This document shows, one piece after another, positions 1 to 64,000 of a stretch of 64,000 bases of DNA. The notes beneath the pieces were generated by a model. The model ran no database searches and was not told the origin of the DNA. It worked only from the letters and a program-made list of their open reading frames with translations. Position 1 is the first letter of the stretch. The number at the start of each line of letters is the position of its first letter. Position numbers and translations under genes: made by a program. The stretch lies in the NCBI GenBank assembly GCA_964291285.2, contig OZ219785.1, positions 512,001 through 576,000 of the forward strand, given 5' to 3'. The stretch comes from Alphaproteobacteria bacterium (lineage in GTDB: Bacteria > Pseudomonadota > Alphaproteobacteria > Bin95).

Positions 1-1
1 T

Positions 2-1114
2 CGCGGCGCCGCAGTCCGTTCCCCACAGTTCCTTGAACGGGACAAGGTCGCCGTTGTCCATCCGCCAGCTGAAGTTCTCCGCGAACTCCGTCATGGAAAT
101 CCTCAGTTCTCCCATGCGGCAGCCGTCCTCGCTCCGATCGTTCTTCCCGCACAGGCTGATCTCGTTGGCCTCCGCATTCCAGCCATCGTTGCCCCCTGCC
201 CACACCGCGACGATGTCCTTGCCGGCAAGAGCCCCGGCAAGCCACTCGAACTCGCTCAGCAAGGCGCCGTCGCGTTCCATAGCCGGCCTGAACCATGGTT
301 TGGGAGGGGTCAACCAGACTCCCGGCCGCCCCTTGTAGGTTCCGAAATAATCTCGGCCTATTCCGATGCTCAGATTGACGACCCGCGCATCGTTTCGGGC
401 GGCGTATGCGACCGCGTCTTCGGGCCGCCCGCTGTCCGAGGTCTGTATCGGCATGATCGAGGCATCGGGCGCGACGCCATGCATGTTCTTCGTCGCCTTC
501 CTGCCGGGGCTTCCGTTGCTTTGCCGGTAGGTGACCTCGAAAGGCCCCAGGCTGTTCCCTCTGGTTCCGGCCGCGATCATCGCCACATAGGTGCCGTGGA
601 CGTTCTCGTCGGACTCTGAGACCCGATTGTCCGCATTCCGCAGATGTACCGGCGACACCGCACGGTCCGCCAGGTCGGGATGGGTGAGGTCGAAGCCGTG
701 GTCGGCCACCGCAAGCCTGACGCCCGCGCCGAAATAGCCGCGCCGATACGCCTCCTCCGCGCCGATGTCGTCCAGTCCCCAGTTCACCAGATATTCGGCC
801 GTCCGGTAATTCCGGTTGTCGCGCGCGTTGGGGGTGCCGAGGTCGTGGCCCCGGAATTGAAGCGCGACGGGATTTGCCGAGCCGGGCGCCCGGGGTCCAG
901 GCGGGACGTTGCCCGGGGCCCCTCCGGGAGGGGGGCCGGCCGGGGAAAAGGAGCTGCCGCCACCGCCACAGCCCGCCGCCAGCAGGGTGCAAGACAAGGC
1001 GGCGAGCGACAGGACCAGCCCGAAGCGGCGTTGGACCTCGGCTGTTGCGCCCCTGCCCGGGTCCACGCCAGCCGGATTTCCTGCTGCAACATGGCGCCTC
1101 AAGGGAATGAACAT
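2..1114 (-). CDS. S8 (subtilisin-like) serine peptidase, probable lipoprotein; 5' part only, runs off the window
   Basis: Hand translation from ATG 1114 (GGAG upstream) gives lipobox LLAAGC-GGGG, then NWGLDDIGA, GAGVRLAVADHG (catalytic Asp), HGTYVAMIAAG (catalytic His), HGVAPDA and VVNLSIG. Absent from the ORF track because its stop lies outside the window. Confidence 0.88.
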   Translation of the reverse strand, partial: MFIPLRRHVAAGNPAGVDPGRGATAEVQRRFGLVLSLAALSCTLLAAGCGGGGSSFSPAGPPPGGAPGNVPPGPRAPGSANPVALQFRGHDLGTPNARDNRNYRTAEYLVNWGLDDIGAEEAYRRGYFGAGVRLAVADHGFDLTHPDLADRAVSPVHLRNADNRVSESDENVHGTYVAMIAAGTRGNSLGPFEVTYRQSNGSPGRKATKNMHGVAPDASIMPIQTSDSGRPEDAVAYAARNDARVVNLSIGIGRDYFGTYKGRPGVWLTPPKPWFRPAMERDGALLSEFEWLAGALAGKDIVAVWAGGNDGWNAEANEISLCGKNDRSEDGCRMGELRISMTEFAENFSWRMDNGDLVPFKELWGTDCGAA

Positions 1115-1303
1115 GCTCTCGCTCCCATGCCGTGCCGGCAGCCCTGACATGACCGTGACATCGAGTGGTGCAACCGTCTGCCTTTCGGGAAAGAATGCAC
1201 CCCGAGGGGGAGGAACGGAACCCCCCAGGGCGAATTAATTGTCTGCCTTTGGGCCATGTTGAGGTGGGGTCCGGGGTGGCTATTTTTTTCTTGATATGGC
1301 AGT

Positions 1304-3100
1304 GTGCCGGTCATGGCGAGGTTTCTGTTTGCGGGTGTTTGGGTTGATCTTCGCGCGGTCACGGTGCGCCCGACCTGGGGGGCACGGGAGCACCGGCGCT
1401 GGGACGATTTGGTAGCGGCGCACCACTATCTGCGGTTCCACGGCATCATCGGCAAGGGTCTGCGCCATGTCGCGGTTCATGGCGAGGCCTGGCTTGCCCT
1501 GGTTGGCTGGCAGCCTGGAGCGTTCAAGGTGGGAGCGCGGGACCGCTGGATCGGGTGGTCGGCGGAGCAGCAGTTCCGTCGCCTGCATCTGGTTGCCAAC
1601 AACTCGCGCTTTGTCATCCTGACGCCTGAGCGGGTTCCCAACCTTGCCTCGCGGGTGCTGGGGCTGAGCGTGCGGCGGCTGTCGCAGGACCTGCGGGCGG
1701 CGCATGGCTATCCGGCTGTTGTGGCGGAGACGTTTGTGGACGTCTCGCGCTTCGCCGGCACCTGCTACCGCGCGGCCAACTGGCGCTCTTTGGGTCTGAC
1801 GCGCGGCTTTGCCCGCGAGCCCGGAGGGGTGGCGCGCTGGCGTCACCACGGCCAGCCCAAGGAGGTCTTCGTGTTCGAACTGACACACGGCGCCCCCGAG
1901 GCGCTGAGCCATCCCGAGATACCGGCAGACTGGAACGCTGAGCAGCACACCGAGCCGATGGCGGCGCCCCGGCTGCGCAGCCTGTTCGAGTGTTTGGGCG
2001 AGGTGCCCGAATACCGCCATGCCCGGGGCAAGCGCTATGCGCTCACCACCATTCTGACGCTGGCCGTTGCCGCCCGGCTTGCCGGATACCGGGGTGTGAA
2101 CGCCTTCGCCCAGTTCGCCGCCCTGCTCTCCCAGAAGCAACTCAAGGCGGTGGGCGCCTTCTGGAGCCCATCCAGGCAGTGCTACACGCCGCCGGCGGTC
2201 ACCACCTTCCACAACATCCTCGCCGCCCTGCCGCCACAGACCCTGGACAATGCCATCGGCCAGTGGGCCGGACAGCACAGCAGTGCGCACGCGCCTGTGG
2301 CCATGGACGGAAAGGATTTGCGCGGTGCCTCGAAGCAGAGCGAAGACCGGCGCAGGAGGATGGTCGCTGCGGTGGCGCATGACACCGGCGTGGTCCTCGG
2401 GCAGGTCGAAGTCAGCTCCAAAAGCAACGAAATCCCGGCCGTGCGCGAACTCTCCAGCGGTCTCGACCTCACAGGCCGGATCGTCACCATCGATGCGATG
2501 CACGCCCAGCACGAGACCGCGCGTTGCCTGCTCGAACGCCGTGCCGACTACGTGGTCAGCGCGGTGAAGGGCAACCAGCAGACCATCCTCGAAGACCTCA
2601 AGGCGATCGACTTCAGCGATGCGCCCTGGCACGAAACCGTCGACAAGGGCCATGGTCGCATTGAGCGCCGACGCTGCGCCGTCGTCGACCTCTGCGCTGC
2701 CGAGTGGGACGGCTACGCCCACCTTCACGGGCGCCGCCAGGCAATGCGCATGGAACGCGAGCGCAAGATGCTCAAAACCGGCAAGCGCAGCATCGAGGTC
2801 ACCTGGAGCCTGACGTCGCTTGGCGCAGAGCGAGCCGGCCCCAAGGAGCTTCTCGATCTGGTGCGCAACCACTGGCACATTGAGAACCGTGTGCACTATG
2901 TGCGTGACTTCACCTATGACGAAGACCGTTGCCGGGCATATGTGCGCCACCTGCCCGGAAATCTGGCCTGCTTGAGCAACGCGGCCATCGCTATCGTGCG
3001 CTGCGACGGACGCTTCCGATATGTACCCGAGGCCAACCGGCACTACGCCGCCCGCGCCCAAGAGGCCCTCGACGCGATTATGATCGCGCCCAGAGGCTGA
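1304..3100 (+). CDS. ISAs1-family transposase with N-terminal DUF4338 (DruA/Mom-like) domain
   Basis: C-terminal ISAs1 motifs MDGK, KSNEIP, IDAMH, VKGNQ, GHGRIE, HWHIEN. N-terminal HHYL, NNSRF, NLASRVL, ETFVD..F.GTCYRAANW are typical of DUF4338. The start could instead be ATG 1313. Confidence 0.9.
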   Translation: MPVMARFLFAGVWVDLRAVTVRPTWGAREHRRWDDLVAAHHYLRFHGIIGKGLRHVAVHGEAWLALVGWQPGAFKVGARDRWIGWSAEQQFRRLHLVANNSRFVILTPERVPNLASRVLGLSVRRLSQDLRAAHGYPAVVAETFVDVSRFAGTCYRAANWRSLGLTRGFAREPGGVARWRHHGQPKEVFVFELTHGAPEALSHPEIPADWNAEQHTEPMAAPRLRSLFECLGEVPEYRHARGKRYALTTILTLAVAARLAGYRGVNAFAQFAALLSQKQLKAVGAFWSPSRQCYTPPAVTTFHNILAALPPQTLDNAIGQWAGQHSSAHAPVAMDGKDLRGASKQSEDRRRRMVAAVAHDTGVVLGQVEVSSKSNEIPAVRELSSGLDLTGRIVTIDAMHAQHETARCLLERRADYVVSAVKGNQQTILEDLKAIDFSDAPWHETVDKGHGRIERRRCAVVDLCAAEWDGYAHLHGRRQAMRMERERKMLKTGKRSIEVTWSLTSLGAERAGPKELLDLVRNHWHIENRVHYVRDFTYDEDRCRAYVRHLPGNLACLSNAAIAIVRCDGRFRYVPEANRHYAARAQEALDAIMIAPRG

Positions 3101-3237
3101 TACCCCACCCCCCACCGCAATACAGGCTCGGGCCGAAGAACGGCGCAGCAAAACAACTGCGCCCGTCGAGGACGAAAACACTGGACCGCGGCATCAAGAA
3201 ACCACCATGACGGCGGCCAGAAACGTCTGGGGTTCCC

Positions 3238-3653
3238 CAAAACCTTCATTGTCGGGCGGGTCGGCCACCCCGTATCATGAAAACAGGTGCCGGCCGCGCG
3301 GGCGGGACTTCGGGCTTTTACGGGGTTGCCTACCGGTCAGGGTCCGCAAGACGGGCGCCGCAGATGGCGAGTATCGGACGCCTCGGGAGCAGTGCTTTGG
3401 CGGGGAGGTTTTTTTTGCGCCCGATCCCCAACAATTTTCACGGCAAAACCTTCATTGTCGGGCGGGTCGGCCACCCCGTATCATGAAAACAGGTGCCGGC
3501 CGCGCGGGCGGGACTTCGGGCTTTTACGGGGTTGCCTACCGGTCAGGGTCCGCAAGACGGGCGCCGCAGATGGCGAGTATCGGACGCCTCGGGAGCAGTG
3601 CTTTGGCGGGGAGGTTTTTTTTGCGCCCGATCCCCAACAATTTTCACGGCAAA
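3238..3653. repeat. Tandem dimer of a 206-bp non-coding mini-element inside ISAs1 copy 1
   Basis: Units 3238-3443 and 3444-3649 (CAAAACCTTCATTG...TTTTCACGG) are followed by CAAA. A solo copy lies at 57245-57450. Confidence 0.95.
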
Positions 3654-3743
3654 CACCGGCAGCCAGACCGACATCACTCAGACAAAGCCCGCGGTTCGAC
3701 TAAAAATTTTCCCTGGCGGCAGGGGCTTGCGCGAAGAATTTTG

Positions 3744-3770
3744 TTTAGCTAAATAGAGTGGACTAAATAG
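3744..3770. promoter_or_regulatory. Probable autoregulatory operator of the toxin-antitoxin pair
   Basis: Palindrome TTTAGCTAAA (3744-3753) and repeated CTAAATAG immediately upstream of the antitoxin start. Confidence 0.5.
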
Positions 3771-3785
3771 CGGGAAGGCTGTTCC

Positions 3786-4025
3786 ATGCTCACCGTCAAC
3801 ATGCACGAAGCCAAGACGCATCTGTCGCGCCTCGTCAAGGCCGCCGCTGAAGGCGAACCCTTCATCATTGCGCGCGCGGGCAAGCCGGTGGTCAAGGTCG
3901 TCGCTCTGGACGCGCCGGAACCGGGCTCCCGGATCGGGTTCATGGCCGGTGAGATATCCGTGCCCGACGACTTCGACAGCATGGGCGCCAGCGAGATCGA
4001 GTCCATGTTCCAGGACGATGCGTGA
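3786..4025 (+). CDS. Phd/YefM-family antitoxin
   Basis: VNMHEAKTHLSRLV..A..GEPFIIARAGKPV signature; GTGA overlap with the downstream toxin. Confidence 0.92.
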   Translation: MLTVNMHEAKTHLSRLVKAAAEGEPFIIARAGKPVVKVVALDAPEPGSRIGFMAGEISVPDDFDSMGASEIESMFQDDA

Positions 4026-4408
4026 AATATCTTCTAGATACGCATCTGCTCCTCTGGGCGGCAACCGGGTCGGCGCGGTTGCCGGCGGAGGCGCGCAGGA
4101 TTATCGATCTCCCGGAGACCGAACCGGCCGTCAGCGCCGCTTCGCTCTGGGAAATAGCGATAAAAAGCGGGCTGGGGCGAACCGATTTCCACATCGATCT
4201 GCGCTTGCTTCGGCGCAGGTTGTCGGTTCACGGCTACACCGAATTGCGGGTAACCGGAGCCCATGCGGCGGAGATATGTCTTTTGCCGCCGATTCATCGC
4301 GATCCCTTCGACCGCATGCTGGTTGCGCAAGCCCGGGTTGAAGGTATCACGCTCCTGACGGCCGACAGCATCGTCGCGCGCTATCCGGGTCCCATCCGCG
4401 CGCTATGA
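4022..4408 (+). CDS. vapC: VapC PIN-domain toxin
   Basis: LLDTHLLLW, SAASLWEIAIK, HRDPFDRMLVAQA motifs. Confidence 0.92.
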   Translation: MKYLLDTHLLLWAATGSARLPAEARRIIDLPETEPAVSAASLWEIAIKSGLGRTDFHIDLRLLRRRLSVHGYTELRVTGAHAAEICLLPPIHRDPFDRMLVAQARVEGITLLTADSIVARYPGPIRAL

Positions 4409-4437
4409 TGGCCGCGAACGCCGCCGGAGGTCCCGCG

Positions 4438-5559
4438 ATGAGCATCCGCCCGCCCGAAGACGCAGACCGCGCCGCGCTTGCCGGCCGGGTCTGGCGGGAC
4501 GATGCCGGGGGGCCGTCCGTCGTCGCGCTGAGGGACGGTGCGCTGGTCGATGTGACCCGGAGCTTCCCGACGATGACCGACCTCTTGTCGGCCGACGACC
4601 CGGCGGCGGCGCTGCGTGCGGCGCCCGGCGAGGCGCTGGGGCCGCTCGGGGCGCGGGACTCGCTGCTGGCGCCGGTCGATCTCCAGGCGGTCAAGGCCTG
4701 CGGCGTCACCTTCGCGGCCAGCATGCTGGAGCGGGTGATCGAGGAGCAGGCGCGCGGCGACCCGGCCGCGGCGGAGGGCGTCAGGACCATGCTCGCGAAG
4801 GAGATCGGCGCGGATTTGGCGGGCATCGCGCCCGGCTCGGCGGAGGCGGCGCGGCTCAAGCAGGCGCTGGTCGCGCGCGGGCTCTGGTCGGCCTATCTGG
4901 AGGTCGGCATCGGGCCGGACGCCGAGGTCTTCACCAAGGCGCAGCCCATGTCGGCGGTCGGTCCCGGCATGGAGATCGGCATCCGCTCCGACTCGGTCTG
5001 GAACAATCCCGAGCCGGAACTGGTGCTGGTCATCGCGCCCTCGGGCCGGATCGTCGGCGCGACGCTCGGCAACGACGTGAACCTCCGCGACATCGAGGGC
5101 CGCAGCGCCCTGCTGCTGGGGCAGGCGAAGGACAACAACGCCTCGACCGCGCTCGGCCCCTTCATTCGCTTCACGGACGACGGTTTCGGCCTGGACGACA
5201 TGCGCAGTGCGGAGATCGCGCTGCATGTGGCGGGCCGGGACGGCTTCGTGCTGGAGGGCAGAAGCTCGATGGCGGAGATCAGCCGCGACATCGAGGACCT
5301 GGCGGCCCAGACCATCGGCGCCGCGCACGACTATCCGGACGGCCTCGCGCTCTTCACTGGCACCCTGTTCGCGCCCGTCCAGGACCGCGACGCGCCGGGC
5401 CAGGGCTTCACCCACAAGCCGGGCGACCTTGTGACGATCTCAAGCCCCCGCCTCGGCGCGCTCGCCAACCGCGTCACCACCAGCGAAAACGCCCCCCGCT
5501 GGACCTTCGGCGCCCGCGCGCTGATGGCGAACCTGGCGCGCCGGGGGCTGCTGGGGTGA
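4438..5559 (+). CDS. Fumarylacetoacetate hydrolase family protein
   Basis: KACGVTF, EVFTK, WNNPEPE, GNDVNLRDIEGRS, AKDN, GTLFAP motifs. GGAGG precedes ATG 4438 (alternative start 4405). Confidence 0.88.
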   Translation: MSIRPPEDADRAALAGRVWRDDAGGPSVVALRDGALVDVTRSFPTMTDLLSADDPAAALRAAPGEALGPLGARDSLLAPVDLQAVKACGVTFAASMLERVIEEQARGDPAAAEGVRTMLAKEIGADLAGIAPGSAEAARLKQALVARGLWSAYLEVGIGPDAEVFTKAQPMSAVGPGMEIGIRSDSVWNNPEPELVLVIAPSGRIVGATLGNDVNLRDIEGRSALLLGQAKDNNASTALGPFIRFTDDGFGLDDMRSAEIALHVAGRDGFVLEGRSSMAEISRDIEDLAAQTIGAAHDYPDGLALFTGTLFAPVQDRDAPGQGFTHKPGDLVTISSPRLGALANRVTTSENAPRWTFGARALMANLARRGLLG

Positions 5560-5601
5560 CGGAGCGGTCGGGCCGGCGCAAGCATCCTTTGTATCGTTGC
5601 G

Positions 5602-5652
5602 TCAGACCGGGATGACGGACCTGCCAATGTGGAACTGACGGATTACCATTGA
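5602..5652 (+). pseudogene. 3' remnant of HigB-type toxin
   Basis: Reads DRDDGPANVELTDYH*, resembling the HigB C-terminus (..VEIVDYH*), with TGATG overlap to higA. No room or start for a full gene. Confidence 0.65.
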
Positions 5653-5951
5653 TGATCGGACCCATTCATCCCGGGGTGACGCTCCGCGAAGACTTCATGG
5701 AGCCGCACGGGCTGAGCGCCGCCGGGCTGGCTGAGGCGCTGGGCGTTTCCCGGAACCGGATCGCGGGTATTTTGCGCGGGCGGTGCGGCATCACCGCCGA
5801 TACGGCGCTTCGGCTGGAAACCGCATTCGGCGTGTCGGCCGCGTTCTGGCTGAATCTGCAATCTCACTACGAGTTGGAACTGGCGAGCCGAATAGCAGGT
5901 CCGGCGATTGACGAGACCGTAAAAAGGTTCCCCTCGCCGGCCGCGGCCTGA
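5652..5951 (+). CDS. higA: HigA-family antitoxin (XRE HTH)
   Basis: PIHPGVTLREDFM..LAEALGV...ITADTALRL...FWLNLQSHYEL. Confidence 0.9.
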   Translation: MIGPIHPGVTLREDFMEPHGLSAAGLAEALGVSRNRIAGILRGRCGITADTALRLETAFGVSAAFWLNLQSHYELELASRIAGPAIDETVKRFPSPAAA

Positions 5952-6056
5952 TTGGCAGGACGGTGGACCGGATAGGGGAGCCGGGCCGTTCGCGGGCCGG
6001 CAGAGTTGGAACAATCTGTTTGTTCGAAATTTATTTCTAATATTTCCTAAAAATAC

Positions 6057-6085
6057 TTGACTTATGGAAAGGCCATGGCCATATT
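6057..6085 (+). promoter_or_regulatory. Sigma70-like promoter with upstream palindrome
   Basis: TTGACT-N17-CATATT in an AT-rich patch; GAACAA-N5-TTGTTC palindrome at 6009-6025. Confidence 0.5.
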
Positions 6086-6391
6086 GAGCCGGACGGGCGG
6101 CCATCCGGAGGCCGCCTCGCCGTTCGCGCCGGCGCCGGCGCGAAAAAAAACCCGAGAAACGGACGGGAAAGGTGCGCCCTGATTTCGGGGTCGCGCGCGC
6201 GGGCAATCAGGCGCGCGAACCGCGCCGGCGGCGACGCGCGCGGACAGGCGGGCGCGATACGCGCGAAACAGGGTCCCACCGCACCGGGCGAGCCGGCGGC
6301 GGGAGGAACGGAACGGAGCGGAACGGAACGCGATGGAGGAACGGCATGCGAGATACGGACAGGTAGCAACGGCACCGGAGGCGCGGCTGAC

Positions 6392-6449
6392 CATGACAAA
6401 ACATGACATTTCCGGAGGGCCTCATGACAAAACATGACATTCCATGACA
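6392..6449. repeat. Phased CATGACA direct repeats
   Basis: CATGACA at 6392, 6402, 6423, 6433 and 6443; the 19-mer CATGACAAAACATGACATT occurs twice. Confidence 0.85.
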
Positions 6450-6478
6450 TGCCGGGGGTCCCTGGCGTGCCGCGCCGG

Positions 6479-6898
6479 CTATTCCCCGTCCGCCCGTCCG
6501 GTCACCGTCGCATGGCGGGGCAGGTCGTCGGCGATTTCGAGCCAGCCTATCCGTTCCTCGTAGAAGACGTGGAAGGCGGGCGGCAGGGACTGCGGGTCGT
6601 CGAGGGTGCTGATGTAGAAGTGGGTCTCGCCGGGGAAGCGGTCCGACTCGTAGGTGAGCGGGGTGCCGCAGGCCGCGCAGAAGCCGCGCTCCACGCCGGG
6701 CGAGGAGGCGAACAGGGCGCGTTCGCCCCTGGTGAATGTCACCGACTTCGTGGCGGCGCCGACGAACATGGTGACCGGGGCGCCGGTGCTGCGCCGGCAG
6801 GTCGCGCAGTGGCAATAGCCGGTCCAGAGCGGCGCGGCATCGATACGGTAGCGCACCCTGCCGCAGAGGCAGCCGCCTTCGAGGGGCAGGTCTGCCAT
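6479..6898 (-). CDS. GFA family protein (CENP-V/Gfa)
   Basis: GGCLCG.VRY, CHCATCRR, RGFCAACGTPL. Confidence 0.9.
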   Translation of the reverse strand: MADLPLEGGCLCGRVRYRIDAAPLWTGYCHCATCRRSTGAPVTMFVGAATKSVTFTRGERALFASSPGVERGFCAACGTPLTYESDRFPGETHFYISTLDDPQSLPPAFHVFYEERIGWLEIADDLPRHATVTGRADGE

Positions 6899-6904
6899 CG
6901 CCGC

Positions 6905-7777
6905 TCAGGCCGCCGCCGCGTGGACCGCGGGCAGGCCGCGCACGCTGATGCGCCAGAGCAGGCGCGAGTCCTGCTTCGAGGTCGCGACGCCGATGGGGGT
7001 GGCGGCGTGCATGGTCTGCAGCGTGTCCCACACCACCAGGTCGCCCGCGGCGTATTTGTGGCGGTAGATGTGCCGCTCCTCCAGCGCGTGGTCCTTCAGC
7101 TCGTCGAGCAGCGCTTCCGCGTCGGCGTCCGCCATGCCCTCGATGGCGTAGGCGCCGTGGCCGAGCGCGTAGAGCGCCTTTCGGCCCGTCACCGGATGGG
7201 GCATGACCAGCGGGTGCCAGACCGGCGGCACGCGGCTGTCCTGCTCGTCATTGGCGATCGGGTTCGCTGGCGGCTCGTCCGCGCGCCGCTTGCCGCGCCC
7301 GTATTTGTGCGCGACCCGGATGCCGTCGATCCGCCGCTTCACCGCCTCTTCCAGATTGTCCCAGGCCGCGGCCATGTCGCAGAACTGCGTCTCGCCGCCC
7401 TCGGCGGGCGCGACGATGGAGTAGAGCATGGTCGCGCTCGCCGGCACCTCCTCGTAGGACTGGTCGGTGTGCCAGAGCGCGGCGCCGTTGCGGATCTTCG
7501 GGTCCTCGTCGCGCTTCTCGGTGTTGCCGACGGTCATGAGCTCCGGATAGCCGGCCATGCGCATATGGTCGAGCACATGGGGGATCGGCGCGCCCCACTG
7601 CCGCCCGAAGCCGAGATAGCCCTCCTCGTCGAGCTTCTGGTCCCGGATGACGATGACGCGGTGGTCGTAGAGCGCGCCGGTCAACAGCCGCATGAGCGCA
7701 TCGTCGGCGCCGGCGCCCAGGTCGACGCCGCGTACTTCCGCGCCGAAGGCGGCGTCGAGCGGGGTAATCGCGGTCAT
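6905..7777 (-). CDS. TauD/TfdA-family Fe(II)/2-oxoglutarate dioxygenase
   Basis: WHTD, GGETQFCDM, HPLVMPHPVTGRKALY, VVWD...MH motifs. Confidence 0.9.
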   Translation of the reverse strand: MTAITPLDAAFGAEVRGVDLGAGADDALMRLLTGALYDHRVIVIRDQKLDEEGYLGFGRQWGAPIPHVLDHMRMAGYPELMTVGNTEKRDEDPKIRNGAALWHTDQSYEEVPASATMLYSIVAPAEGGETQFCDMAAAWDNLEEAVKRRIDGIRVAHKYGRGKRRADEPPANPIANDEQDSRVPPVWHPLVMPHPVTGRKALYALGHGAYAIEGMADADAEALLDELKDHALEERHIYRHKYAAGDLVVWDTLQTMHAATPIGVATSKQDSRLLWRISVRGLPAVHAAAA

Positions 7778-7789
7778 GGGCGGTTCCTC

Positions 7790-9079
7790 CTATTCGGCGG
7801 CCTGGACCAGGTAGTCGTCCATGGGCGCCGTGCCGAGGCGCGGGTCCTTGTAGAGCGCGCCGTCCTTCATGATCATCGCGAGGTTGTCCCGGTCCTGAAC
7901 CAGCGAGACATCCTCGGTCGGGTCGCCGCGCACCAGCAGCAGGTCGGCGAGGTAGCCTTCCTTCACCCTGCCGAGCTCGCCCGCCATGCCCATCAGTTCC
8001 GCGCCGACGACCGTAGCGCATTTGAGCGCGTCCGCCGGCGAATAGCCGAACCAGCGCACGAAATGCTCGATGTCCCGCGCGTTCTGGCCCATCGGCGTCA
8101 TGGCGAAGCCGTAATCGCCGCCGACCACCACCCGGATGCCGCGCTTGCGGATCTCGTGATAGGTCTCGCAGGTCAGGTCGAACATGCGCAGGAGGCCGAG
8201 CGATTCCACGGTCGCGCGGTCCAGCCTGTATTTTTCGCCCTCGCGGGTGGAATTGTGCACGAGCCCGAAGGCCGGGCCGACAAAGGCCGTGTCCCTGACG
8301 CTCTCCAGCGCGTCGAGCGCCTCCTCGTCGGCATAGTCGCAGTGGTAGATGCACTCGATGCCGTGCCGGACCGCCATCATCACGCTCTTCGAGGAGCGGG
8401 CGTGGCAGGCCACCATCTTGCCGAAATCGCGCGCGACCCCGACAAGCGCCGCCACTTCGTCGTCATTGGTCGGCGTGACCTCGCCCCCGGCGAACGGCAC
8501 GAAATCGTCGCCGGAGAGGTTGATCTTGAGCTGGTCCACGCGGTCGCGGACGCATTCCCGCGCCACCTTGCGCATCTCCTCCGGGCCGTCGGCGACGAGC
8601 CCGAAGCTCTCCTGGTGGAGATGGCGCTGGCGCTCGTCGCCGAGCCCGGCCGTGGTCGTGATCTCCGGCGAGCCGGCGCGCATGCGGGGGCCGGCCAGCA
8701 TCCCCTCCTCGATGGCGTCGCGCGCATTGACGCCCAGCAGCGGCTTGGCCGAGGCCGCCTCGAAGATCGAGGTGAAGCCGTGCTCCAGAAGCAGCCGCAG
8801 GTTCTGCGCCGTCAGCAGCATGTGGCGTTCGGGGCCGATCCGGCCGAGGTCCGGCGGCGCCATGATGCCGGTGAAGCTCGGGTGGCAGTGGCCTTCTACC
8901 ATGCCCGGCATCAGCGTCATGCCGGCGCCGTCGATCCGCTCTTCCGGCAGGTCGCCGACCGGCTCTCCTGCGGGCGCCACCGCGGCGATACGGTTGCCCT
9001 CCACCACGACGGTTGCGGGGACGGGCGCGTCCGTCTCGCCGTCCCACACCTGCGCATCGGTTATCGCTATTCTCGACAT
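7790..9079 (-). CDS. Metal-dependent amidohydrolase family protein
   Basis: MPGMVEGHCH, VACHA, IYH, GGDYG, GYLADLLLVRGDP. Confidence 0.88.
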   Translation of the reverse strand: MSRIAITDAQVWDGETDAPVPATVVVEGNRIAAVAPAGEPVGDLPEERIDGAGMTLMPGMVEGHCHPSFTGIMAPPDLGRIGPERHMLLTAQNLRLLLEHGFTSIFEAASAKPLLGVNARDAIEEGMLAGPRMRAGSPEITTTAGLGDERQRHLHQESFGLVADGPEEMRKVARECVRDRVDQLKINLSGDDFVPFAGGEVTPTNDDEVAALVGVARDFGKMVACHARSSKSVMMAVRHGIECIYHCDYADEEALDALESVRDTAFVGPAFGLVHNSTREGEKYRLDRATVESLGLLRMFDLTCETYHEIRKRGIRVVVGGDYGFAMTPMGQNARDIEHFVRWFGYSPADALKCATVVGAELMGMAGELGRVKEGYLADLLLVRGDPTEDVSLVQDRDNLAMIMKDGALYKDPRLGTAPMDDYLVQAAE

Positions 9080-9197
9080 TGCCTCCTCCCTGCCTTGCCT
9101 GCCGGCCGCCCGCGCGGCGGCCGCACGACCCGACTCTGCCGGCCGCGCGCGGAGACCGCAATGCGCCGCCGGCCCGCAAAGGAGGGCGGTAGGCCGG

Positions 9198-9476
9198 CTA
9201 TCCGTCCGGCGCCATGCCGAGGGCGCTCTTGTAGAGGTCCAGCAGCGCCTCCTGTTCGGCGCGGTCGGCGCTGTCCATCTTCCGGAGCCGCACGATCTGG
9301 CGCATGGTCTTCACATCGAAGCCGTGCGCCTTCGCCTCGGCATAGACTTCGCGGATATCGGCCATGAGCGCGGCCTTCTCGTCCTCCAGCCGCTCGACGC
9401 GCTCGACGAAGGCGCGCAACTGTCCGGCGGTCACCCCGCCGGCCTCGCGTTGCGGCGCCCCTGCTCCGCCGGCCAT
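9198..9476 (-). CDS. gapR: DUF2312 / GapR-like nucleoid-associated protein
   Basis: QLRAFVERVERLEDEK...DIREVYAEAKAHGFDVK.MRQIVRLRK..LY. Confidence 0.85.
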   Translation of the reverse strand: MAGGAGAPQREAGGVTAGQLRAFVERVERLEDEKAALMADIREVYAEAKAHGFDVKTMRQIVRLRKMDSADRAEQEALLDLYKSALGMAPDG

Positions 9477-9488
9477 GTCCTGCACGGC

Positions 9489-9779
9489 TCAGTGCGCTTT
9501 CGACTGGAAGGCGGCCATCTGCTCCGGCGTCGCCTCCTTCTGGTGTTTCGCCTTGTAGTCGGCATAGGGCATGCCATAGACGATCTCGCGCGCCGCCTCG
9601 TAGTCCATGTCGAGGCCGCGCTCCTCGGCCGCCGCCCGGTACCATTTGGACAGGCAGTTGCGGCAGAAGCCGGCGAGGTTCATCAGGTCGATATTCTGAA
9701 CATCCGGGTTGTCGCGCAGATGCTGAACCAGGGTGCGGAAGGCGGCAGCCTCCAACTCGGTCGTTGTCTTGTCGGTCAT
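9489..9779 (-). CDS. DUF1244 domain protein
   Basis: ELEAAAFR.LV.HL...DVQNIDLMNLAGFCRNCLS.WY. Confidence 0.88.
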   Translation of the reverse strand: MTDKTTTELEAAAFRTLVQHLRDNPDVQNIDLMNLAGFCRNCLSKWYRAAAEERGLDMDYEAAREIVYGMPYADYKAKHQKEATPEQMAAFQSKAH

Positions 9780-9832
9780 CGGTCTCGCTACTCAATCGCC
9801 AGGAAACGGGGTCGCGGCTAAACTAGCCGATC

Positions 9833-11044
9833 ATGCAGCCGGAATCGATCCTCCGCCGGGCGTTCGAACGCGCGGTCGCGCGCGCCGACCCGGCGCTGTC
9901 GCTCGCCCCGCACCTCCCCGAACCGCCGGCGGGGCGCACGTTCGTGGCAGCGGCCGGTAAGGCGGCGGCGTCGATGGCGGCCGCGTTCGAGGCGGCGTGG
10001 CCGGGCCCGCTGGAGGGCGTCGCCGTCACCCGGTATGGCCATGGCGCCCCCTGCGAGCGGGTCGAGGTTGTAGAGGCCGGACACCCGATGCCGGACGCCG
10101 CCGGACGCAGGGCCGCGATGCGGATTCTGGAAGCGGCACGCAGTCTCGGGCCGGACGACCTGTTCGTGTTCCTCGCCTCCGGCGGCGGTTCGGCGCTGCT
10201 GGCATTGCCGCTGCCGGGCATCCCCTTCGAGACCAAGCAGGCGATGACGGCCCGGCTGCTCGCATCGGGCGCCTCGATCCGCGAGATCAACACGGTGCGC
10301 AAGCATATGTCGGCGGTGAAAGGCGGGCGGCTGGCCGCGGCCGCCTTTCCGGCCCGGACCGTGACACTCGCCATATCCGACGTGCCGGGGGACAATCCCG
10401 CCACCATCGTGTCGGGCCCGACCGTGCCCGACCCGACGACGCTCGCCGATGCCGGGCGCGTGCTGGCGGCTTACGGGATCGAGCCGGTGGCCGGGCTCGA
10501 GGAAACGCCGAAGCGGCTGGAGCGGTCCGAATTCCGCCTGGTCGCCACGCCCAGGGAGTGCCTGCTGGACGCCGCGCCGGACGGGCCGCCCGCCTGGCTG
10601 CTCTCGGACCGCATCGAGGGCGAGGCGCGCGAGGCGGGCAAGGTCATGGCCGGCATCGCGCTCCACGCCCGCGCCTTCGCCGCCCCGTTCCCGCCGCCCT
10701 GCCTGCTGCTTTCCGGCGGCGAGACGACCGTGACCGTGCGCGGCACGGGCAAGGGCGGGCGCAATCTGGAGTTCCTGCTGGGGCTCGCGCTCGCGCTCGA
10801 CGGCGCGCCCGGCATCCACGCCATCGCCTGCGACACGGACGGAATCGACGGCGCAAGCGACTGCGCGGGCGCGCTGCTCCGCCCGGACAGCCTCGCGCGG
10901 GCGCGGGCGCTCGGCCTCGATCCGGCGGAGCGCCTGCGCGAAAATGACGCCCATGCCATGTTCGCCGCGCTGGGAGACCTTATCGTCACGGGGCCGACAC
11001 GAACCAATGTCAACGATTTCCGCGCTATTCTGATCGAGCCATAG
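9833..11044 (+). CDS. Glycerate kinase type 2 (MOFRL/TtuD-like)
   Basis: AGKAAASM, AGHPMPD, SGGGSAL, VKGGRLA, ISDVPGD, GGETTV, GGRN.E, TGPTRTNVND. Confidence 0.9.
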   Translation: MQPESILRRAFERAVARADPALSLAPHLPEPPAGRTFVAAAGKAAASMAAAFEAAWPGPLEGVAVTRYGHGAPCERVEVVEAGHPMPDAAGRRAAMRILEAARSLGPDDLFVFLASGGGSALLALPLPGIPFETKQAMTARLLASGASIREINTVRKHMSAVKGGRLAAAAFPARTVTLAISDVPGDNPATIVSGPTVPDPTTLADAGRVLAAYGIEPVAGLEETPKRLERSEFRLVATPRECLLDAAPDGPPAWLLSDRIEGEAREAGKVMAGIALHARAFAAPFPPPCLLLSGGETTVTVRGTGKGGRNLEFLLGLALALDGAPGIHAIACDTDGIDGASDCAGALLRPDSLARARALGLDPAERLRENDAHAMFAALGDLIVTGPTRTNVNDFRAILIEP

Positions 11045-11055
11045 GGGAGAGGGCG

Positions 11056-12477
11056 ATGCGCCGCAAGCGGAGGGCCAAGATCGTCGCCACGCTCGGACCG
11101 GCGACCTCGAGCGCGGAGGCCATCGAGGAGCTGTTCGAGGCGGGGGTCGATGTGTTCCGCTTCAATTTCAGCCACGGGCAGCCCGAGGACCATGCGAGGC
11201 GACACCGTATCCTGCGCGAGCTGGAGCGCCATGCATTGCGGCCGATAGGCATCATGGCCGACATGCAGGGCCCGAAGCTCCGGGTCGGCGCCTTCGAGGG
11301 CGGGGGCGTCGAGCTGGAGGCGGGCCGGCGCTTCATGCTGGACCGTTCGGAGCGTCCCGGCACGGCCGCCCGCGCCTCCGTGCCCCACCCGGAGATCTTC
11401 TCGGCCGTGCGCGCGGGCGACGACATGCTGCTGGACGACGGGCGGCTCCGGCTGAAGGTGCTGTCCAAGTCCGAGGCGGCGCTGGAGACGCAGGTGGTGG
11501 ACGGCGGGCGCCTCAGCGACCGCAAGGGCATCAACCTGCCAGGCGTCGTGCTGCCGATCTCGCCGCTCACCGAAAAGGACCGCACGGACCTGCGCTTCGC
11601 GCTCGGGCTCGGCGTGGAATGGATCGCGCTCTCCTTCGTGCAGCGCCCGGAGGATGTCGCGGAGGCGCGCCGGTTGATCGGCAGCCGGGCTCATGTTCTC
11701 GTCAAGGTGGAGAAGCCCGCCGCGCTCGGTTGCATCGAGGAACTCGTCGCCGCCGCCGACGCGGTGATGGTGGCGCGCGGCGACCTCGGCGTCGAAATGC
11801 CGGCCGAAGAGGTGCCGATCGCGCAGAAGACGATCATCCGCACCTGCCGCGATGCGGGCAAGCCGGTGATCGTGGCGACACAGATGCTGGAATCGATGGT
11901 GCACGCGCCGGCGCCCACCCGCGCGGAGGTCTCGGATGTGGCGACGGCGGTCTATGACGGCGCCGACGCGGTGATGCTGTCGGCGGAGACCGCGGCCGGC
12001 GCCCATCCGGTGGCGGCGGTCGAGATCATGGGCCGGGTGATCGACCGGGTGGAGCGCGACCCGTCGCACCGGCGCATCGCGGCGGCCGAACAGCGCCCGC
12101 CAATGGCGACCTCGGCGGACGCCATCTCGGCCGCCGCCCACCAGGTGGCCGACACGATCGGCGCGGCCGCGATCGTGACCTACACCACGTCGGGCTCGAC
12201 GACGCTTCGCGCCGCCCGCGAGCGCCCGGAGCAGCCGATTCTGGGTGTGACTTCGGAGCTTGCCACCGCGCGGCGCCTCTCGCTCACCTGCGGCGTTCAC
12301 AGCGTGCATACGGCCGATGTGCGGGATTTCGACGAAATGGTGCGCAAGGCCGTCGCCGCCGCCGCGCTCGAAGATGTCGCCGGGCCGGGAGACACGGTGA
12401 TCATCACCGCGGGCGTGCCCTTCGGCACCCCCGGCGCCACAAATGTGCTGCGCATCGCCCGCATTCCGGCGGAATGA
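11056..12477 (+). CDS. pyk: Pyruvate kinase
   Basis: KIVATLGP, RFNFSHG, DMQGPKLR, MVARGDLGVE, ATQMLESM, PTRAEVSDV. Confidence 0.96.
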   Translation: MRRKRRAKIVATLGPATSSAEAIEELFEAGVDVFRFNFSHGQPEDHARRHRILRELERHALRPIGIMADMQGPKLRVGAFEGGGVELEAGRRFMLDRSERPGTAARASVPHPEIFSAVRAGDDMLLDDGRLRLKVLSKSEAALETQVVDGGRLSDRKGINLPGVVLPISPLTEKDRTDLRFALGLGVEWIALSFVQRPEDVAEARRLIGSRAHVLVKVEKPAALGCIEELVAAADAVMVARGDLGVEMPAEEVPIAQKTIIRTCRDAGKPVIVATQMLESMVHAPAPTRAEVSDVATAVYDGADAVMLSAETAAGAHPVAAVEIMGRVIDRVERDPSHRRIAAAEQRPPMATSADAISAAAHQVADTIGAAAIVTYTTSGSTTLRAARERPEQPILGVTSELATARRLSLTCGVHSVHTADVRDFDEMVRKAVAAAALEDVAGPGDTVIITAGVPFGTPGATNVLRIARIPAE

Positions 12478-12538
12478 CGATCCGGACCCGAGCCGCCGCC
12501 GGCGTGTATCCTGCACTCCGGGACCGGAGGAGCATGCC

Positions 12539-13825
12539 ATGTCCATGACGGAAACCGAGCACGTCTTCCGCTACACGCACGAGTTCTCGGACACGATCAT
12601 CGCCAGCGCCGGCGGGGCGGTAATCCGCGACCGCGAGGGGCGCGAGATCCTCGATTTCACCTCCGGGCAGATGAGCTCGATTCTCGGGCACGCGCATCCG
12701 GAGATCGTCGCGACGGTCAGGGACGGGATCGAGTGCCTGGACCATGTCCACAGCAGCTTTCTTTCCGACCCGGTCATCGGGCTCGCGAACGCGCTGAGCG
12801 GCCTGTTGCCCGACAAGCTCTCCAAGGTGCTGCCGCTCAGCACGGGCGGCGAGTCCAACGAGGCGGCGCTCAAGATGGCGAAGCTCGCGACGGGCCGCTA
12901 CGAAGTCGTCGCCTTCGACCGGTCCTGGCACGGGATCACCGGCGGCGCCGGATCGGCGACCTTCAACGGGGCGCGGCGGGGTTACGGGGCGCCGATGCCC
13001 GGCGTGCTGGCGTTGCCGACGCCTTATGCCTATCGCTCGCCCTTCGCGTCCAACGGGGACTATGACTGGCGCGCGGAGCTCGACTGGGGCTTCGGGATGG
13101 TGGACCGGCAGACGACCGGCAGCCTCGCCGCCATGATCCTGGAGCCGGTGCTGAGTTCGGGCGGCGTCATCGAGCTTCCGGAAGGCTATCCGGCCGCGCT
13201 CGCCGAACACTGCCGGGCGCGCGGCATGCTGCTCATCTACGACGAGGCGCAGACCGGCCTCGGACGCACCGGCGCCCGGTTCGCCTTCGAGCATGAGGGC
13301 GTGGTTCCCGACATCCTGACGCTCTCCAAGACGCTGGGCGCGGGCCTGCCGCTTTCCGCGACGGTCGCTTCGGCCGAGCTGGAAGAGGCGTGCTATGAGA
13401 ATGATTTCCTCTTCTACACCACTCACACCGCCGACCCGCTGCCGGCGGCGGTTGGAGCCAAGGTGGTGGAAATCCTGGTCCGCGACCGGCTCGAGGAGCG
13501 CGCCCGCGACCTCGGAGCCTACATGAAGGCCATCCTGCTCGACCTCCAGCAGCGCCATGAGTGCATCGGCGATGTGCGCGGCCGGGGCCTGCTGCTCGGC
13601 GTGGAACTGGTCGAGGACCGGCACAGCAAGACGCCTGCGAACAGTTTGGGCCACGAGGTCGGGCGGCGCTGCATCGAACTCGGCGCAAGCCTCAATATCG
13701 CCCGGCAGGCGAGCGCGCACATCTTCCGGATCGCGCCGCCGCTGACCGTGACCCGCGGCCAGATCGACACCGCCATGGACATCCTCGACCGGGCACTGAC
13801 GGAGTGCGCCGGACACGCTCCATAG
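12539..13825 (+). CDS. Class III PLP aminotransferase (dialkylglycine decarboxylase-like)
   Basis: LDFTSGQMSSILGH, STGGESNEAA, SWHG, DEAQTGLGRTG, TLSKTLGAG, FYTTH; GGAGG upstream. Confidence 0.88.
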   Translation: MSMTETEHVFRYTHEFSDTIIASAGGAVIRDREGREILDFTSGQMSSILGHAHPEIVATVRDGIECLDHVHSSFLSDPVIGLANALSGLLPDKLSKVLPLSTGGESNEAALKMAKLATGRYEVVAFDRSWHGITGGAGSATFNGARRGYGAPMPGVLALPTPYAYRSPFASNGDYDWRAELDWGFGMVDRQTTGSLAAMILEPVLSSGGVIELPEGYPAALAEHCRARGMLLIYDEAQTGLGRTGARFAFEHEGVVPDILTLSKTLGAGLPLSATVASAELEEACYENDFLFYTTHTADPLPAAVGAKVVEILVRDRLEERARDLGAYMKAILLDLQQRHECIGDVRGRGLLLGVELVEDRHSKTPANSLGHEVGRRCIELGASLNIARQASAHIFRIAPPLTVTRGQIDTAMDILDRALTECAGHAP

Positions 13826-13836
13826 GTATTTTTCAC

Positions 13837-13864
13837 TTGACATAATCCCTTTTTGTTCTATATT
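13837..13864 (+). promoter_or_regulatory. Sigma70-like promoter overlapping a degenerate alphaproteobacterial LexA box
   Basis: TTGACA-N16-TATATT with AATC-N7-GTTC in the spacer; same architecture as 43427-43459. Confidence 0.5.
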
Positions 13865-14116
13865 CCCCTCGACTCCCGAACGGAGCGAAGGGGCCATGAC
13901 CTGGAGCTGACAAGGCTGCCGCACGCCGCGCCAGCCGTATTTTCCCGCCTCTCCGCCGCGAACCGCACGCCCGGCGGCGACAGGGGGACGCTGCGCCCGG
14001 CGGCCGGTTTGCGTCGTTCGGATCGGTTCGACGGACGGTGGCGCGGCGATGCCGGGACGGCGCCCGGGCGGATCGTTCGGATTGGGTCGAATGGGCAAGG
14101 GCAGGAAGGACGGACG

Positions 14117-14560
14117 ATGGGGAAGGAATCGACGAACGGGCCGGCGCGCGCATGGCCGGTGCGAAAGCCGGGCGCCCCGGTCGGCGAGCACCTGCGGGGC
14201 GCGGCGGTGGCGGCCGTGCTGCAGGAGGGCATGAGCATCGCCGCGGCGGCGCGGCGGTTCGGGCTGGCGAAAAGCAGCCTCGGCCATTGGGTGAAGCGCT
14301 TTCGCGAACGCGGTCATGTGCGGGCCGACCCGATGGGCGGCCGCCCATCGCGGATCGAGCCGGAGCGCGAGCGCATTTTCCGCATCCTGGAGGCGCGGCC
14401 GGCGATTTCCAGCCGCGGGCTTCGCGATGCGCTGGCCGCCGAGGGGCTGGAGTTCGGCGCGGCCACGGTGCAGCGTTTCCTGAAGCGCCACGGCCTGCAG
14501 CGCGAAATCCGCCTCGCCCGCCTCCGCCGCAGGCGCAGGGGCGTGATCCGCTCGGGTTGA
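14117..14560 (+). CDS. Solo IS630-type HTH protein (transposase DNA-binding half, no DDE domain)
   Basis: LR.AAVAAV..GMSIAAAARRFG...WVKRFRERG.V...MGGRPSRI...TVQRFLKRHGL resembles IS630 ORF A; no DDE ORF follows; paralog of 43587-43952. Confidence 0.7.
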   Translation: MGKESTNGPARAWPVRKPGAPVGEHLRGAAVAAVLQEGMSIAAAARRFGLAKSSLGHWVKRFRERGHVRADPMGGRPSRIEPERERIFRILEARPAISSRGLRDALAAEGLEFGAATVQRFLKRHGLQREIRLARLRRRRRGVIRSG

Positions 14561-14691
14561 AACAGCCTCGTTCTCAAGGCTCCAATCCCCGCCTGCCTCT
14601 CAGCGCGACGGGCGTTTGCCGGGCGCCGCCCGCCAGCGGGGGAGGGGCTTCCAGACGGCCGGCGCCGCCATGTGCGTCCGGCGGGGGCGGC

Positions 14692-15546
14692 TCAGGCGCC
14701 GGGGTAGAGGCTTGCGATTTCCCGTTTCACGATTCCGGCCGCCTCAGACAGCGGCTCGGGCGCTTCCAGAAGCTGGATGACGGCGCGGCCCGGCGTTGCC
14801 AGCGCCGGAGAATGGGAAATGACCTTCATGTCCGCCGGGATGGTGCCTTCCGCCATGACCGCGACCGCGGCCCCGCAGGCGATGGCGCACCGGATGGCCT
14901 GTTCGTCGGCTCCGGTCAGAACCTCCCGAAAGGCCGTATTCCGGGACTTGAGCGCTGCAACCGCCGCCTCGCGCAACGGATAGCCCTCGGGATAGCCGGC
15001 AACCGGCACGACCGGCCAGTCGGCGACCGCAAACTCGGGCGCGGCCACCCAGTAAAGACGCGGCCGGGACAGTTTCGCCGCCAGAGGCAGCTCGTCAAGC
15101 GTCATTACCACAGCGAGGTCGAGACGGCCCGCCTGGAGGTCCTGGCGAAGCGCCGCGCTCCCGCCGCAGTGAATGTTGACCTCCAGCGCGCTGTAATCGC
15201 CCCTCATCCGCCTGATGAACTCCGGAAGCAGGGACGAGCAGCAGTCTTCGGCGACGCCAAGCCGAACGGTGCCCGCAATGAGCTTCGAACTCGCCCGCTC
15301 GAGCAGCCTGTCATGGAGGCCCACCATCGCCTCGGCGCCGGGCAGCAGGTCCCGCCCGGCGTCCGTAAGCCGGACATCGGCGCGGTTCCGCTCGAAAAGG
15401 CGCATGCCGACCTGCTCTTCGAGAGTCCGGATGCGCAGCGACATCGTTCCCTGAGAGCAACCGAGCAGTTCCGCCGCAATAGAGAAGCTGCGCTCGGCGG
15501 CGACGGTCAGGAACGACCTCAGGAGCCTTGTGTCGATATCGGCCAT
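14692..15546 (-). CDS. LysR-family transcriptional regulator
   Basis: DTRLLRSF.TVA..RSFS.AA...SQGTMS.RIR.LE HTH plus substrate-binding domain. Confidence 0.92.
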   Translation of the reverse strand: MADIDTRLLRSFLTVAAERSFSIAAELLGCSQGTMSLRIRTLEEQVGMRLFERNRADVRLTDAGRDLLPGAEAMVGLHDRLLERASSKLIAGTVRLGVAEDCCSSLLPEFIRRMRGDYSALEVNIHCGGSAALRQDLQAGRLDLAVVMTLDELPLAAKLSRPRLYWVAAPEFAVADWPVVPVAGYPEGYPLREAAVAALKSRNTAFREVLTGADEQAIRCAIACGAAVAVMAEGTIPADMKVISHSPALATPGRAVIQLLEAPEPLSEAAGIVKREIASLYPGA

Positions 15547-15559
15547 GAATTTCCATATT

Positions 15560-15578
15560 ACTAATATACAATATTAGT
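15560..15578. promoter_or_regulatory. Palindromic operator-like site upstream of LysR
   Basis: ACTAATAT-ACA-ATATTAGT perfect 8-bp inverted repeat. Confidence 0.45.
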
Positions 15579-15734
15579 CAATCTGGTCCTTATGTCGCGC
15601 CCCCCTGCCGTTGGCTCCTTTTGCGCCTCGCGCTGCAATCGAACGCGCGCCAGCGCCTGCAGGCGTGTATCGACCTGCGGGAACAGCCCGCTCAACCGGA
15701 GAATTTCAAGTGGCGCCTTGCGCTGACGGCGGCG

Positions 15735-16622
15735 CTACACCGCCTCTGCCATCGGGGAAACCCGGCTGTCCCACTCCCGGTAGATGTCGATAATCTTCCG
15801 TTTGACCATTTCGATCGCTTCGGAGTGCGGCGCCGGTCTCTCCAGCAACTGGATGAAGGCCTTGCCGAGCGGCGGAAGGGTTGCGCGCGGGAGAAGCACC
15901 TTGAACGTGTCCGGAATGGTTCCCTCCGCCATGACGGTGATGGCTATTCCGGCTGCGACGGCGACCTTCACGGCCTGCTCGTCGGAATTCCGAAAAATTT
16001 CCCGGCTGGCGATCCCGTGACGACTCAGTTCGGCGATTCCCGCGGCCCGGAAGAGGCTGCCCTTCTCGCCCCAGGCCACCGGAACCGGCGCCTCGCTGTC
16101 AAGCCGGAAATCGGGAGATGCGACCCAGTGCAGTTGCGGGCGCTGCAGAACCAGCGCCGAGGGCTCCTCGCGCGGCAGGGAGACGATGGCGAGGTCCAGC
16201 AAGCGCGCCTCGACCATATGCCCAAGGCGCTCGCTTGGTTCGCACCGGACATCCAGATCCATCGACGGGTGCTTCTCGGCCGCGTATTTCAGAAGCTCGG
16301 GGAGAAGCGAGACGGCGCAGGCCTCTTCGATTCCAAGACGAACCTGGCCATAAACGGGTCCCGACTGCAGACGCCCGACCATCCGGTCGTGCATGTCCAC
16401 CAACGCCCGGATTTCCGGCAGCAGCCGGTGTCCCTCGGCCGTCAGAGTCACATTATGGGGGCTTCGGTGAAGTAAACGGACGCCGAGTTTTTCTTCCAGC
16501 GCGCGTATGTGCAGCGACATGGTCGCCTGGGAGTATTCCAGCCGTCGGGCGGCTGTCGAGAAGCTCTGCTCCGCGGCGACGCAGAGGAAAGAGCGGAAGA
16601 GCTTGGTATCAATATCGATCAT
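15735..16622 (-). CDS. LysR-family transcriptional regulator (paralog of 14692-15546)
   Basis: MIDIDTKLFRSFL.VAAEQSFS.AA...SQATMS; clearly homologous to its neighbour. Confidence 0.92.
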   Translation of the reverse strand: MIDIDTKLFRSFLCVAAEQSFSTAARRLEYSQATMSLHIRALEEKLGVRLLHRSPHNVTLTAEGHRLLPEIRALVDMHDRMVGRLQSGPVYGQVRLGIEEACAVSLLPELLKYAAEKHPSMDLDVRCEPSERLGHMVEARLLDLAIVSLPREEPSALVLQRPQLHWVASPDFRLDSEAPVPVAWGEKGSLFRAAGIAELSRHGIASREIFRNSDEQAVKVAVAAGIAITVMAEGTIPDTFKVLLPRATLPPLGKAFIQLLERPAPHSEAIEMVKRKIIDIYREWDSRVSPMAEAV

Positions 16623-16886
16623 GTCGTGACCTGCATCCCGTCCGCGCTCGACACGCGCCGGGTAACCGTAACGCATCTTATGCAGGATAAGTGTAAAATA
16701 AGCGTGTGGATGCCAGAATTTCGGTATTATTTCCGTAAAGATCAGCCCGCGACAGAGGCACGGCCCCCGCTCCGCACCACCCCGGACCCCGGCGGTAGAG
16801 CTTGTTCTCCACCGGCTGCGGCGGACGCGGATGCCGGGAGATGGACCCCGGAGGATCGGAGGGCGCGGCGTTTGCGATCCTCCATT

Positions 16887-16986
16887 CCCTCAGCCCGAGC
16901 AGCCGCGAAGCGGCGTATCGAGGGGCCGGACGTGGCGGCGCGATCCTTCGATATGCCCGCCGGAGGCGGGCTACTCAGGATGAGGG
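16887..16986. repeat. REP-like palindromic intergenic element
   Basis: CCCTCAGCCCGAG...GCCGCGAAGCGGC.TATCGA...TCCTTCGATA...CTCAGGATGAGGG resembles the CCTCATCCTGAG...CTCAGGATGAGG intergenic repeats of alphaproteobacteria. Confidence 0.6.
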
Positions 16987-17080
16987 GACAGAAGGTCGGG
17001 ACGCCCGGCGTCGAACCGGGCCTCGCTTCCACCAACCCCTCCGGAACCCGGTTGAATCCGGGTCGTGCGCCCCGCCGGGC

Positions 17081-18394
17081 TCAGCGCTGCAGCGTGCTGG
17101 TGGACCGTCCCGCCGCCGCGCTGAGGCCGGCGAGCGGCGGGGCGGCCGCGTGGACGGGGCGGCGGAGGACCAGGAGGCGGCGGGCCTCTTCCGTGCGGGC
17201 GCTGCGAAGCAGCGCGCCCAGCAGCGCGAACTCCAGCAGGTCACGCTGGGCGCGGCTGCCGCCGATCCGCTCGTGCCCGGCCATCCAGGGCGCCAGCAGC
17301 GCGACCGCCTCTTCCCAGTCGCTCCGGGCATAGGCGCCGAGGGCGTCCGCCAGCCCCGACACCATGTCGCCTGCGGGGCCGGCGGCAGCCCCGGCAATGC
17401 GGGCAAGGGCGTCACCGCGCCCGGCCATCGCATGCGCCAGCGCCGCGTGAACGTCGGCGAAGGCGATGCCGGGATTGGGGAAGAACTCGGCGGCATAATC
17501 GCTGAGCCGCTCCCAGGTGCGGTCGGGCACGGCCGCGCCCGCGAGCTCCGCGCGCAGCACGAAAGCGGCGCTGTCGGTCAGCACGTTGATCGGCGGCCCC
17601 CAGGCGCCGCCCGGCGCGACATCGGCTTCGAACACGCGCCAGGCCTCGTCCATGTCGCCGGCCTCGGCCCGCCAGATCGCGACATGCCAGGCGATATGGC
17701 AGGAAAGCTGCGCCTCGCGGTCATAGTCCCGCCGCCAGGCGTCCAGACGCGCAAGGCCGGCGTTCCGCTCTCCGGCTTCGTAATGGACATGGGCGCGGAT
17801 ATGCGCGGCGTTGGCGTTGCGCGGATTGCCCTCGAGCGCGCGCTCGAGCAGGCATTCGGCTTCCGCCACCTGGCCGGCCTCGACCTGGGAGAAGCCGTGC
17901 TGGGCAAGGAACCACCAGTCGTCGCCGTAATGGGGCGCCAGCCGGTCGGTGAAGGCCAGCTGCTCCGCCTCGCGCCCCGGCCGCCCGCTGAAGCCGATGA
18001 GCCCGAACACGCCGCAGCAGGGCTGGGCGATCATCGCGTCGAGCGGCCAGTCCCTGAGATGCGCGAGGATCGCGGCGTAGGCTCCCGGCCCGTTGCCGTC
18101 GATCAGGAGGCCGAGCGCGTTCAGGTGCCCCGTCTCCCTGGCCGAGCATCCGTTCGCGGCGGCGCGCGCCTCCGCCATCGCATCGGCCGCCTCGCGCCCG
18201 CGGCCCCGCATCTGCAGGGCCCGCGCCCTGCCGGCATGGGCGAGCGCGAAGGACGGGTCCTCGAGGGCGGCGCGGGCGAAGGCCTGCTCGGCGCCGGCAT
18301 TGGCGCCGAGGAACAGGTCCATCCCCTCGACATAGGCGTCGTGCGCCGCCGCGCTGCCCGTCGAGAGGGGGAGGCCGTAGCGGTCGCGGAACAT
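17081..18394 (-). CDS. Tetratricopeptide repeat protein (TTC38-like)
   Basis: DRYGLPLST, AAHIRAHVHYE, HIAWHVA, IGGSRAQRDL; the ATG overlaps the acs stop. Confidence 0.8.
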   Translation of the reverse strand: MFRDRYGLPLSTGSAAAHDAYVEGMDLFLGANAGAEQAFARAALEDPSFALAHAGRARALQMRGRGREAADAMAEARAAANGCSARETGHLNALGLLIDGNGPGAYAAILAHLRDWPLDAMIAQPCCGVFGLIGFSGRPGREAEQLAFTDRLAPHYGDDWWFLAQHGFSQVEAGQVAEAECLLERALEGNPRNANAAHIRAHVHYEAGERNAGLARLDAWRRDYDREAQLSCHIAWHVAIWRAEAGDMDEAWRVFEADVAPGGAWGPPINVLTDSAAFVLRAELAGAAVPDRTWERLSDYAAEFFPNPGIAFADVHAALAHAMAGRGDALARIAGAAAGPAGDMVSGLADALGAYARSDWEEAVALLAPWMAGHERIGGSRAQRDLLEFALLGALLRSARTEEARRLLVLRRPVHAAAPPLAGLSAAAGRSTSTLQR

Positions 18395-20340
18395 CAGTCG
18401 CGGCGGTTGCGCCGGTTCTCGATCAGGTCGTCCACCACGGCGGGTTCGGCGAGCGTCGAGGTGTCGCCCAGATTGCCGAAATCGTCCTCGGCGATCTTGC
18501 GCAGGATGCGGCGCATGATCTTGCCGGAGCGCGTCTTGGGCAGGCCCGGCGCCCACTGGATGAGGTCCGGCGTGGCGATCGGGCCGATCTCAGAGCGCAC
18601 CCAGCGGACCAGTTCGGCATTGAGGTCGTCGGATGGCTCCTCGCCGAGATTGAGCGTCACATAGGCGTAGATGCCCTGGCCCTTGATGTCGTGCGGATAG
18701 CCGACGACCGCGGCCTCGGCGACCTTGGCGTGGGCCACCAGTGCACTCTCCACCTCCGCCGTGCCCATGCGGTGGCCGGAGACGTTGATGACGTCGTCCA
18801 CCCGCCCGGTGATCCAGAAATAGCCGTCCTCGTCCCGGATCGCGCCGTCGCCGGTGAAATACATGCCCTCATAGGTGGAGAAATAGGTGTCGATGAAGCG
18901 CTGGTGGTCGCCATAGACGGTGCGCATCTGCCCCGGCCAGCTGTCGAGGATGACGAGGTTGCCGGAGGTGGCGCCCTCCAGCAGCGCGCCCTCATTGTCC
19001 ACCAGCGCGGGCCTGACGCCGAAGAAAGGCCTGGTGGCGGAGCCGGGCTTGAGGTCGGTGGCGCCCGGCAGCGGCGTGATCAGGTGACCGCCGGTCTCCG
19101 TCTGCCACCAGGTGTCCACGATGGGGCAACGCCCGTCGCCCACCACGTCGTAATACCAGAGCCAGGCTTCCGGATTGATCGGCTCGCCGACCGTGCCGAG
19201 GATGCGCAGGCTCTTGCGCGAGGTCGCCCTGACCGGCCCGTCGCCCTCGCGCATCAGCGCGCGGATGGCCGTCGGCGCGGTGTAGAAGATCGAGACATTG
19301 TGCTTGTCGCAGACCTGCCAGAAGCGCGAGCTGTCCGGATAGTTCGGCACGCCCTCGAACATCAGCGTGACCGCGCCGTTGGCGAGCGGCCCGTAAAGAA
19401 TGTAGCTGTGGCCCGTCACCCAGCCGACATCGGCGGTGCACCAGAACACCTCGCCGTCGCGGTAGTCGAAGGTGAGCCGGTGCGTCATCGAGGCGAAGGT
19501 GAGATAGCCGCCGGTGGTGTGCAGCACGCCTTTCGGCTGCCCGGTAGAGCCCGAGGTGTAGAGGATGAAGAGCGGGTCCTCGGCGCCCATCTCCTCCGGC
19601 GGGCAGTCAGCGGAGGCGCCCGCCATCTCCTCCTCGTACCAATGGTCGCGGCCGTCCACCCAGCCGATCTCGCCGCCGGTGCGGCGCACGACAATGCAGG
19701 TGGTGCAGTCCGGGCAGGAGGCCAGCGCGGCGTCGGTACTGGCCTTCAGCGGAACCGTGCGCCCGCCGCGCAGGCCTTCATCCGCCGTTATGACCACGGT
19801 CGAGGCGCAATCGATGATGCGACCGGCGAGAGCGTCCGGCGAGAAGCCGCCGAAGACGACGGAGTGGATCGCGCCGATGCGCGCGCAGGCAAGCACGGCG
19901 ACGGCGATTTCCGGGATCATCGGCAGGTAGATCGTCACCCTGTCGCCGCGCTTCACGCCCCGCGCCTTCAGCACATTGGCGAATTTGCACACCCGCTCAT
20001 GCAGGTCGCGATAGGTGATGTGCTCCGAGAGCGCCGGATCGTCGCCTTCCCAGATGATCGCCGTCTGCTCGCCGCGCGCGGCGAGATGGCGGTCGAGGCA
20101 GTTGGCCGAAGCGTTGAGCGTGCCGTCCTCGAACCAGCGGATATGCAGGTCGTCCTTCGCCCAGGAAACGTCCTTCACCTTCGTGAACGGCGTGATCCAG
20201 TCGAGCCTCCCGGCCTGCTCGGCCCAGAAGCCTTCCGGGTCCTCCACCGACCGGCGGTACATCGCTTCATAGGCCGCCGCATCTATGTGCGCGCCCTTCG
20301 CCGTCTCGGCCGTGACCGGAAAAATCGTCCGCTCGCTCAT
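18394..20340 (-). CDS. acs: Acetate--CoA ligase
   Basis: [43 protein letters not shown]. Confidence 0.97.
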
Positions 20341-20408
20341 CGCCGTCGCCTCCCGTTCGTTCCCGAACCCGCCCGATAGTCGCGCCGCCGGGCGGTTTTT
20401 TCCAGACC

Positions 20409-21491
20409 TTATCCGCCGCCGCCCGGCTCCCGGAACTGCTTGCCGAGGCGCAGGCCCTGCGCCTGGTAGGTGGAGCCGATGCCGCCGCCGTAAATCTTGT
20501 CCGGGGCCGCCAGCATCGGCTCATAGATCAACCGGCCGACCGGCTGGCCATCCTCGACCACGAAAGGCACATCGTGGGCGCGCACCTCCAGCACCGCCCG
20601 GCTGCCGGCGCCGTAGCCGAAACCCGGATCGAAGAAGCCGGCATAGTGGACCCTGAACTCGCCGACGCGGGTGTCGTAGGGCCGCATTTCGGCCGCATGG
20701 TCGGGCGGGATCGCGACGGTCTCCTTGGACGAGAGGATGTAGAAGTCGTCGGGATTGAGCACGATGCCGCGGCCGGGACGGGCGGCGACCGGCTCCCAGA
20801 ACTCGTCCGGGTCGTAATGGCCGATCCGCTCGACATCGATGAGGCCCGCATGGGCGCGCGCCTTCCAGGCGATGACGCCGCCCGTTCCCCGCGCGTCCAC
20901 CGTGAGCACCAGCCCGTCGTCGATGACCGCTTCCCGGTCCACCAGCGCGTCGCGCGCGTGCAGGTCGCGCAGCGCCGGATCGTCGCCGCCCTGCGCGCCC
21001 CGCCTGAGCCGCAGCTGCACGAGGCGCGCGCCTTCCCGGACCAGGATGGAGAAGGTGCGCGGCGCCAGCTCCACATAGAGCCGGCCCTCGTAGCCGGCCG
21101 GCAGCCGGTCGAATTCCGGCACGCGGTCGGCGATCAGGCGCGCGAAGACATCGAGCCGTCCGGTCGAGCTCTTGGGATTGGCGATGGCCGCCGTGCCGGC
21201 ATCGAGCGCGACCCGCTCCATGAGTTCGGCGATATAGACGCAGCCGCGCTCCAGCACCGCGCCGCGGCCCAGGTCGATCTCGTGCATGGCGTGGCGCTCG
21301 ATGCGCTCCGCGACGGCGCCGTCCGGGTCCGGCAGGAAGCTCGCCCGGACCCGCCAGGCGCGGCGCCCGAGCCGGAGGTCGAGGCTCGCCGGCTGTATCT
21401 GGTCTTCCTCGACGGGGCGGCAGGCCGAGAGCGCACCGGCCTCGACAGCCTCCCGCAGAAGCTGCGACGGCAGGATGCCGGCGGGCTTCAC
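20409..21491 (-). CDS. dcd: dCTP deaminase (alphaproteobacterial long form)
   Basis: [44 protein letters not shown]; GTG start overlaps the upstream stop. Confidence 0.92.
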
Positions 21492-21991
21492 TCGATGAAG
21501 GTGAGCGCGTGCGTGAAGCCGCGCAGCGAGATCGGGAGGGCCACCTGCCTGCCATCCACCATGGTGAAGGACAGCACAGCGGTCACCCGCTGCTTGAATG
21601 CGGTCAGCATCACCTCGTCCATGCGCATGTTCGCCTCGCAGCCGGCGCGCACGCAGAACAGCAGAGGCGGGCGCCGGACGGCCTTCTCGTCGCCCTCCAC
21701 CCAGACCGTCATGCCGGCGGGCAGGTTGACGCCGAGCGGCACCGTCAGCGAAGCCAGCAACGGCTTGCCGGGTCCGGGCCGCCCGACCGCGACCGTAGCC
21801 GCAGCCTGCTCGGAGCCCTCCGGGACCAGCCGCTGGAAGATAAAGCACTGCTCCGCAGCATCGGGCCTGTCCCTGGGCGCCTGGAGGCAGCCCTTGGTCC
21901 AGTCGCCGGACTTTTCGCCCTGGACGACCTGGGCGGCCGCCGGCAGCGCGGCCGCGGCCAGAATAAGCAGGAACAGGGTTCTGAGAAGCAT
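21488..21991 (-). CDS. Invasion-associated locus B (IalB) family protein
   Basis: Signal peptide, GDW..GC, C..FQ, PLGVNLPAG, FC..AGC, ISLRGF. Confidence 0.85.
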   Translation of the reverse strand: MLLRTLFLLILAAAALPAAAQVVQGEKSGDWTKGCLQAPRDRPDAAEQCFIFQRLVPEGSEQAAATVAVGRPGPGKPLLASLTVPLGVNLPAGMTVWVEGDEKAVRRPPLLFCVRAGCEANMRMDEVMLTAFKQRVTAVLSFTMVDGRQVALPISLRGFTHALTFIE

Positions 21992-22145
21992 GGGGCAGGG
22001 ACTCTGGACAGACGGGTCGGAGCGGGCGGCTGTTTAGCACTGCCGGGGCGGGTTTGGCGAGAGCCGCAGGCAGGCCCCCTCGTTGCCGTGCCCCGGCAGA
22101 ATGGGTATAGCAGCGGCGATGCGAAAGGCGGAGAGGGGCGGCGCC

Positions 22146-23315
22146 ATGCAGTTCGGGTGGAGCGAGCAACACGAGCAGATGCGCGAGGCGGTGGAACGCC
22201 TCTGCGCGGGATTCGACCTCGACTACTGGCGCGAGCGCGACGGGGAAGGGGAGTTCCCGCACGATTTCCACCGCGCCATGGCGGAAGGCGGATGGCTCGG
22301 CATCGCCATGCCGGAGGAGTTCGGCGGCTCGGGGCTCGGCATTGTCGAGGCGACGATCCTGATGCAGGCGGTGGCCCAGTCGGGCGCCGGAATGAGCGGC
22401 TGCTCCGCGATCCATCTCAACATTTTCGGACCCCATCCCATCGTCAGGCACGGCACGGACGAGCAGCGCCGGCGCATGCTGCCGGAGCTGATCGCCGGCG
22501 AGAAGAAAGCCTGTTTCGCGGTCACCGAGCCGGACTCCGGCCTCAACACCTCCAGCCTGAAGACGCGGGCCGAGCCGGACGGCAGGGGCGGCTACGTCGT
22601 CCACGGGCAGAAGCTCTGGACCTCGACGGCGCAGGTGGCCGACAAGATGCTGCTGATCGCGCGCACCACGCCGCAGGAGCAATGCAAGCGGGCCTTCGAC
22701 GGGCTGACGCTCTTCTATACGGACTTCGACCGGCGCTATCTCACGCCGACGGAAATTCCGAAGATGGGCCGGTCGGCGGTCGATTCGAATTCGCTGTTCC
22801 TGGACGGTCTGCCGGTGCCGGCCGAGGATCGCATCGGCGAGGAGGGCAGGGGCTTCTACTACCTGCTGGACGGCCTCAACCCGGAGCGCATCCTCGTCGC
22901 TGCCGAGGCGGTCGGAATCGGGCGCTGCGCCTTGCAGCGGGCGGCGGACTATGCGCGCGAGCGCCGGGTGTTCAACCGCCCCATCGGGCAGAACCAGTCG
23001 ATCCAGCACCCGCTGGCGGAGAGCTGGGCGAAACTGGAGGCCGCCGAACTGCTCGTCTACAAGGCGGCGTGGATGTACGACCGGGGCGAGGCGTGCGGGC
23101 CGCAGGCCAATGCCGCGAAATACCTGGCGGCGGAAGTGGGCCACGAAGCCTGCGAGCGCGCCATCCTGACCCATGGCGGCATGGGCTACGCCAAGGAGTA
23201 CCATGTCGAGCGCTGGCTCCGGGAGATCTGGATCGCCCGGATCGCGCCGGTGAGCTGGCAGCTCGCGCTCTCCTTCATCGCCGAGAAGGAACTCGACCTG
23301 CCGAAGAGCTACTGA
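22146..23315 (+). CDS. Acyl-CoA dehydrogenase
   Basis: [54 protein letters not shown]. Confidence 0.94.
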
Positions 23316-23317
23316 GG

Positions 23318-23339
23318 CGGTCCCCCCACGGGGGGACCG
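23318..23339. terminator. Hairpin between convergent acyl-CoA dehydrogenase and rpoD
   Basis: CGGTCCCCCC-AC-GGGGGGACCG inverted repeat; no clear U tract. Confidence 0.55.
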
Positions 23340-25274
<1,935 letters not shown>

Positions 25275-25304
25275 GCTTCAACCGTCCCCGATTTTTTGCT
25301 TCTT

Positions 25305-27098
25305 CTAAGTCCTGTCCTGGGCGCGCGACCTGCGGGCCTCCATCACCAGCGCCGGCATGCGTTCCAGCGAATCCTCGGCGTCGGTTTCGGCCACTGCCGC
25401 CACCTCACGCTCAATGGCCGCGGAGCGGTATGCCGCGAAGACCTGCTCCATCCCCTTGCGCGCCTCCGTCACCGGAGCGTTCGGACGGGCAAAATGCGCA
25501 AGGGCGTAAACGGCCTCGCACAACACGCTGCCGACCGCGCCGGTAAGGCCGACCTTCCCGAAATGGGTCCGCCAGTCGCCTGCGTCAATCCCCTCTCCGT
25601 CCGCTGCAAGCCTTAGAATCTCTTGCCGAAGCCTGTCAAGCGACCCTGCGCAATCGAGCTCGGCGATTTCCCGGTCGAACTCGACTGCCAGCTCGGGGTG
25701 ATTGATCGCCGCCGCCAGAACGCCTTTCGCCTGGCGTTCACGCAATCCCGCAATCCGGGCCTCGCCGCGTTCCCGTCCCCCGCCCGGAGCGGAGGGCGGG
25801 GGACGGCGCCGGCCGGGCTGCGGCTGCAGGCTGACCCCGAACTGCTCCCGAAGGCGGGACAGAATCTCGGCTTCGTAATAGCGCCGCACAGTCTCGTCCC
25901 GGATCCCGGAGGCCAGCGCCAGCAGGTTGCGGCTGAACCGGGCGCGGCGGTCGGGCGAATCCGGGCGCACCGCCTCCGCCTCGCTCGACCACAGGAGGTC
26001 CACCGGCGACTGCGCCCGTTCCACCACCGCCCGCAGCGCCGCCGCGCCATCCTGGCGGACCAGGTCGTCCGGGTCGCGCTCGTCCGGCAGGCGGGCGAAG
26101 CGCAGCGACTTGCCGGGAGCAAGCAACGGCAGTGCCCGTTCGGCGGCGCGTCGGGCTGCGCGCTGGCCCGCGTCGTCGCCGTCGAAGCAGAGCACCGGCT
26201 CGTCGACGAGCCTCCAGAGCGCCCTCAGCTGGTTTTCCCCGAAGGCCGTGCCGAGCGAGGCCACGGTATGCGCGAAGCCCGCCTGGGAAAGAGCGATGGC
26301 GTCCATATAGCCCTCGACGACGATCACCTCCTTCGCGCGCCAGGCCGCGTCGCGCGCCTGGGCGAGGCCGTAGAGCACCTCCCCCTTCCGGAAGACCGGG
26401 GTTTCGGGTGTGTTGAGGTATTTCGGCTGCGCATCGCCGAGTGTGCGGCCGCCGAAAGCTATCGGGTGTCCCCGCCGGTCGGTGATGGGGAACACGACCC
26501 GGTTGCGGAGCGAGGCGCCCGGCTCTCCCTCATGCTCGCGCTGGCGGAAAAGCCCGGCCCCGACGAGGGTCTCTGCCTCGAAACCGCCGCGCTTCAGCGC
26601 CTGCATGAGCGCCGCCGAGTCGCCGGGCGCATAGCCGAGCCGGAAGCCGGCGATCGTGTTGTCGTCGAGCCCGCGGCCGCGCAGATAGTCCATCGCCCGC
26701 CGGCCCGCCGGCAGGCGCAACTGGCGCTCATAGAAAGCTGCCGCGGCCTCGACGGCCTCGAGAAGGCCCCGCCGCCGGCGGGCCTGGGCCGCCGCTTCGG
26801 GGCTGTCGCGCGGCACCTCCAGCCCGGCCGCCTGGGCGAGCTTCTCCACCGCCTCGGGAAAGGAAAGCCCCTCCATGCGCATCAGGAAGCCGATGACATC
26901 GCCGTGTTCGCCGCTGGAGAAGCAGTGGAAGAAGCCTTTGTCGGGCACGACGGTAAAGGACGGCGTGCGCTCCTGCTTGAAGGGCGAAAGGCCGACAAAC
27001 TCCCGCCCGCGCCGCTGCAATTTCACGTGGTGCGAGACGATATCGACCAGGGAAATGCGTTCGCGAAGCTGTTCCAGGAACTCGGGCGGGAACGCCAT
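25305..27098 (-). CDS. dnaG: DNA primase
   Basis: LSPFKQERTPSF..FHCFSSG, FGGR, PKYLNTPET, VEGYMD, CFDGDDAG, DPDDL. Confidence 0.96.
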   Translation of the reverse strand: MAFPPEFLEQLRERISLVDIVSHHVKLQRRGREFVGLSPFKQERTPSFTVVPDKGFFHCFSSGEHGDVIGFLMRMEGLSFPEAVEKLAQAAGLEVPRDSPEAAAQARRRRGLLEAVEAAAAFYERQLRLPAGRRAMDYLRGRGLDDNTIAGFRLGYAPGDSAALMQALKRGGFEAETLVGAGLFRQREHEGEPGASLRNRVVFPITDRRGHPIAFGGRTLGDAQPKYLNTPETPVFRKGEVLYGLAQARDAAWRAKEVIVVEGYMDAIALSQAGFAHTVASLGTAFGENQLRALWRLVDEPVLCFDGDDAGQRAARRAAERALPLLAPGKSLRFARLPDERDPDDLVRQDGAAALRAVVERAQSPVDLLWSSEAEAVRPDSPDRRARFSRNLLALASGIRDETVRRYYEAEILSRLREQFGVSLQPQPGRRRPPPSAPGGGRERGEARIAGLRERQAKGVLAAAINHPELAVEFDREIAELDCAGSLDRLRQEILRLAADGEGIDAGDWRTHFGKVGLTGAVGSVLCEAVYALAHFARPNAPVTEARKGMEQVFAAYRSAAIEREVAAVAETDAEDSLERMPALVMEARRSRAQDRT

Positions 27099-27118
27099 CC
27101 GGTGCGCCGGGCCTGCCG

Positions 27119-27574
27119 TCAGGCCGCCAGCGCGGCCTTGACCGTCCGGCTGATCTCGCCGAAGTCCATCTGGCCTGCATAGCGCCGCTTGAGCTCGGCC
27201 ATGACGCGCCCCATGTCGCGCATGCCCGAGGCGCCGAGGTCGCCGACCACGGCGTTCACCGCGGCAATCTGGGCATCCGGGTCGAGCTTGGCCGGCAGGA
27301 ACCTCTGGATGACGATGATTTCGCGTCTTTCCTCATCCACGGAGTCGAGCCGGCCGGCCTCTTCGTAGTAGCGGGAGGACTCCTCCCGCTGACGGACCAT
27401 CTTTTGCAGCAGTTCCCGGATTTCGGCATCGCCGATGCCGTCCGCATTGCCCTGTCCGCGCGCCGCGATGTCACGGTCCTTGATCGCGGCCAGAATCAGC
27501 CTGACCGTTCGCAAGGTCATGACATCCTTGGCCCGCAAGGATTCCTTCAATGCCTCGTTCAGTTGCGCCCGCAT
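27119..27574 (-). CDS. GatB/YqeY domain protein
   Basis: RLILAAIKDRDI, KMVRQREES, MRDMGRVM; conserved position next to dnaG. Confidence 0.92.
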   Translation of the reverse strand: MRAQLNEALKESLRAKDVMTLRTVRLILAAIKDRDIAARGQGNADGIGDAEIRELLQKMVRQREESSRYYEEAGRLDSVDEERREIIVIQRFLPAKLDPDAQIAAVNAVVGDLGASGMRDMGRVMAELKRRYAGQMDFGEISRTVKAALAA

Positions 27575-27831
27575 GGAAGTCTCCCGCTCTTCCAGGTCGC
27601 GGCCGGTGCCCCGCCGCGAGTTCTGACAGGTTCACGACAAAACGCCGCATACACGGCGTAACGTGTTGAAATAGAAGTTTTCTCCTGCTGGTGCATGCCT
27701 TGACACAGGCTGCCCGCCCGCTTATCCCCTTGGCGGTTGGAACATGCCCCGGACAGCGGAAATTATGTATTCCCGACTTCTGTCGTCAAGGGTCTCCGAC
27801 CGTTGCCCGGCGCAAACGAGCTAGTAATCCA

Positions 27832-28984
27832 ATGGTTATCCAAGTCCCCAGACCGGACGGCGCCACGGCCGCCCTGGCGCTTGCAGACGGCGCCGTGTTC
27901 TGGGGCCGGGGATTCGGTGCGGAGGGCACGGCGGTCGGAGAGGTCTGTTTCAACACCTCGCCGACCGGCTACCAGGAAATCCTGACCGACCCGTCCTATG
28001 CCGGGCAGATCGTCACCTTCACCTTCCCGCATATCGGCAATGTGGGCGCCAATGGCGAGGATGTGGAGTCGGACGCGCCGGCCGCGCGCGGGCTCGTATT
28101 GCGCATGGACCCGACCGAGCCGTCCAATTTCCGCGCGACGCGGCGGCTGGAGGACTGGCTCTCGGGCAGCGGCCTTGTCGGTGTCGCCGGTATCGACACA
28201 CGCGCGCTGACCCGGCGCATCCGCGACGCCGGCGCGCCCAACGGCGTCGTCGTCCACGCCCCGGACGGCCGCATCGACATCGACGGCGCAATCGCCCGCG
28301 CCGCGGCCTGGCCGGGCCTGGAGGGCATGGACCTCGCGCGGGAGGTTACCTGCCGGCAGACCTATCGCTGGGACCGGACTCGCTGGGCGCTCGGCAACAG
28401 CTATGGCCGGCTGGAGCGCCCGTCGCGCCATGTCGTCGCCGTAGATTACGGCGTCAAGCACAATATCCTGCGTTGTCTGGCGGAGCTCGGCTCGGCGGTG
28501 ACGGTCGTGCCTGCCGAAACGGAGGCGGAGGCCATTCTGGCGCTCGAGCCCGACGGCATCTTCCTCGCCAATGGCCCGGGCGACCCGGCGGCCACCGGCG
28601 CTTATGCGACCGGAACCGTCCGCACCTTGATCGCCAGCGGCAAGCCGATCTTCGGCATCTGCCTCGGCCACCAGATACTGGCGCTGGCGCTCGGCGCAAG
28701 CACCGCGAAGATGGCCATCGGCCATCGTGGCGCGAACCATCCGGTCAAGGACCTGGAGACCGGCAAGGTCGAAATCACCAGCCAGAACCACGGCTTTGCC
28801 GTGCTGCGGGAAAGCCTGCCGCCGGGCGTGGTCGAGACGCACCGCTCGCTCTTCGACGGCTCGGTGGAAGGGTTGCGGGCAGAAGGCAGGCCGGTCTTCT
28901 CGGTGCAGTACCATCCGGAAGCCTCCCCCGGTCCCAGGGACGCCCATTATCTCTTCCGGCGCTTCACCGACATGATGGACGCCC

Positions 28985-28992
<8 letters not shown>
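27832..28992 (+). CDS. carA: Carbamoyl-phosphate synthase small subunit
   Basis: [46 protein letters not shown]. Start position approximate. Confidence 0.96.
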
Positions 28993-32242
<3,250 letters not shown>

Positions 32243-32265
32243 TTGTAGCTTTTGCGCAAGGGAAA

Positions 32266-32748
32266 ATGGCTGAGATGGACAAGGTGCCGATGACGCCTGA
32301 AGGCTATCGCCGGATGGAGGAGGAGCTGCGCCGGCTGAAGACGGTCGAGCGGCCTGCCGTCGTGCGGGCCATCGCTCAGGCCCGGGAGCACGGGGACCTG
32401 TCCGAGAATGCCGAATATCACGCGGCCCGCGACCGGCAGTCCTTCATCGAGGGCCGCATGGCGGAACTCGAGGACAAGGTCTCGCGGGCGGAGGTGATCG
32501 ACCCCTCCCAGGTCTCCGGCGACAAGGTGATGTTCAGCGCGCAGGTGACCGTCGTGGACGAGGAGAGCGACGAGGAATCCTGCTACCGCATCGTCGGCCA
32601 GGACGAGAGCGACATTGCGGAGGGCCGGCTGTCTATTGCTTCGCCGATGGCGCGCGCCATGATTGGCAAGTCGGTCGGCGACCAGATCGAGGTGGATGCC
32701 CCCGGCGGGGCGCGCTACTACGAGATCGTGAAGATCGACTACGCCTGA
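32266..32748 (+). CDS. greA: Transcription elongation factor GreA
   Basis: AREHGDLSENAEYHAA, SIASPMARAMIGK. Confidence 0.97.
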   Translation: MAEMDKVPMTPEGYRRMEEELRRLKTVERPAVVRAIAQAREHGDLSENAEYHAARDRQSFIEGRMAELEDKVSRAEVIDPSQVSGDKVMFSAQVTVVDEESDEESCYRIVGQDESDIAEGRLSIASPMARAMIGKSVGDQIEVDAPGGARYYEIVKIDYA

Positions 32749-32754
32749 TCCCAC

Positions 32755-35028
32755 ATGTCGTCCCGTGCAGGCGGCGCCGTCGGCCGGCGTCTTCTTCGCA
32801 AGGAGGACCTGCGGCTGCTGACCGGCCGGGGCCGCTTCACCGACGACCTGCCGCGGCAGGAAGGCGAAGCGGCCATGCAGGTGCTGCGAAGCCCGCATGC
32901 CCACGCCCGCATCCGCAGGATCGATACGGGCCCGGCGCGCGCCATGCCCGGCGTGCTGGCGGTGCTGACCGGCCTCGACGCGCAGGCCGAGGGCTTTGCC
33001 GACATTCCGCACGACCCGCTGCCGAAGACGCGCAACGACCTGGCATTGACCGGGCCCGGCGGCTCGGAGGTCTTCATCGGCACCCATCCGCTGCTGCCGC
33101 ACGACCGGGCGCGCTATGCGGGCGAGGCCGTCGCGGCCGTCATTGCCGAAACGCCGGCGCTCGCGGCCGATGCCGTCGAGCGGATTGCCGTCGACTGGGA
33201 GCCGCTGCCGGCCGTCGCCGATACCCGCGAGGCGGCCGCGCCCGGCGCCCCCCCGGTCTGGGACGACCGCGCGGACAATGTGCTGGTCGATTGCCGTTTC
33301 GGCGATGCGGAACGGGTGGCGGCGGCGTTCGCCCGCGCCGCGCATGTCGTCGAATTCGACGGGCATCTGCCCCGGGTGGCCGGCGCGCCGCTGGAGCCGC
33401 GCGCCGCGCTCGGCGCATTCGATGCTTCGACCGGGCGCTATACGCTATACGCCGGGTCGGGCGGCGCGGTGCGGCACAAGGGCGAGCTCGCGGCCGTGCT
33501 GGGAATCGACCCCGACCGGCTGCGGATCGTCTGCGGTGATGTCGGCGGCAATTTCGGCGTGCGCAACCGCGTCTATGTCGAGTTCGGCATCGTGCTCTGG
33601 GCCGCCCGGCTGACCGGCAGGCCGGTGCGCTGGGTGGCGAGCCGGTCGGAAGCGATGCTGAGCGACTATCAGGGCCGCGACCTTGTCTCGCGCGCCGCGT
33701 TGGCTCTCGATGCAAACGGCCGGTTCCTCGCCTTGAAGGCGGACAATATCTCCAATGTCGGCGCGCGGTGCGTTTCGCTCTCGCCGCTCGGCAAGGGCGC
33801 CATCCTGGTGACCGGCTCCTACGACATTCCCGTGGCGAGGGTCCGCGCGCGGGCGGTGTTCAGCCATACTGCGCCGACCCAGGCCTACCGCTCCTCCGGA
33901 CGGCCGGAAGTCTGCTTCGTCATCGAGCGGCTGGTGGACAAGGCGGCACGGGAGCTCGGTTTCGATCCCATAGCGCTCCGCAGAGCCAATTTCGTCCGCT
34001 CCTTCCCCTACCGCAATGCGCTGGGCGCGGTTTATGACAGCGGCGAATACGAAGCCGCGCTCGACAAGGTGCTCGCGCTCTCCGACGAAGCGGGATTCCT
34101 CTCCCGCAGGGCGGCCGCGGAAGCCGAAGGGCGCCGTTACGGGCGGGGCGTCGCCCATTATGTCGAATCCTCCATCGGGGCGCCGCGCGAGCAGGCCGAT
34201 CTGGTCCTGACGGAGGACGGCCGGCTCGAAGTGCTGATCGGCACGCAGCCGAGCGGCCAGGGCCATGAGACCGCTTTCGCCCAGGTCGCGGCCGACGCGC
34301 TCGGCATTCCTTTCGAACGGATCGACGTTTCGACGGGCGACACCGACCGTATCGCCGTCGGCGGGGGGTCGCATTCGGGCCGGTCGATGCGCATGGCGGG
34401 CGAGGTCATCCGGCTGGCGGCCGAAGACCTCATCGACGCTGTGCGCCCGCTGGCCGCGCGCCGGCTTGCGAGCAACGATATCGCTTTCCGGAATGGCGGG
34501 TTCGACGGCCCCTCGGGGCGGGCGCTGCTGACCGAACTCGGGCCGCTCCGGGTGCGGCGCGAGAACCTGTTCGAGCCGGCGGTTTATCCGAACGGCTGCC
34601 ATGTCGCCGAAGTCGAGGTCGATCCGGAGACGCGCACGGTGCGGCTCGCGCGCTACGCCGCCGTGGACGATGTGGGCCGCGCGGTCAATCCGATGATCGT
34701 CGAGGGCCAGACCCACGGCGCCGCCGCGCAGGGCATCGGGCAGGCCATGCTGGAGGAGGTCGTCTGGGACGAGGCGGGCCAGCTGCTGGCGGGCTCCTTC
34801 ATGGACTATGCGATGCCGCGCGCGGACGACCTGCCGGCCCTCGCCGTCGCGCTCCACGAAGTGCCTTCGCCCACCAACGCGCTCGGCGTCAAGGCCGGCG
34901 GCGAGGGCGGCGCAGTGCCGGCGCCCGCCGCCATTTTCAATGCGGTTGCCGACGCTCTGGGCGGCGCGGAGGGGTTATCGATGCCGCTGGCGCGCGGGTT
35001 CCCGCCCCCGCTGACAAAAAGCGAGTGA
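32755..35028 (+). CDS. Xanthine dehydrogenase/CoxL-family molybdopterin-binding subunit
   Basis: RKEDLRLLTGRGRFTDD, RSPHAHARI, DVGGNFG, AYRSSGRPE, GQGHET, DDVGRAVNPMIVEGQ, KAGGEGG. Confidence 0.9.
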   Translation: MSSRAGGAVGRRLLRKEDLRLLTGRGRFTDDLPRQEGEAAMQVLRSPHAHARIRRIDTGPARAMPGVLAVLTGLDAQAEGFADIPHDPLPKTRNDLALTGPGGSEVFIGTHPLLPHDRARYAGEAVAAVIAETPALAADAVERIAVDWEPLPAVADTREAAAPGAPPVWDDRADNVLVDCRFGDAERVAAAFARAAHVVEFDGHLPRVAGAPLEPRAALGAFDASTGRYTLYAGSGGAVRHKGELAAVLGIDPDRLRIVCGDVGGNFGVRNRVYVEFGIVLWAARLTGRPVRWVASRSEAMLSDYQGRDLVSRAALALDANGRFLALKADNISNVGARCVSLSPLGKGAILVTGSYDIPVARVRARAVFSHTAPTQAYRSSGRPEVCFVIERLVDKAARELGFDPIALRRANFVRSFPYRNALGAVYDSGEYEAALDKVLALSDEAGFLSRRAAAEAEGRRYGRGVAHYVESSIGAPREQADLVLTEDGRLEVLIGTQPSGQGHETAFAQVAADALGIPFERIDVSTGDTDRIAVGGGSHSGRSMRMAGEVIRLAAEDLIDAVRPLAARRLASNDIAFRNGGFDGPSGRALLTELGPLRVRRENLFEPAVYPNGCHVAEVEVDPETRTVRLARYAAVDDVGRAVNPMIVEGQTHGAAAQGIGQAMLEEVVWDEAGQLLAGSFMDYAMPRADDLPALAVALHEVPSPTNALGVKAGGEGGAVPAPAAIFNAVADALGGAEGLSMPLARGFPPPLTKSE

Positions 35029-35161
35029 CCGGCGGCCGGCGAGGCGGCGCGCTTTCCTCCGGCATCGCAGGGCGTGCCGATCTCCCGTCCGCCGCCTCAG
35101 CAGGAACCGCAGCAATCGCGGTTATGCACCGGGACACGAGGGGGGAGAGGGCTGGGGCGCC

Positions 35162-35392
35162 TCAGTAGCTCTTCGGCAGGTCCAGCTCCTTCTCGGCGAT
35201 GAAGGAGCGCGCGAACTGCTAACTTACTGGCGCGATCCGGGCGATCCAGATCTCCCTGAGCCAGCGCTCCACATGGTACTCCTTGGCGTAGCCCATGCCG
35301 CCATGGGTCAGGATGGCCCGTTCACAGGCCTCGTGGCCCACCTCCGCCGCCAGGTATTTCGCGGCATTGGCCTACGGCCCGCACGCCTCGCC
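35162..35392 (-). pseudogene. Diverged 3' fragment of the acyl-CoA dehydrogenase gene
   Basis: Aligns to about 23085-23315 with many synonymous changes and two in-frame TAG codons. Confidence 0.88.
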
Positions 35393-35496
35393 GATGGCCC
35401 GCGCGATGGATCGGCAAGTCGGTCGGCGACCAGATCGAGATCGATGCCCCGGGCGGCGCGCGCTACTACGAGACCGTGAAGATCGACTACGCCTGA
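35388..35496 (+). pseudogene. Diverged 3' fragment of greA
   Basis: Aligns to 32641-32748 (...GTGAAGATCGACTACGCCTGA) with synonymous changes and a 1-bp insertion. Confidence 0.88.
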
Positions 35497-35595
35497 ACTG
35501 GCGGGCGCGGAGGCAGCCAGGGCGAATTAATTGTCTGCCTTTGGGCCATGTTGAGGTGGGGTCCGGGGTGGCTATTTTTTTCTTGATATGGCAGT

Positions 35596-37392
35596 GTGCC
35601 GGTCATGGCGAGGTTTCTGTTTGCGGGTGTTTGGGTTGATCTTCGCGCGGTCACGGTGCGCCCGACCTGGGGGGCACGGGAGCACCGGCGCTGGGACGAT
35701 TTGGTAGCGGCGCACCACTATCTGCGGTTCCACGGCATCATCGGCAAGGGTCTGCGCCATGTCGCGGTTCATGGCGAGGCCTGGCTTGCCCTGGTTGGCT
35801 GGCAGCCTGGAGCGTTCAAGGTGGGAGCGCGGGACCGCTGGATCGGGTGGTCGGCGGAGCAGCAGTTCCGTCGCCTGCATCTGGTTGCCAACAACTCGCG
35901 CTTTGTCATCCTGACGCCTGAGCGGGTTCCCAACCTTGCCTCGCGGGTGCTGGGGCTGAGCGTGCGGCGGCTGTCGCAGGACCTGCGGGCGGCGCATGGC
36001 TATCCGGCTGTTGTGGCGGAGACGTTTGTGGACGTCTCGCGCTTCGCCGGCACCTGCTACCGCGCGGCCAACTGGCGCTCTTTGGGTCTGACGCGCGGCT
36101 TTGCCCGCGAGCCCGGAGGGGTGGCGCGCTGGCGTCACCACGGCCAGCCCAAGGAGGTCTTCGTGTTCGAACTGACACACGGCGCCCCCGAGGCGCTGAG
36201 CCATCCCGAGATACCGGCAGACTGGAACGCTGAGCAGCACACCGAGCCGATGGCGGCGCCCCGGCTGCGCAGCCTGTTCGAGTGTTTGGGCGAGGTGCCC
36301 GAATACCGCCATGCCCGGGGCAAGCGCTATGCGCTCACCACCATTCTGACGCTGGCCGTTGCCGCCCGGCTTGCCGGATACCGGGGTGTGAACGCCTTCG
36401 CCCAGTTCGCCGCCCTGCTCTCCCAGAAGCAACTCAAGGCGGTGGGCGCCTTCTGGAGCCCATCCAGGCAGTGCTACACGCCGCCGGCGGTCACCACCTT
36501 CCACAACATCCTCGCCGCCCTGCCGCCACAGACCCTGGACAATGCCATCGGCCAGTGGGCCGGACAGCACAGCAGTGCGCACGCGCCTGTGGCCATGGAC
36601 GGAAAGGATTTGCGCGGTGCCTCGAAGCAGAGCGAAGACCGGCGCAGGAGGATGGTCGCTGCGGTGGCGCATGACACCGGCGTGGTCCTCGGGCAGGTCG
36701 AAGTCAGCTCCAAAAGCAACGAAATCCCGGCCGTGCGCGAACTCTCCAGCGGTCTCGACCTCACAGGCCGGATCGTCACCATCGATGCGATGCACGCCCA
36801 GCACGAGACCGCGCGTTGCCTGCTCGAACGCCGTGCCGACTACGTGGTCAGCGCGGTGAAGGGCAACCAGCAGACCATCCTCGAAGACCTCAAGGCGATC
36901 GACTTCAGCGATGCGCCCTGGCACGAAACCGTCGACAAGGGCCATGGTCGCATTGAGCGCCGACGCTGCGCCGTCGTCGACCTCTGCGCTGCCGAGTGGG
37001 ACGGCTACGCCCACCTTCACGGGCGCCGCCAGGCAATGCGCATGGAACGCGAGCGCAAGATGCTCAAAACCGGCAAGCGCAGCATCGAGGTCACCTGGAG
37101 CCTGACGTCGCTTGGCGCAGAGCGAGCCGGCCCCAAGGAGCTTCTCGATCTGGTGCGCAACCACTGGCACATTGAGAACCGTGTGCACTATGTGCGTGAC
37201 TTCACCTATGACGAAGACCGTTGCCGGGCATATGTGCGCCACCTGCCCGGAAATCTGGCCTGCTTGAGCAACGCGGCCATCGCTATCGTGCGCTGCGACG
37301 GACGCTTCCGATATGTACCCGAGGCCAACCGGCACTACGCCGCCCGCGCCCAAGAGGCCCTCGACGCGATTATGATCGCGCCCAGAGGCTGA
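35596..37392 (+). CDS. ISAs1-family transposase with N-terminal DUF4338 domain
   Basis: Translation identical to 1304-3100. Confidence 0.9.
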   Translation: MPVMARFLFAGVWVDLRAVTVRPTWGAREHRRWDDLVAAHHYLRFHGIIGKGLRHVAVHGEAWLALVGWQPGAFKVGARDRWIGWSAEQQFRRLHLVANNSRFVILTPERVPNLASRVLGLSVRRLSQDLRAAHGYPAVVAETFVDVSRFAGTCYRAANWRSLGLTRGFAREPGGVARWRHHGQPKEVFVFELTHGAPEALSHPEIPADWNAEQHTEPMAAPRLRSLFECLGEVPEYRHARGKRYALTTILTLAVAARLAGYRGVNAFAQFAALLSQKQLKAVGAFWSPSRQCYTPPAVTTFHNILAALPPQTLDNAIGQWAGQHSSAHAPVAMDGKDLRGASKQSEDRRRRMVAAVAHDTGVVLGQVEVSSKSNEIPAVRELSSGLDLTGRIVTIDAMHAQHETARCLLERRADYVVSAVKGNQQTILEDLKAIDFSDAPWHETVDKGHGRIERRRCAVVDLCAAEWDGYAHLHGRRQAMRMERERKMLKTGKRSIEVTWSLTSLGAERAGPKELLDLVRNHWHIENRVHYVRDFTYDEDRCRAYVRHLPGNLACLSNAAIAIVRCDGRFRYVPEANRHYAARAQEALDAIMIAPRG

Positions 37393-37529
37393 TACCCCAC
37401 CCCCCACCGCAATACAGGCTCGGGCCGAAGAACGGCGCAGCAAAACAACTGCGCCCGTCGAGGACGAAAACACTGGACCGCGGCATCAAGAAACCACCAT
37501 GACGGCGGCCAGAAACGTCTGGGGTTCCC

Positions 37530-37945
37530 CAAAACCTTCATTGTCGGGCGGGTCGGCCACCCCGTATCATGAAAACAGGTGCCGGCCGCGCGGGCGGGAC
37601 TTCGGGCTTTTACGGGGTTGCCTACCGGTCAGGGTCCGCAAGACGGGCGCCGCAGATGGCGAGTATCGGACGCCTCGGGAGCAGTGCTTTGGCGGGGAGG
37701 TTTTTTTTGCGCCCGATCCCCAACAATTTTCACGGCAAAACCTTCATTGTCGGGCGGGTCGGCCACCCCGTATCATGAAAACAGGTGCCGGCCGCGCGGG
37801 CGGGACTTCGGGCTTTTACGGGGTTGCCTACCGGTCAGGGTCCGCAAGACGGGCGCCGCAGATGGCGAGTATCGGACGCCTCGGGAGCAGTGCTTTGGCG
37901 GGGAGGTTTTTTTTGCGCCCGATCCCCAACAATTTTCACGGCAAA
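37530..37945. repeat. Tandem dimer of the 206-bp mini-element inside ISAs1 copy 2
   Basis: Same sequence as 3238-3653. Confidence 0.95.
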
Positions 37946-38055
37946 CACCGGCAGCCAGACCGACATCACTCAGACAAAGCCCGCGGTTCGACTAAAAATT
38001 TTCCCTGCGGAGGCAGCCCATGTCCTCCAATACCACTGCCATATGCTGTATCTTG

Positions 38056-39507
38056 GATCGTGCCCCCGCGGGTGGTGTAAGAGCCTGGCGTCCGTAGCGG
38101 TGTCCGGCGGGTAGGGCCGGAACGCTCAGGCTGCCACGGCGGGCAACTTGACGGTTGTATTGTCGCTCACGGGAGCGATGGATTCCAGCGTCATGTATCT
38201 GGCTCTCTGGACTGCCCATTCATCGTTCTGCTCGAGCAGGATTGCGCCGATCAGCCGGGTGATGGCGTCCTCGTTGGGGAAGATGCCGACGGTGTTTGTG
38301 CGCCGCTTGATCTCGCCGTGGAGGCGTTCGAGCGGGTTTGTCGAGTGCAGCTTGGCGCGGTGCGCGGCCGGGAAGGTCATGTAGGCGAGAACATCGTGCT
38401 CGGCCTCGTCCATGATGGCGGCGAGCTTTGGCGCCTTGGGCCTGAGCTGGTCGGCGACCTGGCGCCACTGGGCGGAGGCGCTGTCTGCATCCTCCTGGGC
38501 GAAGGCGGTAGTGACGAAGGCGGAGACGACGCGCCGGCCCTGCTTGCCGGCATGGGCGAGCAGGTTGCGCATGAAGTGGACGCGGCATCTCTGCCAGGTG
38601 GCGCCGAAGATGCGGGTGGCGGCGGCCTTCAGGCCCTTGTGGTCGTCGGAGATCACCAGCTTGACGCCGCGCAGGCCGCGGCGGGCGAGCGAGCGCAGGA
38701 AGTCGGTCCAGAAGGTCTCGGCCTCGGACGCGCCGATCGCCATGCCGAGCACCTCGCGCCGGCCCTGATCGTTGACCGCCACCGCGATGGTGACCGCGAC
38801 CGAGACGACGCGCCCGGCCTCGCGCATCTTCACATAGGTCGCGTCAAGCCAGAGATACGGCCAGTCGCCCTCCAGCGGCCGGTCGAGGAAGTCGCGGATC
38901 TTGTCGTCGATCTCGCCGCACAGCCGCGACACCTGGCTCTTGGAGATGCCCGACATGCCCATCGCCTGCACCAGGTCGTCCACCGAGCGGGTCGATACGC
39001 CCTTGATGTAGGCCTCCTGGATCACCGCCGTCAGCGCCTTCTCCGCCATCCGCCGCGGTTCAAGGAAGCCCGGGAAGTAGCTCCCCTTGCGCAGCTTCGG
39101 GATCTTCAGTTCGACCGTGCCGGCCCGCGTCTCCCAGACCCGGTCCCGGTAGCCGTTGCGCTGCGTGATCCGGTCCGGCGAGCGCTCGCCGTGCGCGGCG
39201 CCCGCAAGGCCCTCAACCTCAAGCGCCATCAGACGCGCGGCCGTGAACCCGATCATCTCGCGAAGCAGGTCGGCGTCGGAACTCTTCTCCAACAGCGCCC
39301 GCAGGGTCATCATGTCGGTGGTGGTCATCGTGGTACTCCTCCGGTCAGGTGGACTGTGACAGCCCAACCCTAACCGGCACCGCGATGGCCTCCGCTGTGG
39401 GTAAGTGGCCCGCCGCCGCCTGACTCCAGACGGTCGCGGCGGCGGGCCACTTACCCACAGCTACCACCGGAAGCTTCAGCTCCTACACCACCCCTGGGGA
39501 CACGACC
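38056..39507 (-). mobile_element. IS256-family insertion sequence
   Basis: Imperfect terminal inverted repeats GATCGTGCCCCCGCGGGTGGTGTAAGAG and GGTCGTGTCCCCAGGGGTGGTGTAGGAG; 8-bp target duplication GTATCTTG (38048-38055, 39508-39515). Confidence 0.94.
38126..39328 (-). CDS. IS256-family transposase
   Basis: [51 protein letters not shown]. Confidence 0.95.
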
Positions 39508-39547
39508 GTATCTTGGATATTTCGGCGAGAGGCTGAGGCGTTCGTTC

Positions 39548-40057
39548 ATGGAAGATGACCGGGCTCTAAATATCCTGAACTCATTAGCTCAAGGCATCGA
39601 TCCGGAAACCGGAGAAGTGTTGCCTCGCGCCTCTGTCATCCAGCAACCCGATGTCATACGAGCGTTGGGGCACGCGGTGACCGTATTCCGCCTCCGCGTC
39701 GCAGGAACCGACCGTGAGAATCGCAAGCAGTCCCGAGGCAGACAAAGGTGGACAGTTGAAGAGGGCAGGCGGCTGGCGCAAGCCTTCGACTCAGGCGCCA
39801 CGATCGAGGAACTTGCCGCCAGCCACGGGCGGACGTCCAGCGACATACAACGGCGTCTTGTAAAGCTGGGGCGAATAGAAAACGAAGGTCCGAATCGAAA
39901 CGGAGAAACATGGAAGCCCGAAGAGGACGAACGGCTGGCGCAAGCCTTCGACTCAGGTGCTACGATCAAGGAGCTTGCCGCCAGCCACGAGCGAACGAAC
40001 GGCGCCATACGAAGCCGTCTTGTCAGACTGGGCCGAATAGAACGTCCGGTTTCCTAG
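39548..40057 (+). CDS. Hypothetical protein with two tandem Myb/SANT-like helical repeats
   Basis: W..EE..RLAQAFDSGATI.ELAASH.RT...I..RLV.LG repeated at 162-bp spacing; N-terminal LAQGIDPETGEVLP. Confidence 0.75.
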   Translation: MEDDRALNILNSLAQGIDPETGEVLPRASVIQQPDVIRALGHAVTVFRLRVAGTDRENRKQSRGRQRWTVEEGRRLAQAFDSGATIEELAASHGRTSSDIQRRLVKLGRIENEGPNRNGETWKPEEDERLAQAFDSGATIKELAASHERTNGAIRSRLVRLGRIERPVS

Positions 40058-40337
40058 GGTCAGGATTGAGACTTGTAAGGAGCTTCTCAAGAGGCGCGCA
40101 ATGCGGCTCAAGGGTCGGTGCCCGCCGCATTCTTCAATGCCGCGGCCAATACACTCGGTGATGCGGGCGGGTTCGCGATGCCATTCGGGCGCAAGCGTGC
40201 TGTCCCGGACATGCCCGGTCCGCTTCTGTCACGGGAACCATAGCGAGCGGGACACGCCTCAACGCCGCGGTTTTGGTATCCTGCCGCGCGGATGGGCTAT
40301 AGTGCGGTCGGTCAACGGCCTGCGGGAGCGGGAAACG

Positions 40338-41054
40338 GTGGACGACACCATCGGCATCGAGCGCTGCACGGGCAGCATGGGGTCCCGGTTCACGCTCTAT
40401 CGTTTCGTGCCGGAAGAAATCCCGCGGCTCGCGAAGCTCGATTGGAATATCATCGGCCGGCGGGTCTTCATCGATCCCGTGCGCGGGTTGATTGCGTTGA
40501 TGTCGCCTTCACCCGAGCATGAGGAATATACGCGGGGCATCGACCGGACGGTGCAGGACATGTGCCGGGCCCTGAAGCTGCGGGTCGTTACACTGGGATC
40601 GACGCGCTGGCGCCGTCCGGACGACCCGGAGAACAGCGGGGCGGAGCCCGACGCCTGCTTTTACCTGGGGGCCTCCGCCGAACGGCGGGATGAGGCGCGC
40701 CGGGAAGACGGCGAGGCGCTGGCGGCGTTCTACCGCCGGACGCCGCCCGATCTGGTGATCGAGGTCGAACGGAGCCGCGGCGACGCGGACAAGCCGGCGT
40801 TCTACCGACGGCTCGGCGCAGCCGAGATGTGGCGGCTCGACATTTCGGGAAATATCCGGGAAGCGGTCATGCTGGACCTGCAGGCGCCGGACGGTCCGGA
40901 GGTCCTGCATGCCTCCGGCGTGCTTGCCCCGGCAACCCCGGCATTCGTTCTGGACGCCCTGGAATTGGCCGTCGACAACCGTCTGTCAGAGCTGGAAGCC
41001 GCGATCGCCGACTGCATTTCGGGCGAGAAGGCGGGCCGCAGCCGTTCGCGCTGA
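40338..41054 (+). CDS. Uma2/DUF820-family putative endonuclease
   Basis: MSPSPEHE, GSTRWR, AEPDACFY, PPDLVIEVE, KPAFY..LGAAEMW. Start approximate. Confidence 0.82.
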   Translation: MDDTIGIERCTGSMGSRFTLYRFVPEEIPRLAKLDWNIIGRRVFIDPVRGLIALMSPSPEHEEYTRGIDRTVQDMCRALKLRVVTLGSTRWRRPDDPENSGAEPDACFYLGASAERRDEARREDGEALAAFYRRTPPDLVIEVERSRGDADKPAFYRRLGAAEMWRLDISGNIREAVMLDLQAPDGPEVLHASGVLAPATPAFVLDALELAVDNRLSELEAAIADCISGEKAGRSRSR

Positions 41055-41078
41055 CATCCCGATACGCGCCGTTCCCGT

Positions 41079-41750
41079 TCACCAGGGAATCGTGCGCCCC
41101 CGCCAGTCGAGAAAGGCGCCGGACTGGCGGTCGGTGAGCCTCTCGGCGATGCGGCGCATGCCGCGCGCGCTTTCCTCCGGCGTCACCGGGGCGTGCCGGC
41201 CGCCCATGTCCGTGGCGACATGGCCCGGATGCAGGATCGCAATCCTGACCCGGTCCGCCAGCTCCAGCGCCAGTGTGCTTGCGGCCATGTTGAGCCCCGC
41301 CTTCGAGCTGCTGTAGGCATAGCGGCGCACGCCGGCCGCCTGCGAAATCGAGCCGAGCTGGCTCGTCACGAACACCATGGTGCGCCGCTCGCTTGCAGCG
41401 ACGTGGCGGGTGAACGCCGCTGCGACCGCCACCGGCGCAATCGTGTTGATGCGCAGGCACTGCGCCCATTCCTCCGTGTCGAGCCGGGCGAGCGAGCGGG
41501 TGTTGGGGGAATCCACGCCGGCATTGTTCCAGAGCAGGTCGATGCGCTCGTCCCGCCAGCGGTCGGCGAGCGCGGCAATGCCCTCGTCGTCCGTTACATC
41601 GAGGCGGGCTGCGTCGGCGATGCCGTCGAGGCCGGCCAGCGCGGCCGGGTCGCGGCACACGGCCAGCACCCGCCAGCCGTCGGCCAGATAGTCGCTCGCC
41701 AGCGCGCGGCCGATGCCGCGCGCCGCGCCGGTAATCAGGGCCGTGGGCAC
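41079..41750 (-). CDS. SDR-family oxidoreductase
   Basis: TALITGAARGIG, NNAG, YSSSKAGLN, HPGHVATDMGG. Confidence 0.9.
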   Translation of the reverse strand: MPTALITGAARGIGRALASDYLADGWRVLAVCRDPAALAGLDGIADAARLDVTDDEGIAALADRWRDERIDLLWNNAGVDSPNTRSLARLDTEEWAQCLRINTIAPVAVAAAFTRHVAASERRTMVFVTSQLGSISQAAGVRRYAYSSSKAGLNMAASTLALELADRVRIAILHPGHVATDMGGRHAPVTPEESARGMRRIAERLTDRQSGAFLDWRGRTIPW

Positions 41751-42124
41751 TGCGCCGTGACTTCGATCTCGATCTTCATGGCCGGATCGACCAGGCCGGC
41801 GACCACGACCGCCGTGGCGGCGGGCCGGATGTCGCGGAACACCTCGCCGAACACCGGCATGAGCGCCGGAAAGTCGCCGGCATCGGTCAGGAAATAGGTG
41901 ACGCGCACGACGTCCTCGAAGCCGGCTCCGGCCTCCGCCAGCGCTGCCCCGATAATGCCGAAGGCGAGGCGCGCCTGCTCGACGACGTCCTCGGAAATCA
42001 TCCCTGTTTCGGGGTCCGCCCCGGTCGTGCCGGCGACATGCACCCAACCGTCCTGCACCACGGCGCGGGAATAGCCGGCGGCCGCCTCGAAGCGGCCGCC
42101 GGAGGAGATCAGCCGGCGTGTCAC
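41735..42124 (-). CDS. RidA-family protein
   Basis: AGYSRAV, VAGTTG, IRPAATAV, MKIEIEVTA. Confidence 0.9.
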   Translation of the reverse strand: MTRRLISSGGRFEAAAGYSRAVVQDGWVHVAGTTGADPETGMISEDVVEQARLAFGIIGAALAEAGAGFEDVVRVTYFLTDAGDFPALMPVFGEVFRDIRPAATAVVVAGLVDPAMKIEIEVTAQCPRP

Positions 42125-43308
42125 GCCGCGCGTTCGATGGCCATGGCCGTCGCTTCGCCGCCGCCGATGCAGATGGCCGCGACGCCCTTCTGCGCGCCGT
42201 TCTTCTGCATGGCGTTGATGAGCGTCGCCACGATCCGCGCGCCCGACGCGCCCACCGGATGGCCGAGGGCGCAGGCGCCGCCATGGACGTTCACCTTCTC
42301 GGCCGGCAGGGCGAATTCGCGCATCGCCGCCATCGGCACCACCGCAAAGGCCTCGTTGATCTCGTAGAACTCGACCTCGTCCTTGTCCCAGCCGGTCTTG
42401 TCGAACAGCTTCTGCATGGCGCCGACCGGCGCGGTGGTGAACCAGCGCGGCTCCTGGCTGTGCGAGGTATGCGCGACGATGGTGGCGAGCGGCGTCAGCC
42501 CCCGGCGCTCTGCCTCGGACCGGCGCATCAGCACGAGCGCGGCGGCGCCGTCGGAGATCGAGGAGGAATTGGCCGGGGTCACCGACCCGTCCTTGGCGAA
42601 GGCCGGCCTCAGGCTCGGGATCTTCTCGATATTGGCGGTGAAGGGCTGTTCGTCCTGCCCGACGACCGACTCGCCGCGCCGCCCCTTCACCGTCATCGGC
42701 ACCATCTCGCCGGCGAAGGTGCCGTCCTCGTTCGCCGTGCGGGCGCGGTTCAGCGACCGGATCGCGAAATCGTCCTGCTCCTCGCGGGTGAACTGGAAGT
42801 GCCGCGCCGTCTCCTCGGCGAAATGGCCCATGAGCGCGCCCGGCTCGTAGGCGTCCTCCAGGCCGTCGAGGAACATGGCGTCCTCGAACCGGCCGTGGCC
42901 CATGCGCATGCCGGCGCGCGCCTTCTCCACCATATAGGGCACATTGGTCATGCTCTCGAAGCCGCCCGAGACCATGACGTCGTTGGTGCCGGCGAGCAGC
43001 AGGTCGTGGCTCAGCATGGTGGCCTTCATGCCGGAGCCGCAGAGCTTGTTGATCGTGGTGGCGCCGGCCGACTTCGGGATGCCGGCATGGATGGCGGCCT
43101 GGCGGGCCGGCCCCTGCCGCTGGCCGTGCGGCAGCACGCAGCCGAGGATCACTTCATCCACGTCATCCGCCGCGACGCCCGCGCTCTCGAGCGCGCCGGT
43201 AATCGCGCGCGTGCCGAGCTCCGGCCCCGTCGCGTCCTTCAGCACGCCCTGGAAGCTCCCCATCGGCGTGCGCGCCATGCCCACAATGACGACCGGATCC
43301 GCGTTCAT
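42121..43308 (-). CDS. Acetyl-CoA C-acyltransferase (thiolase)
   Basis: INKLCGSG, NEAFA, GHPVGASGARI, ICIGGGEA. Confidence 0.95.
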   Translation of the reverse strand: MNADPVVIVGMARTPMGSFQGVLKDATGPELGTRAITGALESAGVAADDVDEVILGCVLPHGQRQGPARQAAIHAGIPKSAGATTINKLCGSGMKATMLSHDLLLAGTNDVMVSGGFESMTNVPYMVEKARAGMRMGHGRFEDAMFLDGLEDAYEPGALMGHFAEETARHFQFTREEQDDFAIRSLNRARTANEDGTFAGEMVPMTVKGRRGESVVGQDEQPFTANIEKIPSLRPAFAKDGSVTPANSSSISDGAAALVLMRRSEAERRGLTPLATIVAHTSHSQEPRWFTTAPVGAMQKLFDKTGWDKDEVEFYEINEAFAVVPMAAMREFALPAEKVNVHGGACALGHPVGASGARIVATLINAMQKNGAQKGVAAICIGGGEATAMAIERAA

Positions 43309-43426
43309 CGCTCACTCCTTTGTTGCAGTGCAGCATTAATCATAAGGCATCCGCGGCGTTTGTCCAACACCGATGTGCAATCGGTCGCAGGCCCTGCCGG
43401 GACCGGATGCGGGCGCGCATCGGGGC

Positions 43427-43459
43427 TTGACACCGTCCTTGTTTGTTCTATATATGTTT
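43427..43459 (+). promoter_or_regulatory. Sigma70-like promoter overlapping a putative LexA box
   Basis: TTGACA-N16-TATATA; GTTC-TATATAT-GTTT is close to the alphaproteobacterial GTTC-N7-GTTC box. Confidence 0.55.
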
Positions 43460-43586
43460 CCCATAACCGTCAGTCGGACGGGAGGAGCCATGACCTGAGG
43501 CCTGGCGGGAACGGCGCGCGGCGCGCCGTTCCGCAAGAGTTTCCAACCCGCAATGCCGGCGGCCGGGGCCGAGGCGGGGCCGGGCC

Positions 43587-43952
43587 GTGGACCCGGACCT
43601 GCGGAGGCGGGCGGTGGCGGCCGTGGTGCGCCACGGCATGGGCATCCGGGCCGCGGCCCGGTATTTCGGGCTGGGTGAGAAGTCCGTCCAGCGCTGGGTG
43701 AAGCAGTTCCGCGAGCAGGGCCATGTGCGGCCCGGCAGGCAGGGCGGCAGCCGCTCGCGGATCGAGCCCGAGCGGGAGCGGATCCTCCGCATCCTGGCCG
43801 CGCGGCCGGAGCTCTCCATACGCGGGCTGCGCGACGCGCTCGCCGCCGAGGGGCCGGCGTTCAGCGCGGCCACGGTGCAGCGCTTCCTGAAACGCCACCG
43901 CCTGGAGCGCAAACACCCGCCTCGCCCGCCGGCGCCGGCGGGGCCGGGGTGA
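43587..43952 (+). CDS. Solo IS630-type HTH protein
   Basis: DLRRRAVAAV..GMGIRAAARYFG...WVKQFREQG.V..GRQGG...SRIEPERERI...TVQRFLKRH; paralog of 14117-14560. Confidence 0.7.
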   Translation: MDPDLRRRAVAAVVRHGMGIRAAARYFGLGEKSVQRWVKQFREQGHVRPGRQGGSRSRIEPERERILRILAARPELSIRGLRDALAAEGPAFSAATVQRFLKRHRLERKHPPRPPAPAGPG

Positions 43953-43977
43953 CGGGAAAGAGGATCGGGGCGCCGGG

Positions 43978-44838
43978 TCAGCGGGCCCGCCGGCTCCATT
44001 CCATCCAGGAGCCGTCGTAGAGGTGGAGGCGTTCGACGGGATAGCCCATCAGGTAGAGCGCGAGCATCGGCGTGGCGGCGCGCACGCCGGAGTGGCAGTA
44101 GAAGATGTGGTTGCTGCCCGGTTCGAAGCCCGCCTGCCGGAGCAGCGCGTCGATTTCGGCGGCGGTGCGGAATTCCGAGGGCCGGCCCTCGTCCGCCCGG
44201 CGGAAGGCGCGCCAGCCGATGAAGCGGGCCCGGCCGATAGGGCCGGTTCCCTTCCATTCCGGTATGTCGCGCGCATCCCAGAGGTGCGTTCCCTCCTCCG
44301 GGCGGGCCTCCGCGGCCTCGGCCATGTCCGCCGTCCAGCCGGCGAGCGCGGGCGCGGCCGTGAAGGTCCCGGCCTTCGGCGCCGACCGGCGGGAGCCGCG
44401 TTCGACGGGGTAGCCCGCCTCGTCCCAGGCCCGCCAGCCGCCGTCCAGCACCCTCACATCGGTCTTCCCGTAGAGCCGGAACAGCCACCAGAGGCGCGCG
44501 GCGTCGTAGGTGTTGTCATAAACGACCACGGGGGTTGCGTCGTCTATGCCGAGTCCGCGTGCGAATGCCTGGAAGCGGGTCCGGTCCGCCGCCATGCCGT
44601 CCCGGTCGGTATAGGCGCGGCGTTGGACGCGGTGCGCGCCCGGAATGTGCCCCAGCAGCCAGGGCACCCGGCCGACCGCCGCCAGCACGACGGGTTTCGG
44701 GCCGGGCCCGTCGAGCGCGGATTTCAGTTCGGCGGCGGAAATCAGGGCATCGCCGCGCGGGAAGCCCTTGTAGGACTCCGCCTCCAGCGGTCCGGCCGCA
44801 AGCAGGAGGGCAAGGGACAGAAAGGCGGTGCGGAACAT
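43978..44838 (-). CDS. Secreted rhodanese-like sulfurtransferase
   Basis: Signal peptide, GHIPGA, AARLWW, VLDGG, YCHSGVRA, LYDGSWMEW. Confidence 0.88.
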   Translation of the reverse strand: MFRTAFLSLALLLAAGPLEAESYKGFPRGDALISAAELKSALDGPGPKPVVLAAVGRVPWLLGHIPGAHRVQRRAYTDRDGMAADRTRFQAFARGLGIDDATPVVVYDNTYDAARLWWLFRLYGKTDVRVLDGGWRAWDEAGYPVERGSRRSAPKAGTFTAAPALAGWTADMAEAAEARPEEGTHLWDARDIPEWKGTGPIGRARFIGWRAFRRADEGRPSEFRTAAEIDALLRQAGFEPGSNHIFYCHSGVRAATPMLALYLMGYPVERLHLYDGSWMEWSRRAR

Positions 44839-44872
44839 CGCGGCTCCCCTTCCCGGCGCCGAATGAAGGCCC

Positions 44873-45235
44873 TTACAGGCCGCTGCCGAATATATCGTAC
44901 AGCATGGCGGCGACTTCGCCTTCGAGCGGGAAGGAGAGCATGCCGAGCACCGAATAACCAAGCGCCCACGGCATGACATAGAAGCGGAACAGGAAGAAGA
45001 ACCAGGCGACATACAAAGGCACGACGGGATCGATCAGGAAGCCCGGCGTGACCGGCTTGAAGACGCGCAGGATCGGGTCCGTCATCTTCACGAACGCCTT
45101 CATGAAGAAGAAGTCGGACGTGACGGGCAGAAAAATGTTCATGGCGGAGCGGCCGACCAGCGTCCACATCGCCACGCCCAGAATGTAGTCCAGAAGCACC
45201 ACCCAGCCGGGCAGCGCATGCGCGAGGCTATCCAT
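44873..45235 (-). CDS. Small membrane protein (YggT-like) downstream of symporter
   Basis: Hydrophobic segments and TDPILRVF..VTPGFL; position in the symporter operon. Confidence 0.7.
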   Translation of the reverse strand: MDSLAHALPGWVVLLDYILGVAMWTLVGRSAMNIFLPVTSDFFFMKAFVKMTDPILRVFKPVTPGFLIDPVVPLYVAWFFFLFRFYVMPWALGYSVLGMLSFPLEGEVAAMLYDIFGSGL

Positions 45236-45267
45236 ATCGCCTTGCTGAAAGAGTGGCCGGCGCGGCT

Positions 45268-45293
45268 GGAGGCGGGGCCGAAGCCCCGCCTCC
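45268..45293. terminator. GC-rich hairpin downstream of symporter gene
   Basis: GGAGGCGGGGC-CGAA-GCCCCGCCTCC. Confidence 0.5.
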
Positions 45294-45319
45294 TTTAGCG
45301 CCTGCAGGCCGGTCCGGCG

Positions 45320-47137
45320 TCAATGCGTCTCGGCCAGGATGGAATCGCCCGTCGGGATACGGGTTTCGTCCACCATGGCCTGCGTTTCCGCATCCGGCTC
45401 CGGCGTCATCAGCGACACCACCACCATGGCCACCAGCGAGACCGGCATGCCGATCAGGCCGAAGCGCAGATGGTCGATGGACCAGAGCTGAGCCCCGCCG
45501 CCATACACATGCCAGAGGTAGATGGAGCCTGCCAGGAAGCCGGCGATCATGCCTGCTATCGCGCCCTCCCGGTTGGCCCTCTTCCACCAGATGCCGAGCA
45601 CCAGCGGGAAGAACAGCCCCGAGCAGGCGAAGCAGAACGCCCATGCCACCGCGCCCAGGATGCCGGTGAGCTGCAGCGACGCCACCAGGGCCGCCAGCGC
45701 GCCGATGCCGACCAGCAATACGCGGGCCACCACGAGGCGGCGGCGCGTATCGGCCTGCGGGTCGATGATCTTGTAGTAGAGATCGTGGCTGAGCGCATTG
45801 GCGATCGCCAGCAGCAGCCCGTCGGCGGTGGACATGGCCGCTGCCATGCCGCCCGCCGCGACCAAGCCGGAGATCACATAGGGCAGGCCGGCGATCTCGG
45901 GCGTGGCCAGCACGACGATGTCGGGCCGCATGAAGAACTCGTTCAGCTGCACGATGCCGTCGCCGTTCTGGTCCTGCACGGCGAGCATCCCGACATGGGC
46001 CCAGTTCTGGATCCACTCCAGCGCCATCACGTCTTCCACCGCCTTGCCGACCACCGCGGTTGCAAGTGTCGGGTCCAGCAGCTGCAGCTTCGTCAGCGTG
46101 GCGAGCGCCGGCGCCGAGAAATACAGCAGGAAGATGAAGAACAGCGACCAGCCGACCGACTTGCGCGCCTGGCGCACCGAGGGCGTCGTGAAATACCGCA
46201 TCAGGATATGCGGCAGCGACGCCGTGCCGGCCATCATGCAGAGCGCAAGCGTGACGAACTTCCAGCTGTCGAGCGAGGTCTGCGGGTCGAAATGCGCCGT
46301 CGTCAGCACCTTCAGCCCCGCCACGGCCTCGGCCGCCGGCTGCAGTCCGTATTCCGCCTCCAGCTGCTGGATGCGCTGCGCTGCCTCGCCGTAGCCGAAA
46401 TGCGGGATGACGCCGAAGCCCTGTTCGTTCGACATCCAGATCAGCGGCACCAGATAGGCGATGATGAGCACGATATACTGCGCCACCTGCGTCCAGGTCA
46501 CGCCGCGCATGCCGCCCAGCATGGAGCAGAGCAGGATGCCCAGCAGACCGAACCAGACGCCGACCTCGAACGGAATGTCGAGCGCCCGGGCGGCGATCGT
46601 GCCGGTGGCGTTGATCTGCGCCGTCACATAGGTGAAGGACGCAACCACCAGGACGAAGACCGCGCAGAACCGCGCGAGATTGCCGCCGTAGCGGGTGCCG
46701 ATGAAATCGGGCACCGTGTAGCAGCCGAACTTGCGCAGATAGGGCGCCATCAGCGCATTGACCAGCACATAGCCGCCGGTCCAGCCGATGACGAAGCCCA
46801 GATAGGGATAGCCGCCGAAATAGATGCCGCCGGCAAGCGCCACGAATGACGCGCCGGACATCCAGTCCGCCGCCGTCGCCATGCCGTTGTAGAGCGACGG
46901 GACCTCCCGGCCCGCAACGTAGTAGGCGTCCACCTGCATGGTGCGCGACAGCCAGCCGATGGTGGCGTAGATCGCGAGCGTGAAGAGCAGGAACAGCACG
47001 CCGATGGTCCTGGCGCCGACGCCGAACTGCTCGATGATCGCCATGAGGGCGAAGAAGGCGAGGAAGCCCAGCGTGTAGAGGCCGTAGACCTTGCCCAGCT
47101 TGTCGACGAACCTCGTGCCTTGCGCTTGTGCGTTCAT
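45320..47137 (-). CDS. Sodium:solute symporter (ActP-related, VC_2705-like)
   Basis: YYVAGR, NGMATAADWMSGASF, GTASLPHILMRYFT, AAAMSTADGLL; multiple transmembrane helices. Confidence 0.92.
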   Translation of the reverse strand: MNAQAQGTRFVDKLGKVYGLYTLGFLAFFALMAIIEQFGVGARTIGVLFLLFTLAIYATIGWLSRTMQVDAYYVAGREVPSLYNGMATAADWMSGASFVALAGGIYFGGYPYLGFVIGWTGGYVLVNALMAPYLRKFGCYTVPDFIGTRYGGNLARFCAVFVLVVASFTYVTAQINATGTIAARALDIPFEVGVWFGLLGILLCSMLGGMRGVTWTQVAQYIVLIIAYLVPLIWMSNEQGFGVIPHFGYGEAAQRIQQLEAEYGLQPAAEAVAGLKVLTTAHFDPQTSLDSWKFVTLALCMMAGTASLPHILMRYFTTPSVRQARKSVGWSLFFIFLLYFSAPALATLTKLQLLDPTLATAVVGKAVEDVMALEWIQNWAHVGMLAVQDQNGDGIVQLNEFFMRPDIVVLATPEIAGLPYVISGLVAAGGMAAAMSTADGLLLAIANALSHDLYYKIIDPQADTRRRLVVARVLLVGIGALAALVASLQLTGILGAVAWAFCFACSGLFFPLVLGIWWKRANREGAIAGMIAGFLAGSIYLWHVYGGGAQLWSIDHLRFGLIGMPVSLVAMVVVSLMTPEPDAETQAMVDETRIPTGDSILAETH

Positions 47138-47150
47138 TGGGACGCCCTCC

Positions 47151-47414
47151 TTATTCCTCGGCCACCCCGTGCTCTTCGTCGATGTTGTCCTGGAAGATGT
47201 TCTGGACAACGATCAGCAGCACGAAAATGATCAGCGAGCCCTGCACGATGAAGTAGTAGCCAAGCGGGAATCCGAGGAAGGACGCCGCGTCGAGCTCCTT
47301 GGCGAACCATGGCACCACGTATCCGAACAGGAACCACAACGCCAGGATCACGTAGGTTAGGGTGGAGGTTTTCCTCCAGTGCGCTTGCCGGGTTTCGGCA
47401 CTGACTTCCGCCAT
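47151..47414 (-). CDS. DUF4212 small membrane subunit of the symporter
   Basis: HWRKT..LT...L.LWF, GFPLGYYF..QGS; position upstream of the symporter. Confidence 0.88.
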   Translation of the reverse strand: MAEVSAETRQAHWRKTSTLTYVILALWFLFGYVVPWFAKELDAASFLGFPLGYYFIVQGSLIIFVLLIVVQNIFQDNIDEEHGVAEE

Positions 47415-47570
47415 GCGTCTCTCTCCCCTTCCTTGTCTTTGTTAGGACGTCGGCCTCCCCGATCTTGCCGTTCGACGCTTCGGATTTTGTCCCGGAACCG
47501 GGGACGCCGCACGGAGCCAGAATCGCCCATAGTCGAGATTCGTTTGCATGTGAACCGGAAAAAAGCGGTT

Positions 47571-48236
47571 ATGTTGCGCAAGAGCCTCCGTGGTCTCGCG
47601 ACAATTGTGGAAAGATTCCGGCCGCGTTTCGAGCGCCACAAGCTCGATACGCCGGAGAGGCTCGCCGACTTTCTGCGCACCCGCTCTTCTTACGTCGCGC
47701 AGACCTCGCTCTACGGTTATCTGAAGACGCGAATGGGCACGAGCTACCGGGTTTATTTCGAGGACGACACCTTCTCGGCCTCCATCCGCGTGGCGGCCGT
47801 AAAGCTGTTTCTCTCCTGTCTCGCGGATCTGACGGTGTTTGCGGCGGCACTCTGCGAAAGAGACGGCCCGTTGCCGCCGGACGGCGCGGCGGCGCTGGCG
47901 CAGCACTGTTTCCGGCAGGCGGCGGAGAGGGGGCTGGCCGAAGCCGGCGCGGGCGCCGTGCCGGCAGAAACCCTGGAGCGGTTCGACCTCCGGCTCCGGG
48001 CAACCGACTGGCCGGCGGCGGCGGCGGACGGCCGTCACGCCTTTGCCGGCAGCGAGGCCGACCTGGTCCGGTTCGCGCCGGTCATCGACGAATACAAGGC
48101 GCTCGACCGCGAGATCGTGACCAACTCGATCCGCTTCCGCTGGCGCGATGCGCGGGACCAGCTTCGCCGGCGGATCGACGCCCCGGCGCTGTCCGGCGCC
48201 ATGCGGCAGGGCGGTCCTGACGCCGCGGATCGCTAA
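47571..48236 (+). CDS. Conserved hypothetical protein
   Basis: Globular-looking ORF (FLRTRSSYVAQTSLYGYLKTRMGT...NSIRFRW) with host-like codon usage; start uncertain. Confidence 0.7.
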   Translation: MLRKSLRGLATIVERFRPRFERHKLDTPERLADFLRTRSSYVAQTSLYGYLKTRMGTSYRVYFEDDTFSASIRVAAVKLFLSCLADLTVFAAALCERDGPLPPDGAAALAQHCFRQAAERGLAEAGAGAVPAETLERFDLRLRATDWPAAAADGRHAFAGSEADLVRFAPVIDEYKALDREIVTNSIRFRWRDARDQLRRRIDAPALSGAMRQGGPDAADR

Positions 48237-49585
48237 CCCGGCTTCGGGTGCAGTTGCCGGCCTGCGACCCAGCTTGCGCGCACGATGCGGTCGTCGCCCA
48301 GGATCATCAGCGCGAGCAGCGTGTCGGCGAGCGTTTCGCTGAGCGCCTCGCGCGCCGCCAGAAGCGGCGTCGCGCACGGGTCGAGCACGGTGAAGTCGGC
48401 GAAGAAGCCCGGCTCCAGCCGCCCGATTTCGTTTTCCATGCCCAGCGCTTCGGCATTGCCGAGCGTCGCCAAGTAGAAGGCGCGCTCGGGCGCGAGCCGC
48501 CTGTCCTGGAGTTGCGCCGTCCGGTAGGCCGAGCCCAGGGTTGCAGGGAGCGAATAGCTGGTGCCGCCGCCGATGTCGGTGGCGACCGCCAGGCGCGGCG
48601 CGGCGGCCCCGGCTTCCGGCGTATAGGGCCCGATGTCGAACAGGCCGGAGCCCAGAAAGGCGTTCGAGGTGGGGCAGTGGACCACCGCCGACCCCGCCTC
48701 GCCCAGCCGCTCGCGCTCGCGCGCGGAAAGGTGGACGCCGTGCGCGAACAGGCTTCTCGGCCCGAGCAGGCCGAAGCGGTCATAGACATCGGTGTAGTCG
48801 GCGGCATCCGGGAACAGGCGGGCGACTTCGGCGATTTCCTCCTGTGTCTCGGACAGGTGCGTCTGCATCAGCGCGCCCGGATGGCTTTGCAGGAACTCGC
48901 CGGCCGCGGCGAGCTGCGCCGCTCCCGATGTGATGGCGAAGCGGGGCGAGACGGCGTAGCGCAGCCGCCCCCGCCCGTGCCAGCGGGCATGGAGCCGCTC
49001 GCTCGCGCGCAGTCCGCTCTCGGCGTCGTCGCGGAGCGCTGCGGGCGCACCCCGGTCCATGAGGGTCTTGCCGGCGGCGAGCGCCATGCCGCGGCGTTCC
49101 GCTGCCGCGAAAAGCCGGTCGGCGGCCTCCTCGTGGACGGTGGAGAAGACGAGCGCGGCGGTGGTGCCGTGGGCCAGCAGCAGGTCGAGGAACATCTCGG
49201 CCGCCGCCGCGGCATGGTCCCCGTCCGCATAGCGCGCCTCTTCGGGGAAGGCGAAACGGTCGAGCCAGTCCAGCAGGCCGCAGCCTCCGGCGGCGGCGAT
49301 GCGGTATTGCGGGAAGTGGATATGCGGATCGACGAAACCCGGCAGTACAAGGCACCGTCCGTAGTCGAAGCGCGGCGCGCCCACGAAGTCCGCCGGCAGG
49401 TCGGCGGCGCCGCCCGCCCAGGCGATACGCCCGCGCTCGAGCGCGAGCGCGCCGCCCGGACTGTCGCGGACGGCGGCCCGGCCGAGCGCGGCCGGGTCGC
49501 CGGAAAAGTCTATCAGGCGGCCCAGAACGACGGCATCGGCGCCGTTCCGGGCGGACGGGCCGCTACTGGGGCAGCTTGTCGTCAA
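48233..49585 (-). CDS. guaD: Guanine deaminase
   Basis: PGFVDPHIHFPQ, LLDWL, SPRFAITS, QTHLSE, HCPTSNAFLGSG, TDIGGGTS, LGDDR. Start codon uncertain. Confidence 0.88.
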   Translation of the reverse strand: MTTSCPSSGPSARNGADAVVLGRLIDFSGDPAALGRAAVRDSPGGALALERGRIAWAGGAADLPADFVGAPRFDYGRCLVLPGFVDPHIHFPQYRIAAAGGCGLLDWLDRFAFPEEARYADGDHAAAAAEMFLDLLLAHGTTAALVFSTVHEEAADRLFAAAERRGMALAAGKTLMDRGAPAALRDDAESGLRASERLHARWHGRGRLRYAVSPRFAITSGAAQLAAAGEFLQSHPGALMQTHLSETQEEIAEVARLFPDAADYTDVYDRFGLLGPRSLFAHGVHLSARERERLGEAGSAVVHCPTSNAFLGSGLFDIGPYTPEAGAAAPRLAVATDIGGGTSYSLPATLGSAYRTAQLQDRRLAPERAFYLATLGNAEALGMENEIGRLEPGFFADFTVLDPCATPLLAAREALSETLADTLLALMILGDDRIVRASWVAGRQLHPKPG

Positions 49586-50627
49586 CGCCCTTCACATACC
49601 AGTTCATGCCGAGCAGCATGCCGTCATCGGCCCGCTCGCCCTCGGCGACGCGGAGCTTGCCGTCCTGGTCGTGGATCGGGCCGGTGAAGGGGTGGAATTC
49701 GCCCGAACGGATCTTTGCCTCCATCGCGGCGGCGTCGGCCGCGACATCCTCCGGCAGGTCGGTATAGGGGGCCATGACCACCATGTCGGCGTCGAAGCCG
49801 CCCCACACGTCGCCTGACTCCCATGTGCCGTCGAGTACCGCCTTCACGCGGGCGACATAGTAGGCGCTCCAGTCGTCGATGATCGCGGTGTAATGGGCGG
49901 CGGGCGCGAAGGCGTCCATGTCGGAGGCCTGGCCGAAGCCGTGGACGCCGCGCTCGCCGGCGATCTGGATCGGCGCCGGGCTGTCCGTGTGCTGGGTGAT
50001 GATGTCCGCGCCCTGGTCGATCAGCGCCTTGGCCGCGTCGGCCTCCTTGCCGGGGTCGAACCAGGTGTTCACCCAGATGATCTTCAGCTTGAAGTCGGGA
50101 TTGACGGACTGGGCGCCCAGCAGGAAGGAGTTGATGCCGCGCACGACTTCGGGGATCGGGAAGGAGGCCACATAGCCCGCGACGCCCGACTTGGACATCT
50201 TGGCCGCGATCTGGCCGATGACGTAACGGCCTTCGTAGAAGCGCGCGGAGTAGGTCGCGACATTGTCGGCCCGCTTGTAGCCGGTGGCGTGCTCGAACTT
50301 CACGTCGGGGAAGCGCTTGGCGACCTTGATCGTCGGGTTCATGAAGCCGAAGGAGGTGGTGAAGACGATGTCCGCCCCCTCGCGCGCGAACCGCTCGATG
50401 GCGCGCTCGGCATCGGGGCCTTCCGCGACATTCTCGACATAGAGGGTCTCGACCTTGTCGCCGAACTCTCTTTCGACGGCGAGACGGCCCTGGTCGTGCT
50501 GGTAAGTCCAGCCGTGGTCGCCGATCGGGCCGACATAGACGAACGCCGCCTTGACGGGATCGGCCGCTTGGGCCGCCGGAAGCGCCAGCATCGCGGCGAA
50601 AACGGCGAGGACGGTAGCTCTCATCAT
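49563..50627 (-). CDS. BMP-family ABC substrate-binding protein (purine/nucleoside)
   Basis: Signal peptide, VYVGPIGDHGWTYQH, TSFGFM, FPIPEV, WFDPGKE, QHTDS. Confidence 0.92.
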   Translation of the reverse strand: MMRATVLAVFAAMLALPAAQAADPVKAAFVYVGPIGDHGWTYQHDQGRLAVEREFGDKVETLYVENVAEGPDAERAIERFAREGADIVFTTSFGFMNPTIKVAKRFPDVKFEHATGYKRADNVATYSARFYEGRYVIGQIAAKMSKSGVAGYVASFPIPEVVRGINSFLLGAQSVNPDFKLKIIWVNTWFDPGKEADAAKALIDQGADIITQHTDSPAPIQIAGERGVHGFGQASDMDAFAPAAHYTAIIDDWSAYYVARVKAVLDGTWESGDVWGGFDADMVVMAPYTDLPEDVAADAAAMEAKIRSGEFHPFTGPIHDQDGKLRVAEGERADDGMLLGMNWYVKGVDDKLPQ

Positions 50628-50683
50628 TTCCTGTTCTCCAATCGGCTTCCGGCCGGTCGGAAGCGCCGCGGGGCGAAGACGCC

Positions 50684-51604
50684 CTACCGGTCCGGGACGA
50701 ACACCTGTCCGAGGCAGGACGGCGAGTCGTTCCTCGCCCTCCATTGGTCGCGCGAGAGTATCACCAGCGCGGCGACCGTCGCAAGGTAAGGCAGCGCCGA
50801 AAGGAACTGCGAGGGCAGGGGAATACCCTCCGCCTGGGCGTGGAACTGGAGGATGAGCGCGCCGCCGAAGAGATAGGCGCCGACGGCGGCGCGCAGCGGC
50901 ATCCAGCTCGCGAACACCACCAGCGCCAGCGCAGTCCAGCCCCGTCCCGCGGTCATGCCCTCGACCCACTGCGGCGTGTAGGCAAGCGAGAGATAACCGC
51001 CGGCGAGCCCGGAGCAGGCACCGCCGAACAACACCGCCAGGAAGCGGGTCCGGATGACATGGACGCCCAGCATGTGGGCGGAGGCGTGGTTGTTGCCGAC
51101 GGCGCGCAGCGCCAGTCCGGCGCGTGTGCGGAACAGGAAGCGGGAGACGCAGACCGCAAGTGCCACCGACACATAGACGAGCGGGTCCTGCCCGAACAGG
51201 ATGGTCCCGACCACCGGCAGGTCCGTCAGGAACGGGATGTCGATGCGTTCGAGCTTGAGGCCCGGCTGCCCGATGAAGGCTTCGCCGATCATGCCGGAAA
51301 GGCCGAGCCCGAGCAGGGTGAGCGCGAGTCCGGAGGCGACCTGGTTGGCCGCAAGGCGCAGCACCAGGAAGCCGAACAGGCTGGAAAGCGCCATGCCGCC
51401 CGCCATGGCGGAGACGACGCCGAGATAGGGGGAGCCGGTCAGCTGCGCGCCGGCGAAGCCGGTCACGGCGCCGACGATCATCATGCCCTCGACACCGAGA
51501 TTTAGGACGCCCGAGCGTTCCGTCACGAGTTCGCCGAGCGCCGCGATCAGCAGCGGCGTCGCCGCCGTGACGATGGTGAGGGCGACCGCCTCGAAACCGG
51601 TCAC
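50684..51604 (-). CDS. Nucleoside/purine ABC permease
   Basis: ATPLLIAALGE..TERSGVLNLGVEG, GRGW.ALALV, LPY. Confidence 0.9.
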   Translation of the reverse strand: MTGFEAVALTIVTAATPLLIAALGELVTERSGVLNLGVEGMMIVGAVTGFAGAQLTGSPYLGVVSAMAGGMALSSLFGFLVLRLAANQVASGLALTLLGLGLSGMIGEAFIGQPGLKLERIDIPFLTDLPVVGTILFGQDPLVYVSVALAVCVSRFLFRTRAGLALRAVGNNHASAHMLGVHVIRTRFLAVLFGGACSGLAGGYLSLAYTPQWVEGMTAGRGWTALALVVFASWMPLRAAVGAYLFGGALILQFHAQAEGIPLPSQFLSALPYLATVAALVILSRDQWRARNDSPSCLGQVFVPDR

Positions 51605-52685
51605 GGCGCATCCTCCGCACGCGCCGTCAAGCGTCGTATCGGCTGGAAGTGGAGGCGGTAGCGGATGAAGACGTCGCAGGCCAGCACGAAGATCAGGATC
51701 GCGCCCTGGAACACCCGGGCGATCTTGTCGGAGACGCCGAGCGCCACTTGCGCCGACTCCCCGCCGATATAGGTGAGCGCCAGCAGCAGCGAGGCGAGCA
51801 GCACGCCCACCGGGTTCAGCCGCCCGAGGAACGCGGCGATGATGGCCGTGAAGCCGTAGCCGGGCGAGATCGACGGGTGAAGCTGCCCGATCGTGCCCGA
51901 CACCTCCGCGATGCCGGCAAGGCCGGCGAGGCCGCCGGAGATCGCCAGCACGGCCATGATCGACCGGCGCTCGGAAAAGCCGGCGAACGTTCCCGCGCGC
52001 GGCGCCGCGCCGATCACGCGGAACTCGAAGCCCTTGAGGGTGCGCCCGAGAACGATGGCGAGCGCTGCGACGGCGACGAGCGCGAACACCGTGCCGGAAT
52101 GCATCCGCCCGGCCAGCGCCGGTAACACCGCGTCGGCCTCGAAGAGCCGCGACTCGGGAAAATTGTAACCCTCGGGATCGCGCCAGGGGCCGCGCACCAG
52201 CCAGTCCAGAAGAAGCTGCGCGACATAGACCAGCATCAACGACGTCAGGATTTCGTTGGCGCCGAACCGGACGCGGAAGAAGGCAGGTATGGCCGCCCAG
52301 GCCATGCCGCCCAGCACGCCGCACAAGAGCACGGCCGGAAGCAGCAGCGGCCCCTGCAAATCGGGCACCATGACCGGCAGGATAGAGCCGCAGATGGCGC
52401 CCACCGTGTATTGCCCCTCCGCGCCGATATTCCAGACATTGGCGCGGAACACCACGGCGAGCCCGACGCCGATGAGCGCGAGCGGCGTCGCCTTGACCAC
52501 GATTTCCTACAGCGACCAGGCCTCGGTGAGCGGCTTGACGAAATAGACGTACAGGGCCCGAAGCGGGTCATGCCCCAGCGCCGCAAACAGGAGGGTGCCG
52601 AACACCAGCGTGAGGCCGAGGGCCAGCAGCGGCGAGACCCAGACCATGAGGCGGGAGTCTTCCGTTCGCCGGCGGAGTTCGATCC

Positions 52686-52689
<4 letters not shown>
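51601..52689 (-). pseudogene. Nucleoside/purine ABC permease interrupted by an in-frame TAG
   Basis: ORFs 52507-52689 and 51601-52500 share a frame and read EAWSL*EIVVKATPL, then WNIGAEGQ and NEILTSLML. Confidence 0.85.
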
Positions 52690-54215
<1,526 letters not shown>

Positions 54216-54448
54216 GTGCGGAGCTTCCCCAAGCACAGTCGCCCGAAGTTAGAGCATAGTCCTGCCGGTTTGAACCCGGATTATCGCCGCTCCGGGAGGC
54301 GGATGGACAATGGAGACGGAGGCTGGGACAATATGCCGGACATGCAATCGGCACCCGATTCCCTCGCCCGATGTGCCCACCTGCTCTCTTGCGCGGCGGG
54401 CGTCCTTCCCTCTTCCGTTTCCCGGTTCGACGGTCCGCTGCGTTGACC

Positions 54449-55810
54449 ATGGACGCCTGCATAGCGCTCGTCATGGCCCGGCGATGGCTGACCGTTCTGG
54501 TCAGCCTGCTGGTCGTGCTGGCCCTGGCGGCAGGCGCGGCGCGCGTCGTTGAGGTCGATGTCGATGTCCGGAACCATTTCGGCCATGACGATCCGTATAT
54601 CGTCGCGCTCGACCGGCTGGAGGAAACCTATGCCCTGTCCGACGCCGCGCTCGTCGTGGCCGCGCCGCGGGAGGGCACGATTTTCACGCGCGAGGCGCTT
54701 GCCGCTATCGAGGATCTGACCGACCGGCTCTGGCAGACGCCCTACGTCACCCGCGTCGATTCGATAACCAACTACCAGCACAGCGAAGGCCTCGAGGACG
54801 AGCTGATCGTCGAGCCGCTGATCGGCGACGCCGCGTCGCTGAGCGACGATGACCTGGGGCAAATCGAAGAAATCGCGCTCGGCACCGAGGAAATCGCCGG
54901 GCGTTTCGTTTCCCGCAACGGTCGCGTCGCCGGCCTGGTGGTGAGCGTGGCTCTTCCCGACACGGACCGGCAATCGGCCAAGGCGGAGGTGACGAATTTC
55001 CTCCGCGCCACGGCCGTCGAATCCCGGGAAGAACACGCGGCCATCGACTACCATCTCACCGGCGAGCTCGTGCTCAACCGCGCCATGCGCGAGGCGATCG
55101 ACGAGGATATGAGCATCCTCGCGCCGGCGGCGCTCGGCACGATGCTGGTCGTCGCCGTCATCCTGCTGCGCTCGCTGTGGGGCACGCTTGCCATCGTCAT
55201 CATGCTGGTTGCCGTCCTGGCTTCCTCGGTGGGCTTTGTCGGCTGGACCGGCATGAAGTTCTTCGGCGAGAGCGGCGCGGCGCTGTTCGTGCTGATGGCG
55301 GTCACCGTTGCGCATTCCGTGCATATGTTCGAGGGCGTGGCGGCGGGCCTGCGCCGGGGTCTGGACCGGCGGCAGGCGGTGATCCAGTCGCTGCGGGTCA
55401 ATCTGTGGCCGGTCTTCCTGACATCGCTCACGACGGCAATCGGATTCCTCAGCCTGAATTTCGCGGATATGCCGCCCTTCCGGGTCATGGGCAACATGGT
55501 GGCATTCGGCAGCTTGTGCGCGTTCGTCTATGCGGTGACGCTCCTGCCCGTGGTCCTTTCGGCGATGCCCCTGCGCGTCCGTGCTGCAGCCGCAGGCGAA
55601 TCCGATCTTTTCGACCGCTTCGGCCGGTTCGTCGTTTCCCGCCGCACGGTTCTGCTCGGCGCGTTCGGCGTCCTGGTCGTCGTGCTCGTCGCCGGCATCT
55701 CGCGGATCGAGCTCAAGGAGAATTGGCTGGAGCTTCTCGACGAGAGCTACGAGTTCCGCCGGTCCACGGACTTCATCAGCGAGAATTTCACCGGTGTAAA
55801 TCTCGAATGA
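54449..55810 (+). pseudogene. MMPL/RND-family transporter, C-terminally truncated
   Basis: TM1, periplasmic loop, TM cluster, LTSLTTAIGF. The second repeat stops right after ENFTG, where lower-GC sequence begins (about 55795). Confidence 0.8.
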
Positions 55811-56178
55811 GATTTTTCATGTTAGGGCACTATCTGACAGAGGGTCGCATTCCTCCCATGAAGGGGGCTTGAATACTGGATATTTCCGGGCATGGCAAGA
55901 GGCATTGGCACGAAATCAGACTGACCTACAGGAAGGTCCTGAACGCGATAGTGGCACTGGGGGAAGTAAAACAGTGACAACGCACTGTTTCCGGGGGGCA
56001 TTGAGGGTAGCCTGATGCATGAATGCGGTTCTGGTAAGAAGGAAGTCACGACCATCGTGGTGATGTACTAAATCGACCTGTGAGAGGATAAATATGATAA
56101 TTGATATAGGAGAAATGCAAGCATGCTTGCTGGTAAAGCACGGAATTCTGATGGCTGCGGCAGGTCCGGCGGCGGCGT

Positions 56179-56416
56179 CATGAGCCGGGCTCCGGGGGGC
56201 CGGCGCACGCAGCATGCGGTGATGGCGACGGCGAACGAGTGGACACGCATCAGGGAGCTTGCCGACGAGGCGGGCATGGAGATATCGCGCTGCATCGTTC
56301 ACCGGGCCATCATGGCGGAGGCCGCGCCGGCCGTCGTGATGCGGCGCGCGGTGCGCGAACTGCTGGGCGAACTGCTGGTGCTGCTGGCGAAGATCGAGCA
56401 GGAGCGCATGGCGTAA
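56179..56416 (+). CDS. Small putative ribbon-helix-helix (MobC-like) protein, probably a remnant
   Basis: QHAVMATANEWTRIRELADEAGMEISRCIVHRA fits a strand-helix-helix pattern. Confidence 0.45.
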
Positions 56417-56834
56417 CTGGAAACGGGCGAAAGATGTCGCGCCGACATGCGGAACCGCGAGCAAGGAATGGCGCATCCGGCGGCAAGATCGTAGAACCTC
56501 CGGCAATCATGAACGATATGCGGCGCGGGCGACTCCTCCGATGAGGACGCTCGCAAGGAGCGCCTATGCAGGCAAGGGTTCGACGGCGTGACCTCGGCAC
56601 AGTTTGACGGAGGGGCGTGGATCGAGCGCGTTGTGGAGCTGCTTCCGCCGCTGGCGCAGGCGCAGGAACCCTATCTGCGCGAATTTCAGAAACGGTATGC
56701 GCGCGTGATTGACCTGCGGGACGGCAAACCGCCGCCTTTCCCGCTGGACGATTTGCGCCTGCTCTACGACGAGGTTCGCGACAGCAGGCCCTGGGGTCTG
56801 GAAGCGCACTATGCGCCCTTGCGCGCGGTGCTGG

Positions 56835-56928
56835 ACCCGGTGCACCCGGTGCGTACCCGGTGCGTACCCGGTGCGTACCCGGTGCGTACCCGATGCGTCA
56901 CGCACTGCTGGGTCACGCACTGCTGGGC
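56835..56928. repeat. 11-bp tandem repeat plus 15-bp duplication
   Basis: ACCCGGTGC followed by (ACCCGGTGCGT)x5 with the last unit variant, then CACGCACTGCTGGG[T/C] x2. Confidence 0.92.
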
Positions 56929-57244
56929 CATCCGACGCTCGAACGGGTCGCGGTAACGGACCGCTTGATCGGCGACAATCGATTCTCGATGGAGATTCCC
57001 GGTTCCGGCGGGGATATCCACGCGGGGACATTGATTGCCGGGCTGATGGCGAGGGCTGCGGAGCTGCCGGATGCGGGTTCCGGACGGCTGTGCGCGAGCT
57101 GGGCGCATTTCTCTCGCCCCTCGGAGACGGGGTGGCGGCCGATGCGCTCGGCAGTCTCGACGAGGCTTGCGACATGTTCCTGTTCTATGGTCTTGCGTTG
57201 TCCGAGAGGATTGTGATGACGGACGGCATGGTGTTGCTGCCGTA

Positions 57245-57450
57245 CAAAACCTTCATTGCCGGGCGGGTCGGCCACCCCGTATCATGAAAACAGGTGCCGG
57301 CCGCGCGGGCGGGACTTCGGGCTTTTACGGGGTTGCCTACCGGTCACGGTCCGCAAGACGGGCGCCGCAGATGGCGAATATCGGACGCCTCGGGAGCAGT
57401 GCTTTGGCGGGGAGGGGTTTTGTGCGCCCGATCCCCAACAATTTTCACGG
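57245..57450. mobile_element. Solo copy of the 205/206-bp non-autonomous mini-element
   Basis: Same length as the units in ISAs1 with about 6 substitutions; interrupts the HEPN gene between LLPY and (Q)EVLRF. Confidence 0.88.
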
Positions 57451-58394
57451 CAAGAAGTGCTGCGGTTCGCGGACGAGGACCTGGTTAGGGAGTTTGCGCC
57501 GTCAGGCGCGGGATTCCACGGCTGGCGGGCGGTGGGAGCGGTGGCCCGGCCGTTCCGATGGCGGCCCGAATTCCGCCGAAGGGCCAGATTGAACGGGCCA
57601 GTGGGACCGCCGTCACCGCCGTTTTTCCCGGAGGCGGCGGTATTTCTGGACTTGCTGGCGGTGAGTCACGCGACGCGCGTTACGCCGCTCGCAGCATTGT
57701 CGAACCGCATCGACGGTTCGGCCGGGCGACTGCTGGGCCGGGAGAAGCAGAGTCCTGGCATTTACCGGAGCTGCCCGGCAGAGGGCTTCAGCGGATTCGA
57801 CGAATGCCCGGCGATGGACCAGGAGGCGCTGGCGGAAGCGCTGGAGGCTTTTCGCAACCGGGAGAACCCTTGCTACGAGAGGATGGCGCCGATCGTTACG
57901 CGGTTGTCGGAGGCGCTCGCGAGGAACGGGCGGTTCGCGGTCGCTGACAGGGTTCAGGATGTCGCGATGGCGCTTGAGCGAATGTATGTGCTGGATGAGC
58001 CCAACATCGGACGCAAGTTACGCAACCGCACGGCGCGGTTTCTGGGAACCGATGCGGCTAGCGAGAAGGGAATCCGCGAGAACGTAAGGGAACTCTACGC
58101 CGTGCGATCGGACATCGTTCACAACCGGTTGCACAGGCTGACGCCGGAGAGAGTCCAATCGGCGTTCGTCCGGGGCTTCGACATCGCACGGCAGTCGCTG
58201 TTCAAGCTGCTGCGCACGGGGCCGCCGGAGGACTGGGCTGCGTCAAGGGGCAACGGGAGCCAGGGGACCAGCACGAAGCGGGCAATCCAGGAGCGACAAA
58301 GCGGGACCCGGGCACCTGAAGGGTAGGCTTCCCGGTATCTCTTGGTACGAAATGACCATTGGTTCGTGGGCCGAAAGTGTGGCCGCGGGTGATG

Positions 58395-58490
58395 GAATGT
58401 GGTCAGGATGACCGTTTGGCGGTATGGGAGTTGCGGCTTCACCAGCTGTATCGGGCGATGGCTTGGCTCAGGGAGGAGCTGGAGGCGGCG
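58395..58490 (+). pseudogene. IS1634-like transposase fragment
   Basis: LRLHQLYRAMAWLREEL resembles the IS1634-family motif L.LHHLYRAMAWLGEEL. Confidence 0.55.
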
Positions 58491-58612
58491 GGCGGCCGTG
58501 AGCGGCGTGGAGCTCTCACGCTTCCTCGTTCATTGCACGCTGGCAGTGGTCCTGCGCCGGGCACGGGCTATCGGGCACAGCGCGCCTTGAAACCGGCCTG
58601 CGGACGGGTTAT

Positions 58613-60308
58613 CCTAAATCCGGCAGTTGAGTATGGCGTGGCCTTGCCGAATCCCTTGTAGTCTTCGGGTATGAGCGGCTTTTCAGGGGCCGAAGAGGCT
58701 CACCCTGTGGGTGATTATCCTGGCGCTGTGCGGGATGTCGCCCGAGCGTTCGTGAAGGTTGACACCTTCGGCGGCGCGGTTCATGTGGAATGGGACCCTG
58801 ATGCGGCGGTGACGCCGCTGGGCCATCTGGCGTTTTTCGCGGAATAGCTGAAGGTGAGCGGTCGCTTTGACGCTTTGGTTGCGGACTGCCCGCTGCGGTA
58901 CACGAGCCCGAACGCGCCGTCGAAGCGGGATGTCCTGGGGACGGTTCTTCTGTCGGTTCTGGCGGGGCAGTCTCGCTATGCGCACATCACGTCGCTGCGC
59001 GGCGACGGGGTGAACCCTGCGCTGCTGGGTATGGACAAGGTTGCGAGCGAGGATTCGGTGCGGCGCGGTCTGGAGCGGATCGGTGCGGATGTCGGCACAT
59101 CGTGGCTTCAGGGCCATCTGGACGAGGTGGTCCGTCCGCTGCTGAGGGAGCCGTGGGTTCTGGACTGCGACACGACGATCAAGGCGCTTTACGGTCGTCA
59201 GGAGGGAGCGGTTGTGAGCTACAACCCGAAGAAGCCGGGCCGCCCCTCGCATGCCTGCCATGCGTTCCTGATGGCGGGCACGCGGCTTGTTCTGGATGTC
59301 GAGGTGGCGCCGGGCAACCATCACCATTCGAGGCGCGCGGCGCCGTCCTTGTGGGCGTTGCTCGACCGTCTTGGGCGGGATCGCTGGCCGCGTCTGGTGC
59401 GGGGCGACAAGGACTGGGGCAGCGAGGCCAACATGGCGTCGTGCGAGGCTGCGGGTCCGGACTATCTGTTCAAGCTGCGCCTGACGAAGGGGGCGCGCCG
59501 GCTTGCCGAGCGGCTGATGGCGCGGGACGGCTGGGAGGATGCGGGCCAGGGCTGGTCGGGGATCGGGGCCGATCTGCGTCTGCAGGGCTGGAGCCGGACG
59601 CGCCGGGTTGTGGTGCTGCGTCGGCGGCTTCCTGCGACGCTGGCGCTGACGCGTGGCGACAAGGCCCAGGGCGAGCTGTTCTGGACCGAGGCGCAGCCCG
59701 GCACCGGGGTATGGGAGTTCGCGGTGCTGGCGACCTCGCTGGACCTGGAGATACGCTCGCTGGCCCAGCTCTACCGCGACCGGGCGGACGCGGAGAACGG
59801 CTTCGACGAGTTGAAGAACCAGTGGGGTTGGGGCGGCTTCACCACGCGCGACCTGACGCGCTGCCGGCACATGGCCCGGCTGGTCGCGCTCATCTACAAC
59901 TGGTGGAGCCTGTTCGTGCGCCTCGCCGACCCCGACCATCACCGCGAGGCGATCACCAGCCGGCCGCTGCTCCTGCACGGGGTTGCCCGCCAGACCCACC
60001 ACGCCGGCCAGACCCGGCTGACGGTGACCTCCCATCACGGGCGTCGCAAGACGGTGATGGCGGCGCTGCGCCGGATCGCCGGCTTCTTCCGGTCGCTGAC
60101 GCAAACTGCGGAGCAGTTGAGCGCCGGGGATCGCTGGCGCCGCATCCTCGCCGAGGCGCTCAGGAAATACCTCCATGGCCGCGAACCGGGGCGTCAACCC
60201 TGGCTGCCGCCACCCAGGGCCGCGACCACGTGCTGAAATCCACGCCCAAATCCGACCGTTCACACTACCCCGAGACAGCGATCAAGCTCGTCAACTGCCG
60301 GATTTAGG
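58613..60308 (+). mobile_element. IS1380-family insertion sequence
   Basis: Perfect 18-bp terminal inverted repeats CCTAAATCCGGCAGTTGA; 5-bp target duplication GTTAT (58608-58612, 60309-60313). Confidence 0.92.
58671..60236 (+). pseudogene. IS1380-family transposase with in-frame TAG at 58845-58847
   Basis: ATG 58671 is in frame: VDTFGGAVHVEWD..VTPLGHLAFFAE*LKVSG, then LDCDTT, YNPKKPGRPSH, VRGD, YRDRADAENGFDELK. Confidence 0.85.
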
Positions 60309-60385
60309 GTTATGGGTTGCACCGGCGGGTTCGCTGCGGCCGTGCAGGCGCGGCGGCTTGGAATTCGGGACGGGAGGATGGGGCC

Positions 60386-63300
60386 ATGACGCGGATGCCG
60401 GGCGATGTCGGGATGCATGACCTGCGGCTCTTCGGGCGGAGCGCCTCACGCGCGCGCGAACCCGAACTCGTTGTACCCCCCCCCCCCCTCAAGAGTCAGG
60501 GCGCGGGGCTGAACCGGTGGGCGCCCCCGGGAGAACCGCCCGCCGCCTGAGCGCGGGACTCGCTGCCCTCTTCCTCATCACACTGACCACCGTCTTTGCG
60601 CCGCAGGCTGCGCAGGCGCAGACCCCCGTTCTTACCGCAACAGCGGGGGACGGGCAGGTGACGCTGAACTGGACGTATACCGGCAGCGGGCTAACCGGTT
60701 GGGGGTACAAGATCAATGGCGGTACATATACTTGGGCTGGGACACCCATCGTTATTCCAGCTTCCAACTCCGGCACCAGAAGCCACACGGTAACGGGCCT
60801 GACGAACGGAACCGCTTATCAGTTCATTGTCTACGCGCAGACTGATGCCAATACAGCTTTCCGTCAAAGCAACCAGGTGAGCGCCACACCGCAGGTGCCG
60901 GCCCCGACGCTGGTCTCCGGACCGGACAGCACCATCAGGACCGCCGAGACGACGACGCAGGTGTGCTACAACCTGCTTTCGGTCTCGCAGGGTGCGACCA
61001 CGTACCTGGAGGCGCGTCAGGGCAAGACGGCCGTGACCGCGCATTCGGTGCTCTCCGACGCGAGCCTCGGCGTCGAGATCACGCAGGCTCCCGCCGGCAT
61101 CACGAAGGGGCGCGGCGTCAACCTCAGTCCCTGCGTCAATCTGGGCAAGGGCACACATACCGTCACCTGGAGCTGGAGGGGCCAGGACGGCACCGCCACG
61201 GCGGGCACGACCTCCACCACCGTCACCATCACCGACCCCGCGCCCGCACAGGCGAAGCCGGCGCTTACGGCAACCGCGGGTGTCGGCAGTGTCACACTCA
61301 CCTGGACTCGTACCGGCAACACTGGATTTGGATATTGGGTTTACCGACAGGGGGTCACCGGAGGAGGTTACGGCGACTGGATCGATATACCGGGCGGCGC
61401 CACCATCAGAGCCCACACGGTCACAGGGTTGAACGCCGGCACCTCCTATACCTTCCAGGTGGCAAGGGCGGAAGGTGCCGGTCTTAACTTTTCCGTCTTC
61501 GCTAGTGGGGGAGGGTACTCGAACGCGGCCACGGCGACGCCAACGGCGGCCACGACCACGACGCCCGCCGCGCCGACGGGTCTGACGGCGACGCCCGGCG
61601 GCCCCGCGCAGGTGTTGCTGACGTGGACCAAGCCGGCCGGCACGATCACCGGCTACAAGCTGCGCTACGCCAAGACGCCGTCAAAGGCCAGCGCCACGTG
61701 GGGTACCATGACGGGTTCGGGCGCGAACACCGTGAGGCACATGGTGACGGGTCTGGACAACGCCGCCGAATACAGTTTCATGATCCGTGCGGTGAACGCC
61801 TCCGGCGACGGCGCCGCCACGGGCTGGGTGACGGCGACGCCTGCGGACAGCTGCCCTGGCGTGGGAGCACCGACGAACCTGAGCCTTGCGCCGCGTTCGG
61901 ACGGGTTTGCCGTCACCTGGAATGCACCGACCGATATCTTACGCAACGGCTGGGAATTGTCTTACAAGAAGACCGGGGGAAGTTCGAGCTCTGTCACCAT
62001 CTCGGATGCCGCCGCGACCAGCCACACGCTGACCGGCCTGGACGCCGGCACCGAATACGAGATCGCTCTTCAAGCGACGCATCCTGTCAATCCCGATCCT
62101 ACTGCGTCATGCCCTCCAGGCTCCCGCGCAAAAGCCACCGGCACGACCCTCGCGGCCGCGATGCCGACCATCACCCTCACCGCCGCGACGGGGGACGGGC
62201 AGGTGACGTTGTCCTGGACCTATACCAACGACGATGGGGAGGCGTTTGATCACTGGCGGTACGCGCAGAAGAAAGGCAGCGGAAGCTACAGCTTTGGCGT
62301 GGAGATTCCCGGCGGCAAGACCGTCCGAACGCACACCGTGACAGGTCTGGAAAACGGCGCCGCATACACTTTCAAGGTCTCACGCGGAGTTACGAGTCCT
62401 CCACCTGCGATGATCCAGTCAACAGCAGATCCTGACTCCAACGAAGTCACCGCCACACCCACGGCGGCCCCCACCGTCGCCGTCCCCGCGGCGCCGACGG
62501 GGTTGTCGGCGGAGGCGGGCAACCGTCAGGTGAAGCTGACGTGGACCGATCCGGACGACGATTCGATCACGAGGTATCGGGTGCAGCAGAGGAAGGGCAG
62601 CGCCGCCTGGGGCAGCTGGACCGCGATTTCCGGTTCGGACGCGGACACCACGACCCACACGGTGACGGGTCTGGACAACGACAGCGAGTACCGCTTCCGC
62701 ATCCGGGCGCGGAACAGCGGCGGCAACGGCGCCGCGTCGGCGGTGGTGGAGGCGACGCCGTCGGCGTCGGCGGCGGTTCCCAAGCCGGTGCTGAGCGCCG
62801 AACCGGGTTACGCCAGGGTCACCCTGAGCTGGAGCGCCTTGTCGGGTGTGACGGTTGCGAGCTGGGGTTATCAGTACAAGCCCGCGGGCGGCAGCTGGAT
62901 CAGGACCCGGACGGTCACCGGCGGCAGCACGACGAGCGCCACGGTGACGGGTCTGACGATCGGGACGGAATACACGTTCCGGCTGTTCGCCGCGGTCGGT
63001 CCCGGTGTGCAGTCGGTGTGGTCGGACCAGGTGAAGGCGACGCCGACGAACAAGGTTCCCAAGCCGGTCCTGACGGCGGCAGGAGGCGATGCCTCGGTCA
63101 CCCTGAGCTGGAGCGGCCTGTCGGGCATTCCGATAACGAGCTGGGGCTACCAGTACAAGAGCACGGGGGGCTGGAACACGACCACGACGGTCACGGGCAG
63201 AAGCAGGACGAGCGTCCGGGTGACGGGGCTGACGAAGGGGACGGACTACACGTTCCGCCTGTTTGCCGCGGTCAGTCCCGGGGTGCAGTCGGTGTGGTCG

Positions 63301-64000
63301 GACGAGGTGACGGCGAAGACCGATCCGGCGGCCCCGGTGCTGACGGCGGCGACCTCGACGACGAACGGGCAGATCGACCTGACCTGGACCCATGCCGGCG
63401 GCTCGAACGAGTTGTCGGATGCGGACGACTATGTGAAAGACGCGGCCAAGTTCCATTGGTGGAGAGCGCAGACCCGGCTGAAGGGCGAAACCGCCTGGAC
63501 GGATCGCAGTCTCAACCAGGCCAGTGCCAGACAGAACCCGGGCTCTCGCAGCAATCGGCTTCTGCTGAACTATCCTGACGGGGCATCGGTCGAGGTCCGG
63601 GTTCGGGCAACGGGCTATCGCATGGCGGGTGTCGCCGGGGGAACGGGCAACCTTCAGGGTCCCTGGTCGAACATCCGTACGGTGACCTTCAAGGACGACA
63701 CCACGGCGGCGCTCACGCTGACCGGGACGCCGGTGACGGTGGCGCCCGGTTCCACGGCGACCTACACGGTGGCGCTGACGAAGGCGTATGCGGGGACGCT
63801 GCGGATCACGAGCGACACCACGGCGGCGGCGCGGGTAAGTCCGGCGAGCCTGACCTTCACGACCGCCAACTACAACACGGCGCGGACGGTGACGGTGACC
63901 GGTGTGGCGAACGGCACGGCGGTGATCAACCACGCCTTCCGGCTGACGGGGGCTTCTGCGGATGCGATCCCGGATGCGGGCACGGTGGACGTGACGGTGG
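60386..64000 (+). CDS. Large secreted fibronectin type III repeat protein; frameshifted at the C tract and running off the window
   Basis: A frame open from 60421 to the window end encodes signal peptide RRLSAGLAALFLITLTTVFAPQAAQA and about 9 FN3 repeats (LTATAGDGQVTL.W...HTVTGL.NG..Y.F) plus Ig-like spacers. An in-frame GTG at 60517 is an alternative start. Confidence 0.85.
60476..60488. repeat. C13 homopolymer in the 5' region of the FN3 gene
   Basis: 13 consecutive C lie between RBS-linked ATG 60386 and the signal-peptide frame. Confidence 0.9.

Follow-up and report, generated by a model that had tools for sequence, protein, structure and literature searches.

A mobile ISAs1-family insertion sequence whose transposase carries a predicted Mom-like GNAT domain

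The window, which is the entire 64,000-nucleotide stretch of alphaproteobacterial DNA analysed here, carries two identical copies of an insertion sequence (IS) of the ISAs1 family, located at 1226–3715 and 35518–38007. A first-pass annotation of this DNA had described a 598-aa open reading frame on the plus strand (1304–3100) as an ISAs1 transposase with an N-terminal DUF4338/DruA domain, and matches to Pfam and NCBIfam models confirmed that assignment. The extent of the reading frame held, but the mobile unit is larger, covering 2,490 bp from 1226 to 3715; its boundaries were set at the points where identity among 12 genomic copies ends. The features of the two copies are as follows.

1226–3715, plus strand: IS copy 1, ISAs1 family, 2,490 bp, identical to the copy at 35518–38007, without target duplication
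1226–1243, plus strand: left terminal inverted repeat, CAGGGCGAATTAATTGTC, equal to the reverse complement of the right end at 13 of 18 positions, CAGGG tip included
1304–3100, plus strand: open reading frame of the transposase, 598 aa if read from GTG 1304, with ATG 1313 (595 aa) as the more probable start
1343–1918, plus strand: predicted Mom-like GNAT domain, approximately residues 14–205 (Pfam DruA/PF14236, DUF4338, core at 36–169; AF2 model; structure searches)
1943–1969, plus strand: low-confidence interdomain linker, residues 214–222, pLDDT <50 in the full-length model
1988–2269, plus strand: helical DDE_Tnp_1-associated region, residues 229–322 (Pfam PF13808, DDE_Tnp_1_assoc, 54 bits; model helices 247–323)
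2297–2941, plus strand: DDE catalytic core, residues 332–546 (Pfam PF01609, DDE_Tnp_1), with D335 and D397 and, further on, E527
3238–3649, plus strand: a dispersed 206-bp repeat, present twice in tandem, which the IS has captured between the transposase stop codon and its right end
3698–3715, plus strand: right terminal inverted repeat, ending in CCCTG
35508–35517, unstranded: 10-bp target-site duplication flanking IS copy 2 on the left
35518–38007, plus strand: IS copy 2, with the same sequence as copy 1
38008–38017, unstranded: 10-bp target-site duplication flanking IS copy 2 on the right

A generic inverted-repeat scan missed the imperfect IS termini, which were revealed by comparison of the copies. 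The transposase ORF is the sole gene within the IS, and no antitoxin-like partner is present in the element. A 2,079-bp form differs by the absence of the two 206-bp repeats, giving the element a range of 2,079–2,490 bp. Neither strand of the 206-bp repeat folded better than shuffled sequences (z 0.70 and 0.17), and an Rfam search of 1100–3900 gave nothing at E ≤1. In the window, neighboring genes encode an S8 peptidase, an FAA hydrolase, and a Phd/PIN pair.

Two identical copies had been noted in the first pass, and these are the two of the window; the genome total is 12 intact, near-identical copies, each with an open 601-codon frame and each in different surroundings. A perfect target duplication had been reported as well. 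The 10-bp duplication CGGAGGCAGC surrounds IS copy 2 (35518–38007) but not copy 1 (1226–3715), whose flanks are swapped with those of two other copies. Over the 12 copies, five perfect 10-bp duplications and one of 9 bp were found, and flanks are swapped among copies in five more. The site of IS copy 2 is empty in two sister samples (runs X2 and X3), where a contig joins position 35506 to 38007 and skips 2,500 bases at a depth equal to that of the single-copy flanks. The near-identity of the 12 copies, their target duplications, and the empty site in the sister samples together indicate recent transposition of the fusion form, as first proposed, and the IS is an active, currently mobile, multi-copy element.

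The NCBIfam equivalog for ISAs1 transposases (NF033564) matched residues 250–564 with 211.6 bits (cutoff 70). Because the database representative and most full-length homologues among the matches listed are approximately 595 aa long, translation more likely begins at ATG 1313. Residues 229–322 are presumed to form the DNA-binding part of the transposase, while D335, D397, and E527 are the putative DDE triad as judged from sequence motifs; in 23 full-length fused homologues (37–89% identity), D335 and D397 show no variation, and conservation of E527 is at least 90%. In the full-length model, the transposase part was matched best by Tn5 transposase entries 4DM0 and 1MUH (E ~1e-10 over ~400 aligned columns). 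The IS may use Tn5-like cut-and-paste hairpin chemistry. In 250 genomes sampled from the class, ISAs1 transposases that lack the GNAT domain match residues ~215–565 only, at 28–36% identity.

At the N-terminus, the Pfam DruA model (PF14236) matched residues 36–169 with 70.2 bits (cutoff 27), covering profile positions 67–220 of 297. The AF2 model of this domain (pLDDT 93.7, pTM 0.88) displays a GNAT fold. When the model was compared with known structures, phage Mu Mom (8BV8) ranked first both in Foldseek, out of 350,542 chains (E 1.3e-7), and in VIA-align (Z 14.8 over 173 aligned residues), where generic GNATs followed at Z ≤12.2. A search with the full-length model likewise returned Mom as the best GNAT match, ranked after Tn5 transposase. 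The likeness to Mom and GNAT enzymes suggested in the first-pass annotation is supported by the structure model and by both structure searches. Searches of PDB sequences gave chance matches only with the single N-terminal domain (best E 0.41) and none with the family profile (best E 0.72); Mom was found by the structure searches only.

Profile comparison with Mom is weak (hhalign P 0.0047, probability 7%), BLASTP of the domain against Mu Mom was not significant (best E 2.4), and reciprocal HMM searches reached E ~1e-3 at best with small sets. The Pfam Mom model (PF25680) gave no match to the transposase protein at E 0.1 or better. Nevertheless, two sequences in alignment A1, which has 56 members, match Pfam Mom, as do three of four relatives scanned with the model, P0162 with 28.1 bits (cutoff 27.1) and P0195 and P0259 below the cutoff with 23.4 and 23.7 bits. 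Among the nearest named language-model clusters, with DruA clusters excluded, the Mom set made up 24 of 30, with a best score of 0.90.

Seven residues have been shown to be essential in Mom: H58, Y59, R111, S124, D149, R151, and Y159. By hhalign, that is, by profile alignment and not coordinate superposition, H41 and Y42 correspond to H58 and Y59, S116 to S124, D146 to D149, R149 to R151, and Y155 to Y159, such that six of the seven essential residues are identical. The motif quoted in the first pass, ETFVDVSRFAGTCYRAANWRSLGLTRG, is present at residues 142–168 and aligns with the D149/R151/Y159 region. The six residues are 76–97% conserved in 150 cluster representatives; in the 23 full-length fused proteins (37–89% identity), H41, Y42, S116, and Y155 do not vary, and conservation of D146 and R149 is at least 90%. 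Their counterpart positions in Mom are conserved in 108–111 of 111 Mom-family sequences. For the seventh position, the candidate counterpart is R102, which is 98% conserved in the 150 clusters and lies one position off Mom R111 in the gapless register, while hhalign places R111 in a gap. The HTH-like insertion of Mom is absent, the global profile alignment having ~23 residues fewer and the model having a short beta-hairpin (169–181) there. On the strength of the model, the N-terminal domain has a Mom-like GNAT fold, yet it is not a member of the Mom family; it is not a simple equivalent of Mom because the HTH-like insertion is missing and the Pfam Mom model is not reached.

The domain belongs to a large family, DUF4338/DruA, comprising 6,136 clusters at 50% identity. 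In the same genome, it is also encoded by an ORF of its own in an IS66-family element (eight copies) and in a related element (four copies), and the active-site residues are likewise kept in the unfused IS66-linked ORFs. We are highly confident in the overall description of the locus, namely a mobile ISAs1-family IS (2,490 bp, 12 copies, 10-bp duplications) whose transposase joins a Mom-like GNAT domain, a flexible linker, and a Tn5-like DDE domain, with six of seven Mom residues and no HTH-like insertion.

The GNAT domain is probably catalytically active. The main alternative, which we consider unlikely, is that the domain is catalytically dead and serves as a structural transposase module, for example, by supporting multimerization or through binding of DNA or tRNA as a signal. 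Transposases need multimerization as a general rule, and Mom is a tight dimer whose monomeric W48A variant keeps only residual activity; the prediction of a homodimer of the GNAT domain scored 0.24 against a mark of 0.42, which speaks neither for nor against a dimer. In addition, the HTH-like insertion missing here (Mom residues ~175–209) is essential in Mom, where its deletion abolishes activity. However, it is the Mom active-site positions, and not the core alone, that are kept at 76–98% in 150 diverged clusters, and the same residues persist in the unfused IS66-linked ORFs, a pattern that is difficult to account for unless a pocket is under selection and that argues against a dead module.

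Somewhat less probable again is that the domain works as a conventional acetyltransferase that depends on acyl-CoA, with a protein, a tRNA, or a small molecule as substrate. It might, for example, acetylate its own transposase or a nucleoid protein of the host, or behave in the manner of GNAT toxins that acetylate tRNA. Numerous acetyltransferases, N-terminal and other, do fit the model at Z 11–12 in VIA-align and at E ~1e-5 in Foldseek, and PMC13219725 states that the fold does not reveal the substrates of GNAT enzymes. On the other hand, Mom came first in both structure searches, its 173 aligned residues comparing with 134–174 in the other VIA-align entries shown. Acetyl-CoA-dependent GNAT acetyltransferases are typified by a glycine-rich loop after strand beta4 that binds the CoA pyrophosphate, whereas the beta4-alpha3 loop here (residues 107–116, TPERVPNLAS) contains no glycine and no such glycine-rich motif; the stretch of Mom aligned to it is likewise devoid of one. 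The absence of an antitoxin-like partner within the IS also stands against a toxin-like acetyltransferase.

That the IS merely carries an anti-phage, Druantia-like defense gene is very improbable. The Pfam family is named for Druantia DruA, and DUF4338 is reported to be fused to DndF in defense loci (PMC10853773, in which the N-terminal domain of DndF is termed GNAT). Here, in contrast, the domain is fused in frame to a transposase that is the only gene of the element, and the 12 copies lie in 12 different surroundings. In the window, the genes nearby are those for an S8 peptidase and the Phd/PIN proteins, with no druB–druE or other defense genes among the neighbors. The first-pass description of DUF4338 as the domain of Druantia DruA stands as far as the shared Pfam family goes (70.2 bits), but PADLOC DruA models gave no match to the transposase protein at E 0.1 or better, and relatives reached only E ~1e-3. 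The link to Druantia is shared Pfam family membership only, and the element is not a Druantia system. Literature searches found nothing on the fold or function of Druantia DruA, nor any link of DruA with GNAT or of ISAs1 with DruA or Druantia; a YprA/Druantia preprint does not contain the word DruA. Lastly, the idea that the fusion is spurious, owing to annotation or assembly, or arose recently by accident and is heading to decay has nothing but the unusual length of the protein in its favor and is refuted by the intact 601-codon frame in 12 of 12 copies, by the 3,026 database proteins that match the N-terminal domain (most of the best 120 of which have the three-domain form of ~595 aa), and by conservation of both halves down to 37% identity.

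Set against these alternatives, a Mom-like GNAT domain acting locally within the transposase-DNA complex is the best explanation as a whole, although we rate it as evenly balanced between right and wrong. The GNAT domain would be a working acyl- or aminoacyltransferase and not a relic, and by analogy with Mom its donor could be an aminoacyl-tRNA instead of acetyl-CoA. Its action would most likely be local, on nucleic acid bound within the transposase-DNA complex, whether transposon ends or target DNA, given a GNAT domain that has no DNA-binding insertion and is tethered to a sequence-specific transposase. As a result, DNA in the complex could be marked or protected, or transposition could be regulated. 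DNA as the substrate of the domain is put forward tentatively. These observations suggest nucleic-acid marking as part of the lifestyle of the element, where we infer both the enzymatic activity and its substrate.

A bolder proposal, which we regard as speculative and improbable, is that transposase-tethered Mom-type enzymes of a very large bacterial transposon family hypermodify adenine at or near the transposon ends, possibly with an aminoacyl-tRNA donor, and that this self-made epigenetic mark controls or protects transposition, DruA being a nucleic-acid-modifying enzyme as well. Both IS tips read C-A-G, compatible with the S-A-S target context of Mom.

To our knowledge, DDE transposases do not carry a nucleic-acid-modifying domain of their own, and the known links between DNA modification and transposition rely on host enzymes. 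In agreement with the earlier note that such fusions lack functional characterization, we found no literature on the function of a transposase-DUF4338 fusion, with the supplements of PMC10853773 and PMC13219725 as places that may list transposase fusions; searches for ISAs1 together with acetyltransferase (titles and abstracts) or for a Mom-like enzyme together with a transposase found nothing relevant. With 6,136 clusters at 50% identity, Mom-like domains on transposases would represent a second group, far larger than Mom. The domain is recurrently partnered with transposases, as seen in the ISAs1 fusion, the IS66-family element, and the related element of this genome. The chemistry of Mom, published in 2026 (PMC13219725), uses a charged tRNA (Gly-tRNA) as donor and double-stranded DNA as acceptor, with modification at adenine N6; combined with the large Mom-like group on transposases, it provides a clear, testable hypothesis for the function of the domain. 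The element itself is a convenient test system, being active, multi-copy, simple, and limited to one gene, and the result for its N-terminal domain is a starting point for Druantia DruA.

A usual ISAs1 element is ~1.2–1.5 kb long, encodes a transposase of <400 aa, and generates a target duplication of ~8–10 bp (ISfinder). The IS described here resembles canonical ISAs1 elements in its equivalog match, DDE residues, imperfect terminal inverted repeats, and 10-bp target duplications, but it is larger (2.08–2.49 kb, 595 aa) and has ~210 additional N-terminal residues. Identity with the Tn5 (IS4-family) transposase is only 14%. Mu Mom (8BV8; PF25680) shares with the N-terminal domain the predicted GNAT fold, identical residues at H58, Y59, S124, D149, R151, and Y159, a similar C-terminal strand-helix signature, and encoding by a transposable element; the two differ in that identity is ~13–17% in structural alignments and in that the domain here is fused to a transposase while Mom is free-standing. 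Druantia type I DruA (PF14236/DUF4338) is of the same Pfam family, whereas the present domain has no DruB–E neighbors and sits inside an IS. With the DndF fusions described in PMC10853773, the DUF4338/GNAT domain is common to both, but the partner of DndF is a defense ATPase and here it is a transposase. Finally, a functional analogy only is offered by IS10 and IS50. Dam methylation controls both elements, such that base modification at transposon ends tunes transposase binding; there the modifier is a host enzyme, whereas here it would lie within the transposase.

The transposase gene encodes a two-part protein. An ISAs1 transposase with some 200 additional N-terminal residues and a Mom-like motif had been described in the first-pass annotation, and that description was borne out by the ORF, by the motif (residues 142-168 of its translation), and by the Pfam and NCBIfam assignments:

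1304..3100, + strand: transposase ORF, 598 aa from GTG
residues 36-169: DruA/PF14236 (DUF4338; Pfam, 70.2 bits against a cutoff of 27)
residues 229-322: DDE_Tnp_1_assoc (Pfam)
residues 332-546: DDE_Tnp_1 (Pfam)
residues 250-564: ISAs1 transposase equivalog (NCBIfam, 211.6 bits against a cutoff of 70)

ATG 1313 appears the likelier start, since the identical database representative and most full-length homologues among those listed are 595 aa long. The best structural match of the full-length predicted model (pLDDT 81.9; linker 214-222 below 50) was Tn5 transposase (E about 1e-10), while Mom, the DNA-modifying GNAT of phage Mu, was the best among its GNAT matches. The element is an active IS whose product is a predicted bifunctional protein, a Mom-like GNAT joined to a Tn5-like DDE transposase.

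The GNAT fold suspected from the motif was recovered by two independent structure searches. An AlphaFold2 model of residues 1-215 (the N-domain), built from a 56-sequence alignment, reached a mean pLDDT of 93.7 and a pTM of 0.88. Among 350,542 PDB chains, Foldseek ranked the crystal structure of Mom (8BV8_B) first, with an E of 1.3e-7, and the remaining matches listed were all GNAT acyltransferases. VIA-align, applied to 48,161 chains, also placed 8BV8_B first (Z 14.8, 173 residues aligned, rmsd 4.2), with generic GNATs below it at Z ≤ 12.2. The best matches among predicted viral structures (BFVD) were small phage GNATs of 18-23% identity, a named Mom appearing at rank 5. Several phage proteins of ~500-560 aa in BFVD ("endonuclease-like" or "homing endonuclease") also have a region matching the N-domain model (m8213f303865f; E 1e-6 to 1e-5), a hint that further mobile-element enzymes that cut DNA may carry Mom-like GNATs as fusions.

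Sequence-level ties to Mom exist but are weaker than the structural ones. BLASTP of the N-domain against Mu Mom gave no significant match, reciprocal HMM searches between the N-domain family and Mom reached E about 1e-3 at best, and hhalign of the family against 111 Mom-family sequences returned P 0.0047 and a probability of 7% over 111 columns. The Pfam Mom model matched two of the 56 members of the N-domain alignment and, in a separate scan, three of four relatives. P0162, a full-length fused transposase with 48% identity in its N-domain, scored 28.1 bits against the gathering cutoff of 27.1; P0195 and P0259, two other relatives, fell below it with 23.4 and 23.7 bits. Once DruA clusters were excluded, the 30 named language-model clusters lying nearest included 24 of the Mom set (best score 0.90), a result at the level of a lead.

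According to the 2026 Nature Communications paper PMC13219725, Mom is a GNAT that draws on Gly-tRNA(Gly) for the modification of adenine within S-A-S contexts of double-stranded DNA, and its activity requires H58, Y59, R111, S124, D149, R151, and Y159. The catalytic constellation of Mom is conserved in the N-domain. Local and global profile alignments agreed in pairing H41-Y42 of the transposase with H58-Y59 of Mom, S116 with S124, D146 with D149, R149 with R151, and Y155 with Y159; the corresponding Mom positions are kept in 108-111 of the 111 Mom-family sequences. Across 150 cluster representatives, conservation was 97% for H41, 88% for Y42, 96% for S116, 92% for D146, 76% for R149, and 93% for Y155. 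In 23 full-length fused proteins (37-89% identity), H41, Y42, S116, and Y155 were invariant and D146 and R149 at least 90% conserved. The DDE residues were kept as well: D335 and D397 did not vary, and E527 was conserved to 90% or more. R102, 98% conserved, lies one position off Mom R111. The N-domain would be a working transferase; that it serves as a non-catalytic structural module seems rather unlikely. A glycine-rich loop follows strand beta4 in neither the N-domain nor Mom, and an ordinary acetyltransferase that depends on acetyl-CoA and targets a protein or tRNA is improbable.

The transposase is a member of the Pfam family named for DruA, yet it stands outside any Druantia system. PADLOC DruA models did not match the protein at E ≤ 0.1 (its relatives reached E about 1e-3 at best), and the gene is the sole one within the IS, whose 12 copies occupy 12 different places. 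A role as a Druantia component was rejected on these grounds and on the neighbours of IS copy 1 (1226-3715) in the window, no defence gene being among them:

one side of IS copy 1: S8 peptidase
other side of IS copy 1: Phd/YefM-PIN pair and FAA-hydrolase-family gene
3786-4408, + strand: this pair, a Phd/YefM antitoxin of 79 aa and a PIN-domain toxin of 128 aa whose stop and start overlap, directly downstream of the IS

A defence gene hitch-hiking on the IS is, in our estimation, highly improbable.

When the genome (6.13 Mb in 5 contigs) was searched at the DNA level, 12 full-length IS copies emerged, and the boundaries were set where identity among them ends:

1226: IS left end, begins CAGGG (copy comparison)
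3715: IS right end, ends CCCTG (copy comparison)
1216-1225 and 3716-3725: flanks of IS copy 1, in a three-way cycle with another copy on contig C1 and one on C4
3238-3649, 37530-37941, and 57245-57450: 206-bp dispersed repeat, also genome-wide

The termini are imperfect inverted repeats (13 of 18 positions matching). The two window copies reported as identical, 1226-3715 and 35518-38007 (IS copy 2), proved to be so. Eight copies measure 2,490 bp, one 2,284 bp, and one 2,079 bp, while in those of 3,013 and 4,834 bp the 2,079-bp form is enlarged by other, nested insertion sequences close to its right end; the length differences arise because 0, 1, or 2 copies of the 206-bp repeat lie between stop codon and right end. 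A 601-codon frame is open in all 12, and the notion that the fusion is an artefact is scarcely credible. The nested copies (the 3,013-bp one on C3 and G000:C2:682930-687763) share an insertion sequence of ~0.93 kb close to the right end, and one also bears a further ~1.8-kb element; each of these two nested elements has multiple copies in the genome.

The 206-bp repeat gave 39 BLAST pieces in the genome, 17 of them inside IS copies and mostly 100% identical, the others (16 near-full-length and 6 partial) at 92-97% identity. CAA(A) flanks its copies at both sides, and on the + strand each IS-borne unit shows a single promoter-like site. Rfam held no match and RNA structure was not above expectation; the repeat may be a small non-autonomous element.

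A perfect 10-bp target duplication borders five of the 12 IS copies and a 9-bp duplication one. Five others have flanks matching the opposite flank of another copy, forming one three-copy cycle and one reciprocal pair (a copy on C2 and one on C3), and one has neither feature. The perfect duplication claimed earlier holds for IS copy 2; IS copy 1, a member of the cycle, has none of its own. Exchanged flanks suggest either recombination from one replicon to another through the IS or joins made at repeats during assembly.

Recent mobility was evident at IS copy 2. The region is present in three sequencing runs of one organism from one study, whose contigs were compared over 35300-38250. X2 and X3 each contained a contig linking 35506 to 38007, at a joint depth matching that of the single-copy flanks: 35 (flanks 35-39) and 278.8 (flanks 279-335), respectively. 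The skipped 2,500 bases equal the 2,490-bp IS plus one 10-bp duplication; the insertion is therefore missing in these sister samples, where the empty site is present, a result from contigs, which leave the stretch between the two sides undefined, and one that carries no frequency. The joint was absent from X1 contigs over that interval, X1 probably being the source run of the assembly. Contigs of X2 and X3 also run from the right IS end (38007/38008) back to the left end (35516/35518), with 7 letters between the ends in X2 (depth 191) and 10 in X3 (depth 310); such joins are compatible with tandem copies arranged head to tail or with a circular form.

In all, 6,136 clusters (50% identity level) matched the N-domain at E ≤ 0.001 (3,084 at E ≤ 1e-10), as did 3,026 proteins in the length range 328-1,047 aa. 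Among the best 120 of these proteins, most have all three domains at ~595 aa; they come from at least two phyla, and source names, where given, read "ISAs1 family transposase". The domain was matched in 11 of 41 related genomes and, among 251 genomes sampled from the class, the full protein was matched in 18. GNAT-less ISAs1 transposases from the sampled class genomes match residues about 215-565 only, at 28-36% identity, so by sequence comparison the fused lineage is a distinct branch. Two further multi-copy elements in the same genome carry the domain at ~36% identity:

G000:C3:1376600-1380100 (L020): IS66-family element, 3.2 kb, 8 copies, with DUF4338 on its own 329-aa ORF, which follows the transposase
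G000:C2:205000-208950 (L021): related element, 3.6 kb, 4 copies, carrying the domain

Both retain the same Mom-type residues except D146, which is E. Since the ISAs1 fusion and the IS66-family element both have it, one genome holds the Mom-like domain in association with two transposase families that are unrelated to each other.

The fusion is common in databases, where it goes by a plain transposase name, so the gene itself is not new. PMC10853773 terms DUF4338 a GNAT in DndF fusions. We found no literature on a Mom-DruA relationship, on the function of DruA, or on a DUF4338-transposase fusion, though supplementary tables might list such architectures. What is new is the reading as a transposase-tethered Mom-type enzyme, together with its residue-level support.

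The N-domain differs from Mom in having lost the DNA-binding insertion. This HTH-like segment (residues about 175-209) is indispensable in Mom, according to PMC13219725; ~23 residues are missing from the N-domain in the global alignment, and at the insertion site its model shows a short hairpin (169-181) only. The missing insertion and the register of R111 speak against a simple equivalence of the N-domain and Mom. Both IS tips (1226-1228 and 3713-3715) read C-A-G in transferred strand orientation, compatible with the S-A-S context of Mom (PMC13219725), an agreement of little weight that could easily be chance in a 68% G+C genome. Through the fusion, the DNA-binding region of the transposase may stand in for Mom's own insertion, and the enzyme's action would consequently be local, directed at the DNA that the transposase is holding.

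Follow-up and report, generated by a model that had tools for sequence, protein, structure and literature searches.

IS110-family recombinases are under development as programmable genome-writing tools, and the natural parasites of these enzymes, together with the rules they follow, are informative for genome writing. IS110 elements of the IS621/ISEc21 type, guided by bridge RNAs, are said to have been described by Durrant et al. in 2024.

In the accessible text of two reports, the guides of IS621 and ISEc21 lie upstream of the transposase gene (PMC13626964, PMC11187229), and the IS1111 group is distinguished by a guide RNA downstream of that gene, a transposase of 330-350 aa and sub-terminal inverted repeats (PMC11187229). 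MITEPpu9/ssr9, associated with ISPpu9 in Pseudomonas putida KT2440, forms its own circles through the ISPpu9 transposase, according to the available part of the article that describes it (PMC12288879). Two further sources, as far as their accessible portions go, describe IS110 elements as having no target immunity, accumulating tandem units and recombining at half matches (10.64898/2026.08.14.744561; 10.64898/2026.08.31.748434).

The window, as the term is used here, is the whole stretch of 64,000 nt that was analysed. It contains copies of a mini-element that is, with a probability of about 0.85, a gene-less, MITE-like deletion derivative of an IS110-family insertion sequence (IS) and that needs both the recombinase and the bridge RNA in trans.

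Copies and insertion sites of the mini-element

The positions of the features in the window are collected in Table 1. TRF gave a period of 206 with 2.0 copies and 100% matches at 3238-3653 and at 37530-37945, and the repeat search placed five in-register copies in the window, with starts at 3238, 3444, 37530 and 37736 (100%) and at 57245 (97%, 6 differences in 206 against the dimer unit). The first-pass annotation, which had reported two dimers and one solo copy with imperfect sub-terminal inverted repeats, was correct on both points. The boundaries of dimer 1 can slide by up to 3 nt within the A runs at 3239-3242, 3445-3448 and 3651-3653. The left-end module contains the right-donor half ACCTTCATTG and the sub-terminal repeat CATGAAAACAGG, which is complementary to ATTTTCA of the right end; the core and right end close with ...CACGGC, which is the left-donor half, and then comes the AA core. 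Two frames, of 181 and 138 aa, are open through the dimer, and 206 is not divisible by 3. The annotation had seen no credible ORF in the element, a statement that agrees with the absence of a Pfam match in either frame but passes over the two frames themselves.

Table 1. Positions of the mini-element copies, their parts and their surroundings in the window.
Feature	Position	Strand	Remarks
Carrier IS	1226..3720	+	ISAs1-like DDE transposase at 1304-3100; mini-element dimer ~70 nt from right end
Dimer 1 of mini-element	3242..3652	+	411 nt; units 3242-3447 and 3448-3652; from TRF, repeat search, empty carrier copies and run X3 contig
Left-end module	3242..3290	+	homologous to parent IS left end (LE), 1 to ~50; local alignment
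Core and right end	3291..3446	+	homologous to parent IS ~165-nt region from transposase stop to right end
Carrier IS, second copy	~35517-38013		
Dimer 2 of mini-element	37534..37944	+	identical to dimer 1; in second carrier IS copy
Interrupted gene	56709..58326	+	upstream part 56709-57248; downstream part 57454-58326
Solo mini-element	57249..57453	+	205 nt; 6 differences from dimer unit; in conserved gene

When the mini-element was compared by blastn with genome G000 (6.13 Mb, 5 contigs, 100% complete), 39 HSPs were obtained, spread over all 5 contigs, and 17 of these lie inside one carrier IS. A script counted 14 distinct left flanks, which became 13 sites after duplicated contexts had been collapsed; several of the further G000 copies are truncated or interrupted by other insertions. 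All copies that reach the right end close with ...CACGGCAA (longer form ...ATTTTCACGGCAA), and the same precise ends recur at the 13 sites, where ragged ends had been named beforehand as the mark of passive fragments. On the left side, a variable flank is followed by a run of 2-4 A and then by C(C/G)T(T/C)CATTG; the base following CAA at the junctions is A, C or G. Distinct sites were also found in G010 (5), G001 (4), G061 and G062, and blastn in distant mode against the plasmid collection gave no match.

Copies of the carrier IS without a mini-element read GGGGTTCCCCAAAACACCGG, and filled copies read ...TTCCCCAAAACCTTC... and ...CACGGCAAACACCGG..., so that the empty site has grown by a net 205 nt where it holds the monomer and by 411 nt where it holds the dimer, without duplication. 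Donor and target have 2-4 A in common. One contig of the public run X3 connects 3239 to 3651 and skips 411 nt, which is the empty form; the aligned contigs are too short to span the dimer. With the target written as LT-AA-RT and the donor as ...CACGGC-AA-AC..., an AA core accommodates all junctions, save for one extra A at the dimer joints of G000. The CAA that the first-pass annotation had noted at every junction is reread here as this AA core, which in the donor follows ...GGC and in the target mostly ...CC(A); what it had called a 1-nt spacer at the dimer joint is the extra A in the A run, and the dimers of other genomes do not have it.

The solo copy evidently sits in a real gene. With its 205 nt removed, the window reads ...DGMVLLPYK/EVLRFADED... 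(a slash marks a junction here and below), and the uninterrupted orthologue in G010, a 639-aa ORF with 75% identity, reads LLPYGEVLRF (longer, ...DGMVLLPYGEVLRFVDQE...). Comparison with this orthologue confirmed that removal of 205 bp, not 206, restores the host frame, and together with the empty carrier copies it upheld the earlier claim of insertion without target duplication. No family was matched by Pfam or PADLOC with either gene half or with the intact orthologue, and the label HEPN that the split gene had been given earlier found no counterpart in these searches.

The carrier IS (2.1-2.5 kb) is present in 12 genome copies, eight with the dimer, one with a monomer and three empty. Its transposase carries DDE_Tnp_1_assoc and DDE_Tnp_1 domains behind a DruA-like N-terminus (Pfam), and we take the DDE_Tnp_1_assoc/DDE_Tnp_1 architecture to be typical of ISAs1. 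In this protein of 598 aa, the DruA-like N-terminal region (PF14236, E 2e-19) is fused to the ISAs1-type core; a plainer relative of 371 aa at L057:2717-3829 is without that region. A single mini-element dimer would have landed near the end of the ISAs1-like IS, and multiplication of the IS would then have produced the eight dimer-bearing copies. An ORF just right of the carrier IS, at 3786-4064 of the window, starts with MLTVNMHEAKTHLSRLVKAAAEGEPFIIARAGKPVVKV and presumably resembles a Phd/YefM-type antitoxin. Elsewhere in the window, the segment 60618-63316 holds direct, diverged repeats of 64-300 nt, among them a tandem with a 276-nt period at 62817-63316 (83% matches), which are probably repeated domains of a large surface protein.

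At L162-L189 in G063, a relative of the mini-element with 79% identity was found just inside the right end of another, unrelated IS, which to all appearance is a second case of a mini-element riding in the tail of an IS. This host IS gave at least 40 matches, and all copies that could be delimited (9 of the loci scanned) share the same flanks. Co-amplification of IS and mini-element was rejected as an account of G063, since identical flanks inside another IS count as one insertion.

Several G000 mini-elements share one flank but not the other (C1:795049, C4:462047, C2:383187, C1:54855, C5:303453 and C3:1518130, in the combinations A-X, A-Y and B-X), and right flank Y is found at four loci; the pattern points to rearrangement through recombination among the copies or to repeated insertions in other repeats. 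Mini-elements interrupted by insertions were found at G000 C3:1837580-1843460 (~5.7 kb) and C3:1518127-1520019 (~1.7 kb) and at G062 C1:2666362-2666772 (~0.2 kb), and the 9-13-nt query overlaps at these places look like target duplications of the incoming elements. The pair at C3:1837580...1843460 was considered as an autonomous parent and rejected, being a mini-element split by the 5.7-kb insertion with a 9-bp query overlap.

The parent IS110-family element and its guide segments

An orphan-end motif scan of G000 returned one LE-like end, CAA/AACCTTCATGGTC, at C2:1199944, and four RE-like (right-end-like) ...CTGTTTCACGGCAA ends. The IS fragment at C2:1199944 begins with CAA/AACCTTCATGGTC...GCCGCCCCGTTTGATGAAACAGG and leads into a DEDD_Tnp_IS110 ORF. 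Its LE-like end lies ~330 nt upstream of the DEDD transposase, the sole one in G000 that is unlike that of a 13-copy 1133-bp IS. In two of the RE-like ends, the fragments C4:270938 and C5:3175, ...CTGTTTCACGGCAA follows the C-terminus of a Transposase_20 domain. Searching for related loci with the parent transposase gave 78 loci with 61-97% identity, most of them full length.

The parent IS measures ~1769 bp and has a left non-coding region of ~350 nt, of which the mini-element has lost ~300 nt, and a right non-coding region of ~165 nt; its transposase, of 416-428 aa, carries PF01548 and PF02371 (Pfam). The right ends were aligned for 9 mini-elements and 11 IS right-end regions, and pairwise alignment was also used. 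In these alignments the mini-element consists of the parent LE (1 to ~50) joined to the right-end non-coding region and right terminus (~160 nt). The score of the local alignment between mini-element and IS LE was reached by 1 of 200 shuffles for L093 and by 3 of 200 for L087. The parent IS has a sub-terminal repeat between LE 38-48 and RE -16..-6. Short repeats, TGAAACA(G/C)G, are present at both deletion breakpoints and suggest how the deletion may have arisen.

The first-pass annotation had left the element unclassified, had named both IS110/IS1111 and IS91 elements for comparison and had proposed a search for a longer element with the same ends that encodes an enzyme. The intact ~1769-bp IS in relatives is such an element. 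The mini-element takes its left end and its right-end non-coding region from an IS110-family (DEDD) IS, which answers the question of class, favours the IS110/IS1111 suggestion over that of IS91 and replaces the "unknown enzyme" of the annotation with a DEDD recombinase of 416-428 aa. The core of the earlier proposal, a mobile, non-autonomous element that is moved in trans and hitch-hikes in another IS, is supported, mobilisation in trans being the part that we infer. Compared with the IS1111 group, the parent IS has its guides upstream of the transposase gene and a longer protein, along with a short sub-terminal repeat.

A tblastn search of G000 found no intact cognate transposase, only C-terminal pieces and a 300-aa N-terminal portion that an ISAs1-type IS interrupts. 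Because of this result, movement of the mini-element in G000 would be historical or would need another helper. With one query, no close cognate IS was found in the mini-bearing genomes G010, G008 and G012, the best match having 30% identity in G010 and G008 giving none. Two candidate mobilisers, the G010 IS110 with 30% identity and the 13-copy 1133-bp IS110-family IS of G000, were rejected as their ends are unrelated to those of the mini-element. The 1133-bp IS is located at G000 C1:248259-249391 and in 12 further identical copies, none in the window. Its left non-coding region of ~80 nt has GCGGACG, matching the usual left flank ...CGGAC(A/G)C; it lies mostly in REP-like sequences, ...GCGCGAG..CGGACAC/GTCGGCT, and in 3-4 copies the first 50-80 nt are different.

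The left non-coding regions of 13 parent IS copies were aligned. A variable segment resembling a left-target guide (LTG) was located between conserved ...CCCGA and AAAC-TGC, with ~10 different variable parts among the 13 copies (examples are CGCCAAAAC, ATCTAAAC, ATATAAAC, CACCAAAC, ACGCAAAC, TTGAGAAAC, GTCTAAAC and CGCTAAAC). In 12 of the 13 it has an exact common suffix of 7-9 nt with the left junction of its own copy, and the 13th matches at 8 of 9 positions. A second segment, GTGGACG-nGC(G/A)GCAAA, resembles a left-donor guide (LDG) and has 7-8 nt in common with the right end in 12 of 12 copies; CGGCAA, CAGCAA and GCAGCAA covary between this segment and the right end. Both segments are left-hand guides; their right-hand counterparts (RTG, RDG) were not found. 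L127 and L129, from the same MAG, are nearly the same IS, with CACC and ACGC, respectively, as the 4-nt variable guide part and flanks that differ accordingly; the pair would show how a guide is naturally reprogrammed from one copy to another within a single genome. The left non-coding region of the parent IS is predicted from this covariation to encode a bridge RNA, in which the two segments behave like left-target and left-donor guides. The 13 copies together form a series of naturally reprogrammed guides in a clade whose core is AA and whose target is very short.

The mini-element is without the left non-coding region that holds these guides, and no segments that match its own target or donor and covary with them were found in its core. 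It would therefore need both the recombinase and the bridge RNA in trans, and a gene-less element without located guide segments can still be dispersed.

A logo built from 31 independent insertion sites of the L093-type IS reads S-S-G-A-C-A-A/A, with almost no information on the right. The guide of this IS type is TGACAAAAC, and that of the G000 and G061 IS is CGCCAAAAC. Left junctions of the mini-element have CC and an A run at 12 of 19 collapsed sites (G000 8/13, G061 2/4, G062 2/2) and AC and an A run at 5 of 19, against 0 of 31 and 27 of 31, respectively, for the L093-type IS. The difference in CC flanks is significant by Fisher's test (p = 4e-7), with the reservation that sites in related genomes are not fully independent. 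This flank bias appears to fit the guide of the local IS type. Seven of the 19 left flanks fall outside the CC rule, and the mini-elements of G010, G008 and G012 are at CATGAC-A-run sites. CATGACA motifs stand to the left of the mini-elements at L006, L011, L014, L017 and L020 (G010) and at L008 and L009; in G010 they stand to the right as well, and they recur nearby. They may be a repeated target sequence.

Proposed mobilisation, the conserved core and rival explanations

We infer the following order of events, circle formation and mobilisation in trans included. The cognate DEDD recombinase and its bridge RNA would recognise the ends of the mini-element through the donor-binding guide, in which CGGCAAA matches ...CACGGC-AA-A. 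The mini-element would be excised as a 205-nt circle with the junction ...CACGGC-AA-ACCTTC..., that is ...CACGGCAAACCTTC..., and this circle would recombine, through the AA core, with a target in which the 4-5-nt variable guide segment sets the left half (CGCCA-AA-AC for the G000 IS type), with an outcome free of target duplication. The left junction formed in this way would retain LT-AA-AC, the left half of the target with the core and AC, a sequence that matches the guide in full. Being still a target, it would therefore allow re-insertion to build head-to-tail arrays of mini-element with mini-element, IS with mini-element and IS with IS, so that a preserved left half-site can account for tandem arrays.

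Arrays of all three kinds were observed: L038/L160 is a heterodimer of two mini-element subtypes, in L074 an IS right end is directly followed by a mini-element, and IS-IS tandems are found at L102, L103, L109, L110, L116 and L120. The tandem joint is the sequence expected of a circle junction. In the model the array joint is the circle junction and would have three A, which is consistent with what is seen at the joints of L038, L040, L074 and the IS-IS tandems. The two dimers of G000, with their 206-nt period, have a fourth A there: the model predicts 4 A plus 2 x 3 A, or 10, and 11 are observed. The extra A would be explained by slippage of the register within the A run or by a donor variant of 206 nt.

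The best-conserved part of 22 aligned mini-elements is the core, which is homologous to the right non-coding region of the IS; the whole IS clade keeps this region, which is conserved across parent IS with 61-97% transposase identity. A promoter-like TTGTCG-18-TATCAT lies in the LE of the mini-element at 3249-3278 (promoter scan, 2 found vs 0.1 expected), with TATnnT invariant in the 22 mini-elements and the equivalent IS sequence a poorer match to the consensus. A T run at 3409-3416 follows ~130 nt downstream of the promoter-like site. It is conceivable, if rather unlikely, that the core is expressed from this promoter as a small RNA of ~130 nt and serves as a second RNA component or regulator of bridge recombination, the mini-element then being a parasitic RNA gene. 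If this were true, the core RNA might, for instance, act by competing for the recombinase or by modulating the bridge RNA, and the mini-element, as an RNA gene, would spread parasitically on an RNA-guided recombinase and outlive dead IS.

The core may have an RNA role, in line with the structured RNA that the first-pass annotation had named as a possibility. The comparison with Rfam, which the first-pass annotation had named as a check for a structured RNA, produced no family at gathering score in the window or in three IS loci, and permissive filters on 3100-3800 gave only chance hits with E>=1. Single-strand folding of both strands was no more stable than that of shuffles (MFE z-score +0.86). 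RNAalifold on the 22 mini-elements gave a covariation term of ~0, and seven IS right-end regions gave a different structure. In a five-helix model, 24 proposed pairs were 95% paired vs 31-47% in slid controls, with covariation equal to that of shuffles (226/500). Nothing above shuffles was found when the right-end and left non-coding regions were compared for similarity or complementarity. A 19-nt antisense match between the mini-element and the guide region of the L087 IS was dropped, as it was reached by 17 of 200 shuffles and is not conserved in other mini-elements.

The conservation of the core, in the mini-elements and across the IS clade alike, and the promoter-like site in the LE that points into it would also suit a mini-element that guides itself, its core encoding its own bridge or seek RNA as in IS1111-type elements with only the protein supplied in trans. 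The accessible text of PMC11187229 lends this some precedent in the downstream guide RNA of IS1111-type elements and in 26 of >350 IS110-family IS that have two long non-coding regions. We nevertheless consider it very improbable. The segments that covary with target and right end sit in the left non-coding region of the parent, which is missing from the mini-element; the G000 subtypes have CCTTC vs CGTCC left ends, yet their cores are nearly identical; and k-mer matches of the right-end region to targets or donors are sporadic, with no covariation. The transposase has 416-428 aa, and in the same partial source the long non-coding region of IS110-type elements is generally upstream (PMC11187229).

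A reading of the copies as passive debris, in which duplication and recombination would have scattered fragments of the IS or of the carrier IS, would explain why 17 of the 39 hits are within one carrier IS, why flanks recur (C1:569245 = C4:24068; C2:760252 = C3:405222 = C5:316270) and why the sampled G063 relatives are all within one other IS. It is very improbable in view of the 13 distinct G000 sites with the same precise ends, the further sites in G010, G001, G061 and G062, the precise empty sites that are known and the heterodimers of two subtypes, which cannot come from duplication. Absence of target duplication, sub-terminal rather than terminal structures, a fixed short junction sequence and tandem copies are features that an IS200/IS605 PATE with omega RNA, or an IS91-type rolling-circle element inserting next to CAA(G), would have in common with the mini-element. 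These origins are scarcely credible here: the end similarity is inverted, not direct, both termini are those of a DEDD IS, and the base after CAA varies. Neither Y1_Tnp (PF01797) nor TnpB (PF07282) was found in the 100%-complete G000, where positive controls worked; the Y2_Tnp profile search gave no match, but its control likewise matched nowhere. The reading as a deletion derivative of an IS110-family IS, mobilised in trans, explains, for the annotation of G000, the 39 repeat hits, the interruption of one gene and the unusual build of the carrier IS.

Comparison with described IS110 systems

The parent IS resembles IS621/ISEc21, as far as these are described in the accessible parts of PMC13626964 and PMC11187229, in a recombinase with DEDD and Tnp domains, the absence of target duplication and a core dinucleotide at both boundaries. 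The position of the guide RNA upstream of the transposase gene is the same, as is the make-up of its segments (left target plus core, left donor plus core). Going by those parts of the reports, it is unlike them in having an AA core in place of CT, a specificity that lies almost only in the left of the target, an extra conserved right-end non-coding region of ~165 nt and a sub-terminal repeat; the mini-element, for its part, is without a recombinase and without guide segments located here.

The closest precedent is MITEPpu9/ssr9 of ISPpu9, and the mini-element is of the same kind in a different IS110 clade. Both are gene-less modules with near-copies of the end boxes of an IS; both are found immediately downstream of the IS, as single units at other places and in tandem; and both recombine, or in our case are proposed to recombine, at a dinucleotide common to element and target, so far as the available text on MITEPpu9 extends (PMC12288879). 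That text interprets MITEPpu9 as a selfish hitch-hiker dependent on the IS transposase, and the mini-element would be alike (PMC12288879). The clades are different, with 416-428 aa and an AA core in the IS of the mini-element and an AG core in ISPpu9, and so are the targets, a short left half for the mini-element and REP sequences for MITEPpu9. The mini-element is homologous to the right-end non-coding region of its IS, whereas for ssr9 the excerpts describe complementarity to a 5' UTR antisense RNA. Both circles and RNA were demonstrated for ssr9; the mini-element is known from its sequence. Compared with what is reported there for MITEPpu9, the mini-element is found at many more independent sites and is still present in genomes that have no intact IS. 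Two unrelated IS carry it (in G000 and in G063), one copy interrupts a gene, and it survives where the IS is broken.

With the tandem IS110 loci, as the accessible portions of two sources present them (10.64898/2026.08.14.744561; 10.64898/2026.08.31.748434), the locus has in common head-to-tail arrays of non-coding units and of whole modules. Growth in those loci takes place beside the transposase, whereas the mini-element is dispersed through the genome, inside unrelated IS and within a gene.
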